In this document: one piece after another, positions 1 to 64,000 of the stretch
Layout: the number at the start of each line of letters is the position of its first letter
Position numbering within the stretch: the first letter of the stretch is position 1
Assembly: GCA_965113315.1 (NCBI GenBank)
Contig: OZ220371.1
Source: Podarcis vaucheri
Taxonomy: Eukaryota
Reading direction: 5' to 3' (one strand)
DNA: 64,000 bases
Notes under the pieces: model-generated
What the model was told of the DNA's origin: nothing
Databases searched by the model: none
Seen by the model: the letters and a program-made list of their open reading frames with translations, nothing else
Program-made: the position numbers and the translations under genes

Positions 1-708
1 TTAGTTTTGGTTTTTGACAGAATTTAGGCCACAACTTTATTGATTACAGTAGATGAGTGGTTGCATAGGCTCTGGTTCGACTAGCTCCCTGCACCCTTGC
101 AAGCAGCGCTGACCCAGGGCACCAGCATAGGTCAGCCAAGGGTGAACACCTGGGTAGACAAAAAGCCGGGAACAGACTATGTTCACCTCCCAAATGCCCC
201 CCTGGACTCAGGCACGGGCACAACTCCCTCTCGGGGGTTGACCAAACCAGTTGAGTCCCTGGATTCCTTTAACGGAATACCCTTCACGTAGGGATGGCGA
301 GACTGTTTTCCCATCCCTATCAGCTGAACCAGTGCCTATCCGCAACCTTACAAGTTTTGACGATTTGCTACTTGGCAGACAAAACCCAAATGGCAACAGG
401 CAATCAGCCAAGTGGGAAAATTCCTGCCGTGCCCCTGTCCCAATGACAGACGACACACAACGGCATAGCAAGGTCAATTGCAAAATGCTCTAAAAATAGG
501 GAGAGGTGGGTGGGTGTTCCAAATGCACGAGCCGAAAGAGAAGCTCTGGGTCACCTGCATGGGTATATATAGGTCCCTCAATCTGTTTAGACTGTGCCCC
601 ATTGGCCAGATTGAACCCAACATCGAGGACCTACCAATCGGGTGTTGTGGCTGATCAATCTTACCCACCCACAACCCAGGTGGTCAGTCTCCAGGTCTCA
701 CCACAACA
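1..708 (-). mobile_element. LTR (Gypsy-like), truncated by the window start; same family as 45630-46512
   Basis: Ends in ctcaccacaaca (minus strand TGTTGTGGTGAG). Minus-strand TATA-like cctatatatacc at ~562-573 and AATAAA at ~36-41. Shares blocks such as ggccacaactttattgatta, ccctggattcctttaacggaat and cttacaagtt with the 45.6-46.5 kb copy. Confidence 0.75.
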
Positions 709-1356
709 CTCTTCTAGGGAGGACACGATTTATCATACATTTAAGTATTGTGACACATTATTTACCTTATTCAGGAGTTTTGAGTCTCTCCGATAACTTT
801 CCCTGCTGCTTGTAAAGTCACAAACCCTTCCCATAACCTATAGCTTAAGGAAACCTACATATCATGAAGACAATGTTTTCAATTAATTTTTTATGGAAAA
901 AATGTCACAGCAACCACATTGCTTATTCAGTCGCATACTATTCTAACTGTAAATGTCTACTGCAAAACAGCATGCGACACCAAAATCCAGATGTGGAATT
1001 TAACTACCACAGGAACTATTTCAAATAAGTGCAGTATCAACATCTTTAACATTCCAGAGTCATATCCAGGACATTGATTGCTTCTGACGCATGATATGGA
1101 AGACACAGAAACCATTTCACAGAACATTAGCTGTTCCGTTCACATTGCTGCTATCATTATCACTGTAGTGATTTTTTTAAAAAATGGAGATACACATTTG
1201 CTTCTGCTTTTTCAATCTCTTGATTAGATCAGAATATGCACAAAAATGTGCAAACTATTTGGCACGCAGAATGCCACATAATGAAATATAATGAGGTTAC
1301 CAGTGTGACATGGCCCCAAAACTGAGGCTTAATTCTTTAATGCTACCCAACAACGA

Positions 1357-1652
1357 AGGATGGGGAAGAAATGTGATTCAGTTTGCATTCAAAGCCAAAT
1401 ATATTAAATTTGGCTTTCTGAAACATTATGAAGACCAAAATGCAGCCATCCTTCAAAGTTAACATTATCCAAATTTTGTGATGCAGTCCTCCAACCAAGC
1501 AATGTTTACAGTAGTATATACTTTAGGCTGGAATGTGCATTAAAAAGAATGTATTGGTTAAAAAATCGCTTCAGAAATGCAGAGAAATGAATTTATGATT
1601 GGGGAGAAATGAGAAACTAGGAGAACCAAAATTAACAATTTCTTCCACCCTA
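1357..1652 (+). mobile_element. Old non-autonomous DNA-transposon-like repeat; further copies at ~59937-60326, ~60606-60780 and ~63600-63856 (minus)
   Basis: Shared terminus (ag/tag)gatgggg..aaat.tgattcagtt..catt.aaag in all four places, and an approximately inverted right end ttcttccaccct. Superfamily not determined. Confidence 0.55.
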
Positions 1653-2449
1653 CTGCCAGCCAAACCAGAAAATTAGCAAACATAAATGGAATTAAGGATC
1701 ATAGAATGTTGATGCTGATTGTCCTAGATTACTTTTCAGATGTGAAGTTAATGCACTAGAAAACAAAAGGCAAGAAGAAATAGTAACATATTTACAGTGG
1801 GATGTGTACCTGGTAAATTAAGATGCATTAGATTTAATTTATAATCTTCTCTCAAAGCAAGTTGGTTAAACTTTTTTTGGTCTGAGGGATGCATTCCCTG
1901 TTTGCCTGGTAAGCAGGGGGCTGGAGGGCCACTGGCAATAGCTTGGCAGTTGGATCTGGGCCACGGATTTGCCACGTTTGTGTTAAATACTTTCGCAAAA
2001 ACTTCATTCAGTGTTTCCAGTTGGGTAAAGAATCTCCAGTTTTTCAGCGATACATCAGTTCTTGACACCATGGCAAGAGTGTTAATCAGATCAACATTTT
2101 GTATTATGACATAGAAGTAGATGAACACGTTGTATTTTTCACAATCCAATCATACTGTTGCTCCCATGAGATCTTGTGAGATCTAGCTGGAAGCCGCCAC
2201 TGAAGCCCAATCTCTGTAATTGAGGCTTTGGCAGGGTGGGTGGCACCAATTTAATCTCAGGTGTATAATTAAGATAATTGTCACTGTGGAGTTTATTGCT
2301 AAATACCTACTTTGAGAGGTGGCTTTATTCCTATTGGTCGTCTAAAACACATCAAAATCCTATCCTGTATGTGTTTGAAATAATATGAGTATGATTTTAG
2401 TCTGAAGTCCCTTGCAAACTCAACAAGTGATGTTGATGTTGACATTCCC

Positions 2450-2619
2450 ATTATTTTTATTTATTTATTTATTTATTTATTTATTAAATTTGTAAACAGT
2501 CCTATACCCATAGATTTCAGGGCGGTTCACAATATAAAATTACAATATAAAAAACACAAAGTACATAAGAAAAATAAGGAAAAAAACACAAAACAATAAC
2601 CCCCCTTCCACAAGGGGTT

Positions 2620-2690
<71 letters not shown>
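2450..2690. repeat. (TTTA)n with an L2-like 3' tail fragment, followed by a compound (TC)n(CA)n microsatellite
   Basis: Tandem repeats visible directly. tttattaaattt...cagggcggttcacaa resembles a minus-strand L2 3' end. Confidence 0.7.
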
Positions 2691-2692
<2 letters not shown>

Positions 2693-3849
2693 GCTACACC
2701 ACACTGAGCTCTTGCTGAATATATAGAGATTGCATAGTAGCCATGACTGGTGGCTGCACCATCTACAAACATTTTAAGAACCATGGACTGCTAAATCAAT
2801 AATAGAATAGGCAGTCCAAATTTCAGGGAGCATTTTAGAAATTATGGAAGCTTTTTGTTAAATTGCTCTGCAATAACTGCTTCATTTGATTTACAGCTTC
2901 CCCCCTTATTGTCCTATCCATTTTTTGATTGTCACAATTATTCCTATGCAGCAAAAAGGGACTCAAAAGTAAAGGATGAGAAGCTCCTAAAGTCTTAGAC
3001 TTTCATTTTTAGAAATTTAGAGTTTAATGTGCTCCAGCTCTGAAGCTTCACTGGGTCATGTGTAACTTATTTGATTTGTTCTGCGTATCATTTATTTAAA
3101 TTCTCCTTAAATGAAAACTTGGATACAAGTAGTTGGCAGAAACAAAAGCATGAAGATATGGGATACTAAGCAATCAAAAGCTCTCTTTTTTTCTGCTAGT
3201 GTGCGTTACTATAAACACTGATGCTAAGATTTTTACCACACTGTATTTTTTGTCATTGTGCCAATTTAGGCATTACACTTCACGTGCACACAGTCTGTCC
3301 AAGCTGTCCCTGAATATGTGCTCCTGTATACAACCGTAGTGTATAAAACCAGGTGAACACAGTAACTGACAAACGGCAGCTACTAGGATTGCATAAACTT
3401 GATCAAATGCCTCCATGAACATAACAGTTGATGCAGGTCATAACACATTCATTCAGTTCTGCACTGCAGTGGAGCATACAGGGAATGCCAAGATGGTTTC
3501 TGAGGTCAGAGAGTATGAGTGTATATAATCTATTGCAAAAGAGTGCCCGTTTCAGATAAGGTTGGCAGGGCGCCTGTGAAGGCAGGGAGACTTAGGCACA
3601 CCAGGGAAGGCAGCTATGATATGAATTGATCTGCCTTTCCCAGAACCTATGGGAGCTGGGGGGAGAAGTGGAGAACCATCAACCACTTTTTTGAAAAGTT
3701 ATTGAATCCTTGGAGTCCTAAATTAGTGGAAGGCTCATTTGGAGAAGCCTGGAGTAAGCAAAAATGTAGCATTCTTGTCCTATGATGGTGGCAGGAAGCT
3801 GCTGTCAGACCCATGTTCCATCTACCTCAGTATTTGCTTACATTGGTTG

Positions 3850-3965
3850 ACAGAGACCCTCCAAGGTTCCAGATAGGAAGACTCTCCCAACCATACCTGG
3901 AGATGCTGAGGAATGAACCTGGGACTTTCTGCATACAAAGCAGATGTTCTACCACTGAGCTTATT
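3850..3965 (-). mobile_element. Degenerate tRNA-head SINE; related pieces at ~25950-26260, ~42995-43235 and ~63330-63490
   Basis: gaacctgggactttctgcatacaaagcagatgttctaccactgagct reads on the minus strand as a tRNA-like A box (agctcagtggtaga) and B box (ggttca). Confidence 0.6.
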
Positions 3966-4398
3966 GTGCTTCCCAACAGTTTCAAGAGAGTGGGGAAGAA
4001 ACAGAAATATAATAACGGAAGGTTTTCAAGCAGTTTCCCAGCTGTTGTCTACAGAAAATATAATAGATCACAAAGAACTAGCAAACCAGAATGCTGGTAT
4101 GCAGTGTATAAACATTTAATAGTACCTAACATAGGGCTTCCCATGTGTTTTGTTACTTTTATTATTAAAAGTAAAGCTACACACACACAAGATACCATTG
4201 TCTAGTCCTGTTCAGGAGAGGCAGCACTGAAAACCAAAGGGCATGCTAGACAGTTAGTGACAATCCTTTCTGCATAATGTAAAGCAATTAAGGTCATTTA
4301 TTTTATGTTGTCTGGTGGATCTCAGCTAACGGTGTAGTAGTCTGTGTACATATCCATTCACAACTACATGCAGGAAAGAGGAAGAACAGAACTATGAG

Positions 4399-4400
<2 letters not shown>

Positions 4401-4450
<50 letters not shown>
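4401..4450. repeat. (TA)n microsatellite
   Basis: Direct tandem repeat. Confidence 0.95.
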
Positions 4451-4453
<3 letters not shown>

Positions 4454-5311
4454 CATGTGGGCTCAGAAGACAAACATCAATTTCATATCCCAGACACCAT
4501 CCTAATACAAATGACCTAAACTCCAGTATTTTCCATGTGTACTTTTAAACTCTGTCTTCTCCCTGCTGTGCTCTGGAAATTGCTAGTGTATAACACAAAT
4601 AAACATCAACCTTCTCTGAAGTTATTGTCATGAAACCCTCCAGAAGGCTGGGATACTTTCTCTGCAGATCTCAGAGCAGAGCAGCAGGCATCTCCCTTTG
4701 TTGACAATGCAGTTTGTTTCCAAATCTCTCAGCACGCTTCTTTTTCAGCCACTTGTTCTTGAAACTTGAACCAGAACTAGTGCGTGCAATTAATTTTAAA
4801 AGGGCGTGCTGACTGGTTGGGAAGGAGTTGATGGAGGTTCCTTGGTGTTATTGACGCCATGTGTGATGGGCTATATGAAACCTCTCGGCATTCAGAAACA
4901 AGATATTTTCACATATTGCAATTTTGTACAACCAAGTGGGTGGTCGCATACATGCTCCTTAGTTTTCTTCATGAATTGAAATGTTGTGCATGTAGTGGAG
5001 GGAGGAGACTGAATTTACCCTTAGCAACTATGGACTGAATGGCATCACAGTAAAATATGATAAGATTTCACAATCCTGAGCATCTAATCAGAAACAAGAT
5101 TTACACCTTTGAAAGAGTTTTCTTTCTTCCTACGGTAATTTTTCACAATTCTGTTAAAGACCTCCTTCAATACATTTTTCATGCATCTGGAAGAGAAACA
5201 GTCCTTTAGCTGTGTATATCTGAATATATATGAAGCGAAGCAGGCCCAGTTGAGGTTGTGTCTAGATTAGTGACTTTTTAAGGAACTAGATGCATGTTGC
5301 TTAGGATTCCC

Positions 5312-5378
5312 GGAAGGAAGGAAGGAAGGAAGGAAGGAAGGAAGGAAGGAAGGAAGGAAGGAAGGAAGGAAGGAAGGA
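5312..5378. repeat. (GGAA)n microsatellite
   Basis: Direct tandem repeat. Confidence 0.95.
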
Positions 5379-6084
5379 TATAAATGCACTTAAATAAAAA
5401 CAATATCCAACACAAAATATAATATTTTTTTGGGAAAAGTCATTTTCTTTCTTATCTTTTCTTATCCTTCTTATCCAAAGTGAACTCTGAAGAATCCAAA
5501 TACAATGATCTGGTTAGATTTTTGTTTATTCTTCTTTACTAATGTCCTCTACTAATTATCTCTTTTTTCATTATGGGACATTGTATTAGACTGTATCGTT
5601 GTTGCATGATTTAAATTTTCTTAAAAGAAAAAGTACCAAAGGAGTATTATTCCTGTTCTTACCTAATATCCATGGAGTTACTAATCAATGATGTGTCATG
5701 TTTACAAGATGGGTCTCTAAGCAAACCTTTCCAGCAAAAATCTATTATTTTTAAAAGTAATGGTTACATCCCAGTTGTTCTGGAATTCATTATTGGAAAT
5801 GGAGTTGTGCCCTGTTTAATCTATCAGTGGCACCCAAAATTATTTCAGCTGTTCAAAATCTTGATAAACAACATTTCATGAATCTGAGGAAAAATAGTGT
5901 GCAGAATGTTCATGAGTCATCATTATCAACTATTCTACTGCCAATGTTATATTATGGCTAATTATGTAAAACCCATAGAGCTTTTCCCAAGCCCATTTCC
6001 CTACAGCTTGATGGTGATGATGATGGTGGTGATGATGATTTTTACACCAGGCATTTTTTAAAAGAAAATAAAAACCCTGCCTAC

Positions 6085-6152
6085 TGAAATGACCTCCCCA
6101 GGGCACAAGTCTGGGCAGTGTGTATGTAGGTCCTGGGCTGCCCAGATGACAA

Positions 6153-6191
<39 letters not shown>

Positions 6192-6560
6192 TTGGTCTCA
6201 CTGATGTGGTCCAAAGGAAAGGAAAGCAATACATTTGGCACCAGCTTGCTGCCATTGTTGTTAGAAGGAAGCATACAAGGCAGCACTCAACCGTCTTAGG
6301 GACTCCACTCTGGATTTGTGTAAGGTTTACTCCTTAGACTTTTATCTCCCAAATATATCCCACAAGGCAATGCAAGCTTAAAACCATTGTTTTCCTTCTC
6401 CTAGGTAAGCTACCTTCCCAGGTGGATGAGCCCCTCATATCCCTCTACAGTATGTGCAGAACCCGCCTTCTTGACTGTTGGTCCCACTATTAGTCTTGTC
6501 CATTCAATCTGCTGGAGCCTGTTTTTGCCTCCATGGGAAGTCCCTAACCAAGGAATACTC
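6085..6560 (-). mobile_element. Interspersed repeat, probably an RTE-related 5' region or non-autonomous derivative, with an internal (CA)n; second copy at 53070-53460
   Basis: Collinear similarity with 53070-53460 (ccccagggc.caag..tgggca.tgt, ccaaaggaaag, tttggcaccagctt, cttagggactccactctggat). Family and strand assignment are from recall. Confidence 0.6.
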
Positions 6561-6634
6561 AAGGCTGAAAGATAAGGGGTAGTTCCTGTGTTCCAAACAG
6601 AGTAACAATCAGAATTCAGGCTTGATAACATTCT

Positions 6635-6775
6635 CCAGAGGAGGTGGAGAACCTGGGGCTCTGCAGATATTAGAGGATTTCAACTCCCATCTGCCACAGC
6701 TAGCACAACAAATTGTCAGGCATGATGGGAGTTGTAGTCCCAGCAGCTTCTGGAAGGTCACCAGTTCCCCACTCC
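6635..6775. mobile_element. Palindromic MITE (aactcccat...atgggagttgtagtcc family); other copies at ~25505-25640, 26009-26135, 31652-31789, 58055-58190 and 62265-62405
   Basis: Internal inverted repeat. The 31652-31789 copy has TIRs cagccttcccca / tggggaatgctg. Confidence 0.7.
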
Positions 6776-9189
6776 TATTTTGCAGGGTCAGAGACTGATA
6801 CCCCTCTCTGCAAAAGGACAAAAACTAATTAAATTATCATTTGCTAAACCCCTTCAAATAGGATAGCATTGGGTTTTCATTTTATCCTTCTTCAGAAGCC
6901 ACTTCTGGGGATTTTCCCCAATCTGGACCACTTTACTGGGAGAAATCCTTGAGACCCTCAGAAAATCTTTTCACACCATGTTTTAAAGCTATTTTAAAGG
7001 AACATTTGTTCACATCTGCCAATATTCAGGGACATATAAAAAACAGAAGTTGTTAAGATTTATGAAAGATGATGACTTCTTACTGAACATTCACCTTGAC
7101 TTTTTATGAGCTCATATTTATTAGTTAGTGAAACCAGGTGCATTTCCAATTGTGAGGGTTTTACTTCAACTGGTAAATTTTAGTGTCACATATAAAATTA
7201 TAGATTCATATTGAGTTGCCAGGGTAATTGACATCTGTCTTTACCAAAGTCTTCAGCACTCTTCACTTTGAACTACATAGCTGACTTGTATTAATATAGC
7301 ATTAACCTTATCTGATTTTACTTACTAAAATGTTGTAAAATCACTACCAGGGTGGGTTTGGAACTGGTTATAGTCCACATTACATTTTGTACTTCTTGTC
7401 ATTTTAAACTTATATTTTGTGCATATCAGTTTCATTGCAATGTGCACTTTTGACTGTACTTTTGCAGTTTATAGACTATATTTTTCAGTTCTGTGTGGAC
7501 TGTAATTTTTTTTTTCAGTTCTGGGAGTTTCAGTGTTTTGTCCATGCAATTATTTTTCCATCTGAGCCATTGCTACTGATGGCCATACTAGAGCAACCCT
7601 TTAACACTGATAGTTGGCTTGCATTACATCACCTTATGGAACCATGCAGTTCTTCATTCAGACAAACTTGGCTTCTGTGAGCAGGAAAACATAAATAAGA
7701 CTGAGAACATGCATAACTGGTTGCTGGATTGAAGTTGTAAATAGTGCCTGCTGCATTCCGTGCCCTTTCCAATCTGTCCAACAGCATCTTGACATGGAAA
7801 ATATGCATTCCATTATAATGGCTCACTGTATCATTCTTCCTGATATAGTAGGTTACAACACGGAGAAAGCTGTGCAGGACTTTTTTGAGGATTTTTTTAA
7901 AGCTCAAAAATTACACTTTCATCATCCTACAATCCTATCATGATCCTGACCCAGTGCAGCAGCCAGGATTCTGGCATGGAGGAGCTGGACTAGAAGGAGC
8001 AGGGATGTAAGCAACAGTGGTGCTCGACCCAGACTCATGACCTGGGAACAAGCCTGAACCAGATGTGTCAACAAGGAGGCCCAGAAAAACCTGAACTAAG
8101 ACTGGCATAGACAACACTCTCTGTGATAGAGTGTCTTGAAGAACTGCCCCTTTCTACACCAAAAGCCTTATGCTCCCCATGCACATATGAGGATAAGGGG
8201 TGGAGGAGGCTTGCTTGAACACACCAATCCGTGACCACACTGTGAGCATTTGCATGTTCCTGAACATTCCTGAACATTCCTATTGTACCTAGCCTGCTTT
8301 CTGATATGGCAAGTTTCATTGGGGAACATGAGCTTCACATCAGAGTACTGTGAAAAAGAGGACTACCCATAAGAAAATGGACGTGGTATTGTATGCATGT
8401 GAGCAAACATTCAAGTGACTTTGGATGAGCCCTAAGTCCTGTTCATGAGAAAGTAATCAGCTGTACTGGCTGCAGCAGGAAATAACGGCATTGGAAACAA
8501 TGACCCATTCTCCTTTGGCTTGTTCATCTCTCTGTTGTCCAGGTAGCTTTACTTTTAATTATTTCCTTCCTCCTAAGACACAGCTGTCATTACCATTCAG
8601 TTGCAGCTACCATTTTCACATCTGCTAGACTCCTCCTTTCAAGCACCATACGTCCCCCCTTCAACCTTTATGAAGAGATTTTGTTTCTTTCTTGTGCAAA
8701 CAGGAGAAACAAACCCAAAAGAACTGAATGGAGTTGAATGAACACATCAGCATACACTGTGGATTACAAGTGACCTGAATTGCTGTTGTTACTGTTGTTG
8801 GTCCCCAGGCTGTCAGTTTTTTCGTGGGAGAGATCCAAGTGTGTGCCAGAAATATACATTTATGCAATTTAAGTAGATTAGAGCACTCCATCACCCTAGA
8901 GAAACAAATTTCTTAAAAACAAACTTCAGGGGGTGAGTGAAGAAAAAGGGGTCATCACTAACCACTGATGCATTCAATAGATATTGAAAAAAGATTACAT
9001 TTCTACACTGTGGGAGTTGTCTTCTCTATACACTACACAGCATCATGGATCTTATACTCAATAGAATAAAAGAGGAGGGGAGTGTGTCTCATCATCATCA
9101 TTTTACAACACCATCACTTTACGGTTTTTCATAAACAGAAAAAAGACGAGTCACTTCCCTGTCCAAAAGGCTCTTACAATCTGGAACAT

Positions 9190-9272
9190 ACAAAAAAATA
9201 ATAATTGCCCAGTAGCACCTTAGAGACCAACTAAGTTTGTTCTTGGTATAAGCTTTCGTGTGCATGCACACT
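9190..9272 (-). mobile_element. Penelope-like element pseudo-LTR fragment, truncated inside the hammerhead core
   Basis: Near-identical to the 31256-31322 sequence. Flanked by the direct repeat tctggaacat (9180-9189, 9273-9282). Confidence 0.8.
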
Positions 9273-10789
9273 TCTGGAACATGTAAGTGTGCAAATTGCT
9301 GATCCTCAGAGTAGACTGAGGAGTGTTGAGAGAGCTGGAAAAGGGGGTTGCTAACTAGAAAGGCAAAATGATACCATCCACATCAGCTTATATGGGGGAT
9401 TAAAAAACAACAGCAACCTACCAGAATCCTGAACACATGAGGTTTCCAATGAAATATTTTTAAGGAACTATTTGGGGTCATGACCATCTCAAATACTTCA
9501 GAACTCATCACATGCAAGGCAAAATTGCCTTAACCATGGAGTGACTGACAACGGATATTCTCCTGCCCTTTAAAGAAAGCAGTCCTCATTCTGTGTATAA
9601 GATCCTAGCAGAGAAACTACATCACTACGATGAAAGTGGGTGTTAAACCGTGCATTTAAAAGACCACTCAGTGACACAAGGAGTGTCAGATGCTCTTGTA
9701 TAAAAACTGAACCAGCATTTTCTGACTAGCCAGCATTTTGTTTCAAAATTATACTTCTGCTCCTGATAAATTTCAATGGAAATGAGACCAATGTAATGTG
9801 CCAAGTAGCATTGCCTTGCCAAACGATGTGAAATGAACGAGGATCAAGGAACATCATCTCTTCAATATGGTTAACCTAGATAACATCTTCCAGACATTTG
9901 CATGAAATTAAAAGGGAGTTAACCTAAACAGAGAGGAGCTGAATCATCTCCAACTTGCAGATATTCCTTGTGAAATGTCACATGTGACCTACAAAGTCAG
10001 TGAAGCACTTAACCATAAAAACTAAAAATGCAAAGAGCTGTGCTTTGACTCAGAATGAAAGACATGTTGAAATAATGGAAAGAAGACCCAGAGAAAGTAC
10101 TTTTGCTCTAAACAAATGCATGTGAGATAGAAGGAAATCAAGTGCAGGAATGGGGTAAAGAGGAGTCAAAATATTATGGATCAGCTGCTGGCAAGTTTAA
10201 TTTAATATTTATATAAGACAATTGTATTGTTATGGGAAGGCTCTGTGTTGCAAGGAACCTGACGGGTGCGGCACTATCTACTCTGTACATGGCACACGCT
10301 TGTGAGATCCCTGTTCCTGCAACATTGTTCTCTGCAGATAGCATTTTCCCCAGAGCAGTGGAAAAAACCTATCCACTTCTACAGAAAAAGCAAAGCAGTG
10401 TAAGCAAGGACACCATTTGGTAATCACTAAGCCTGCTTTCAATGCCCTTAGCTGCTCAGAATCCAGTCTGACCCTAGGTGTATTATTATCAATATTGCCT
10501 AAGGCACCTTGAAGGGTTCTTATGTTACCCTCACCACAACTCTGGAAGGTAGATTAGGCTGAGAGGTAGCCCAAGGTCACCCACTGAGCTTCAAAGGATT
10601 TCAATCTGGTTCTCAGTCCTGGTTCTCAGTCCTAGTCCAACATATTCAGTCATACGTCACATGAGCACAGCTCTCTTCTCTGTCATTTACATGCTCATAT
10701 TGATAAATAAGGAAAGCAAAAGGCAGAGTGTTCAGCCCCTTGGGGGCCCTTAAGCAGAACCCTCAAACTTCAAATGCTGTTGAGGAGGG

Positions 10790-11600
10790 GGCATTCAGCA
10801 CCTCAGCGTACACATATTCCATCTGTACTGTGGGAATTGCTCTGGTTGCTGATTAGCTATTGGGCCATGTTCAAGGTCTTGCTGTAAACATATAAAGCCT
10901 GAACAACTTGAAATCAGGTTACCTGAAAGAGCTTCTGCCCTGAATAGACTTGTGAGATCTATTAGATCATCAGGTGAAATTCTACTCAGGCCATGGCACA
11001 GAATATCATAGGGTGGTGACCCCAAAAAAGGACAGTTTCTGATATTGCCCATACGTTATGGAATGCCCTTCCCTCTGCCATAAGTGAAGCAGCAACCACC
11101 AGTTGCTTCAGATGTCTTGTGATGACTTTACCTTTTTGCCCAGACTTTCCTTGACCCGTAAGATTGTACCATTTCACTTGTTTGACTCTTCTGAATTTCT
11201 GTTTTATTTGCTTTGATATGCTTTTATGTACAGTGGTACCTCGGGTTAAGTACTTAATTCGTTCCAGAGGTCCGTTCTTAACCTGAAACTGTTCTTAACC
11301 TGAAGCACCACTTTAGCTAATGGGGCCTCCCGCTGCCGCTGTGCCACCGGAGCACGATTTCTGTTCTTATCCTGAAGCAAAGTTCTTAACCTGAAGCACT
11401 ATTTCTGGGTTAGCGAAGTGTGTAACCTGAAGCGTATGTAACCCGAGGTACCACTGTAGTTTTATATGGTTATTTCACTGGTTTCAGGTTTTTAAAAATG
11501 TTTTAATGACACATTGTTTGTTTTTTACACTACACCACCTAGAGATTTTCAAAATATAAAGTGGTATATAAATGATTTTATTTTATTCTCTTCATTAAAT
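10790..11600 (+). mobile_element. Old L2 LINE 3' fragment, interrupted by the MITE at 11231-11456
   Basis: Degenerate match to L2 ORF2 C-terminus (ttcaaggtcttgctg..tataaagcc, tggaatgcccttccc), with a 3' tail gtggtatataaatg. Confidence 0.6.
11231..11456. mobile_element. Tc1/mariner-type MITE (~220 bp)
   Basis: TIR cagtggtacctcgggtta / taacccgaggtaccactg with a TA TSD. Confidence 0.92.
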
Positions 11601-13444
11601 AATTTTATGTGCCACTTCACACCATAAATCCATTGAGATAGTGTATATTATAACAGCAGAATAAAACACAACAGCACAAGCTTCACCTCAAATTTGTGAC
11701 AATAAAAAGTATGTTGTTCTTTAAGTGAAGTTGGCTCCACGCAGGTCATTCACACAGCATTCTAGACATTAAACAGTTGTGAGCAGATTCTGAATGAATA
11801 TTCATTTAATTTTTAATTATTATTTTTTTACAGAAACCCCAATGGCAGATGCAGTACCTCTACTAATAAAGAAACAAAAATTAGAATAGCAATGAAGTAT
11901 TACTAGGTTCATGAACACTGCTAACATGGGATCTACAGTCCTCCAAAAGACTAGTGAATATCTATAGTGTGAATGTCTCTCCCATTATTATTTTTTAAAC
12001 TCCAATATGATCTAATTCAAAGAAGCAATCAAATGAACCTACCTGGATCATATCTGCTAGAAGTGCTGGTCAGGAAATTATATCAAGTGATGAATAAATA
12101 TATTTAAAGAACTTTTGCTAAAAACATAAATTTGCTTCACTGTGCTTATGTATGAGCAGAGGATAAATATACTCATCACAGTCATTAGTATTTGAAAGGA
12201 ACTTAGAAATAATCTTGACATTTCTGATAGAGTATATATACTCTAAGACAGAGACAGTTGGGCAGCACCACTGGAGACAAGGAAATTAGCCCCATTTTCC
12301 CTATTATGTGAGGAGATAACATTTGTACAACACTCTCCTAGGAGCTATCCTAGACACATCACTTGGAACCATTTCCCTGGCCTGAAAAGATCCTGCAGGC
12401 AGGAATCAGTCAATTGCACTGACTATAGTTACATGCTCCATAAGTTTATTGCTTTGACTTTGGCAAACCTGAATAACTGGAAAGTTGATAAAGACTCTGG
12501 AAACAGCAAAGTAATTTTTTATTGAGAGTTTTGGCAACAGGATAGGTGTGTGCTTGACAATACATAACGGAGGAAAACAATCTAGCCGCAGACTATGTTT
12601 CCAGCTCATCTGCAGAAGCAGGGAATGCTGTGATTTCTGGAATGCTTGTGGTTAACCTCATAGCACAAATACATTATTCTCCAGGTCCATCCTTCATTAT
12701 GTTGCCCTTTTTTTATGAAACGTGTCCACAAAGTCAACATATGGCCAGCTACTAATCAGCAAGCCGACAAGCCAGCCTTGAATTGTTGTCTTTGGGGCCA
12801 AAAGGAAAGTTCACTTACTCTCCTCCTATAATTTTCCATTTGGGATGTTGTGACCTGCTATGAGATAAGAACCCCAGTCCTTCTTGTAATTCAAACAGCC
12901 TGTATACACATGCATTAATGTTAGATGTCATGCAAATATCTCATGGTGCAAATAATCTACAAATCCTTGCAACAGCAATTTGCTCTGAACAGTAACATTC
13001 TTTCAAGGTTTTGATGGATCACTGTACCTAATTTCAGACCCGGCAAAATAAAAACAAAACTTGGAAACGAAGCAATGTGACAAGGAAAACAAAAACAATG
13101 AGCTGCTGTAAAGCCACTGGAATATATTTAGTCTGTCACAGCCAAATTGAACATGAAAGTACTGATCCAAATTGTGTACCAACATACAACACAACAAGAG
13201 GAACAAAATCACTTCTGTTGTTTCTCTGTGTCTGGCTGTACAGATACTACAAATGCATATCCGACTTATAAAACATGTCATAGGTTCTTCAAAAGAATCC
13301 TTGGCATTGGAGTTTGGTGCTGATGCAGACAATTTTGTTACCAATCACAACCCTTCATGAAAGAAATTCAGATCCTTAGAGAAGCTTGAGAGTGTTCCTA
13401 TGCTTAAGGTGAGTATAAAAAAACAAGGTTCCATCATTATAAGC

Positions 13445-13735
13445 CAGAGTGAGGAACTTCAGGTCTGGGGGCCAAATGTGGCCCTCTTTTCCTCTTTATT
13501 TGACCCTCAGAACTGTCCCCAAACCATACCTCATCTCCTCAGGCCAAACTCCGTACATCACACTAGCTGATAATGACTGTTGCTTGTCTGGATGGAGGCT
13601 ATAGGGCTGTTTGAATATGTATACAAAGGTGTAGAAAGATCAACTTTACATCCATTGCTCCAACCACTTTGTTTCTTAACCTGCCTGCCACTGGGATGTA
13701 GCCCTTCAGCTGAAATGGCCATCCATCCCTGCTTA
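13445..13735. mobile_element. Old hAT-like MITE; a similar element lies at ~29195-29507
   Basis: Degenerate termini cag.g.t..ggaac..ggggccaaatgtggccc ... catccctg, typical of hAT non-autonomous elements. Confidence 0.5.
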
Positions 13736-14133
13736 TAAACCCTCAAAATTATATTGCTCATGTAGGCTTGATAACCCAAATAATAGGACAGCTGCTGTGT
13801 TGATAACTTGAAATTTGGCATACCTGAAGAGGTCTATGAAAGTGAGTGCCAAATTTCAGGCTGATCTAAAGTCTGTTGGCATAGATACAGCTAATGAAAA
13901 AGTGCTGCAAACTAACACCTTGCCCATTTTTCAGGTTATTAAGACAGCATATCCTACATTTCTTTCTGATTCTGGTGAAAACTATTGAAGATAGTGTAAT
14001 GTAGCCCACATTTTCATGGGTTTGGTGTAGTTCTTATCAGTGGTTCAACAGTTATTAATGTTTTCCTGTCCCATTAAAGCCTATGGAAAACAAGTATTGG
14101 CAAAATAGTGTGTGTGTGGCTGAAAGGAAAAGC

Positions 14134-14184
<51 letters not shown>

Positions 14185-15400
14185 TTATTTGTACCCCGCC
14201 CATCTGGCTGGGTTTCCCCAGCCACTCTGGGCGGCTTCCAACAAAGATGAAAAATACACTAAAATGTCACATATTAAAAACTTCCCTGAACAGGGCTGCC
14301 TTCAGATGTCTTCTGAATGTCAGGTAGTTGTTTATCGCTTTGACATCTGATGGGAGGGCGTTCCACAGGGCGGGCGCCACTACCGAGAAGGCCCTCTGCC
14401 TGGTTCCCTGTAACTTGGCCTCTCGCAGTGAGGGAACCGCCAGAAGGCCCTCGGAGCTGGACCTCAGTGTCCGGGCAGAACAATGGGGGAGGAGACGCTC
14501 CTTCAGATATACTGGACAAAGGCCGTTTAGGGCTTTAAAGGTCAGCACCAACACTTTGAATTGTGCTCGGAAACGTACTGGGAGCCAATATATGGTCTCG
14601 GCGGCCACTCCCAGACACCAGTCTAGCTGCCGCATTCTGGATTATTTGTAGTTTCCAGGTCACCTTCAAAGGTAGCCCCACATAGAGCGCGTTGCAGTAG
14701 TCCAAGCGGGAGATAACCAGAGCATGCACCACTCTGGCGAGACAGTCCGCAGGCAGATAGGGTCTCAGCCTACATACCAGATGGAGCTGGTAAACAGCTG
14801 CCCTGGATACAGATTTGACCTGTGCCTCCATGGACAGCTGTGAGTCCAAAATGACTCCCAGGCTGCGTACCTGGTCCTTCAGGGGCACAGTTACCCCATT
14901 CAGGACCAGGGAATCCTCCACACCTGCCCGCCTCCCAAAAACAGTACTTCTGTCTTGTCAGGATTCAACCTCAATCTGTTAGCCGCCATCGATCCTCCAA
15001 CCGCCTCCAGACACTCACACAGGACCTTCACCGCCTTCACTGGTTCTGATTTAAAAGAGAGGTAGAGCTGGGTATCATCCGCATACTAATGAACACCCAG
15101 CCCAAACCTCCTGATGATCTTTCCCAGTGGCTGCATGTAAATGTTGAAAAGAATGGGGGAGAGGACAGAACCCTGAGGCACCCCACAAGTGAGAGCCCAG
15201 GGGTCTGAACACTCATCCCCCACCACCACTTTCTGAACACGGCCCAGGAGGAAGGAGCGGAACCACTGTATGACAGTGCCCCCAGCTCCCAGCCCCTCAA
15301 GACGGTCCAGAAGGATGTTATGGTCGATGCTATCAAACGCCGCTGAGAGATCCAGCAGAACTAGGAAACAGCTCTCACCTTTGTCCCTAGCCCGCCGGAG
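14134..15400 (-). mobile_element. 5'-truncated L2-clade LINE: RT and C-terminal ORF2, pseudogenised
   Basis: Minus-strand ORFs contain LLDLSAAFDSIDH, GVPQGSVLSPILFNIY, *YADDT, SRLDYCNALYVGLP and RAFSVVAPALWNALP. There is an (AAT)n tail at 14134-14183, a stop codon before YADD and small deletions. Confidence 0.93.
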
Positions 15401-15714
15401 GACTAGTGTGTATGCATGCACGCACAAATATATGTTGCTCAGAGGAGTTTGGGAAAGAAATCAGGAGTCAGGAGTTCAACAATGTTATTCTGTTTCCTCA
15501 AACTAATATGTGCAAACAGCCTTGTTTGCATTTTCAAAATTAAGCATGCTAAACCTGAACAGGGAGTATCAGACTCGTGCCTGAAGCCAACTGTTCTTTC
15601 TCTTTGGTGTATGTGCATTCAGTGGAAGGCTAGAATATAATCCTATACATACACAACTGGGCATAGACAAGCTCTTCCATGTGATCTGGAACCAGGTAAA
15701 AAAACCAAAACAGA

Positions 15715-15925
15715 ACAGGGCCCCTGATTTGAACAGGTGGCCATCTAACCTATGTTTAAAAACTGCCATGGAGGGGAGTTCATCACCTTCTGAAGCAGCC
15801 CATTCCACTGTTAAACAGCTCTTAGCATCAGGACGTTCTTCCCAATGTTCAGTCAGAATCTCCCTTTTTGTAATTTGAACCCATTAATTTGGGTCCTACC
15901 CTCCAGAGCAACAGAAAACAAGCCT
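15715..15925 (-). mobile_element. CR1 LINE 3' fragment
   Basis: Minus-strand translation ..PSMAVFKHRLDGHL.. and aagagctgtttaacagtggaatggg match the CR1 ORF2 end. Confidence 0.75.
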
Positions 15926-16166
15926 ACTGAATATGTGGTGTGTGTTTCTTGCATCCATACATCCATGTCTGCAGGATATTCACTTTCCAACATTTCTCCA
16001 ATGAAAATAGGGATATGCTATTCTCATCTCAAGGACCACTGTTTGTAGACCACCAGCGCCATTACCAAATGCTGCACCATTACCTTCTGACCCTATAGTA
16101 GTCTGCCCCTTCCATCAATTTAAAAACCAATAGATTGATTCACCAAAATAAGAAAGCATACTTATA

Positions 16167-16823
16167 CAGTGGAACCTCAACTTACAACCATAATCCATTC
16201 CGGAGGTCCAGTCATAACTAGAAATGTACATAAGTAGAGGCACACTTTTCCATAGAAAGTAATGGAAAAGTGAATTTGATCCATTCTAGACGATGAAAAA
16301 CACCCCCTAAAACAGCAATTTAACACGGATTTTACTGTCTAACGAGACCATAGATCCATAAGATGAAGGCAATAATCAATGAACTGTGCTATAAAATAAA
16401 AAGTATTGTAGATGAAAAAAAAATTCTTATGTGCACTGAGGGTGGGTAGGCTTACCTGGCTACAAGCTGGGGGTGGGGCAAGGGTCAGTAAAGAACTGGT
16501 TCACTTTGGCCAGGTCGCTTTATTTTCTTGCCAGGCCAGGTTCTTCTCTGGACTTCTTCAGGTTAGTTCCTCGGTGGGGTTTGGGGCTGCAGTGCGCCCT
16601 GCTGTGCCTCTTGCAGGCAGCACCTCTACCGCAGCTTCAGGGGTGGGATGGGGACCCTCTTCCCGGCAGCAGAGGCCTCGGCGCTGCTCTGCAGGGTGAG
16701 CTCCAGGCTGCTGGCAAGGCCACTGTTCATATCTAGAGGAAAGATGATAAGTCGAAGCACCTACTGAAGGTCGTAACTGGAATCGTACGTAAGTAGAGGC
16801 GTATGTAAATTGAGGTTCCACTG
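16167..16823. mobile_element. Tc1/mariner (Tigger-like) non-autonomous element, ~657 bp
   Basis: TIR cagtggaacctcaacttac / gtaaattgaggttccactg with TA on both sides. Confidence 0.88.
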
Positions 16824-19800
16824 TAGTACAATAGGCTATCAACACCTGAAAATATACTACAGCAGCTGCAGGATGTGAAATTGTTCTCCACTGGTCATGC
16901 ACATGTATTTATGTAAGATGCATCCATTCCCCAAGCAGATATTCAACTCCTAATCCTTTTATGTTGCATTATGTAATGTCAGTGAATATATAAAACCTGC
17001 AGAGATGAAGAGGCACTTTGGGCTAGTTCTCTATCCCTTAAAAACTAAAAATAATATTATTTAACTTTTTTATTTTAAAAAAACCTAGTCTATTATGTTT
17101 CATAGAAATTCTCTTTATGAAATTTTAGGATTTTGATAGAATATGTTGTTATTTATAAAGATATACTTTTAATCATCATTTTAGACACCATATCATGAGT
17201 TCTGTCAGTAAGGAAACTATCTTTCAAAAAAGAAAACTGGTTTTTCTTTTGTTTTATCTGTCTTTGACTGGCATCTTAACTACTTATTATTATCAGGAGT
17301 ACATTTCATTGAACAGAACAGGATGATTTTTATTATGAAGTTTCATTATAAGCATGCAGTCCTGTTCTGTTGCTATCAGCTGTTAGCTGCTGGATTTGGG
17401 CTTTGTTATTTCTTGCCATTGAAAAAATAAATTATATTAATAGGGCAGGAATATGTCATAATGAAAATGAAATATATAATTGGACAAAATGTGTTATGAA
17501 TGACTTCTACATTGACATTATAAACTACAACTCAAAAGGGTAGGAACTCTCAAATATTTCTCTTAAACATGCCCTTCATACCTCCGTACTTTTCAAAAGA
17601 AACTAAATCCACAAATGTTTGGATTTAGTCACATTTATGTTTGTCTTCTCTAATGTGAAAACAAAGGTTTCATACCGTCCAAACCTCAGGAAACAGCTGC
17701 TCGAACAAAGAAAATGTAAAAAAATTAAAAATGAAGATACGTTTTCCCCTTTATCTTAATGTAAATAACATTAAGTATAAGCAATACATTTAATCAAGAT
17801 ACCCTGGTCCCTTGATGCTAATGTCCCATCTGAGCAATGCAGTCATGCCAATAAACTAAAAGCATCCAAATAGGTGTGGATCATAATCCTCTTACATCAT
17901 TCCTTCATCTTCTAGATTTGGATCATATTATTCCTCAGATGAATATCAAAGAAGAAGCTTTTTTAAAAAAAAATGCAACCTATTTCTCCTGTTAATTGCA
18001 CTCTAGCCACAAGTTTCAGGTTCATATCTGCCTTCCAGACCTATCATACTTCAGATGACCTGATTTGTTAATCACATTATATAAACTCTTCAGAGCAACG
18101 TTTGTGTTTTATTTTGTATTTTAGCTATAGCATAATACATAAAACTGTCATTGCCAATAGCCATACTCTGGAAAACATTGTGCAGAAAATGCAGTGGAGT
18201 AAGAAGAGAGTCATGTAAATTAGTTCTGAAAAACAGTCTTGATACAGTTGCACGTTTTCCCCATCATCATGGTAACTGATCACCATCTCTGTTGCCTGAG
18301 CTTTTCCATGAACAAAGTTGACCATATCTTCTGGTGGAGGCTTTGCTTAGTCATTCTGAGAGACAACATCAACCATCCCCTTGTCGTGATAGGGCACAAA
18401 GGGATATGCTGCTTATAGCTTTCATCAGGAGCTTCCATTCACACAAAAACAAATAGTGGCATATGTCTTGAACACCCATTTTCTGCTCTCTTGCTAAAGT
18501 TTGCCTTTTCCATTTAGTTTTTTGAAATATGGCTATAAGCTTGTCCAGCAAAACATACAGTCATCGAGCTCAACACTATTGCTTACATTGTGGACAAGTG
18601 GGGTCTCACATGCCCTCCTAATTCAACATGCTATATAGTGCAAGGACAGGGAACTGGTGGTCTCCATATGTTTTGTTTCAACTCCCACCAGTCTTAGTCC
18701 ACACAAATAATACAGCAGCAGCAGCAACAACAAACTTCCAATTTAGGAATGAAAATTCTTACTCAGATCCCACTGACACAGCAGACTGATCCTGCTTTGT
18801 CATTATTTGAGTTGGGGAGCAGCAGTGGCAGACTCTGGCCTCCCAAATTTCAACGGTGCAGTGTGTGACGCTAAAATTCAGTGCCCCCCCCACCTGCCTC
18901 TTGTGCTCCTTTCTACATCATTGTTGTTATGCCCAATGCAGCGCTGGTGCCCAGTGCAAACGAAGCAGTAGCACCACCCTAAAACTACCTCTGGGAGCAG
19001 AGTGCTACTGTGACTAAGTATTTGCAGTTTAAGGGTGGCATGGTTGCCTTAAGCTGGTGTGTTTATGAATGTCCTTCAGTGGCCAGACTCTCTGAGGCAG
19101 TACATCTGGCTCAGCCTGCTCCCCATCCACCATTCCTCTAATGGGCGGAGGTAAAATCGCACACAGAGTGGAGGGCTAAAGAGCACAGCCATTATTTTCT
19201 AGCAATCTGGTTGTACACAGAAATTCTAGTTTAGCGAGTATGATTTCCATGAAGACCCTTTGCTTTTCAGTTAAGAAATTAACCCCTAAACGTGCTGCAC
19301 CAACTTTGTGCTTCATGAAGGTACACTCTTTGCCTTCTAAATCTGTAATTCAAAAAATGCAGCCCTTTGTGTAACCCAGAGAGCCTTAATTCCCTCTACA
19401 GAAAGAAAAAGGTTTCCATTCTTGAAATGGTTGGCTTGGAATTTTCTTCTTGGCACCATTCTGACAATGCATTTTCATGGGAATCCATTCCAGTAATCAT
19501 GGCCGGTATTGTCTTATGATGGGGAAAATATGTTTTTAGGAATGGTGCCCTCACATAGTTTAGCTTAAAACAATGCCAACTGGTATAAGATTATTTTTAA
19601 GTGCCAACTATGGCTATATTTATCACGTACAGTGAAGATTGCCAATAGACTAATTAGAAAACAGGAATATTATAGTGTACATAGTTTAAAATTAATATAG
19701 TTTGACAAAATAAATATGTCTCTCATTTTCATATTCTGCTTTCAATTGTTACTGAAGTTACAATTGCTTTAATTTTTCTTTCTTGCAAATAATTTCAGTA

Positions 19801-20489
19801 AAAACAAATGCATGCTTAAAGGAATTTTTCAGGCCAGTAGCTGGCATACAATCAAACCCTAAAATGCCATATGCCAATTTGTTCTTTAATATTGGGCATA
19901 TTTCAGCTATGTACTTCAGCAAAATTTCTGTATTCCATCTTTCATTTCTAATTTAGAGGAAACGCCTAAACCCATGAACAAACAATGCCAGTTCTCCACA
20001 TGAAGGGCTGGTTTTGCTAGTGTTTAATCAGGAATTGCTGTTCTAATTTTGTTTTGTATTGTCCCTGTTTGCTCTCTTGCTTTATTATATTATACTAATG
20101 GAGAAGAAGTAAATAACTGAACCCCTCTAAGGCAGCAATCCTATATAAGCACTTCTGCTAAGTGGGACTTAGAGGGATTGTGTGTTCATGAATAAGGAAC
20201 ATATTATAAGTTTGACCTGGTGGGACCGTTATTCCCTTAGTCCTGTTTGCTGGATCTCACTTATTATAAACACAGAGTCAACCCAAACCTTTATCATAAA
20301 TGGGGAGGAGAGATGAAGCAAATCTGCCCCTGCCAAAGGCAGGAATGGCATTGTTGAATGAATAAGTACAAATAAGTATATAAATACCAAGTTAAGGAGC
20401 ATATTCATGGATGCTGGCCACATGCAATCTTTATTGTGTAGAAGACGTGGCCTGAAGTCCACATGGAGCTGGTGTCCTCCCCCACCACT

Positions 20490-21290
20490 GCTCTAATATT
20501 TAATGTTCATCATCAGCCTGGCATGTCTCCAGACCAAGAGAAAAGTGTGGTGCATACGTATCTTAGAGATGCTGCTTGCAGGTAATGCAGCCTTGACAAT
20601 GCACTCCAAGGAAACTCTACAGAGACTCATCAACCATTTTGCCCAAGCTTGCATGGAGTTTGGCCTTACCATCAGCCTGAAGAAGGCCAACATCCTGGCC
20701 AGGACATTGCCAGAATTCCATGTTTCGGCACTGGAGATCACACACTTGAGGTGGTAGACAATTCTAACTGGGTTCTACCATAACCAGCAACCTAAGGTGG
20801 ACAAGCATATTGGCAAGGCAGTTGCTGCAATGGCTCACCTGTCCAAAAGGAGGGAATGTGGTGCTAATGACTGATACCAAGATGAAGATCAACAAGGCTT
20901 GCGTGTTGAACACACTGTTTTATGGAAATGAGTCTTGGGCAACTTACAACTGCCATGAGTGATGCCTCAACACTTTCCATATGTACTGCATCAGGAAGAT
21001 TTTGGGCATCATATGGTAGGACAGAGTCTCAAAACAAACCTGTGTTCTCCCAGCCCACATTCCTAGCATGTTTGCACTTCTGTCTCAGTGATGTCTACAC
21101 TGGCTCAGTCATGTACACAGAACAGAAGGTGGCAGTATCCCTAAGGTGTGGCTTATGGGGAGCAGGCTTCAGGCACTAGGAGGCCTATTGACAGACCAAC
21201 TCTGAATTACAAAGATGTCTGCAAATGTGATATGAAGGTTGGCAACATTGCAGCTTCTGGAAGCTCATGACCAGGAGCTTGTGAATAGGA
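20490..21290 (+). mobile_element. Degenerate RTE-clade LINE (non-BovB) RT fragment
   Basis: ILEMLLAGNAALTMHSKETLQRLINHFAQACMEFGLTISLKKANIL corresponds to the RTE motif LLFADDAAL..LQRL..F..AC.EFGLTISLKKT. Confidence 0.85.
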
Positions 21291-21299
21291 CTCATAAAC

Positions 21300-21789
21300 A
21301 GGGGACCAAAAAAGCATTTATGTCAGGGATTATAGGGGCAGAAATCCCAAAGAAAATGTTAAAATTGTTTATGCATGCAACAACAACAGCTAGGATTCTT
21401 CATGTACAGAAATGGAAGGAAGAAGTTGCTACCACTAAAGAAGAATGGATAAGCAAGATAATGGACTGCGCATAACTGGCAAAATTAAGAGAATCTAATC
21501 ATGAGCATTTTATGGAAGAATGGATGCCCTTTTTGGACTACTTAAAGAAATACTATAGAATGACGAACTCATGAGTAGGATTTGAGCTATGAGCAACAGA
21601 AGTAATTAGATTATAATATACAGTAGTGGTTATGATTTAATAAATAGAAGACATAGTGAAGCACAAGAGGAGAAAACTCAACTTCATGGGAAATGGGGTG
21701 GGAAGTCAAAAAAAAAGAGAAAATATGAAATTGTGTTTTTATTGTATATGTCAAAAATGTTGAAACTTAATAAAATATAATTTAAAAAA
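21300..21789 (+). mobile_element. Old L1 3' end adjoining or inserted in the RTE copy
   Basis: LFMHATTTARILHVQKWKEE..T.EEW is homologous to the L1 C-terminus at 30.7 kb. AATAAA and an A-tail at ~21769-21789. Confidence 0.8.
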
Positions 21790-22199
21790 GGACTTGTGAA
21801 CAGAGGTTTGCAAGGGATTGACGGGGGAGACCGAAAAGAGTGCGTGATTGACGGTGTGCTGTGCTAGAGCACATGGTATGAAGAGGAGGAGCTACTGCTG
21901 AGAGGAACCCAGGCAGAATAAGGAAGTAAGTCGGGGAAAAGTGAGTTGAATCGTAGCAGCAAAAGTGGATGCCTTCATCTCCCCCACCTGCAACAAAATA
22001 TACCTATCCTGTATTAGTTTCTGCAACCACAGCAGGCGCTGTAACTCTCCAGGGGTTTGACTTTACCCTTAAAGGCTCACTCTTCCATTGTCTCCTGAGA
22101 CAGCAGCATGACAACAACAAAAAGTACTCCTCCTATAGCTTCTGTCATTTTTCAATTGATCTGCCATGTCCAACTGTCAAAACTTTTGAATTCATACAA

Positions 22200-22560
22200 G
22201 CCTGATATTTACCACATTCTTATGTCTTTTGTAATGTCTGTGGTGTAAACAAGGTATCCTTCATAAAAATTCTGATACTGTATCAGATTTTTCAAGTCTT
22301 TATGAAAAGGTATCCCTTCCGCATCAAATATTTTATCTGGGTGTTATCCCACATTCAAAAATGCAACCTTTACCTCTTGAAGGCAGGACAAGTTGTTTGG
22401 AACTCCAATTCCACCCTATTCAACCTTTTTAAATAGTAGTTTAGCAGCTAGAAACATCTTTTGGTGCTCTTTTTGAAATGGCCTGGGCTAAGGTTATTTT
22501 CAGGCTTCAAATCATAGTATTACCATCTGCGCGTTGGAATGGGCCAAGGCTGGAACAGAA
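22200..22560 (-). mobile_element. Very old L1-like ORF2 remnant
   Basis: Minus-strand KLLFKKVE*GGIGVPN resembles the L1 L..PK..GGL.LPN motif. Confidence 0.4.
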
Positions 22561-23033
22561 TGCAGGAACAGATCAAGTTCTAAAAGGAATCTGGGACTGA
22601 GGTTAACAGCTAGTATTAGGTTGCTTTTATCAATATCCATCCAAAGAGGTTTACCACAATATATTTGTTGTATGTGTTTTGTATTTTTATTATAGGCCTC
22701 AATGCTTTTTTTGAGCGAAATTTTGCTTTGATGATGAAAGATAGATTATTACACTTGGCAAGAGGAAGTTGTTTACTTGGATTTAGCTTAGAAGACATCA
22801 TGGCTGTTTTCGCTTGCAAAGTCTACCTCAGGGGATTTTGGAAACTGCTCTGGCAATATATGCTTCCCATCTTTACAGTACTAAGCCCCATTTCACACCC
22901 CTTTGCCTTAACATACATACCCCAGAAGACGTTCTTAAGGCTCACCACATGATTGCTAACCAGTTATAGTCGAGGCCTAGTTTTCACAGATTGATATAGC
23001 TTCACTAAACATGGACTCCACAATTCCACAGTA

Positions 23034-23414
23034 CAGTGGTACCTCGGGTTACAGATGCTTCAGGTTACAGACTCTGCTAAACCAGAAATAGTACCCCAGG
23101 TTAAGAACTTTGCTTCAGGATGAGAACAGAAATCGTGCAGCAGCAGCAGGAGGCCCCATTAGCTAAAGTGGTACCTCAGGTTAAGAACAATTTCAGGTTA
23201 AGAACGGACCTCCAGAACGAATTACCGTATTTTTCGCTCTATAACACGTACCCGACCATAACACGTACGTAGTTTTTAGAGGAGGAAAATCCGTAGGCAT
23301 GCCATCCGTAGGCATTCCCTCCATAGCACGCACAGACATTTCCCCTTACTTTTTAGGAGGAAAAAAGTGAGTGTTATGGTGCAAAAAATAAGTTCTTAAC
23401 CCGAGGTACCACTG
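23034..23414. mobile_element. Mariner MITE with a second pogo/Tigger-like MITE nested at ~23225-23390
   Basis: Outer TIRs cagtggtacctcgggtta / taacccgaggtaccactg with TA TSD. The insert begins ta|ccgtatttttcgctctataa inside the host's gaatta/ag site, and its right TIR is truncated (gcaaaaaata). Confidence 0.88.
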
Positions 23415-26400
23415 TAACATATGCTCAAGCAAATCTCATGGGTCATCCAGCTCCATGGTTAATGCTCAAGCCACCAGGCATCACTTATTTCAAGGATGCT
23501 GCTTCTGGGCTGCTGGACTATTTCTTACCCTGCCTCTTCCACTTACCTAGAAAAAGCTCAGTTTCTCTGGCATTCTACCTGGTACAAGGATTCACCACTC
23601 TTCTTATCTTTCCTGATGTTTGTATCTCAGCTTTAGGATGGTCCCCTGAAGCTTTTCTAATCTAATGAAATGTTCCTTAGGGCACCTTCTCCAGACAGAG
23701 GGCAACCTCAGCACATATACTATATATTCTAGCATAGAATCATTTGGGGTAACCTCCTGTTGTTTTCCACAAGGCTGAAATGATCTCAGGAAATGGTCTT
23801 GGACGGATCGTTATAAATCATGTCAAAGGCCTCTCCCCATAGTCACAGTTCTCTTTTGCAGAGCTGTTATGCATGTTTAAAGGATCATATTTTCCCACAC
23901 TTTTCATTTTTAGGGGGCTACACTCTCGCTCTGTACTGAAATTTTGTTTATAAAATACTTTTGAAAGAGTCAATATGTTTTTCGTATGAAAGTTTTTTAA
24001 AAAACGAAAAGAAAATGAGTATGTTTGGGCAGACAGGCATATGATTCTGTTGATCTGCTATTGTATTTGTGTATACTGCAATGAGTGAGTCTATGCACCT
24101 TGCCAGCACCGCTTAATACATGAGGTTTCCATTCTGTTGCCTTCAGTGTTTTTGGAATCAAGTGAAGCTGAAACATCCTGGAAGAAAAGTTCAGTTTTTG
24201 CACCTCCTGGTTTCAATTATTTTTAAATATGACGCACAAACACTGCTTTTAAAGATATGTGACTGAAGCGCCATATAAGGATCGTTTGCTTTTTTGAAAT
24301 ACATGTGGTGGAAATCTGAGACCTGCTGGCTGCCAAGTTCCAATATTTGTATTAGAGTATTGGCAGGAGAAAGTAAGCCATTGTTCAGAGTACAATTTTG
24401 AGAGTGACTATCATACATAAGGGAAAATATATATTCTCATATTCTACTTCATGCTTATTGGACAATCCAATAATCCTTCATTAAACTATTTAAAAGTTGA
24501 AACAAACATTTCTGGTGTTGTTTCTTCAAGCTCTCAAAGGTAAATTAATGGTGTAATCTACACCAAGTCATGCTTAGACTCATATCTCGAAAGGGGGAGG
24601 GACTTAAAAATTACTGTGGTGTGATAAGGGTTTTCATATGTCCATCATTTCTTTAAAAAGTATAGAGTGAGCTATCGTGTGTTCATATTCATACTTTGTG
24701 CATGATAAATGCTATCTTGATGAGATAAATGGCAATGTCTGTGGCGAGACAAGGTCTGGTTGAGATCAAGTGGTGTTAAAGACCATAATAAGTTCAGGTA
24801 AAAAAAATGCAGTCTTAACCTGGAAGCTCGTCTATGGAGTTGCAACTTGCTATATGGCCTGTTCTATTTGAAGTCAAGTAGATCATTTTGCTGGAGCTCC
24901 CTACAAAGAGCACTAATGATGGTACTAAGGACAAATGGTCCAGGTTTGGGGCTTTGAATCTAAACAATCACATGGAATCTTGACATGGTGCTCAATCTCT
25001 TTGTACCAGTGGAAATTCCAAATAGTTCCATAAGTAAACAGGGACACGTATAGAGGGCAGATTCTCATAAGGGCTTCCTCAAGTGTCTCCATGAGCAATG
25101 CAGAGGTTAGAAAGGGCATGCAAATGGATGGAGCTGGAACTTGCAATCATCATGGCACATCCATTAATGTCAAATGTGTCGTTTGCAGGAAAACCAGGGT
25201 TTCTTTCTTTTTAAAAAAAAGAAGAAGAAGAAAGAAACCAAGTGTGGGTATCCTGAAACCATAGACTTTTCTTCTTCTGATCCAACTGGGGGTGGGGTAT
25301 CCCCATGATGCAATGAGTGATAGGATGAAAGCTGCCATTAATACCAATTAGATATTTTCTTTTTACCTATTGCTGTTTGCAGGGCAGGGGTGATTCATGG
25401 TATGAAAAGGCTAACCTCACTTCCCCACATGTTGGAAGGGTGATTGCTTTTACTTTTTTAAAAAATGCAAACAATACAGTTAACATCACATGTAGTTAGG
25501 CCCTACAGCTGGACTGGGAGACATGTAGACCTTCAAATATTCTTGGGCCAAAGCTCCCATCATCCCTGACTCCCGTCTAGGCAGACGGGGGCTGATGGAA
25601 TGCAACAACTTCTGCAAGGCCACAGGTTCCCCATACCTGCCCTAAAGGTAGCCTCTTTCACACTACCAGCTCCCAAGAATCATATAATATATTAACAGAG
25701 AGGTACTCATGCCCTTTTCTATCTGTACGTGTTCCACAGAGTTGCAGTACAACTCAGTTTTGTGCTCCCCCATCCCAAGTTGGCCAAAGGTTCATTGTGC
25801 TACACATCTTTCTAAAAGTGTATGCCCCTATGAGGAAACTGTGTCAAGGGCTCTTAGTAGCTTTAGTAGCTCTAGCTTCTAATTACCTCGAGGTTTAATT
25901 GCCTCAAGGTTATGTTTCCTTGACAAGAAACTCCTAAAATTCCTAACCCATAAGAACATAGGAGACTGCCACGTAGACCACTAGCCATCTAGCTGAATAT
26001 ACTCTATACCAGTTTCCCAACCTTAGGTCTCTAGTTGTTTTGGACTACAATTCCCATCATCCCTGACCACTGGTCTTGCTAGATGGGGATGATGGGAGTT
26101 GTAGTCCAAAGACAGCTGAAGACCCAAAGTTGTGAATTACTGCTCTACACTGACTAGCAATGGTTCTCCAGGGTTCTAGGCCTTTCCCAGCCCTACTTGA
26201 AGATACAGACATTTGAGCCTGGGTCCTTTTGCATGCCATGACCCATGATAAGCTTTTGCTCCAAGCAGCAGCCAATGCTCTCTCATGTCACATATAATAT
26301 TGGCCACATTACATGGCAACATATGCAATGAATGATTCTGATCTGTAACATCAACAAGTATAGACAGTTGTGGACAGAGCTCACTCAATATAAATCATTA

Positions 26401-27542
26401 GCAATGTTGTTTGTTCTGAAAAGAAACAACAGAATCAATGTCTGTCATCTGGTTTCAAGACTTTGCTGTGTCAATACACAGAAGTAACCTCAATTAAAAT
26501 GTTTACTCTTGAAGTAAAAGAATCTCTAGCATATGGTACATGCATTGGGTGGAGGGGAGATTATCACTAAAAGTTTTTGACGTTGAGTTGATTTAGAACA
26601 TGTTCTATAAAAACTGGAAAGAGAGGAAAGTTATACATTGTAGAAATCTCTGAGGTATCAATGTTTTCTAGGTTATTTATTCTTTAATAAATTCAATTCC
26701 ATGGTATTTTCTCCATAGCTTTACTTATTTTCTCTACTTTAACATCAGGCATGAGTAGACTAAATATGGGAAAATAAATCCAGGACTTACCATGAGGTGA
26801 TTTGGGTTATTTGGGAGGAATTAAAAGGTTTATACTTTATGTCAAATTTCCCTGCCATTGTGTAACATTTTGTGCACCTCACAGTTTTGTTGAGGATTTG
26901 TTTTCTTTTGTTTTTGGTCTTCCTGATTCTGCCCACACATCCTTATAGTGAAAGCAGCATACTTTCAGGGTTGTAGCACCAGTTCCCTGGAATTTTGTAC
27001 CCATTAAAGTGAAGCCTACACAGCCCAACATTGTTATGTTTTCAACACTTGATGAAAACTTTTCTTATTTTCCAAGTCTCTGTCTAATCCCCCTGCAGTT
27101 TTAATTATTGTTCAATTTTTATGTTTTAACACTGCTTATGGTTGCACTGTGTTTTATATTCGTGTTTTATGCTGGTTTCTTGTTTAGCTGTACTGAATCT
27201 TTTTAATGTTTAGCTGTACTGTATTTTTTAAATTTACTATCAGGTGGAGTTGGCTTACTGATATTATAAGCTTGGGCCCACCTTTCTTATAGATTTACCT
27301 CCCTCTAGAAAAGATTTTTCTTATTTTCTCCTCATTCCCCATCTCCATCTCAGTCTCAGTGCATCATGGTGCAAGTTGTCCTTTTCTAAAAGTGCATTCT
27401 CATGTGAATGCAATGTACAGGTACTAAGTCACTAAATAAAGTGCAACTAGAAAACTAAATGCAGCTAAGTCATCAAGCAGTTGGGTTTATAAATGAAAGC
27501 AAGTCAATCAGCAACAACATCCTGCACCATAAGTCAATTGCT

Positions 27543-27544
27543 GT

Positions 27545-27616
<72 letters not shown>
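27543..27616. repeat. Compound (GT)n(GA)n microsatellite
   Basis: Direct tandem repeat. Confidence 0.95.
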
Positions 27617-27619
<3 letters not shown>

Positions 27620-30017
27620 CCCATTTAGGCATGAGGCTGGCTGGTTTATCTTCATTCGTTAGTCATGAAAGTCAATACTTTTACACTTATACCCTTATAG
27701 AACTTACAAAATACATACTATGGATACCCAAACCAATATGTTATTATTCAGAGATACATACCATGCACTTTTCAGTGTCTCCTGACAATGATTGGTTTTG
27801 TAGGTCCTTCATTTTCTATCCTTGTGAGTTTAAGATTTTGGCTCATCTCTCTAATTAGAAACATAAGATTGGATAACTTTTGAGTTTTGTGAAATGGTTC
27901 TGTTTACTTGCAATGGGAAAATGAAGAAGCAATCAACAAAAACATATGACTCTGTGGACACATATTTCACAGTCTCATCCAGACAATTTTTTATATCCTG
28001 CAGAAGTGGGTTTGGAGGCAATTCAAAAGTATCCCTTCTAGGCATGTTTATGTAAGAATGTAATGTGAGATATGAGTTTTGTCTTCTCCATTTTCATGAT
28101 GGATGACCTGATAATGGGTGACACAGTCTATTTCACCTCTGTCTCACTACATAGATGCACTGGGCCATATATACCTTCAAAGCAGTATTCCCTAAAATGT
28201 TTCTATCAGCATCTCCATGATGACCCTCTAGGCATCAAATATGAACAGTGAGAACATGCAAAATTATGCATTTTGGAGATAGTTTTCATCTCCCTTCTTG
28301 CAGAGGTTTGCCAAACTACAACCAGAAGCATATAAGAACTTTTTATTTGGGCAATCCTTCAGTGGTCAGGAGTAGTAAGCATGAGTGATTTTAGCTCCAT
28401 GCATGCTTTTTAATATATTCCACATTTTCAGAATGTATAATACTGTTTTCTACATTGTTCCCATTGGGGACAGCCCAAGTTAAAGATCTAAACATATGTA
28501 GGAATAAAGGCTGAACAGAGAGACCTGTCCTGCAGAGTCTTGCAAAGATAGTTGCCATTTTATGGTTCAATAATACTGAAATTAACAAAATTCATTTATG
28601 ATTAGAAATTCCTTGCAGGGTATGAGTGTGGGTTTTAACCAAAGAAGGTGGAGCATTGACATCCTACATACAGACTTGTTATGGGGGGCGTGATCCAGCT
28701 GGCACAGAATCAGCTATTCGACATCCAGCATGATGAGTAAGGACTCCTAAGAGAATGCAACAATAGAGCAATAATTCAATTTTTCACCCATAATTAAACC
28801 ATCACTATTAGATGTGTATAGCTCTGTGTTGCAGCTTAAACCGGGACCTGATGTGTTCAATTGTTCTGGTTTCCCTATCACATTCATAAATGCATACGTT
28901 ATCCATCTCCCTATTCACAAATGCTTTCCAGCTGCTAAGAGCCTAAAGGTTAAGATTTTCAGTTCGATGCTATAGATTCAGGAAACCATAAGTAAGGTAG
29001 CACCTAGATAACTTGATTATTGTACTCCCCACCTTCCTCAATCAGTTTATGTCCTCTTTTAGGATAGCCTTTAAACTTTTGTTTCAGGGGTTGATAATTT
29101 GATGTAACCTTTGCTTTCTGTCAACAAGCTCAACTTTCTTGCATTTCATCTCCATCCTTACCAGAAAACTTGTGGAAATGCTTCTCTATCTAGATCGAGG
29201 TGGAGAACACTTTTCAGCTTGAGGGCCACATTCCCTTATGACCATCCTTCTGGAGGCCACATGCAAACAGTGGGTGTGACTCAAGTGGGAGTGGTCTGAC
29301 ACACACCACTCTCCATTCTCCATTCAGACAAGAAAGAGGTATTATCACAGTTCAGGAACACATTCCAGTCAAGCAAAAACAGCAGAAGAGGGCACAGAGC
29401 AGGACCAGTGAAGGATATGGCCTGGAAGAGTGTGGTCTGGACTGGGCAGAGTCCTGAGGGCCAGGTAGAGAGACCTGGAGGGCCACATGAGGTTCCTCAT
29501 ACCTGATCTAGGTCAAAGGATCTAAGACACACAAGCTTTGTTACATGCAATCCTTTAGCTTAATTTATCCATGTTAATTTGATCAGGTCACTAGTTTTCT
29601 GCATCAGTTATGCTAGATCAGTAGCTGTCTTTTCCCTTGGTAAGAATAAAGCCAGATGTTCCAAAAAGATGTCCCACTAATTCCCTCAAGCAGCCATTCA
29701 TCTTAAGATATTTGTTTGTCTTTAAGATACCACAAGACATTTTGTCCTCAACATTTGTGTCTCAGCAAGCATGGTAATATCTCACTGTGGCCTGTGCCTC
29801 ATTCTGAAGCCTTCCTAACCTGGGTGGGATTCTCTCTACTCCCTACTTGTAAATACTTACTCCTGCACATGTGCAGTATATCCATGACAACCCCATGCAC
29901 ACATTTTGCAGGATAGTATCTTTGAAGGAAACTGTGAAGTCCTGCCTTACCCATTACCCATTTTATTCAACTTAAGTCGCCCCTTTCTAGTTATCGCAAA
30001 ACCTTGTGTTATAACAG

Positions 30018-31215
30018 ATTTGTTGGAAAACAAAACCCCTAGATGGGTGTCACCAGTGGAGGCTAAAGCAGTGAAGAAACTCAATATGGAGGTCGGATGG
30101 CCGAAGTATTGGGAAATTTTGGAACAGGATGGAGATAAGTTTAAACTACAAAGCCAGGAGAAATTGAAACATAAAGTACAAAATTGGTTTCAATATTGTC
30201 AAATAATGGAGTTTTTTAAACAGGATAGGAAAATTGGCTTCCAGGTGGAAAAATCAAAACTAGAAACTGAGTTACTAGAACCCAATACTAAGAATTTATC
30301 TAGAATGTATAACTTGTTGCTGAAATGGAGTACACAGGACGAAACAGTCAAATCGGCTATGATTAAGTGGGCACAGGATGTTGGGCACAATATCATGGCA
30401 GCTGACTGGGAATGGTTATGGAACACTGGTATTAAATTCACGGCATGTAATGCCTTAAAGGAAAATATTATGAAAATGGTTTACAGATGGTACATGACTC
30501 CAGTCAAGCTGGCAAAAATTTATCATTTGCCCGATAATAAATGTTGGAAATGTAGAGAGACTGAAGGCACCTTCTACCACCTCTGGTGGACGTGCCCGAA
30601 GATTAAGGCTTTCTGGGAAATGATCTATAATGAAATGAAAAAGGTACTTAAATGTACTTTTCCTAAAAAGCCAGAGGCCTTTCTCTTGGGCATTGTCGGC
30701 CAATTGGTGTTAAAAAGGGATAGAGCTTTTTTTATGTATGCTACAACAGCAGCAAGAATACTCATCGCGAAGTATTGGAAGACACAAGATCTACCCACTC
30801 TGGAAGAATGGCAGATGAAAGTGATGGACTATATGACATTGGCTGAGATGACAGGCAGAATCCGTGACCAACGAAAGGAGACGGTGGAAGAAGATTGGAG
30901 AAAATTTAAAAGCTATCTTAAGGACTATTATAAACTTAATGAATGTTAAAGTGTTGTGGTTTTTAGAAATAAAGGGATACAGTGATATAAGGTCAGAATA
31001 TAGAGAGGAATAAGATGACAGAGGGTGGAAGTAACAATTGGGAGTTGCTAAAAATTATGGACATTGGGATGCAGAAAGGGGGGGGAAGGGGAAGTCCAAG
31101 AAAAGAGGCTTATGAAAATATGTTATGAAACTATACGTGTATGTTTGTCTTTTTAAGTGTTTGTTCGTTATTTAAAAACTTTGTAAAACCAATAAAAATT
31201 TTATTAAAAAAAATA
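30018..31215 (+). mobile_element. 5'-truncated L1: intact ORF2 C-terminal ~310 codons plus 3' UTR
   Basis: CCHC knuckle CWKCRETEGTFYHLWWTC, stop at 30949, AATAAA at 31191, A-tail, and TSD tataacag (30010-30017, 31216-31223). Confidence 0.93.
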
Positions 31216-31293
31216 TATAACAGTTACAATGAGTTTTCAAAATAAAAAAATTCCTTCCAGTAGCACCTTAAAGACCAACTAAGTTAGTTCTTG

Positions 31294-31331
31294 GTATGAG
31301 CTTTCGTGTGCATGCACACTTCTTCAGATAC
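31294..31331 (-). ncRNA. Minimal type I hammerhead ribozyme motif, inverted copy
   Basis: Exact reverse complement of 31498-31535. Confidence 0.8.
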
Positions 31332-31497
31332 ACTGAAACAGAAGTTGCCAGGTCCTGTAAGACCTATTGCAGTCGTTAAGAGTCGTCAACAGGCTCATCT
31401 CAGCTATCTGCCAATCTCCCATTCCCACCACCCTTCTGAGTAATACCCCTCTCCACCTTCTCACTATATAGAAGGATCTGGCAACCTCTGTTTCAGT

Positions 31498-31535
31498 GTA
31501 TCTGAAGAAGTGTGCATGCACACGAAAGCTCATAC
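31498..31535 (+). ncRNA. Minimal type I hammerhead ribozyme motif (Penelope pLTR)
   Basis: GUAU-CUGAAGA-A-GUGUGC-AU-GCACAC-GAAA-GC-UC^-AUAC: cores CUGANGA and GAAA, stem I GUAU/AUAC, 6-bp stem II, and a vestigial palindromic stem III (AGCU). Confidence 0.8.
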
Positions 31536-32640
31536 CAAGAACTAACTTAGTTGGTCTTTAAGGTGCTACTGGAAGGAATTTTTTTTATTTTGACTATGGC
31601 AGACCAACACGGCTACCTATCTGTAAATGAGTTTTCAAATATGCATTATATCAGCCTTCCCCAATTTGGTGCCCTCCAGATGTTCTGGACTGTTAACTCA
31701 TCTCATACCTGACCATTGGCCATGCAGATTGGGTCTGATGGGAACTGTAGTCCAAAACATCTGGAGAGCACTAGGTTTGGGGAATGCTGCTTTACGTAAT
31801 AGCTCATTGATTCTTTCTGGTCCCTGCAGGTTATAAGAGAACCTCCTCCCTTACCTTCTAACCTACTCCAAAAAATGATTCATGCTAGCTGCTTAGCAAA
31901 GACAAAAATCTGTCACCTGTGAAACAGATAACAGTATGTGCTGCTGTAAACACAGCCAATGTAACAGTAGACCACATGCTAGTTTCTTCTCATTTGGGTC
32001 AGTTTGGGTGCTGAGGCATCAGCCACAATCAATTCTTCTCCACTGTTCTCACTAACACATTCCTAACATTCTAGCAGACAGCCTTCTCTCTGTTATTCTT
32101 GATTTATTTTTTACTCCTTCTTTCCTAATTGTTTTAAGATACTTGACGCTTTTTGCAGCATGACATTTTGCTGACTTATGAGCAGCTCAAAACAGATGCT
32201 TGCTAGGAAAACAGCTGAGATTAAAACCATGCCTTTTGTTTAGGCCTAGGTGGAGTGCTTCTGGGAAGCCAGTTTCTAATGGTTCATCTGGTTACAGGAT
32301 GTTGCTTTAGGGCTAGGGGTAATGGAAGCATTTAGCATGTTTTTTGCCTCCAAAAGAAGGACCCTTAAGAGAGTTGCTGGCCATCAGAATTGCTGGTTGT
32401 CAGCAGATGCTATCATGAGTAAATAATATTTGAAAGCTCATATTTTAAAGTGTTTAACTGCATTCCTATAATAAAAACCATTTCTGAAAGGTATCTCCTT
32501 TATGATAACTTAGGGCACTATCCAGTTACCGTAAATTTAAACTACTTTTCAATCTGATTGGTTTCAAAAGGAAGCCACTTTAGGGCAAAACTACATGTGA
32601 TACTTGCCTTTCAAGACAAACTTTTTCTTTTTTCTTTATA

Positions 32641-32996
32641 GGGATGTGGGTGGTGTTGTGGGTTAAACCACAGAGCCTAGGACTTGCCGATCAGAAGGTC
32701 GGCGGTTTGAATCCCCGTGACGGGGTGCGCTCCCGTTGCTCGGTCCCAGCTCCTGCCCACCTAGCAGTTCGAAAGCACGTCAAAGTGCAAGTAGATAAAT
32801 AGGTACCACACCTGCGGGAAGGTAAACGGAGTTTCCATGCGCTGCTCTGGTTCGCCAGAAGCAGCTTAGTCATGCTGGCCACATGACCAGGAAGCTGCAC
32901 ACCGGCTCCCACAGCCAATAAAGCGAGATGAGCGCCGCAACCCCAGAGTCGGTCACAACTGGACCTAATGGTCAGGGGTCCCTTTACCTTTACCTT
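32641..32996 (+). mobile_element. Full-length Sauria SINE
   Basis: tRNA-like head, body ctagcagttcgaaagcac..gtagataaataggtacc, (acctt)n-type tail, and a 35-bp flanking direct repeat. Confidence 0.92.
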
Positions 32997-35900
32997 TACA
33001 TGTGATACTTGCCTTTCAAGGCAAACTTTTTTGCTCACAAATTGCCATTATGGAAGGCCAGAATGTGATTGCAACCTTGGCCTACATAGGAGTAGATTGA
33101 GGATCACACACACAGCCCCTAGTGTAAGAGGTACATGAAAATAATGTCACTGACAATAGTATTATTGTGAAGCCATGAGAATGTCCTCAAGAAGAAAACT
33201 GAGCAGGCATTTTTTTTCTTTTCCGTATCCTGTGGTAAATGATGCTACATGACCACTTGATGGAAAATTACATGATCTGAGGATGACATGAGGAAAGATT
33301 TGGGTGAAAAATATTGAGGGTATGCTCTGGTCACTGATGAGGATACATGTCTCCAGGCACTGCAAGCAGTTTATGGTTTTTTTTAAAAAAGGGTTGCATG
33401 AAACAGTGCAGTGTGATTTTATATTTTTAACAAGCTTGCTTCAGTTTGGGAAGATATTTTTACACTGCATCTCTTGAATACCATGAGCTGCTGGCGAAAT
33501 GATCTGTACATTCCACACACTTCTGTGTGTGCATCCCTGTCCCTCTGCACGTTGTTAACCTTCATCCAATAAGGCAAACACCTGAAGAGGGCTAATATCA
33601 TCCCAGGGTAGACCACTGCCTCTGGCAAATACCCTGTGTGTGGTGGTAACTATTAAGACACATGAAGGCACACGGAGGTCATACAGAGTGTTCTTCCACA
33701 ACTGTTGAGCATAAAACAAAGGAGGAAATCTGAGGAGAAACAAAAATATTCTGAATATAAAACCGTAGCCCTGCGAGTGAGCGCATATTGTTGTTCTCCT
33801 ATGCACCAAGGTGAGAAAAGGGGAAAGGTTCTGCAATGAAGGTCAACCCTTTATTTCTGCTCTTAAATTTCCTATAAATTGCTTAGCCTGTGCAAAAATC
33901 AAGTGAGCTTAATGTAACATCCATATGTTCTATGGTTAAGGAGGTTAACCTAACTTTCACAGATTCTTAGGTTCAACTATGGACCGTCTGCATCTGGTCT
34001 TTGTCAAGATTTATTCATTGTTTGGGAGAAATTATGTCCTAGTGTCACAAAGACCATGCAACATAGAAGCACTCTAAAATAAAATATGGTTTTCAACCAG
34101 GCTCAACATTTTATTAGGTTTTCTGCTTTGCAAGGACTGGACAAACCACTTGAAAGTAGACCATTGAGTGCTAACACCCAGACTGCCGAACAAGCCTTCT
34201 AATATTGCTCTCAACAGATAATATTATTTTAGTTTAGGTCTCCGGTGGCTTCGAAACCTAGTATGGAAACTTTTAATGGTTCTCAACCAAGGTGGGTTGT
34301 AAAATAACTAAAAATAGCTCACAGAAACCTTAAGTAATTGTACAAAAAAAGAAAGTGGTCTCACTAAGGTTTCTAGTTGGCAGTCCACCTTGCCAAAAAA
34401 ATAATAATAATTAGCAGCAGCAGCACAATAAGATCTAGAGAAAACCCTTTATCAGCGTAACAGGAACTTGCAGAATGGCTCTGACAACAATCAAAATAAA
34501 AATAGTAGGAGCAACTATTCCAGGGATAAGAACAACCATAAGTATTATTACTTTAAAACTGTAAAACTATCATAGTTTTATCATATTCAGCACAAGCAGT
34601 ATTGTATCCAGATATACTTTATTCAACCTGAGTTTTAAAAATGCACTCAAAATGCACATGATGCTTAAATCTGAAACTAGTTAGTCTGGAGCAAACCCTT
34701 TGACTTGAGGAGTATAAATATATGAAAAGCTTTCGACTATGCTTTTCTTAATAAGGATGATATCCTAATTTGTGGCTTCTCAGAAAGGTAAATTTAATAA
34801 TCTCCTAATGGCCCTTTTTAGTGCATCAACGACTTGCCTAAGGGAATTGGAGCAGATTCTTTCTAACATATTAGAAACTGGTGGAACCCTTGTGTTGTTC
34901 ACATTGGTATATGTCTTTTAATGTCTTTAATATCAAGCATCCTTTCAAGGGAGTTGTAACAGGGGGTTGCAATGAATATTCTCCCATTGCTGCTGAGCTC
35001 AGAAATCAAAGCATGACTAACATTTCAAGGGGACCTACTTTCAGCAAAAACAAAAAACAGAGCTAGAAATGACTGGCTTATGTATGTGCTTGTTCATGCT
35101 ATCAGCTGCTAAATGCTTGCCAACTTTTTTATTTGGTTATTGACCAAAAAAAAAGAATACACAGAGAAAAAGCAATGACTACATTTGTTCTGGTTTAACT
35201 TCAACAGTAGTCCAAGCAGAAAAATAATTGGCTAGCTCTGCACAAAGCAAAGTAGAAATTTGCTTTTGGCTCTCCCCCGCCTCTCTCAATCAGCTAATTG
35301 AACAAGGAAGGTGAATGTAGGCATCCTGTAGGTTTTCTGCAGGATTCTTACCACTTGCTTGGCATTTATTTACTGTTCCAGTATTTTATTTATTGCCCAA
35401 CATTTGACATGGACTGCAAAGCTGAGGGCCTGAGGTTGGGACCTAGGCTGATGGGCTGTCTTAAGAGTATGTTCAGATATCAGAGTCTTCTTGTGAAAGG
35501 TAACATCTGCACTCAGCAGACAGCATAACACCTCTGGATTTTAGGCAGGCCTAGTATAAATGCTAGGAGTGTAGCCTTCTGCCCTTGATAAGTCAACAGA
35601 ACATTTCCTTTTTCTGCAGCCCCAGGCCCCACCTTCCCTTGTTGGCCACTTACACTTCATCCTCCAAAGTGGGGGACACCGAAAAAGGGGCACAGATTTG
35701 CATAAGCTAATGTGTTTCTATATATGCCAATTTAGATGGGGAAATACTACAATTTAAATAGAAATACAAGACACTTCACCATAGGAAGGAGGTTTGTGCC
35801 CAGTTGACCTATGCACTTGCTTAGTCTGCTGTCCAGATGTGAAGTGCTGATGGACAACTTTAAAGCCTCTGCTCTTATTTGTTCTGGTTATCTTTAAACG

Positions 35901-36309
35901 AGTCTTCTACTGGAGAGTCCTTCAAATAAAGAACTGTCCTCTATAAAAATTCTACATGTGGCCCCTCTATTCCATATCCAGCCTTCCTGCTCAAGCCCCA
36001 GCTCCAGCAACTATTTCCAGCAGCCCTCAGCTAGAGAACACACTCCTAGATATAGCAGTGACTACTTTCTACTGTGGGTGTCTGGAGGAGTTTGTGGACG
36101 CTTTTCTGCACTTGTCACATTGGTGCTATTCCACTCTGTGATTGCAGTGCTGAAGACCATTCTAACTGCCCTTATGAATGATGGTTTTTTTCCCATTTCT
36201 CTCCCATCACTGGTGACTGGTCTAAGGGAACCTTAGACTGCCCGTGCCTGCCTTCTTGCTTACAAAATGTCAGAGGCTGATTCTGCCTCACATTGGCTCT
36301 GGTTCCATC

Positions 36310-36373
36310 TATTATTTATTTATTTATTTTTAATGAATGCATGAATGAATGAATGAATGAATGAATGAATGAA
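36310..36373. repeat. (TTTA)n and (GAAT)n simple repeats
   Basis: Direct tandem repeats. Confidence 0.85.
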
Positions 36374-37150
36374 TTATCCTGCTGTTTCTCCTAAAAGAAC
36401 CCAGGTCTCTGTGCCTTCTGCTCTACCAATCCCAACAAGCACCAGCCAAGACTATTTGCCTTGGAAGGGATGCAGGTAACAGGGTCAATGTAGATGAAAA
36501 CTGACCGAGAGAGAAAGCTTCTGTGGCGGTTTCATTCCAGCAACTGAGGTTGTGGCCTGTCCTCTATTCTTCCTGATTATTAAAAGGGCAGGGGGTGGAG
36601 TGTCTTGTCTCAAAGCACCATCTAAACCATTCACAAATGGGGAAAGGGGAAGAGAGGTATCACTATGATCTCTCTCTCTCTTTGTCCCTCCCTCCTCCTG
36701 AACCTACCATTCCTTGTCCCAGAGTTCCAAAAGGAGCAAAATGTAGTAAGATAGAAAAAGAGGAAAAGTAAACAATAAATTCAATTGTTGTTGTTACTTA
36801 AGCAAGTAAGTAAGTAATAAAAAGGGAGATATGGAGCTTAGACGAGCTCCAAGAAAAATAATAAAAAATGAGCCCTGACTTATTCTGAGGACATGGAAGG
36901 GCAGGAAAGCCTTCCCTTGGGAAAATTAGCAGTCAACTTTGCCTTTTGCTAGGAGAAGGCATTTCCCTCAAAATAAAACCTGCCATCTCCCAGCCCGACT
37001 ATGCTCCCAAACATGCTTTTACATCAAACAAAATAAAATGATCACAAACAAATTACTGTTGATTAATATACTTTCAAAAGCAGAATGTTGATTTGCAATA
37101 AACGAGTTTCTGTGAAGCATTTAGTGACTCAAGGAATACTTATTTAGCTC

Positions 37151-37441
37151 CGAGCTCCTGTTGTTTTGTCCCAGCTCCTGCCAACCTAGCAGTTCGAAAG
37201 CACACCAATGCAAGTGGATAAATAGGTACCACTGCGTTGGGAAGGTAAACGGTGTTTCTGTGCACTCTGGTTTCTGTCATCGTATTCCATTGCATCAGAA
37301 GCAGTTTAGTCATGCTAGCCACATAACCTAGAAAGCTGTCTGTGGACAAACACCAGCTCCCTCTGCCTGAAAGTGAGATGAGCGCTGCGCCCCATAGTCA
37401 TCTTTGACTGGACTTAACTGCCCAGGGTTCCTTTAACTTTA
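37151..37441 (+). mobile_element. 5'-truncated older Sauria SINE
   Basis: Collinear with 32730-32996 (cccagctcctgccaacctagcagttcgaaagcac...cctttaacttta). Confidence 0.85.
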
Positions 37442-39620
37442 TCTAATGTAGCTGGCCTTTTTTGAACAATATATTTATTGGTGTTCTGATTGAAAACAAC
37501 AACAAGCAAACATAAATTCAGGCAGCATAGACCATTGGGATATCTGTATTTTAAAGCAAGGCACTCTGGTGGGCTAAGTTATCCTGTTTCCTGTCTTAAA
37601 CCTGGACCTCAGTTGTGTGCAAAGAACCCAGTTTGTTCATTTATTTTTTATTTAGATCCTGCTTTTCCATTTATATGTCCAGTGACTGCATGTACAAACC
37701 CATGATTTCTTTTTTTGCAGAAATTGCAAAACTCCAAACCAGAAATAAACAGGGACTGATCATCCTTCCATGACTGCAATGTGTTTCTCAAATTTACAAG
37801 CAGGTTGCTGGGTACATGAATAGTAATGTTTTACAATAAAATTTAGAACAAAATTTTACAAAAGTCATGCTCACTATTTTTAATTGCTGTATCAACTACA
37901 TCATTTAGCCAATTTGAATAACCAAGTTTGGATAATCAAGTTTAGCAACTGTGCTAATAAAGAAGTAAATCTGGAACTCTACATATTCCATTAGGGAATT
38001 TCTAAGTGTACTCTAGGTTCTTTTTTAGCAACCTATTTAAAATTGTTAAGCTTTTGTTAATACTCTTTCAAGAATTCCTCAGAAAGTAAATTTGGCAATT
38101 AAAAAATAGAAAATTCAGCTTGGGTAGGATAGACATTTTTAATGGTGTTTATTCTACTCGAAAGGGATAAGTTTCAGCTAAATGATACTTTTAACTTTGA
38201 GTCAATTTTCTTAATTAATGGTTGGGCATTATTGTTATAAAGATCCAGACTGCAGATAGACATATAGTGAGATAGCTTATCAGTCCTTTTGAGCAGTGGA
38301 ATCAATTTATCTAAAAATGTGCCTGGAGCAATAATTCTCTCTTTAACATCTCAGAATGTTTGGTTGTTTTAAATTTATTACCTCATCTTATATATAGTGT
38401 ACACGTGTAGATCCCATGTTGCCTCAAAGAAATCAAAAGATGTAACTGCTCCAAGAAATGTCTGGCTGTGTAAGAACAGAATGTGACTTTCCCCTCAAAC
38501 ATCCAGACTGCACATTCCCTCAAAAGTTATACACATCTGAGTAAAACCATCTAAATACTACAATATTCCATATTTCTGCCATTGATTTATACATTTCCTT
38601 CTAACATATTTATTTTCACCCATTTCATATCCACTTTCTTGCTCAACCATTCTGCAACATTCAGTCGCTCTTAAAAGGGAAGATAAAATTTGCTACTAAA
38701 GACATTCACATGAAGTAAAATCATATGTTATTCCCCTTTCCCAAATTTGCTCATATTCATGTACTATGAATTAAAATTCAGCCCCATAAGTCTTCATTAT
38801 TCTGGCATTTAATCATATGGAAAATGTGGTAATTTAATTAAAATAAGTAACATAGGTTGGATGTCCCTTGGGATGCAAACCAAGGGAAAATGATCTAATC
38901 CACCGGGTTTCCATTTTGAAAATGTATTAATATTAGACCACAAGACCACAGCAAAAAATGCTGTTCGTTTGCAATGCTGTAATCTGATGCTGAAACAATT
39001 TCAATAGAGGAAGCCAAAATGTACACTGTTCTGTCTCAGTGTCTGCACCAGGCGCTTGTCAAAGTATAATGTGACCTAGAAAGATCTTATAAGAACGCAA
39101 GCATGGCATTGCTTTTGATCAATTCCTGAACAAAACTCATGGATGGGAGTAAGATACAGGTGATGGAGAGAATACCCACAGGCATATTTTAGCTTTGGAG
39201 ACTTGCTAACAGCTAGATTAGTTTCCTAGACATGCAGTACTTTACATATTGCTTCAGGTTAAAAGAAAATTATTGTAACATAATATTCGAGGGTCAAAAA
39301 ACTTGTGTGTCCCGCTGAATTTCCACTTTCTCCAAGATTAGAGAGGCATTTACTATAATACTACTAGTTGAGATTTATACATAACCAGATTGGCAGATTT
39401 GACCTGCTCACTGAGCAAATATTTTCCTGTTCACAAACACCAAATCCAGAGTGTTTGTTAGAAATCTTTCTTAACAAGAATCATATTAAACCATTTTGAT
39501 AGATAAAGTGATAGCTTAAGGTGGCTCCTGCATGCATGTTTCTATTCTGAAGACTGAGTTGGTGAATGATCCGTCACAGACACGCCTTTTACCAAAATAA
39601 AAATTGTAAATGTGCATATA

Positions 39621-39838
39621 CAGTAAGCCCTCAACTTACACACATTTAACTTGTGGGCATTCAACTGTGGCAAAAAAATAAAAATAAAAAATTGAAAATT
39701 GAAAGGGGGCAAGGTTCCAGAGAAAATGACTTTGGCAATCCCACCTGTCATTGATTCCAATGGGCTTTGACTATACGTGATTTTGGCTTTAGACGCAATT
39801 CCCTAAATGTAAATCCTGCATAAGTTGTGGGCTTAGTG
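39621..39838. mobile_element. Tc1/mariner-type MITE (different family)
   Basis: TIR cagtaagccctcaactta / taagttgtgggcttagtg with TA flanks. Confidence 0.75.
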
Positions 39839-42800
39839 TATGTGCAAGAACTGGGTAATCAGATTTTCATAGTCTCTAATTGTCAAAGAGAGTTACACAT
39901 ACAACTCAGCTTCAGAGGGCCCCGTGTAGCAAGACAAGAAGCAAGTCACTTCACCTGTCTATGGCATCTCAAAAAACCTTTCTCTTCTCAGAGCCTGCTA
40001 TTGTATCTATACCATCTTCCAAATTTGGGGGGAAATTATCAGCACAGCTGTTTATTTATTTAATTACATAAGTATTTATAACCCACACATTCATGAAAGT
40101 ATATAAAGACAGTATACAACATATAAATTATAAGAGCATCCACAAATAATTAATTAACAAATTAATTAATAAGTTAGTGAACAGTAATTAAAAACTCATT
40201 GAAACATCAATAAAACTTCAGTAAATATTGTCTGGTTAAAAAGAGAAATGAATTTATCTGTTGATGTCAATATATACAGATACATTAAAATTAAAAATTT
40301 GTCCATTTTTAATGCAATTCATTCAAAGACAGAACATTTATTCTAAAAGGTGGGGAAATGAGAGAGGGGGGAATGTTATGACCAGGGAAAAATTAAGCTA
40401 AAATAAATTCCTATTTTCCACAAGGTAGAAGGAAAACAATATAGGCCTTCTTAACAGAAGGAAGAGCACATACCTTTGTGCAGTATGATGCAAAGCATAT
40501 ATGACTTCTTAATTGGTCCACTGGGAGTATAAATCCTGCAGCTATAGACCACCACCACCCTTGATAGAACAAGGGAGCCAAAAACTTAGCAAGTCTGAAA
40601 GACTAAGGCAGAGTCTATTTTTAGATGCTGAGGTACTAGAGCAAAGAAGAAATGATGGAACTGAAGCAAAAAAATTCAAATACATATTGAAAATTTCAGA
40701 TACAACATATTCATTAGGACTGAGCTAAATATTTGTCAGTTTCACTTTTCACATAGAGGGTTTCCCTTTCAACAAGCTACAGCTTTATGTCAAAATGTAG
40801 GCAGCATATGCCAAAAAGCCACACATTACAGGCACTTTCAAGGGATAAGCTTCCCAGGCTTGGAGCTTTTGAGGCAAGCTGTAAAGGGACATCCTTGGAG
40901 AAATAATGCAGGCTCAGTCAAACATGTTGTGCAATTCATGCACAGCCTTAAAAGAACAAGTCAATGGAAGCTCCCCAGCATCCGCTGAAATGCAGTATGA
41001 TCTCCAGCGAGGACCACATATGCATTGGTGGATATTGCTCAATATTTAAGAGGGAGAGTATTAGCTCCTGTCTTATGCCCAAAGGACCTGGATCAACAAA
41101 ACATACTAGCTGTTGCTTCTACTTTGCCAAACCTTTATTAGGCATTACAAGTATGGGCCATCTTAAAACATCATAAAACATCCATATATAAAATTTAAAA
41201 ATATATACAAATAAACAGCCACGTAAAATATATAATAATAAGGATTTTCATTGGGATTTCCAGCTAAATAGTGCCATTCACCACTCTAAGAGATACTATT
41301 AACAAAAACTCAGACACCCTTGCAGTTACTTTCAGGTTAATGTCTGACAAATAGAATCTGATATTTTCATTGTGCTGTGATGTTAGACTACCCAAAAAAG
41401 GGGATAGCACACTTTGCATAGCTGGTTGTACACTGGACAGTAGAAAGGGATATGTTCTACAGTGTCCGGCACATTCAAAGAACATCCACAATATCTATCA
41501 TTTCTGGGGATGTTTAAATATCTGCCCTTGACAAAAGCTGAGGGGGGAAACGTTCAATCGGGCTAACATAAAGGACTGGAATTATTAACTTTGAGATGTG
41601 TGACCCTGTTACCTGTTGCATTTAAACCATAGAACTTGGGGGAGCAAATTTTATTTAAAGCTGACTCAGTGTTTTGTTTTTCAATGTCCCTTAATCTGGT
41701 TTGAATATTGTGATAAATAGATTGATATGTAAGAGTTGGAAGCATCTGGATTTACAAGAGTCTTTAAGTAAGTCGGAAAGCAGATTCAAAGGTTGGCAAC
41801 AAAAATGGCAACACAACCAGTATTTTACAGTGCTAGCCCACACCCAATATTCCATTGTGTGTATACCTAGTTCTGCACACATCATCTCATACTTGATTGA
41901 ACTTGGAGCCTCAGGATACTAGCTGTTGACTGTGGAAGAGCTGCACCATCCCATTGCTAGTCCAGGACTAGCTCAAAGAAGGACCCAGTTCAAATAAGTT
42001 CCACAGCTTCTACCTTTAATACTCCAAGCATAAATCCTCCCCCAGGTCCTGGGAAAATCAGAAGACCTATCCCTGCCCCCCCCCCACAGTTAAGCATCTT
42101 TAAGAATAATTATGTAATAAGAAGTGGTAGGTTCCTTTCTGTGATGATCAAAAGAAATGAACAGTTCATTGTTCTTATGAAATGGTACTCTGAAAATGTT
42201 GTCACCATACATAATGTCTAGTATATAAATTAGAAAATCATGCCCACTATATCTTTGAATGTCTTTTTTCCATTTTAATTTGCAAGGATTATTCGTGCAG
42301 CATTTCATAGCCGAAAATAACATTAATAGTATTTAAACTTTTCATGTCTCACCATCCACAGCTAGAATAATATTAATTCTTCCCTGCCTCAGGGTAGCTT
42401 CTGCTTTTTTAAACAGACATTTATAGAGAAGTAAAAGAAAAACAAATTGAGTTACTCACTTCAAGAAAAGAGAGTCCTAAATTTATAATATAACCTATGT
42501 AATCCAAAACCATCAAAACTTTGCTATATATTAAATATCACTTATGGCTTACCCAGTTCAAATGCTTTCACCTATGCTGTGGTCAAGAAGCATCATGTAC
42601 TCTGAAGCCCCAGTTTCTGTCAATCAGGACAGACACCTGCAGACCCAAGCCCTATGGCAGCCTATTATAGGGGTTTAAACTGCCAATCTGGAATTTCTCC
42701 CATATGATATCTATAGCTAAAAATAAATATATTTGCTAATGAAGTCTACTCAACTTCAGACAGCAGAGGCATGTGACTTCCTCCATTTAAATTTAATTAG

Positions 42801-44221
42801 AATATGGGAAGGAATAATCCCAGAGCCTCTTTTACATTGCAAATATTCCAAAAGTATTGGACCTCTTGCCTTTTGCCATTTGTAGAGTTGACAGTACAAT
42901 ATCAAAGCTTGTAGCCGTTTAAAGCATTCTGAATCATTGTTGTCTTCTTCCCAGACATTCATATGGAAGATTTTAATGATACGCCAAAGAGCACAAGAAG
43001 AGCCTTGGTGGATCAGACCAAGGCCAATCTAGTCCAGCATCCTTTTTCCTTTATAGCAGCCAACCAGATGCCTCTGCAAAGTCCACAAGCAGGACATAAG
43101 GACAAAACCTATCCCCGCTGCTGTGGTTCTCAGCCACTGGTGTTCAGGGACATGCTGTCCCTGAACTGGAGGTTGCATAGAGCCATTGTGACTATTAGCC
43201 ATCAACAAACTGTTTCATCCTCCATGAATCTGTCTATAAATAAGATTCCTCATATTCCAAAGCACTGCTTCTGACTATTATACATTCTGTTTCCCATCCC
43301 TCCTCTTCTCTCCCTAGTCTGGGCTCTGGGGCAAGGGAAAACCATGGAGTCTGGAAAAGGCAAGTGTGTTCTTGAAAGGATAAGGCAGGAGATGATTCTG
43401 AAGATGTGTTATGTCAAGGTACCTGCCCATTCTTCCACCACAAGTTTCAGGAAGGTTGCTCAGAAGCCTTGTAGGTTCCAAATCTACTTAATGTGCACAG
43501 GTCAAGTAATTTTACAGGATCATCGCATGCCTTTCTCCCAAGGTTTGAGTGCATATTGGTTTAGTCTTAGGTACATCTTCTAGAATATGTTCTGGATGAT
43601 GCAGTTATCTGTCAGGCGGAAGAGGAACCAATCTTCACAGGAGGTTGCCAGGAACGGACAAGACAAGGAAAAGTCCTTACCATCTGCTTTTATTCAGTAT
43701 TCACAGACAGAGGGTTGGGAATGCCGCCTCTCAGAATAATGATGTTGCCCTGAGTGAATCTCCATCCCCTCCATCTCTCCCACTTCCTCACGTCATTGTC
43801 ACGGGTGCTGAAAAGTGCCCTTTGCCTTTGAGCTCTTTGCTCTTCTACTTTTAAGGCCTGCCATGTTCTGGGAGAGGGAGGGTCTGGAATGCTTTCTGAA
43901 GACACTGAGTCCATCAGTTGTCACTCCCCTGGTGCTTCTTCTTTCTCCCCCTCCTGTCCCATTATTTCCCAGCTTTCCCCCTCATCTGCCTCTCAGCTGT
44001 GACCTCCTTCAAACCCCTGTTGTAATTCTGAACTGTCTTCTTCCTCTCTAGAAGGAAGGGGAGGCTGGAGAGGCGGTCTCCACCATTCCTCCTCTGACCA
44101 GTCCATGCCATTATCTCTATTTCATTTCTGAATAGGAAAGTCAACAAATAAAATAGCTATAAAGCATGCAGAGAATTTTGACTATATTGGCCCTGCACCT
44201 CCCCTGTTAACAGAATACTTA

Positions 44222-44585
44222 AAGGTAAAGGTAAAGGTACCCCTGCCCGAGCGGGCCAGTCTTGACAGACTCTGGGGTTTGTGCGCCCATCTCACATCTA
44301 TAGGCCGGGGGCCAGCGCTGTCCGGAGACACTTCCGGGTCACGTGGCCAGCATGACAAAGCTGCATCTGGCGAGCCAGCGCAGCACACGGAACGCCGTTT
44401 ACCTTCCCGCTGGTAAGCGGTACCTATTTATCTACTTGCACCGGGGGTGCTTTCGAACTGCTAGGTTGGCAGGCGCTGGGACCGAACGACGGGAGCGCAC
44501 CCCGCCGCAGGGATTCGAACCGCCGACCTTTCGATCGGCAAGCCCTAGGCGCTGAGGCTTTTACCCATAGCGCCACCCGCGTCCC
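44222..44585 (-). mobile_element. Full-length young Sauria SINE
   Basis: CpG-rich, B box ggttcgaatcc on the minus strand, (aaaggt)n tail, and perfect 13-bp TSD aacagaatactta (44209-44221, 44586-44598). Confidence 0.95.
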
Positions 44586-45629
44586 AACAGAATACTTAGC
44601 ATTATCAAAAGTTCAGACAAAAGTGATTATGGGGAAAATTTTGCTAAACCTCAAAGAACTGTGATGGTGAAAATCCCAGTTCAAGGCATCAGCTTTCACA
44701 ATGTTATTATAACTTGGATTGAGTACCACATCCTTTCTCCTCACCAACTAGCCACTCTAAGTGACATATTTGGTGATGTTTGGCATATGGCATCATTATT
44801 GCCCCCAAACTGCGCAGTCATAAATTATTTATAGATTAACTCACTAATCCCCCCTGTTTTATATGGGTAAATAAAGAGCAAAATATAAACATTTCGGTCT
44901 GGCTGAGTTTCAAGAATTATCTCCGTCCTCTGCAAATATATATATATATATATAACCAGAAACAGACGTATTATTTGATGGAGTTCATCAAACGTTCGTT
45001 TCTCTTCAAGTGAAGACAAACAAGGGAGAGTCCAAGAAACTCATTTCCCCACCCCCGTGTCCAAGCTATCGTGTCGAACAACACCTGGGTTTTTCAGAGA
45101 CCCAGTGTTTTGAGAAAGGTGCATGAATTTCGTTATTTTCCAAAATCAGTTAAATTAAAGCACATGGGTCTGTCACCATTTTCCAGATGTTCTGCACTAA
45201 AAATTGCACTGCAAATCAAGCATGCACATACATACGCAAAGAAAAAGAAATATTGTAGGCAATAAAAAGGTTTTTTTAAAAAAACAAAACTATATACATA
45301 TTTTGCTCAAGGCAATGCATGTAATGCACTAAAGCAGCTTCTTTTGCCAGCAGGGTGGTGGGGTGGGGATAACCTGCATAGTAATGTACAGCATAATCTT
45401 ATGTATGTTAATTCAAAAGCAAATCTCATTGAGTTTAGGGAAACATATTCCTAGGAAAGAAGGCATAGGATTAGAGCTGCAGATATATCTAAAGGTGTAG
45501 GCCTCCCTACATAGAAGTTGGGGGTCTGGATGGAAGGAGTGTACTTTCCAGCAACTGCCCTTTGTACACCACAATGTGGCAAAAAGAAGTCACCAGCAGA
45601 TCAGGGCTTGCGTAGAGGCAAACATCTGC

Positions 45630-46512
45630 TGGTGTGATGAGACAAATGCATCTTTTAACCACTTGAGTTATGCTAGCAGGGAATCGTGGAGATAAGCATA
45701 AAGAGAGGACCTGGAGAATATATCATCAGTGAAGACCCCCAAAACCACCCCCGAAAATAAATACACAGTAGACACAGAATTTAGATTAAGGTTTTTGGCA
45801 TTAATTTTGGCCACAACTTTATTGATTATGGCATGTGAGTGGTTGCTTAGGCATTGGTTCCAGACTATCTGAACCTGCACAGTGGCAGAAACAGGACTGA
45901 CACTGGGCACCACCATATGTCAGTAAGGGAAAGCATCCTGGGGGAGCGAGAAGCTGGCTTCGATCTCACAGCTCACCCTAGATGCTCCCAGGGGCTCTGG
46001 CATGGCCCTAGCCCCTTGACAACGTTCGAACAAAAGCAAGGCGAGCCCCTGGATTCCTTTAACGGAATTCCCTAGCAGCAGCGATGGAGGGGCAGGCACA
46101 GCCAACCACTTCCCCTCCACAAAACATTGAGCCAATGTCTAACCGCCAACCTTACAAAGTTGTGACGATTTGCTACACAATAGACAAAAACCAAGTGGCA
46201 CCAGCCAATCAACCAAATGGCAAAATTACTACTGGGCCCCTGCTCCAAAACAGACGACCCCTAGACAGGCATAGAAAAGCCAAAGAACAACCCTAAATAT
46301 AGGGTGGGAGGGCGGGTGATCCAATGCACGTCTCAGGGAAGAGAAAGCTCCCAGCAATGTGCAGCAGCTTAAATAGCCCCTCGGTAGCCAACAGACGACC
46401 CAACAGGCCAAATTTCTAGCCCAGCAACCAAGGGGAACCAATGGGGTGTTGTGGCTATCCAAACGGTCCTGCCCCACAACAGGGAGGCGGTTTAGGTGAT
46501 CTCACCACAACA
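45630..46512 (-). mobile_element. Solo LTR (Gypsy-like), ~880 bp
   Basis: TG..CA ends with imperfect terminal inverted repeat tggtgtgatgag / ctcaccacaaca, minus-strand TATTTAA and AATAAA, and homology to 1-708. No clean TSD and no internal coding region. Confidence 0.75.
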
Positions 46513-46590
46513 GGCGCCCTCCATGATGGAGGATGCGATTTGTAGCATGTAGCATGGAAGTGGAGAGTGCCAGTCTGCTATTGGAAGATA

Positions 46591-46803
46591 CAGTGGTACC
46601 TCATGTTAAATACTTAATTCGTTCCAGACGTCTGAAACTGTTCTTAACCTGAAGCACCACTTTAGCTAATGGGGCCGCTGGAGCACGATTTCTGTTCTCA
46701 TCCTGAAGCAAAGTTCTTAACCCGAGGTACTATTTCTGGGTTAGCAGAGTCTGTAAACTGAAGCGTATGTAACCTGAAGCGTATGTAACCCAAGGTACCA
46801 CTG
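46591..46803. mobile_element. Mariner MITE (same family as 11231-11456)
   Basis: TIR cagtggtacct / aggtaccactg with TA TSD. Confidence 0.92.
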
Positions 46804-48837
46804 TATCTGAAAATCCTTTCAATACACAATTAGTAACACACCATCACCTTAAAGCACATTCTTTTCCCCAAAGAATTCTGGTCACTGTAGTTTGTTAAGG
46901 GTTGCTGTGAAATGTAACTCTGTGAGGGTGAACTACAGGGCCCATAATTCTTTGAGGAGAAGTATGTGCTTCATATGTGATTTAAAGCTATAGTACGTAC
47001 ACAGCCTTACTTCAGTACTAACAATAGGACTGTCTTCCATTGTACCTGAGGGCACCCGCCTAACTTAGCAGGTGTGTACAGCTTTGTCCTCCAACATTCT
47101 TCATTGGCAGTATTTCAGCCAGGGCTATATATTGTATATCAAGTAGCTGCACAGCCCTTTCCCCCCATCCTGTAGCATGATCAAACATAATGCGCAGATT
47201 TTGAAACAGTGCCTTTTTTGTCCTCACGGGAATGCCAGAATTATGGCCCCAAATCTTTTCTTTAATAGCTAAGTATGGCTGTCCTCCTTAATTAGGAAAA
47301 CTGGAGCCATGATAACATTAAGTATTTGCTATTAGCGATCTGTGGTAGATTTATATCACAAATTTCCATCACAATCTCCAAGAGATTGACTTCCAATAAG
47401 AAAGAATTATTACATTCAATGTAGAATCAGACAGAAATTAGGAAGGTCCTCTTGAAATGATTTTTTTAAAGACAAAAACAATTTAGAAAACTTTAAATGT
47501 CTGGGAAGTGTAGTGGAATACTTTTTAAAAAACACAATGGACTAGCAAGAGCAAAAAATAAAAATAAAAGATGAATGGTTAAATAAAATGTTATTTCCTA
47601 AAAGAGACCCACTGACTCAGCTCACCTAACTCAGAAGAAATTCAGAAGTTACTTACTTGAAAGCTAACCCTACTGAGTTTAATGTGGCTTATTCATAGGT
47701 ATGTGTGTACATAGGACTGCAGCCTAAGTAGAACTGAAAGAAAACCTTTCTAAAAACTGGTAAAAATCTCAGCACTGAATCACCCCGTGCATGCAGTAAA
47801 CAAGATGCACTATAAAAAAATGAAGCACATATTTGAGGAAACACAAATATGCTCAGTGAAGAAATACTTTCAGGTTCTAAAAAATTCTGCTCAGATCTTT
47901 ATTACAAGCTAACTTAAAACCTAGCAGTGAGAGTTCAAAACCCCTTTGAATGCTGAACTTTCAATTACAACTGAGTAATTATAACTGAAGTCTGAAGGAA
48001 GAAAGCACAATTCATTCTGAATGCCATTTTTATTATAAACCCTGTTGCCAGCTAACCACAGTTTGCATGCTTGTAAAACCCTAAACTGCTATCTCCACAT
48101 TTCCAAAATGCTTTGGCTTGTTACCACCTAGGAATGCCATGTTAAAGTCCTATGACTATCATCATGATTTCTTAGAACCAGCACCCAGGCAGCCATCTTT
48201 TGCTCAGTGCAATTATTCAGTACAATTAAGTTTATTGTGAAATTGGTGCTGCAGAAAATCCAGTGAGTGAAAATAACCCATTATGCATTTGCAGTCACTG
48301 TAAAAGTTCATTAGCACCTTTGTGTTTGTGTGTGATTTGTCATGCATAGTGTCCCACCTTTAGATCTCTACATGTTACATATGTGTAGAGGGTATCTCTA
48401 AGCGCAGAACATACATTGTTCTTAAAACAATTTAATAATAATAATAATAATGTGGAGGTCTTGCACAATATCAGTTTATCATTCTAGTCCAACCGTTATC
48501 TAGTCCAGATAAATATCACTCTTATGCAAATATTCAGTATTAATGTGGGACGAACGGAAACATGCTAATTGTATAGCTAGTGACATTTGCTCTTTTAGTA
48601 AAGGTACACAAATACACAAAGATAAAGAAATATCTGACTGCATGCCCCAAACAGAAAAAGATAGTGAAGGGTGAGCAAGGAGTGGTTGAGGGACGGAACA
48701 GCAGCAGCAACAACAAAAACACCTCTCCATATATGTTCTGTCAAGCTCCACCCACTGATGTGGATGGCAAGTGGCAGAAGAGTAATTAATATCATGGGAA
48801 TATGTGGGAACTAATCTGTCAAAGAGAGATAGAATAC

Positions 48838-48899
48838 CTAGATGTGTAATCTCGGGCGCCCCTCCAGCAGAGCGCCGCCGCCGCGCTGGCTCTGCCTGT
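48838..48899 (-). other. Probable non-coding first exon of an unidentified minus-strand gene
   Basis: Starts ~29-31 nt downstream of TATAAAAG and contains no ATG. Ends at the candidate donor CTAG|GTATTC, exactly where GC content drops. Confidence 0.55.
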
Positions 48900-50830
48900 C
48901 GACGCTTGGCGCGTCCGCGGCTTTTATAGGGCACCCGGCGCGCACCAGCTCGATAACGGGCACCGGCGCGGCGGGGGGCGCCGGGCCGGGGGCGGGGAGC
49001 GGCCGGCCTGTCTCCTTGGCAACCCCATTGAGCAGCGCCGGCTCCCCCGGGAGGGCCATCCCCCCGCGCCGCCGATCGCCAACACCGCCGACGCTGTGGC
49101 TGCCCGAGCCCGAGCCCGAGCCCGTCAGTCAATCAGGAAGGAAGGAAGGAAGGAAGGAAGGACCCCCATGCGAATCTAAGACGGGAGAAGAGGGCAGAGC
49201 AAAGGGGGTCCTTTCCCCAACCTCCGGCTCTGAGACTTCCCTGCGCCCCAGAAAAGCGAAAGGATTTTCTCTCTTTTTTATATATATAAATATTTTATTA
49301 AGTTTTCAAATACAAAGTTAGAAACATACACTGAAGAAAAAAGTAAAAGAACAAGAAAAAGAAAAAAAGAAAAAGAAGAAAATAAAACCAACCATTCAAC
49401 ACATTTTTTATATAACTAACTGGACTTCCTCGCATCTCCCTTACCCTGCATTCTTTATAATAAAGATATCAGCAAATTATTACCTTGTTTCGTACCTTAT
49501 TTTGTACTTTTCAAATACTATACCTCTAAATTTAACATACTTTTCATCAGTTACTTATATCTTAAATTAAACATAGTATTACCTTAGATTTTGACCTTTT
49601 CTTACTTAAAATATAATTTCCTGTTTCCCAAATCTAATTGCTGAAGCTATAGTTTCCGAATCGTGTAAATTTTTAACATTCATACAACTTATATTGTTTT
49701 TGTAAATAGTCCTTAAATTTTTTCCAGTCCTCTTCCGTTGTTTCTTCTCCCAAATCTCGGATTCTGCCAGTCATTTCAGCCAGTTCCATGTAGTCCATCA
49801 ATTGCGTCTGCCACTCTTCCAGTGTGGGCAAATCTTGTGTCTTCGAATATTTTGCGATAAGTATTCTTGCTGCTGTAGTTGCATACATAAAGAAAGTTCT
49901 ATCCTTCTTTAACCCTTTCTGGCCAACAATGCCCAAGAGGAAGGCCTCTGGTTTCTTGGGAAAGGTATACTTAAAAACATTTTTTAACTCATTATAGATC
50001 ATTTCCCAGAAGGCCTTCACTTTTGGACAAGTCCACCGGAGGTGAAATAATGCCCCTTCAGCCTCCTTACATTTCCAACATTTATTATCAGACAGGTGAT
50101 ATATTTTTGCAAGCTTGACTGGGGTCATGTACCACCTATAAATCATTTCATAATATTTTCCTTCAAGGCATTACATGCCGTGAATTTCATTCCGGTGGTC
50201 CATAACCTTTCCCAGTCCTCAAACATGATGTTATACCCAATATCCTGAGCCCATTTTATCATGGCTGATTTGACTGTCTCATCCTGAGTGATTTTCTCTT
50301 CAACCTGCCCTCCATCCTCTTGCGGGAAACTCTTTGCCTGCCCTGCCCGTATCTCGTTTTTGCTTTTTAATTCCACACACGCACCCTTCGGACTTCGTGG
50401 CAATCGGGCACGCGGGTGCGTTTCCTAAGAGAGTGAGGACCCCCGCCTCCTCCCCACCTGCTCCCTCGCCAGCCAGCCAGCCAGCCGCGCACCCTAGCCG
50501 GAGAGCCCCGGCCGTCCCCGTCGCGCAATCGGCTGGATCTCCCTTCAGCAGGCCGGGCTCACAACTCGGCCCAGGGACCCCCCAGCAGCGGATCTCCGGC
50601 CCAGCGGAAGAATCCGGCAACAAGCCCCCTCCTCCCCAATCGCTCCGCCGAAATACGCTCCAAAACCCCCCAGATAGGCCGCCGGCCGCCAAGTCTCGTG
50701 GCGCCCTGAGCGAGGGTCTCTCCCCAACACCGCCACCTCGAACTGCGTTCTCCCGGCTATCCGAGCGAAGCAGCGGCAGGACCCCGGTATGGGCCCCCCC
50801 AATATTTTTTATAAGTCGGCGCCCCTGATA
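48850..50830 (-). promoter_or_regulatory. CpG island / Pol II promoter, split by an L1 insertion
   Basis: Dense CpG at 48850-49260 and 50300-50830. TATAAAAG (minus) at 48921-48928, GC box GGGGCGGGG at 48989-48997, X-box-like GTCTCCTTGGCAAC at 49010-49023. Confidence 0.8.
49273..50289 (-). mobile_element. 5'-truncated L1 (ORF2 C-terminus plus 3' UTR)
   Basis: Translation matches the 30-kb L1 (QDETVKSAMIKWAQD, CWKCKEAEGALFHLRWTC), with one frameshift near 50145. T-rich tail at 49274, and TSD gattttctct (49263-49272, 50290-50299). Confidence 0.93.
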
Positions 50831-51055
50831 ATACCCCTATCTGGAAACACCCTAGATTCTTGTGTTGGTGTAGCACTTGACTCTATCAGTTTGCATCAGC
50901 ATTTCACATAGACCACTGATGAGAGGGTATGAGCCATAAGATGAGTGGAAAGGAGAATCTGTATGTCAACCACCAGCACACCCATTGCCATTCATTAGGA
51001 GGTGCAGGTGTGATCTGAGGTCATATGAGGCCACTGCCTTGCTGAAGCTAAGCAC

Positions 51056-51506
51056 CAGGGCCGTCTTACCCATAGGTGCTAGGGGTGCAGGGCACCTGGG
51101 CGCCGGGCTCTCGGGGTCTCAGAGGCACCAGGCCAAGAGTCTGGGGCTGAGGGAAGAGCCGACAGCTGATGCCGAGCGGAGCAGAGCCTGTCGGAGCACC
51201 GCAACTCTTCTGCTGTGGGCAAGCAAGGCGCTGAGGCAGCCGGCCAGCTCCACACTCCTGCGCACCTGGAATTGGGGGGCTGTCAAGAGGCCCTCCCAGC
51301 GCATGCTGCTCACACAAGCCTTAGGCTTGACTGTTGTTGCGCTGGGCTCTGCTTGCCCACCCACCCCCAGGTGCCCTCTGATGCCCACCCTAAAAAAAGG
51401 TTGGGGCTCCCCCCCTAAAAAAGTCAACAATTCTGGGCAACCTGGGGGGGGGGTGTGCAGGGCAGATCTTTGCACCCCGGTGCCGCATATGCTTAAGGCA
51501 GCCCTG
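51056..51506. mobile_element. Non-autonomous hAT transposon (GC-rich, 451 bp)
   Basis: TIR cagggccgtctta / taaggcagccctg and perfect 8-bp TSD ctaagcac (51048-51055, 51507-51514). Confidence 0.9.
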
Positions 51507-53069
51507 CTAAGCACATCTGGGTTGGGGCAGCAGCTGGATCGGAGTTCACCGGGGAATCACATGGATGTCTTGTTGGGCTCAATGATGAAAGAAAGGTAGG
51601 ACATAAAAGAAAGAAAGCAAACAAAATAAATATATAAGTAAGAAAATAGCTTGGGCAGTTATCAGGAATAAAAAGGAAATAAAAGGATGTTTTCTACTGT
51701 GGAGTCTTATCATCATTCAAGAGTTGAAGGCCAGCACAAAAATGGACACAAAGGACATTTTGCGCTATTTCAGTAACAGAGAGACATAAACAACATGCCG
51801 AAGGATTTTTTCTTTTTTTTAAAGGAAACTAGATATTTGTGGCTCAGATGTCAGACCAAACTAAAAAGGAAAGGCGGGGGGGGGGGAGAGAGATGTTTAA
51901 CTTTCAGCTCCATCACCACTGAGGAAGTACCTTGAAGGGGACAAGAGCACTTTAACAAAGTGGGATGCTTAACTGATTCTCAGTCCTGCTTTGTCACTTT
52001 CATCTTAGCAGTACACAGAAGGAAGCAGACTTCCGTGCCAACCCTTGGCATGAGGAGCACACACTGAAAGAAAGAGAGCCGGTCAGCCCAGGGACAAAAG
52101 GGGAAGCTGTTAGAGACTGCAGCCAAATCTGCATAGACAAAGCATCTGGCAAGAGAGAGTGACAAGGAAGAGGCTTGTGCCTGTCTCTTGCGGAGAACTG
52201 CAACAGCATAATCATAAACACCGAAAGACCTTACCAAGGAGAGCTGCCTGCAAAGGAAAAAACAAAAACAAAAAAAAATCCTCCAATTACCGCTTGAGGC
52301 AATTCTATTAATCTGTAGAAGAACTCCTGACAGAATGTCTATTCAATCTTCCCCCAATGTATTCTGCCTAATGGGAACCTTATTATGTTTGACACTGAGA
52401 GTAATTACCTCATGAGAATTTTGCATACGAGAGGAGCAAAGGCTTTAATTTTCTGCAGGTGTCTTAGACACATTCAGTGCCCAAAAGAATTAGGTGCAGT
52501 AAGCTACAGTAAGTCCCATCTTTATGTTAGCCAAAGACCACATGAGTGGTTGGGCTTTGGAGGACAGATGTTCTAGAATATTCCACTGCAGACTCTCTTG
52601 GAGATTATCTGAGCACATATGGCAGCTCATGTAGCAGTCTCTATTTTCTGTAAATGTCATGCAAAACAAGGAAGTCGACAAGCCCCTCTGCTTTGTCTGT
52701 AACTATATGATTGGTGACTGATTTAGATATGGAGAGCTTGGGAAAGCGGTCAGATAGATGGTCTACCTAGTTGATAGATGGCTGTACCAATCACCCCACA
52801 ATTTGAGCATATGTTATTCAATGTGAATTGGGAGTTAAAATGATGGGGTTGTGGTTGTTTTTTTAAGAATATGAATTCAAGACGCTTGCGATCAGTTATA
52901 ATTGTGAACAGGCACCTATATATGTTTCAAGGAAAATAATGTTGTGAGATATATGCCTGACTCCACATGTGTCCAGTGCACATGTTGTTGTTTTTGCCAT
53001 CTGTCTGTCTCAAGAGACAATGAAATGCACCTCTGGGCATGAAGCCAAACCACTGTATTAGCCACACCA

Positions 53070-53460
53070 AAGTGACGTCCCCAGGGCCCAAGCTTGGGCA
53101 ATGTATGAAGGTCCTGGACTGCCCACATGACAAGACCTCCCTCTTGGCCTTGCTGATATGCTCCAAAGGAAAGCAGAGCAATGTGTTTGGCACCAGCTTA
53201 GCTGCAGGAATTGCCAGGAGGAGGTTATAAGGCACCATCCAACCATCTTAGGGACTCCACTCTGGATCGGTGTAGGGTTTACTCTTTGGCTTTTTCTTCT
53301 CTGGAAGATGTCCCAGAAGGCACCAGAGTCTAGGCTCAGAGATTTCCTTCTCCTGGGTGGGCTACATTCCCAGGTTGACAATCCCTATCTTCCCCTCACT
53401 TCCCTGCACAGACCAGCACCCATCATTACAATAAGTGCATGACCAGGCAACTGCAAGAGC
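53070..53460 (-). mobile_element. Second copy of the 6085-6560 repeat (probably RTE-related)
   Basis: Collinear similarity to 6085-6560. Confidence 0.6.
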
Positions 53461-53687
53461 TTCGCTCCTTCTGAGCTTTAGTTCAAGTATAAGAAGCCGG
53501 GAAGGCTGTCTCCTGGGTGCCTGAGATTGGTGCAGACACAGATTTTGGTTTTAAGAGAAGCCTTTCCTTTTAACTTTTTTTTAAAAAAAATCCACACTGA
53601 TTTCTTTAAAAATACAAAATACTTCATTTAAAGTAGGGGGAAGGATACTCGGAAACAACCTATGGCCACTTTGAAGCTAAGCTTATA

Positions 53688-53905
53688 CAGTGGTACCTCG
53701 GGTTACATACGCTTCAGGTTACAGACTCCGCTAACCCAGAAATAGTACCTCGGGTTAAGAACTTTGCTTCAGGATGAGGACAGAAATTGTGCTCCGGCGG
53801 CAGCAGGAGGCCCCATTAGGTAAAGTGGTGCTTCAGGTTAAGAACAGTTTCAGGTTAAGAACGGACCTCTGGAATGAATTAAGTACTTAACCCAAGGTAC
53901 CACTG
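53688..53905. mobile_element. Mariner MITE (same family as 11231-11456)
   Basis: TIRs with TA TSD. Confidence 0.92.
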
Positions 53906-54022
53906 TAACAACATAGCCCTACACCCAACCCATGATAATTTTACTGATATTTTCTCTCTCCTTTGATAATTTTTGAATGCAATTGCTTTTCTCATTAATT
54001 GATGGAGTAGGCTTAGGAAAAA

Positions 54023-55168
54023 TTGCAAACATGCGCTGGATTATGGAGAAAGCCAGAGAGTTCCAGAAAGACATCTACTTCTGCTTCATTGACTATGCAA
54101 AAGCCTTTGACTGTGTTGACCACAGCAAACTATGGCAAGTTCTTAAAGAAATGGGAGTGCCTGATCACCTCATCTGTCTCCTGCGAAATCTCTATGTGGG
54201 ACAAGAAGCTACAGTTAGAACTGGATATGGAACAACTGATTGGTTCCAAATTGGGAAAGGAGTACGGCAAGGCTGTATATTGTCTCCCTGCTTATTTAAC
54301 TTATATGCAGAATTCATCATGCGAAAGGCTGGGCTGGATGAATCCCAAGCCGGAATTAAGATTGCCGGAAGAAATATCAACAACCTCAGATATGCAGATG
54401 ACACAACCTTGATGGCAGAAAGTGAAGAGGAATTAAAGAACCTTTTAATGAGGGTGAAAGAGGAGAGCGCAAAATATGGTCTGAAGCTCAACATCAAAAA
54501 AAGAAGATCATGGCCACTGGGCCCATCACCTCCTGGCAAATAGATGGGGAAGAAATGGAGGCAGTGAGAGATTTTACTTTCTTGGGCTCCATGATCAGTG
54601 CAGATGGTGACAGCAGTCACGAAATTAAAAGACGCCTGCTCCTTGGGAGAAAGGCGATGGCAAACCTAGACAACATCTTAAAAAGCAGAGACATCACCTT
54701 GCCAACAAAGGTCCGTATAGTAAAAGCCATGGTTTTCCCAGTAGTGATGTATGGAAGTGAGAGCTGGACCATAAAGAAGGCTGATCGCCGAAGAATTGAT
54801 GCTTTTGAATTATGGTGCTGGAGGAGACTCTTGAGAGTCCCATGGACTGCAAGAAGATCAAACCTCTCCATTCTGAAGGAAATCAGCCCTGAGTGCTCAC
54901 TGGAAGGACAGATCGTGAAGCTGAGGCTCCAATACTTTGGCCACCTCATGAGAAGAGAGGACTCCCTGGAAAAGACCCTGATGTTGGGAAAGATGGAGGG
55001 CACAAGGAGAAGGGGACGACAGAGAATGAGATGGTTGGATGGTGTTCTTGAAGCTACTAGCATGAGTTTGATCAAACTGCGGGAAGCAGTGGAGGACAGA
55101 AGTGCCTGGCGTGCTCTGGTCCATGGGGTCATGAAGAGTCGGACACGACTAAACGACTAAACAACAAC
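54023..55168 (+). mobile_element. 5'-truncated BovB (RTE) LINE, RT domain to 3' end
   Basis: FIDYAKAFDCVDH, GVRQGCILSPCLFNLY, NLRYADDTTL and RIDAFELWCWRRLL. Single frameshift in the A-run at ~54496-54503, (caa)n tail, and TSD aggcttaggaaaaa (54009-54022, 55169-55182). Confidence 0.95.
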
Positions 55169-55929
55169 AGGCTTAGGAAAAAATGAAGGAAGGAATTCTT
55201 GGCACAACTTAAGGCATATGAAGCTCTTCAGTTTTGTTTCAGTTGCAAATTGGAATTAATTGTAAATTGGAGGAGACATCATTCTGTCATTTTAAGACAG
55301 AAGCAGGCCTGGTTTATGAGACTAACACAAAGCGCTTTCAAAATCTGTTTTAGCACAACCTATATGCCCATGTCAAAATCCAGCAATACACAACCATACT
55401 GACTGAATACAAAACATTTTTTTAATGAAGCGAAGGAAACCATCATCATCCAACTTTTGCACAGCTTGTTAAAATGACATTATCGGAGCTGAGGCTATTT
55501 AGGAACACTTACGTCATGACAAAGAACATGTTTAAACAAGAGGGAGAAGAATATGTTCAAGCTTGTTTGGAAGCCTAATTAACATTTTGGACATTCTAAG
55601 TGATTTTAATTTGTTGCTCTGGAAAGGTGCCTTGTGGCTGTTTTTTTGTTTTTGTTTTTAAGCATCATGATTCCTTTAAAGTGTCTCCTACAATGAAGTG
55701 AAAATAGTGTGCCTAGCTATTGGGATATTCCATTGTCCTTTAAAGGGATATAGCAAATAAATATATACAAAATGCAACCAAGTTGTGCTGAACTCTGAAG
55801 GACAAGAGTCAAGGGGACCAGCAAAGCACTAAATAAAAGGATAAGGGCAATTAACCTCTCTGTGTTGGTTTGTGCAGCAAGTTGTTCTGGGGAGGGAAAT
55901 GGATGCACCCCAGACATGCTGGCTCTGCT

Positions 55930-56230
55930 GTAGGATCAAGTCCAGATGGAGTTTATAAAAACTGCATAAAACTCTACATGATATGGATAATGTCTGCTCT
56001 AGAGCTATTTTCAGTTTAACAAAGATGATGGAACAAGAGGGTATACATGAAAATTAAAGAAAATCTGATTGGAAACAGATGTTAGGAAGCCCATTTTCAT
56101 GCAAAAAAAAAAAAAGCTGTTTTGAATAGACAAGGAAGCAGAGTTGTTCAGGTAAAAACACTAGTCTCATTCACAAACAATTGAAAAGCAACCTGAGGTG
56201 GAATAGAATATGAATGACTAATGGGTCTCA
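55930..56230 (+). mobile_element. Old CR1-like 3' fragment
   Basis: acaagagggtatacatgaaattaaag..aaacagatgttaggaag..ttttc resembles the CR1 TRGH..KL....R...RK.FF region. Confidence 0.45.
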
Positions 56231-56479
56231 TTTAGAGAAACATCTCAAATATGCAATTGCCGTGTAATATGTTCAGAAGTAGATTGTCAAGGAATTCACG
56301 GGCTGAGATGACTGGATATTTTTTCCAGACAGCATTTGTTTTAGTTAGATTTAGAATTCCAGTCTCTAGTTGTCAATAGCTCATTATTTTTGAGTTTTCA
56401 AAACTCTTCTGAAAATTAATTAAATTAAATTAAAGCAACAGTGGGGTTTTTTGTCTCTTGTGTCTTTTTGTTTGTTTTC

Positions 56480-57608
56480 TTTTTTTAAGAATAATTTTTT
56501 ATTAACCAACCAATCACATCAAATCAAACCAAATTACATAAATTCCAAATTACACAGCCGAATTTTAAATTTTTGTTGGGGGTACCCATATTTCAAGTTT
56601 CAAAGGGGATCCAATCAACTTCTTGCTTCTTACTGCTGTTTTAATATCCACAAATCTAACCTTATTATGTTCACAGTACTATCCAGTCCTTTCTTATTGT
56701 TTTTTCCACATCTCTTGTTGTTATTTTCATATATTTTTCCTTTCTCTTTGTGACCTCTGATAGTCTCCGCAAGCTGGTTAGAACAGTTTGTAATCCTGCG
56801 TGGATATTATTTTTTTTATCCGGTAGCCGTATCCAGACGTTTTCCATATAACATCACTTCCATACATCAAACAGTCTTAGCATCATTAATCTTCACCAAT
56901 CTGCCTCCTTTCTCAAAACCTCTGAGGAGATTCACCAGGAATGCAGTCTGAAAACAAGTCCGTGCCTCCTCCCGCTATAAATCCTTTGGCAAGATGGCAA
57001 CTCCGAATTAATTGCTGTGTCATTCCAAAAGCTCTTATTGCTTCTCGATCTTCATAAAGCATACTTTGGTTAAAGTTTATCTCCACACAGACCTTGATCA
57101 TCCTGCTTGGGTCAGTTCAACCGACGATTCTAATGAGGGGTGGGGGTCTTGTAAATCACATAGAAGGAAAGTAAAAAAGGTTTCCCCCCCCCATTCAGTC
57201 CCGTAGTCAACATACCCACCCTTTGGTGTATCTTCATCGTTTCTCCAACCCGTCGTCTTCTTTCGCAGAGGTCACTTAAATTAGCAGACTTCACTCCCCT
57301 TCTTCACTTGAAATATGTGCATTTGCTTCTTTTGTAATTAATTATTCCAAATTGCTGCAGCTAGTGTGTGATCAGAGACAGCGTCCAGGAGAGCCAAGGT
57401 CCACACGGGGGCATTCTGCCTAGGGCCCTCACCCCCTTCTTTCGAATAAGGGGGCGATTTATGAGCACAGCAGGCAAGGGCAGTGTTCCCCATTTCCTTG
57501 GGGCAACAAGGGAGGCTGCCTACTCCCATAACAGCCTCTTAATTACCCCGTGTGGGTCGGAGAGATGGTACTGTCGGGCATTTCCAATGCGCCCCTAGTG
57601 GCCCCCCC
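56480..57608 (-). mobile_element. Non-autonomous retroposed element with L1-type insertion hallmarks
   Basis: Minus strand begins GGGGGGGCCACTAGGGGCGC with a CpG-bearing 5' region and ends AATAAA plus an A-rich tail. Flanking repeat tttgtttgttttc (56467-56479, 57613-57625). No recognisable RT ORF. Confidence 0.7.
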
Positions 57609-58315
57609 TTTGTTTGTTTGTTTTCAGACTGCAAGCATATAGCCACTTACCTTGGAACTGACTTCTGAACATGCATGAAGATGATACCAACGGTAGTATT
57701 TTAAAGGGTAGCATTTAACATTGTAAATCATTAACTGCAAGTGTCTTGTCACAAAAGCAGTAAGTATGTATTGAGTGAATGCTTTTCTTTTTAGTTATTT
57801 ATTTTATTTAACCAAATTTATTTACTGCTTGATTGTAGTAAAACCTCTGGGCAGTTTACAAGAAGCATTAAGGTGACTGATATTAAGATGAATGAGGTGT
57901 GGAGAGTGAGGCTTATATGGGCACAGCAGGAGTGTCAGGTGCTCAGAGTTCAGCAGGCTGCTCAGCCTGCGTCACCACACTTACCACTGCTGATATAGGG
58001 GTAACCTCTTCTGCATAGGTTAGCCTGTGATGTGAATCCCTTCATCTTAAACCTGGGGTCAGCAACAAGGCTACCCTCCAAATACTGTTGAACTATAATT
58101 TCTACCAACCCTGTGCATTAGCCACACTGGCTGGCTGGCTGGGGCTGATGGGAGTTATAGTTCAACATCTGGATGGCATGACTTTAACTACACATTAATT
58201 AAAGTATCCATTATACTCACCTTGAAAACAAATGCATCTATCATGGCTAAGTACTAGGGCCAAGCACATACTCTCAAAACAGGCCCACATCATCTACCTC
58301 ATAAAGGAATACATA

Positions 58316-58669
58316 CAGTGGTACCTCAGGTTAATTATTTAATTCATTCCGGAGGTCCGTACTTAACCTGAAACTGTTCTTAACCTGAAGCACCACTTTA
58401 GTTAATGGGGGCCTCCTGCTACTGCCGCTGCGCCGCCGCTGCATGATTTCTGTGCTCATCCTGAAGCAAAGTTCTTAACCTGAGGTAATATTTCTGGTAG
58501 CACCTTAAAGGGAAAAAAAGCACCTTTTAATTTTTATTTATTTATTTATTTATTTGACTATGGCAGACCAACACGGCTACCTATCTACTACTGTAATATT
58601 TCTGGGTTAGCGGAGTCTGTAACCTGAAGCGTATGTAACCTGAAGCTTATGTAACCCGAGGTACCACTG
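58316..58669. mobile_element. Mariner MITE with a Penelope fragment nested at 58498-58592
   Basis: MITE TIRs with TA. The insert carries tagcaccttaaag and gactatggcagaccaacacggctacctatct, flanked by TSD gtaatatttctgg (58485-58497, 58593-58605). Confidence 0.88.
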
Positions 58670-58679
58670 TAGTTATGGT

Positions 58680-58810
58680 TACAGATAGGTAGCCATGTTG
58701 GTCTGCCATAGTCAAAATAAAAAAATTCCTTCCAGTAGCACCTTAAAGACCAACTAAGTTAGTTCTTAGTTGGTCTTTAAGGTGCTACTGGAAGGAATTT
58801 TTTTATTTTG
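58680..58810 (-). mobile_element. Penelope pseudo-LTR end with inverted duplication (palindrome), lacking the hammerhead
   Basis: caaaataaaaaaattccttccagtagcaccttaaagaccaactaag followed closely by its reverse complement. TSD actgtagttatggt (58666-58679, 58811-58824). Confidence 0.87.
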
Positions 58811-61684
58811 ACTGTAGTTATGGTATTTGGGACTTTAATTGGGAGTCCAACAGTGATATACAAGATCTCATTTAGGCCATCCTTTTAAGAGAAAGAACAA
58901 CTTTCTTGGTTATGTGTACACAAACTTTTGAATGCTCCTAGCCAAGTTCCAGTAAGACAATGAATATATTCTTGTTTACTCTGCATTACTGATTGTTCCC
59001 AAAAGATTTGACCTGTATAGTATTCAGACCACAAGTATTTAGAATCGCCTCCAACAGAGTACCGCTGATATAAAACTATTATAATCTTCACTTTTTAATA
59101 TATAACATTTGTAGTGTCAAATATAAACTGGGCAGGGTTGCGCTGGCACCAATCCTATTTAAGTCTAGCCAGAAGAATAAAAGTTCTTTGCCAAAGAAGC
59201 TAGAAAAGCTTTCATCACAAACACCCAGGCCATCAAATCTTGGCTGGAAACATCTAGTACTTTCACACTGAGAAAAAAGATTCCAGGTTGGTCCATTTCT
59301 GTACCTGGTACTGTCTCTAAGCACTATACACAGGTAGTGAATGTCGGCAAAATCTGAAGCAACTCTAGTGCACCTATCCATTTGTCAATTTACCATGTGT
59401 TTGCCATATGGTTCTTGAACATGCATAGTATGGAACTTGTTACAATAAATCCTTACATTGGACCAGTTTACCCCACGTAGAATTAACTTTCGGTTGCATG
59501 GTGGTCTGAAGCTTAGCCATGGGCAATTTCAAGTAGAGGTTTCAGAAATGATCAATTGCATTTTGAACTTATTTTTTATACTTCCTTGTTTATTAAATGG
59601 ATTTATAATCCCCTTTTAAAGACAATTCTCCACAAATCTATTTTAGCATGTAGGCAGGACTCCCATGTCATATATACAATATGTAGATAGAAAGACACAT
59701 ACATATTTACACACAAACACAAAAATACAGTATTCAACCATTTAGAATATTTCAGTCTTAACAAACCAAATTTCAAACCTGCACAAAAATAGCATCAGCT
59801 GCAATAAGTCAATGAAGGCCACAGAGAAGAAATGAGTATTAGGGTGCATTTGAAATTAGGAAGATATGAGATCTGCCCTATCTCACAAGGGATCAACTTC
59901 CATAATTATGGAAACACTGGTGGAAAAAAATGTGTCAGGATGGGGAGAAATTCAATTTTCTTTTCATTTTAATAAGCAACAACCTAATTTGCATTTCTCA
60001 AACCAAAACATGAACCCCAAAACCACTAGCCATTGAAATTCACACATCTTCCAATTTTCTGATGCTTTTCTCCAACCAAAGTGAACAAAAATGTATATAT
60101 TCGTGTTTATCAAACTTCATATATTCGTGAAAATAACATACAGAAATGCATTGTTATAGGGAAAGTTGTTTCCACAACGTGTATATTAGACAAAACTGCA
60201 TACAAAAAAGTATGCTGACAAATCATGAAGATTTTTTATTATCACGAATTCCTGAGGAAATGTGGGGAACTGAATTCAAGACTAGAAAAATGATAAACCA
60301 AAAGTTGACAGATCTGCCAATCTCTAGATTTCTATGCCTTTCTATGGAATATAAATCTCTATTACAGCTGTTGAGCTGGAAACACTCAGTGAGCTTGGAT
60401 GATAGAATTGGCTAGGATGGCATTCCAAGAGTGGTAAACTCTGAAAACTGACCAACTGGTGGCATCAAAATGCTAGAGAGGAATGACAGATCAGGTAGAG
60501 AGAAAAGAAATGGCAACAGACAGAAGTGAGTAACGGAGCTAGGAGGACAGAACTAGATAGGCCAGTCTTGTCCCACCCTTTCCCCTCCTCCTTCCCTCGC
60601 TAGGCTAGTGATGGGGTAAACATTTGATTCAGTTCACATTTAAAGGCAAATCTACAAAGTTCACCTATAACAAATCAATATGAGCTATCCTTTGAATTTT
60701 GCAATTATCTGAATTTTGCAACCAAACAGTGTTTACAAATATACTTATATTAGGCGCAATTTTGCATAAAAATGAATATTACACATAGCACTTTACCCCT
60801 TTTCCTGGCACATGTAGCTTATGCATACGGAGCTTGTGTTGGGCCAGCAGAAGAATTTCAGCTGTAATGTTGTGGCTTGGTCCTGTCGTACACGCAGCAT
60901 GGCAAGAGCTTGTGCACTCTACCCTCCAAGGAGAGAGAGGAGAGAGACGGAGGATTGCTCGTCTAAAATGTCCAACATCATGTCTGATAATTAAAATAAA
61001 TAAAGCATCTAGTTAGTACCATGTAGTTTCTGGAATTCCTCTTGGAAGTGTTCCTAACATAGTGTTTCATGGAACATCTTTTGTTGATTCAAACTGTGAA
61101 ATATCAAACCAGATGTAGAGAATTTCACTTGGAGGCGTCAAGAGAAGGAAGGAGACAGCTTTCATTAACAAAGATTACAACAATGAAAGTGCAGCTTTAT
61201 ATTCATTGAACAGATTTGTCTTTCATTTATTTCCACTTTTAGCCATGTGTCCTAGCGTTATTTCATTCTTTTCTTATTCTCTGTTGTATGTGTTTTCTCC
61301 CTACCATCATATCAGATTAGTTTCTTCCATCCCACATGTATCCATTTTATTCCCCCTCTCTCTAGTTTATGAAAAGGGTAAAGTGCTAGGTCAAATCTCA
61401 TCATGACTATCCTCCGCAGATATTTGAGCAAGGAATACTGAAATCTATATACACAATGCTATTGGTACACCAGGATAGTCAGCATGTCAATCAATTGATC
61501 TTTATTGCTGCAATCCAAGATCACTCACCAAATACAATTTTACAGTGTACAGTCCAGCAATAGACTATTTGGAATTAACAGGATGGCAAAGAGTCATCAA
61601 CATGTCTGAACTTTGTGTCAGTGGTCTGACTAAATCCCTTTGTGGTATCATCAGATTTAAAGGAGGGCTCTAGATTAGCACATT

Positions 61685-62116
61685 CCCAGTAGTGATGTAT
61701 GGAAGTGAGAGCTGGACCATAAAGAAGGTTGATCGCCGAAGAATTGATGCTTTTGAATTATGGTGCTGGAGGAGACTCTTGAGAGTCCCATGGACTGCAA
61801 GAAGATCAAACCTCTCCATTATTAAGGAAATCAGCCCTGACTGCTCACTGGAAGGACAGATCGTGAAGCTGAGGCTCCAATACTTTGGCCACCTCATGAG
61901 AAGAGAAGACTCCCTGGAAAAGACCCTGATGTTGGGAAAGATGGATGGCACAAGGAGAAGGGAACGACAGAGGACGAGATGGTTGGACAGTGTTCTCAAA
62001 GCTACCAGCATGAGTTTGACCAAACTGTGGGAGGCAGTGGAAGACAGAAGTGCCTGGTGTGCTCTGGTCCATGGGGTCACGAAGAGTCGGACATGACTAA
62101 ACGACTAAACAACAAC
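61685..62116 (+). mobile_element. 5'-truncated BovB 3' fragment
   Basis: Near-identical to 54737-55168, with a (caa)n tail and TSD agat(t/a)agcacatt (61672-61684, 62117-62129). Confidence 0.95.
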
Positions 62117-63093
62117 AGATAAGCACATTTAACTATGGTCATTTGTTACAAAACTGTCATCTGTCCTCTTTTATTGATACAGAATTTCTCTCTGTGTGTG
62201 TGTACGTACATGTGTACATGTGCACACATAAACCAGAGAAGCCACACAATTCTGGGTACCAAAGGCCTAGTTAACGCCAAGCCAATATGGTACCCTCCAG
62301 ATGTTGTGGCCTCCAAGGCCCGTCAGCCTCATTCAACATGCTCAGTGGTTGGCGATGATGAAAACTAAAGACAAACAACATCTGGATGGGAATTGAAGTC
62401 CAACAACTTATGCTGTATTATTCAGCCTACTCCTTTAAAGCTTCCAGTAATATTGGAGATCTCCTAAAATCTCCTTTCATCATTCAATTATTTATTTCTC
62501 CTGAGTTTTATTCCAATCACAAGTGAGCACAGCTGGGGAAAAGATATCACAAAATGCTAACTAATAGCCCCATAGTTATCTTCATTTGGACAAACAAGAT
62601 GTTCCTTAAAACTAAAGCAACTGAAACAAGCAGTCTCCTGGACATTTGGGGAAGACGTTGCTATTGGCTTAATTACTCTTTTGAAAATAACTACATTACT
62701 CTTGAAAGACAATTCAAATGTTAACACAACAGCCAGAAACATATTCTTGTCTGCTACAGAAAATATGGCCCTAGCTAAAGTGTAATTGGCAGGCCATCCT
62801 GACATCCTGCATAAGTCAACAAGTTGGAGCACTAGCAGTGGCTCTTGCAGGGGAAACTGCCAGTTGAGAATTCAGAGCTTCATTTTCTACTGTACTTCTG
62901 AATGAGAATCATATACACACAAAAGAGCAGTGAAGCATTCATTACCAAACCACAATGACTGCGGCTTCTGAAATCCAGATGTTGTATTGATTTTTAAGTA
63001 ATTCAAATGACTAAAGTAGCTTCTCTGTGCTACACTGATAATTTTTTGACCTGTTCTATTTGCATAGAAATGTGCAGCAACTATCCAAACAAT

Positions 63094-63127
63094 AAAATTC
63101 CTTCCAGTAGCACCTTACCCAGCACAT
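63094..63127. mobile_element. Penelope micro-insertion (~34 bp)
   Basis: aaaattccttccagtagcacctta between the direct repeats tatccaaacaat (63082-63093, 63128-63139). Confidence 0.75.
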
Positions 63128-64000
63128 TATCCAAACAATGTCGCTAACGTCTTTAAGCATTTTTCCATAGACGAAGCATGTCAGAGTTTTGTTGCATGCA
63201 TGCAATTTGTTATTTGCTGTTCATTTATTCATTGTTACAAATTAGTTTTGTTATGGTTTTTCCCCATGCATTCAGAACCTTGAGAAGGAAATGACAGCCT
63301 TATCAGGTTTGGGCTCTGACTGAAACCTAGGATTGAAACCCATCTAGCTTGGCACTGTTTACACTAACAAACAGCAGTTCTCTAGAGTTTCAGACAGGAT
63401 ATATTTCCAACCCTACCTGGATATAAAATGGCTCAAGCCAGATACTGTCAGCATGCAAAGCATATGGTCTGTCCTTGAGCCATGGCTCTTCCTCCCACTC
63501 CATTTTATAAATGTGGAGGTCACCACCGAGGGTCCTGGGACACTCTGTTAATCTGTTGGATCCTATGCTTTTAATTTCATCCTTTGTTTAAGGAAACAAC
63601 AAAAGCTCCAGACTTACATACACACATTTGCAAATCAAATCATTTATAAAACATTTCTGTATGTTATTTTCACTAATACATGCCTTCTTATGCACATTTT
63701 ATCCTAGTATATTTTTGTACACATTACTTGGCACGGCAAAATCTGGAGAAATGTGAATTTCAAAGGATGACTGTGTTCTGATTTGCCTTTGTTTCAAAAA
63801 GTGCAAATTATGTAGGTTCACCTTTAAATGTGAACTGCATCAAATCCCCATCCCTACCCTGGAAACTGTGCATGGCAAAGAGAAACAAATACCCACACTT
63901 TCAAGACATTAAAAAAAAGTTACTATTATTTACCAGAACTCTTGCAACTTAGATACTGTCATCCATCAGAAGCCATATATTTAGCGTTGTGGGCCTGATT

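What the first reader, a model, noticed from the sequence alone, without database searches (positions are those of the whole stretch)
31238..31625. Two minimal hammerhead ribozymes, one per strand, inside a ~117-bp Penelope inverted repeat
Seen: GUAU-CUGAAGA-A-GUGUGC/AU/GCACAC-GAAA-GC-UC^AUAC at 31498-31535 (+) and its exact reverse complement at 31294-31331, in near-perfect inverted arms bounded by a 14-bp TSD. Established: Penelope-like pseudo-LTRs carry minimal type I hammerheads whose stem III is a tiny palindrome (here AGCU), and these are thought to cleave efficiently as dimers. Inference: a transcript from either strand contains one catalytic copy and one antisense copy. In the putative minus-strand pre-mRNA from the 48.9-kb promoter, the antisense arm is made first and should trap the ribozyme in a long hairpin. 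That would be a self-silenced intronic ribozyme and a possible ADAR/Dicer substrate. The ribozyme class is known; this regulatory reading is speculative.
Basis: partly seen in the sequence, partly recalled or inferred. Interest (0 to 1): 0.75.

Follow-up and report, generated by a model that had tools for sequence, protein, structure and literature searches.

The report
Back-to-back hammerheads in young Penelope insertion
A recent, truncated Penelope-like transposon insertion carries two back-to-back copies of a known minimal self-cleaving ribozyme, and the long hairpin predicted to silence them is likely a by-product of how these elements insert rather than a regulatory device.

Summary
In detail: identical minimal type I hammerheads at 31498-31535 (+) and 31294-31331 (-), arms matching at 118 of 121 columns, a 14-bp target-site duplication and a one-sided ~32-nt tail. 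A contig from a relative (run X7) holds the empty site, so the insertion is young. The arrangement is published: opposite-strand minimal hammerheads 100-700 bp apart (Cervera 2014); inverted pseudo-LTR plus tail (Craig 2021). Three of five family copies in the window are head-to-head.

Trapping is predicted, but on both strands alike, so it follows from geometry and needs no host gene. The monomer has no stem III loop, and its stem I fails to fold in long RNA even without the second arm. No host exon was identified.

A lead arose beside the finding. Among the 15 best-supported of 833 listed joints, from other copies in four DNA runs, 13 of 14 distinct classes end one arm at 31496-31499. That is the ribozyme's 5' edge, about 30 nt after a TATA box in the spacer. 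It suggests uncleaved RNA starting at the ribozyme is copied to its end from both target nicks. A splice acceptor, RT stalling and library artefacts remain rivals.

The parts
31228..31241 (.). Left copy of the 14-bp target-site duplication
   Evidence: Exact direct repeat; one copy only in the empty allele of run X7 (record 17)
31237..31356 (-). Inverted, 5'-truncated pseudo-LTR arm without tail and without the TATA-like box; first 5 letters shared with the duplication
31294..31331 (-). Minimal type I hammerhead, minus-strand copy; predicted cut after the C at 31298
31353..31356 (.). 4-nt junction stretch that matches the arm beyond a mismatch; possible microhomology at the head-to-head joint
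   Evidence: Alignment; role inferred
31357..31625 (+). Direct, 5'-truncated pseudo-LTR piece with tail; 31357-31472 is the unpaired spacer and starts with a splice-donor-like GTAAGA
   Evidence: other copies cover the spacer at high depth
31465..31471 (+). TATA-like box, 30 nt before the A of an initiator-like TCAGT (A at 31495); predicted pseudo-LTR promoter
   Evidence: 0.8% of window positions have such a box 28-33 nt upstream; untested
31484..31496 (+). Pyrimidine tract plus AG, splice-acceptor-like, ending one base before helix I; rival explanation of the junction boundary
   Evidence: 8 of 10 pyrimidines; background about 1%; the D. virilis intron also ends at helix I
31496..31499 (+). 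Family-wide 5' end hot spot of arms in head-to-head junctions of other copies
   Evidence: 13 of 14 mirror-collapsed classes among 15 shown of 833 joints
31498..31535 (+). Minimal type I hammerhead: 4-bp stem I, core, extra A, 5-bp stem II with CAUG loop, loop-less AGCU stem III; predicted cut after C31531
   Evidence: fits the published consensus
31594..31625 (+). One-sided 3' tail, 32 nt (37 if the 5 shared letters are counted as target)
   Evidence: Absent from the inverted arm; same pattern at 58.7 kb; described in PMC8557442
31626..31639 (.). Right copy of the 14-bp target-site duplication
30018..31215 (+). Neighbouring 3' fragment of a LINE (L1-like by recall) with poly(A) and its own 8-bp duplication (30010-30017, 31216-31223); a separate insertion 4 bp away
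   Evidence: also absent from the X7 allele

Best explanation
This is a young, 5'-truncated insertion of a high-copy Penelope-like family, made of two head-to-head pseudo-LTR arms that each carry the family's ordinary minimal hammerhead, and the pairing of the two ribozymes is likely a passive by-product of insertion. Likely mechanism (inferred): the element's endonuclease nicked both strands of an AT-rich target 14 bp apart. One nick primed reverse transcription at the end of the tail, the other about 32-37 nt further in, at the pseudo-LTR end. The two cDNAs grew towards each other on uncleaved RNA and were joined, here through about 4 nt of microhomology. Any RNA that runs through the whole insert, from either strand, is predicted to fold into a ~120-bp duplex that buries the ribozyme. 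A lone copy would be nearly inactive anyway. Such an RNA could be edited or diced like other inverted repeats, with no sign that this matters to the host.
For: Shown: arms, one-sided tail and duplication; empty allele in X7, flanks differing at 3 of 957 letters; five duplication-bounded family copies in 64 kb, three head-to-head, and only this one with whole ribozymes; head-to-head joints of other copies in all four runs laid. Computed: trapping on both strands; stem I unfolded in long RNA without the second arm. Published: dual opposite-strand minimal hammerheads and low activity (PMC4209133); inverted arm plus tail typical (PMC8557442; PMC3846280); an Anolis element cuts and extends both strands, starts at two sites flanking the tail, and uses unprocessed RNA (PMC11167929). 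Weak support for two templates: the arms differ at a T-run whose length varies in the family (table 4).
Against: No RT/GIY-YIG ORF is attached and no full-length copy was retrieved, so family membership rests on structure and motif. Twin priming is not separated from cDNA fold-back: the 4-nt microhomology fits both. The two-strand chemistry comes from a Poseidon element that may be of another clade. Two arm substitutions are somewhat more than the flank divergence predicts (P about 0.06 for 2 or more). Runs X3 (same species label as the best holder) and X9 could not be scored for presence. No RNA could be examined, so a local effect is not excluded.
Confidence: 0.75

Rival explanations
1. One reading: a self-silenced intronic ribozyme whose hairpin is a functional ADAR or Dicer substrate in a minus-strand pre-mRNA from 48.9 kb.
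For: Duplex predicted at -248 kcal/mol on the minus strand, with the ribozyme paired as it is made. A TATA box at 48922-48928 (-) sits in CpG-rich DNA. The arms hold 73-74 adenosines per strand.
Against: The same trapping holds on the plus strand. Stem I is unfolded without the arm. The site is empty in a close haplotype. No host exon in 149 of 293 frames scanned. Head-to-head is the commonest published layout.
Confidence: 0.07
2. The second arm arose by fold-back: the first cDNA's 3' end paired with itself and was extended back along the same strand, as in the self-priming model of Arkhipova 2013.
For: 4-nt microhomology at this joint. Five of the 15 hot-spot joints shown have 2-3 shared letters in at least one run, all at the palindromic stem II (table 5). 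The model is in print.
Against: The joint class with most contigs (10, 5, 4 and 10 in the four runs) has both arms ending at 31498 with no shared letters, which fold-back explains poorly. Two of five window copies are single tail-less arms with duplications, so the inner site can prime alone.
Confidence: 0.3
3. The copy is itself a small transcription unit: the TATA box in the spacer would start a ~130-nt plus-strand RNA at the ribozyme's 5' edge, free of the antisense arm, able to fold, dimerise with RNAs from other copies and be mobilised in trans.
For: TATA-to-initiator spacing of 30 nt. Stem I probability 0.64-0.86 for RNAs starting at 31495-31498. Junction hot spot at the same place.
Against: Promoter activity untested. 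The D. virilis promoter is TATA-less with the start 46 nt before an intron. The same site looks like a splice acceptor. Good folding of a short RNA is not specific to this start.
Confidence: 0.15
4. The junction hot spot reflects something other than a transcription start: a 3' splice site, RT stalling at stem I, a few amplified source copies, or library fold-back chimeras.
For: Acceptor-like site at 31484-31496 and donor-like GTAAGA at 31357. Only 15 of 833 joints were shown, chosen by support; their depths (about 7-2,400 per class and run) are small beside the roughly 1e6 summed over the family. The extra letters could be rare subfamily variants.
Against: 14 different classes share the boundary; none of the 30 ends in table 5 lies upstream of 31496; they occur in four runs of two studies; many have no microhomology; an extra G sits before 5 of 5 ends at 31498 that show an insert. 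One row of table 5c does end at 31494.
Confidence: 0.45

Closest known systems
Minimal hammerheads (min-HHR) of metazoan Penelope-like elements, Cervera and De la Pena 2014 (PMC4209133); nearest listed motif is the turtle Chrysemys picta row of Fig. S3
   Same: Core with an extra base before stem II, G10.1-C11.1, short stem I, loop-less palindromic stem III (G-C, as in the turtle row), U-rich 5' flank. Dual motifs 100-700 bp apart on opposite strands are reported for Schistosoma, and an opposite-strand second copy for a 5'-truncated Cotesia element.
   Different: Stem II is 5 bp with a self-complementary loop. This exact motif is not among the 56 rows of Fig. S3 as read. That paper does not discuss intramolecular trapping in the parts read.
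Tandem/inverted pseudo-LTR insertions with one-sided tail of EN+ Penelope-like elements (PMC8557442, PMC3846280)
   Same: Inverted 5'-truncated copy at the 5' end, 30-40-bp tail on one side, 8-14-bp duplication, TATA-like and initiator-like motifs in the pseudo-LTR.
   Different: Here no ORF remains; the whole insert is 384 bp. A shared junction boundary at the ribozyme's 5' edge was not seen in the passages read.
PAc (Poseidon) of Anolis carolinensis, Frangieh 2024 (PMC11167929)
   Same: Hammerhead at the pseudo-LTR end with an ATG near stem II; tail defined by two RT start sites; both target strands cut and extended; uncleaved RNA as template.
   Different: Sequence kinship was not tested. 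Here the ATG at 31516 meets a stop after 9 codons.
Inverted Alu pairs as ADAR substrates (search listing only)
   Same: A long intramolecular duplex in read-through RNA.
   Different: Made by one insertion event, with a 116-nt spacer; transcription and editing unknown.
Non-LTR retrozymes (bioRxiv 10.64898/2026.07.22.740005)
   Same: Non-autonomous pseudo-LTR derivatives with hammerheads; 1 of 9 tested dimers cleaved.
   Different: Retrozymes are head-to-tail tandems that allow dimers in cis. This is head-to-head; no tandem array covers it.

Membership tests
Minimal type I hammerhead (min-HHR) | Core CUGANGA...GAAA...UH with stems I and II | tested here: met
   0 hits in 300 shuffles
Minimal type I hammerhead (min-HHR) | Extra base between 9 and 10.1, G10.1-C11.1, palindromic 15.2-16.2 | tested here: met
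   A31509; G31510-C31523; AGCU; compared
Minimal type I hammerhead (min-HHR) | Self-cleavage as a dimer | not testable with these tools
   Folding only: a stem-swapped dimer scores -11.1, an alternative dimer with 14-bp intermolecular stem II -30.6 kcal/mol
Rfam hammerhead families | Score above a family threshold | tested here: not met
   No hammerhead family at E up to 1 in 30-33 kb or up to 10 in 31470-31630
EN+ Penelope-like element | Pseudo-LTR holding a hammerhead near its 3' end | tested here: met
EN+ Penelope-like element | Inverted 5'-truncated arm with a 30-40-bp tail on one side | tested here: met
   Focal copy and 58.7-kb copy; tiny version at 58.5 kb
EN+ Penelope-like element | Dispersed insertion with target-site duplication | tested here: met
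   5 of 5 window copies, 10-14 bp; empty allele
EN+ Penelope-like element | Telomerase-like RT plus GIY-YIG ORF; clade (Neptune, Poseidon) | not testable with these tools
   Insert is truncated; no genome held; pattern scans gave no relative
Non-LTR retrozyme | Head-to-tail tandem units each with a hammerhead | tested here: not met
   Head-to-head; no tandem array at the locus
Conserved intronic hammerheads of amniotes (recalled: HH9, HH10) | Canonical stem III and deep conservation at one locus | tested here: not met
   No stem III loop; site empty in a close relative
Intronic inverted-repeat ADAR/Dicer substrate | Transcribed, edited or diced in cells | not testable with these tools
   Only DNA contigs could be laid

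The most novel reading that the evidence does not exclude
In this reptile Penelope-like family a TATA promoter starts capped RNA at the very 5' edge of the hammerhead. The protein primes from both target nicks, and both cDNAs run off that capped end, copying the cap as an extra G, and join head to head. The genome's inverted junctions thus record the element's transcription start and a twin-priming mechanism, and ribozyme cleavage would remove only a ~35-nt capped leader, acting as an off switch rather than a step of retrotransposition.
Probability: 0.3. Interest if true: 0.6.

Novelty: new member of a known kind. Interest (0 to 1): 0.27.

Why it matters
As a locus it matters little: one young copy of a very common repeat with a published layout. 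The side result matters more. How Penelope-like elements form head-to-head repeats, and what their hammerhead is for, are open questions. A high-copy family whose junctions share one boundary would let both be tested from a single assembly plus CAGE data. If many copies are head-to-head, such insertions may also be a large one-step source of near-perfect RNA duplexes in this lineage (extrapolated from 3 of 5 copies in one window).

Tried and rejected
Rfam: no hammerhead hit; the mir-2513, H19_2 and TCV_H4 matches are far below their thresholds.

No whole genome is held. Pattern scans: 0 hits (metagenomes, viral contigs) and 4 hits of 20-24 nt that do not extend, judged chance; the clade stays open.

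No RNA holder listed among 24 runs; this is no evidence on expression.

Host gene: a splice-pattern scan showed no recognisable exon. Pfam on 149 of 293 minus-strand frames of 40 aa or more below 48.9 kb (those of 53 aa or more) gave only RVT_1 above its cutoff. Plus-strand frames and shorter frames were not scanned.

A specific local 'anti-ribozyme' hairpin 5' of stem I was considered and largely rejected. The natural flank was lower than 95 of 100 shuffles only for a 6-nt extension; for 12, 24 and 50 nt it lay within the shuffles (25, 33 and 63 of 100 at or below it).

X3 and X9: their left-flank contigs leave the window at 30010 and end 47 and 51 letters later, letters not shown; presence of the insert is unscored. 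Summed depth was not used as a copy number. The binomial figure ignores that joints were chosen by support and is not used as a P value.

Lunse 2017 is not held. Three look-ups of earlier findings returned nothing.

Full report
OBSERVATION. The 38-nt motif at 31498-31535 (+) is letter-identical to the reverse complement of 31294-31331. The arms 31237-31356 and 31473-31593 match at 118 of 121 columns and are 116 nt apart. A 14-bp direct repeat bounds the insert (31228-31241, 31626-31639). My descriptor for a minimal hammerhead finds these 2 sites in the window and 0 in 300 dinucleotide shuffles. Rfam lists no hammerhead here. Stem II folds as 5 bp with a CAUG loop, stem I has 4 bp, and stem III has no loop.

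WHAT IT IS. The motif fits the published consensus for minimal hammerheads of metazoan Penelope-like elements, including the extra base before stem II, and resembles the turtle row of Fig. S3 (PMC4209133). That paper already reports dual motifs about 100-700 bp apart on opposite strands, and an opposite-strand second copy at the 5' end of a truncated element. An inverted 5'-truncated copy with a 30-40-bp tail on one side is described as typical (PMC8557442), and head-to-head as the most frequent inverted layout (PMC3846280). The window holds five copies of the family, all five with duplications of 10-14 bp. Three are head-to-head with the tail on one arm (31.2, 58.5 and 58.7 kb; the inverted piece at 58.5 kb is only 13-14 nt). 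Two are single tail-less arms (9.2, 63.1 kb). Only the focal copy keeps whole ribozymes. No RT ORF is attached and no full-length relative was retrieved, so the clade is open. That the host is a squamate reptile is my recall from its repeat content, not a call result.

AGE. I laid 4 of the 24 runs listed, all DNA contigs. In X7 (organism B) one contig joins 30017 to 31626 with four letters between, not shown. Four is the number of window letters between the neighbouring LINE's right duplication and the focal left duplication. That allele therefore lacks both insertions, and its flanks differ from the window at 3 of 957 letters. X3 (organism A) and X9 (organism D) leave the window at 30010 and cannot be scored. 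The family itself is covered in all four runs at summed depths four orders above the flanks; the tool warns that this is no copy number.

THE TRAPPING IDEA. Folding supports the physical claim: the full insert folds at -231 (+) and -248 (-) kcal/mol, ribozyme bases pair with the other arm with mean probability 1.0 and 0.92, and 0.95-0.99 in growing prefixes (equilibrium folds of prefixes, not kinetics). But the antisense arm precedes the ribozyme on both strands, since the ribozymes face outwards. Trapping thus follows from any head-to-head copy. It is also redundant. In the direct part alone stem I forms with probability 0.006-0.03, and random upstream sequence of 24-50 nt gives medians of 0.08-0.11. 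A published monomer of this type did not cleave and dimers cleaved weakly. The Anolis element's hammerhead cleaved only with its protein and was dispensable for insertion in vitro. One of nine Xenopus dimers cleaved. A TATA box does lie at 48922-48928 (-) in CpG-rich DNA, but no host exon was found in 149 of 293 minus-strand frames, so the intron is unverified. Against my reading: if the locus is transcribed, a ~120-bp duplex is a plausible ADAR or Dicer substrate on general grounds, and I could not examine any RNA.

MECHANISM. An Anolis Penelope-like protein cuts and extends both target strands, starts reverse transcription at two sites flanking the tail, and mainly uses unprocessed RNA (PMC11167929). 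I infer that nicks 14 bp apart primed one cDNA at the tail end and one at the pseudo-LTR end, and that these met head to head. This accounts for inversion, one-sided tail and duplication together, and for single tail-less copies. Fold-back of one cDNA remains possible, since the 4-nt match at the joint fits both. The arms differ at a T-run that varies in the family (table 4), a weak hint of two templates.

A LEAD BESIDE THE FINDING. Table 5 shows the 15 best-supported of 833 joints; the tool adds that some were not counted. All 15 join the left arm to the right arm, so I read them as head-to-head junctions of other copies. They collapse to 14 classes by mirror symmetry, and 13 end one arm at 31496-31499; none of the 30 ends lies further upstream, and a second cluster lies at 31508-31519. 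None lies at the cut site, so these templates were uncleaved. The boundary is 30-33 nt after a TATA-like box (31465) with an initiator-like motif (A at 31495); 0.8% of window positions have such a box at that distance. Among 11 of the 12 inserted-letter rows shown (of 793; one complex row left out), an extra G precedes 5 of 5 ends at 31498, as a copied cap would give, and an extra T precedes 6 of 6 ends at 31496; one end lies at 31494. RNAs starting at 31495-31498 fold stem I with probability 0.64-0.86. In the focal copy this box lies between the arms, so an RNA from it would escape the trap. Rivals are serious: the same place is acceptor-like (background about 1%), a donor-like motif opens the spacer, the D. 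virilis intron ends at helix I and its promoter is TATA-less, the extra letters may be rare variants, the joints were chosen by support, and library chimeras are not excluded. The data show a hot spot, not a majority.

LITERATURE SEEN. PMC4209133: main text parts 1-2 of 4, supplementary file 2 parts 1-2 of 3; file 1 could not be searched. PMC11167929: parts 1-2 of 4. PMC3846280: passages and Discussion. PMC8557442, PMC2377424, PMC6765202 and bioRxiv 10.64898/2026.07.22.740005: passages only. Lunse 2017: nothing, known through the review. Eight searches listed no paper whose title or abstract opening describes a junction hot spot at the ribozyme edge or antisense trapping of these ribozymes. 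Subscription journals, repeat databases and unseen supplements may hold it.

VERDICT. Real, correctly described and of a known kind. The regulatory reading is unlikely (about 0.07). Interest 0.27, most of it from the family-level junction pattern, which is checkable in one assembly.

Noticed in passing
window 30010-31241: A LINE 3' fragment (8-bp duplication, frame open to its stop) and the Penelope-like insert lie 4 bp apart; both are missing from the X7 allele, so two separate young insertions hit nearly the same spot.
   Followed up: partly
window 58310-58824: Two more family insertions within 100 bp of each other: a tiny head-to-head copy (13-bp duplication) nested in a short dispersed repeat, and a 131-bp head-to-head copy (14-bp duplication) whose arms both start 3' of the cut site.
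   Followed up: partly
window 9190-9272 and 63094-63127: Single tail-less arms with 10- and 12-bp duplications; the 9.2-kb copy is a diverged variant truncated at the 5' edge of stem II.
   Followed up: partly
window 31510-31523: Stem II is a perfect 14-bp palindrome; two RNAs are predicted to prefer a 14-bp intermolecular duplex (-30.6 kcal/mol) over a stem-swapped dimer (-11.1), which may compete with activity.
   Followed up: partly
window 31357-31496: The direct piece begins exactly at a donor-like GTAAGA and an acceptor-like site ends at 31496: a candidate 140-nt retained intron.
   Followed up: partly
window 31516-31545: ATG in loop II meets a stop after 9 codons; the 9.2-kb variant has a sense codon there.
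   Followed up: no
window 29200-30017: The window's left flank is closer to X7 (organism B; 3 other letters in 818) than to X3 (organism A; 9 in 809), suggesting shared polymorphism or gene flow.
   Followed up: no
window 48750-49130 (-) and 50300-50830: CpG-rich promoter-like region with a TATA box at 48922-48928 (-); the gene was not identified.
   Followed up: partly
window 31659-31781: A short inverted-repeat element (33-nt arms, 82%) lies just right of the insert; it gives a sub-threshold microRNA-family match.
   Followed up: no
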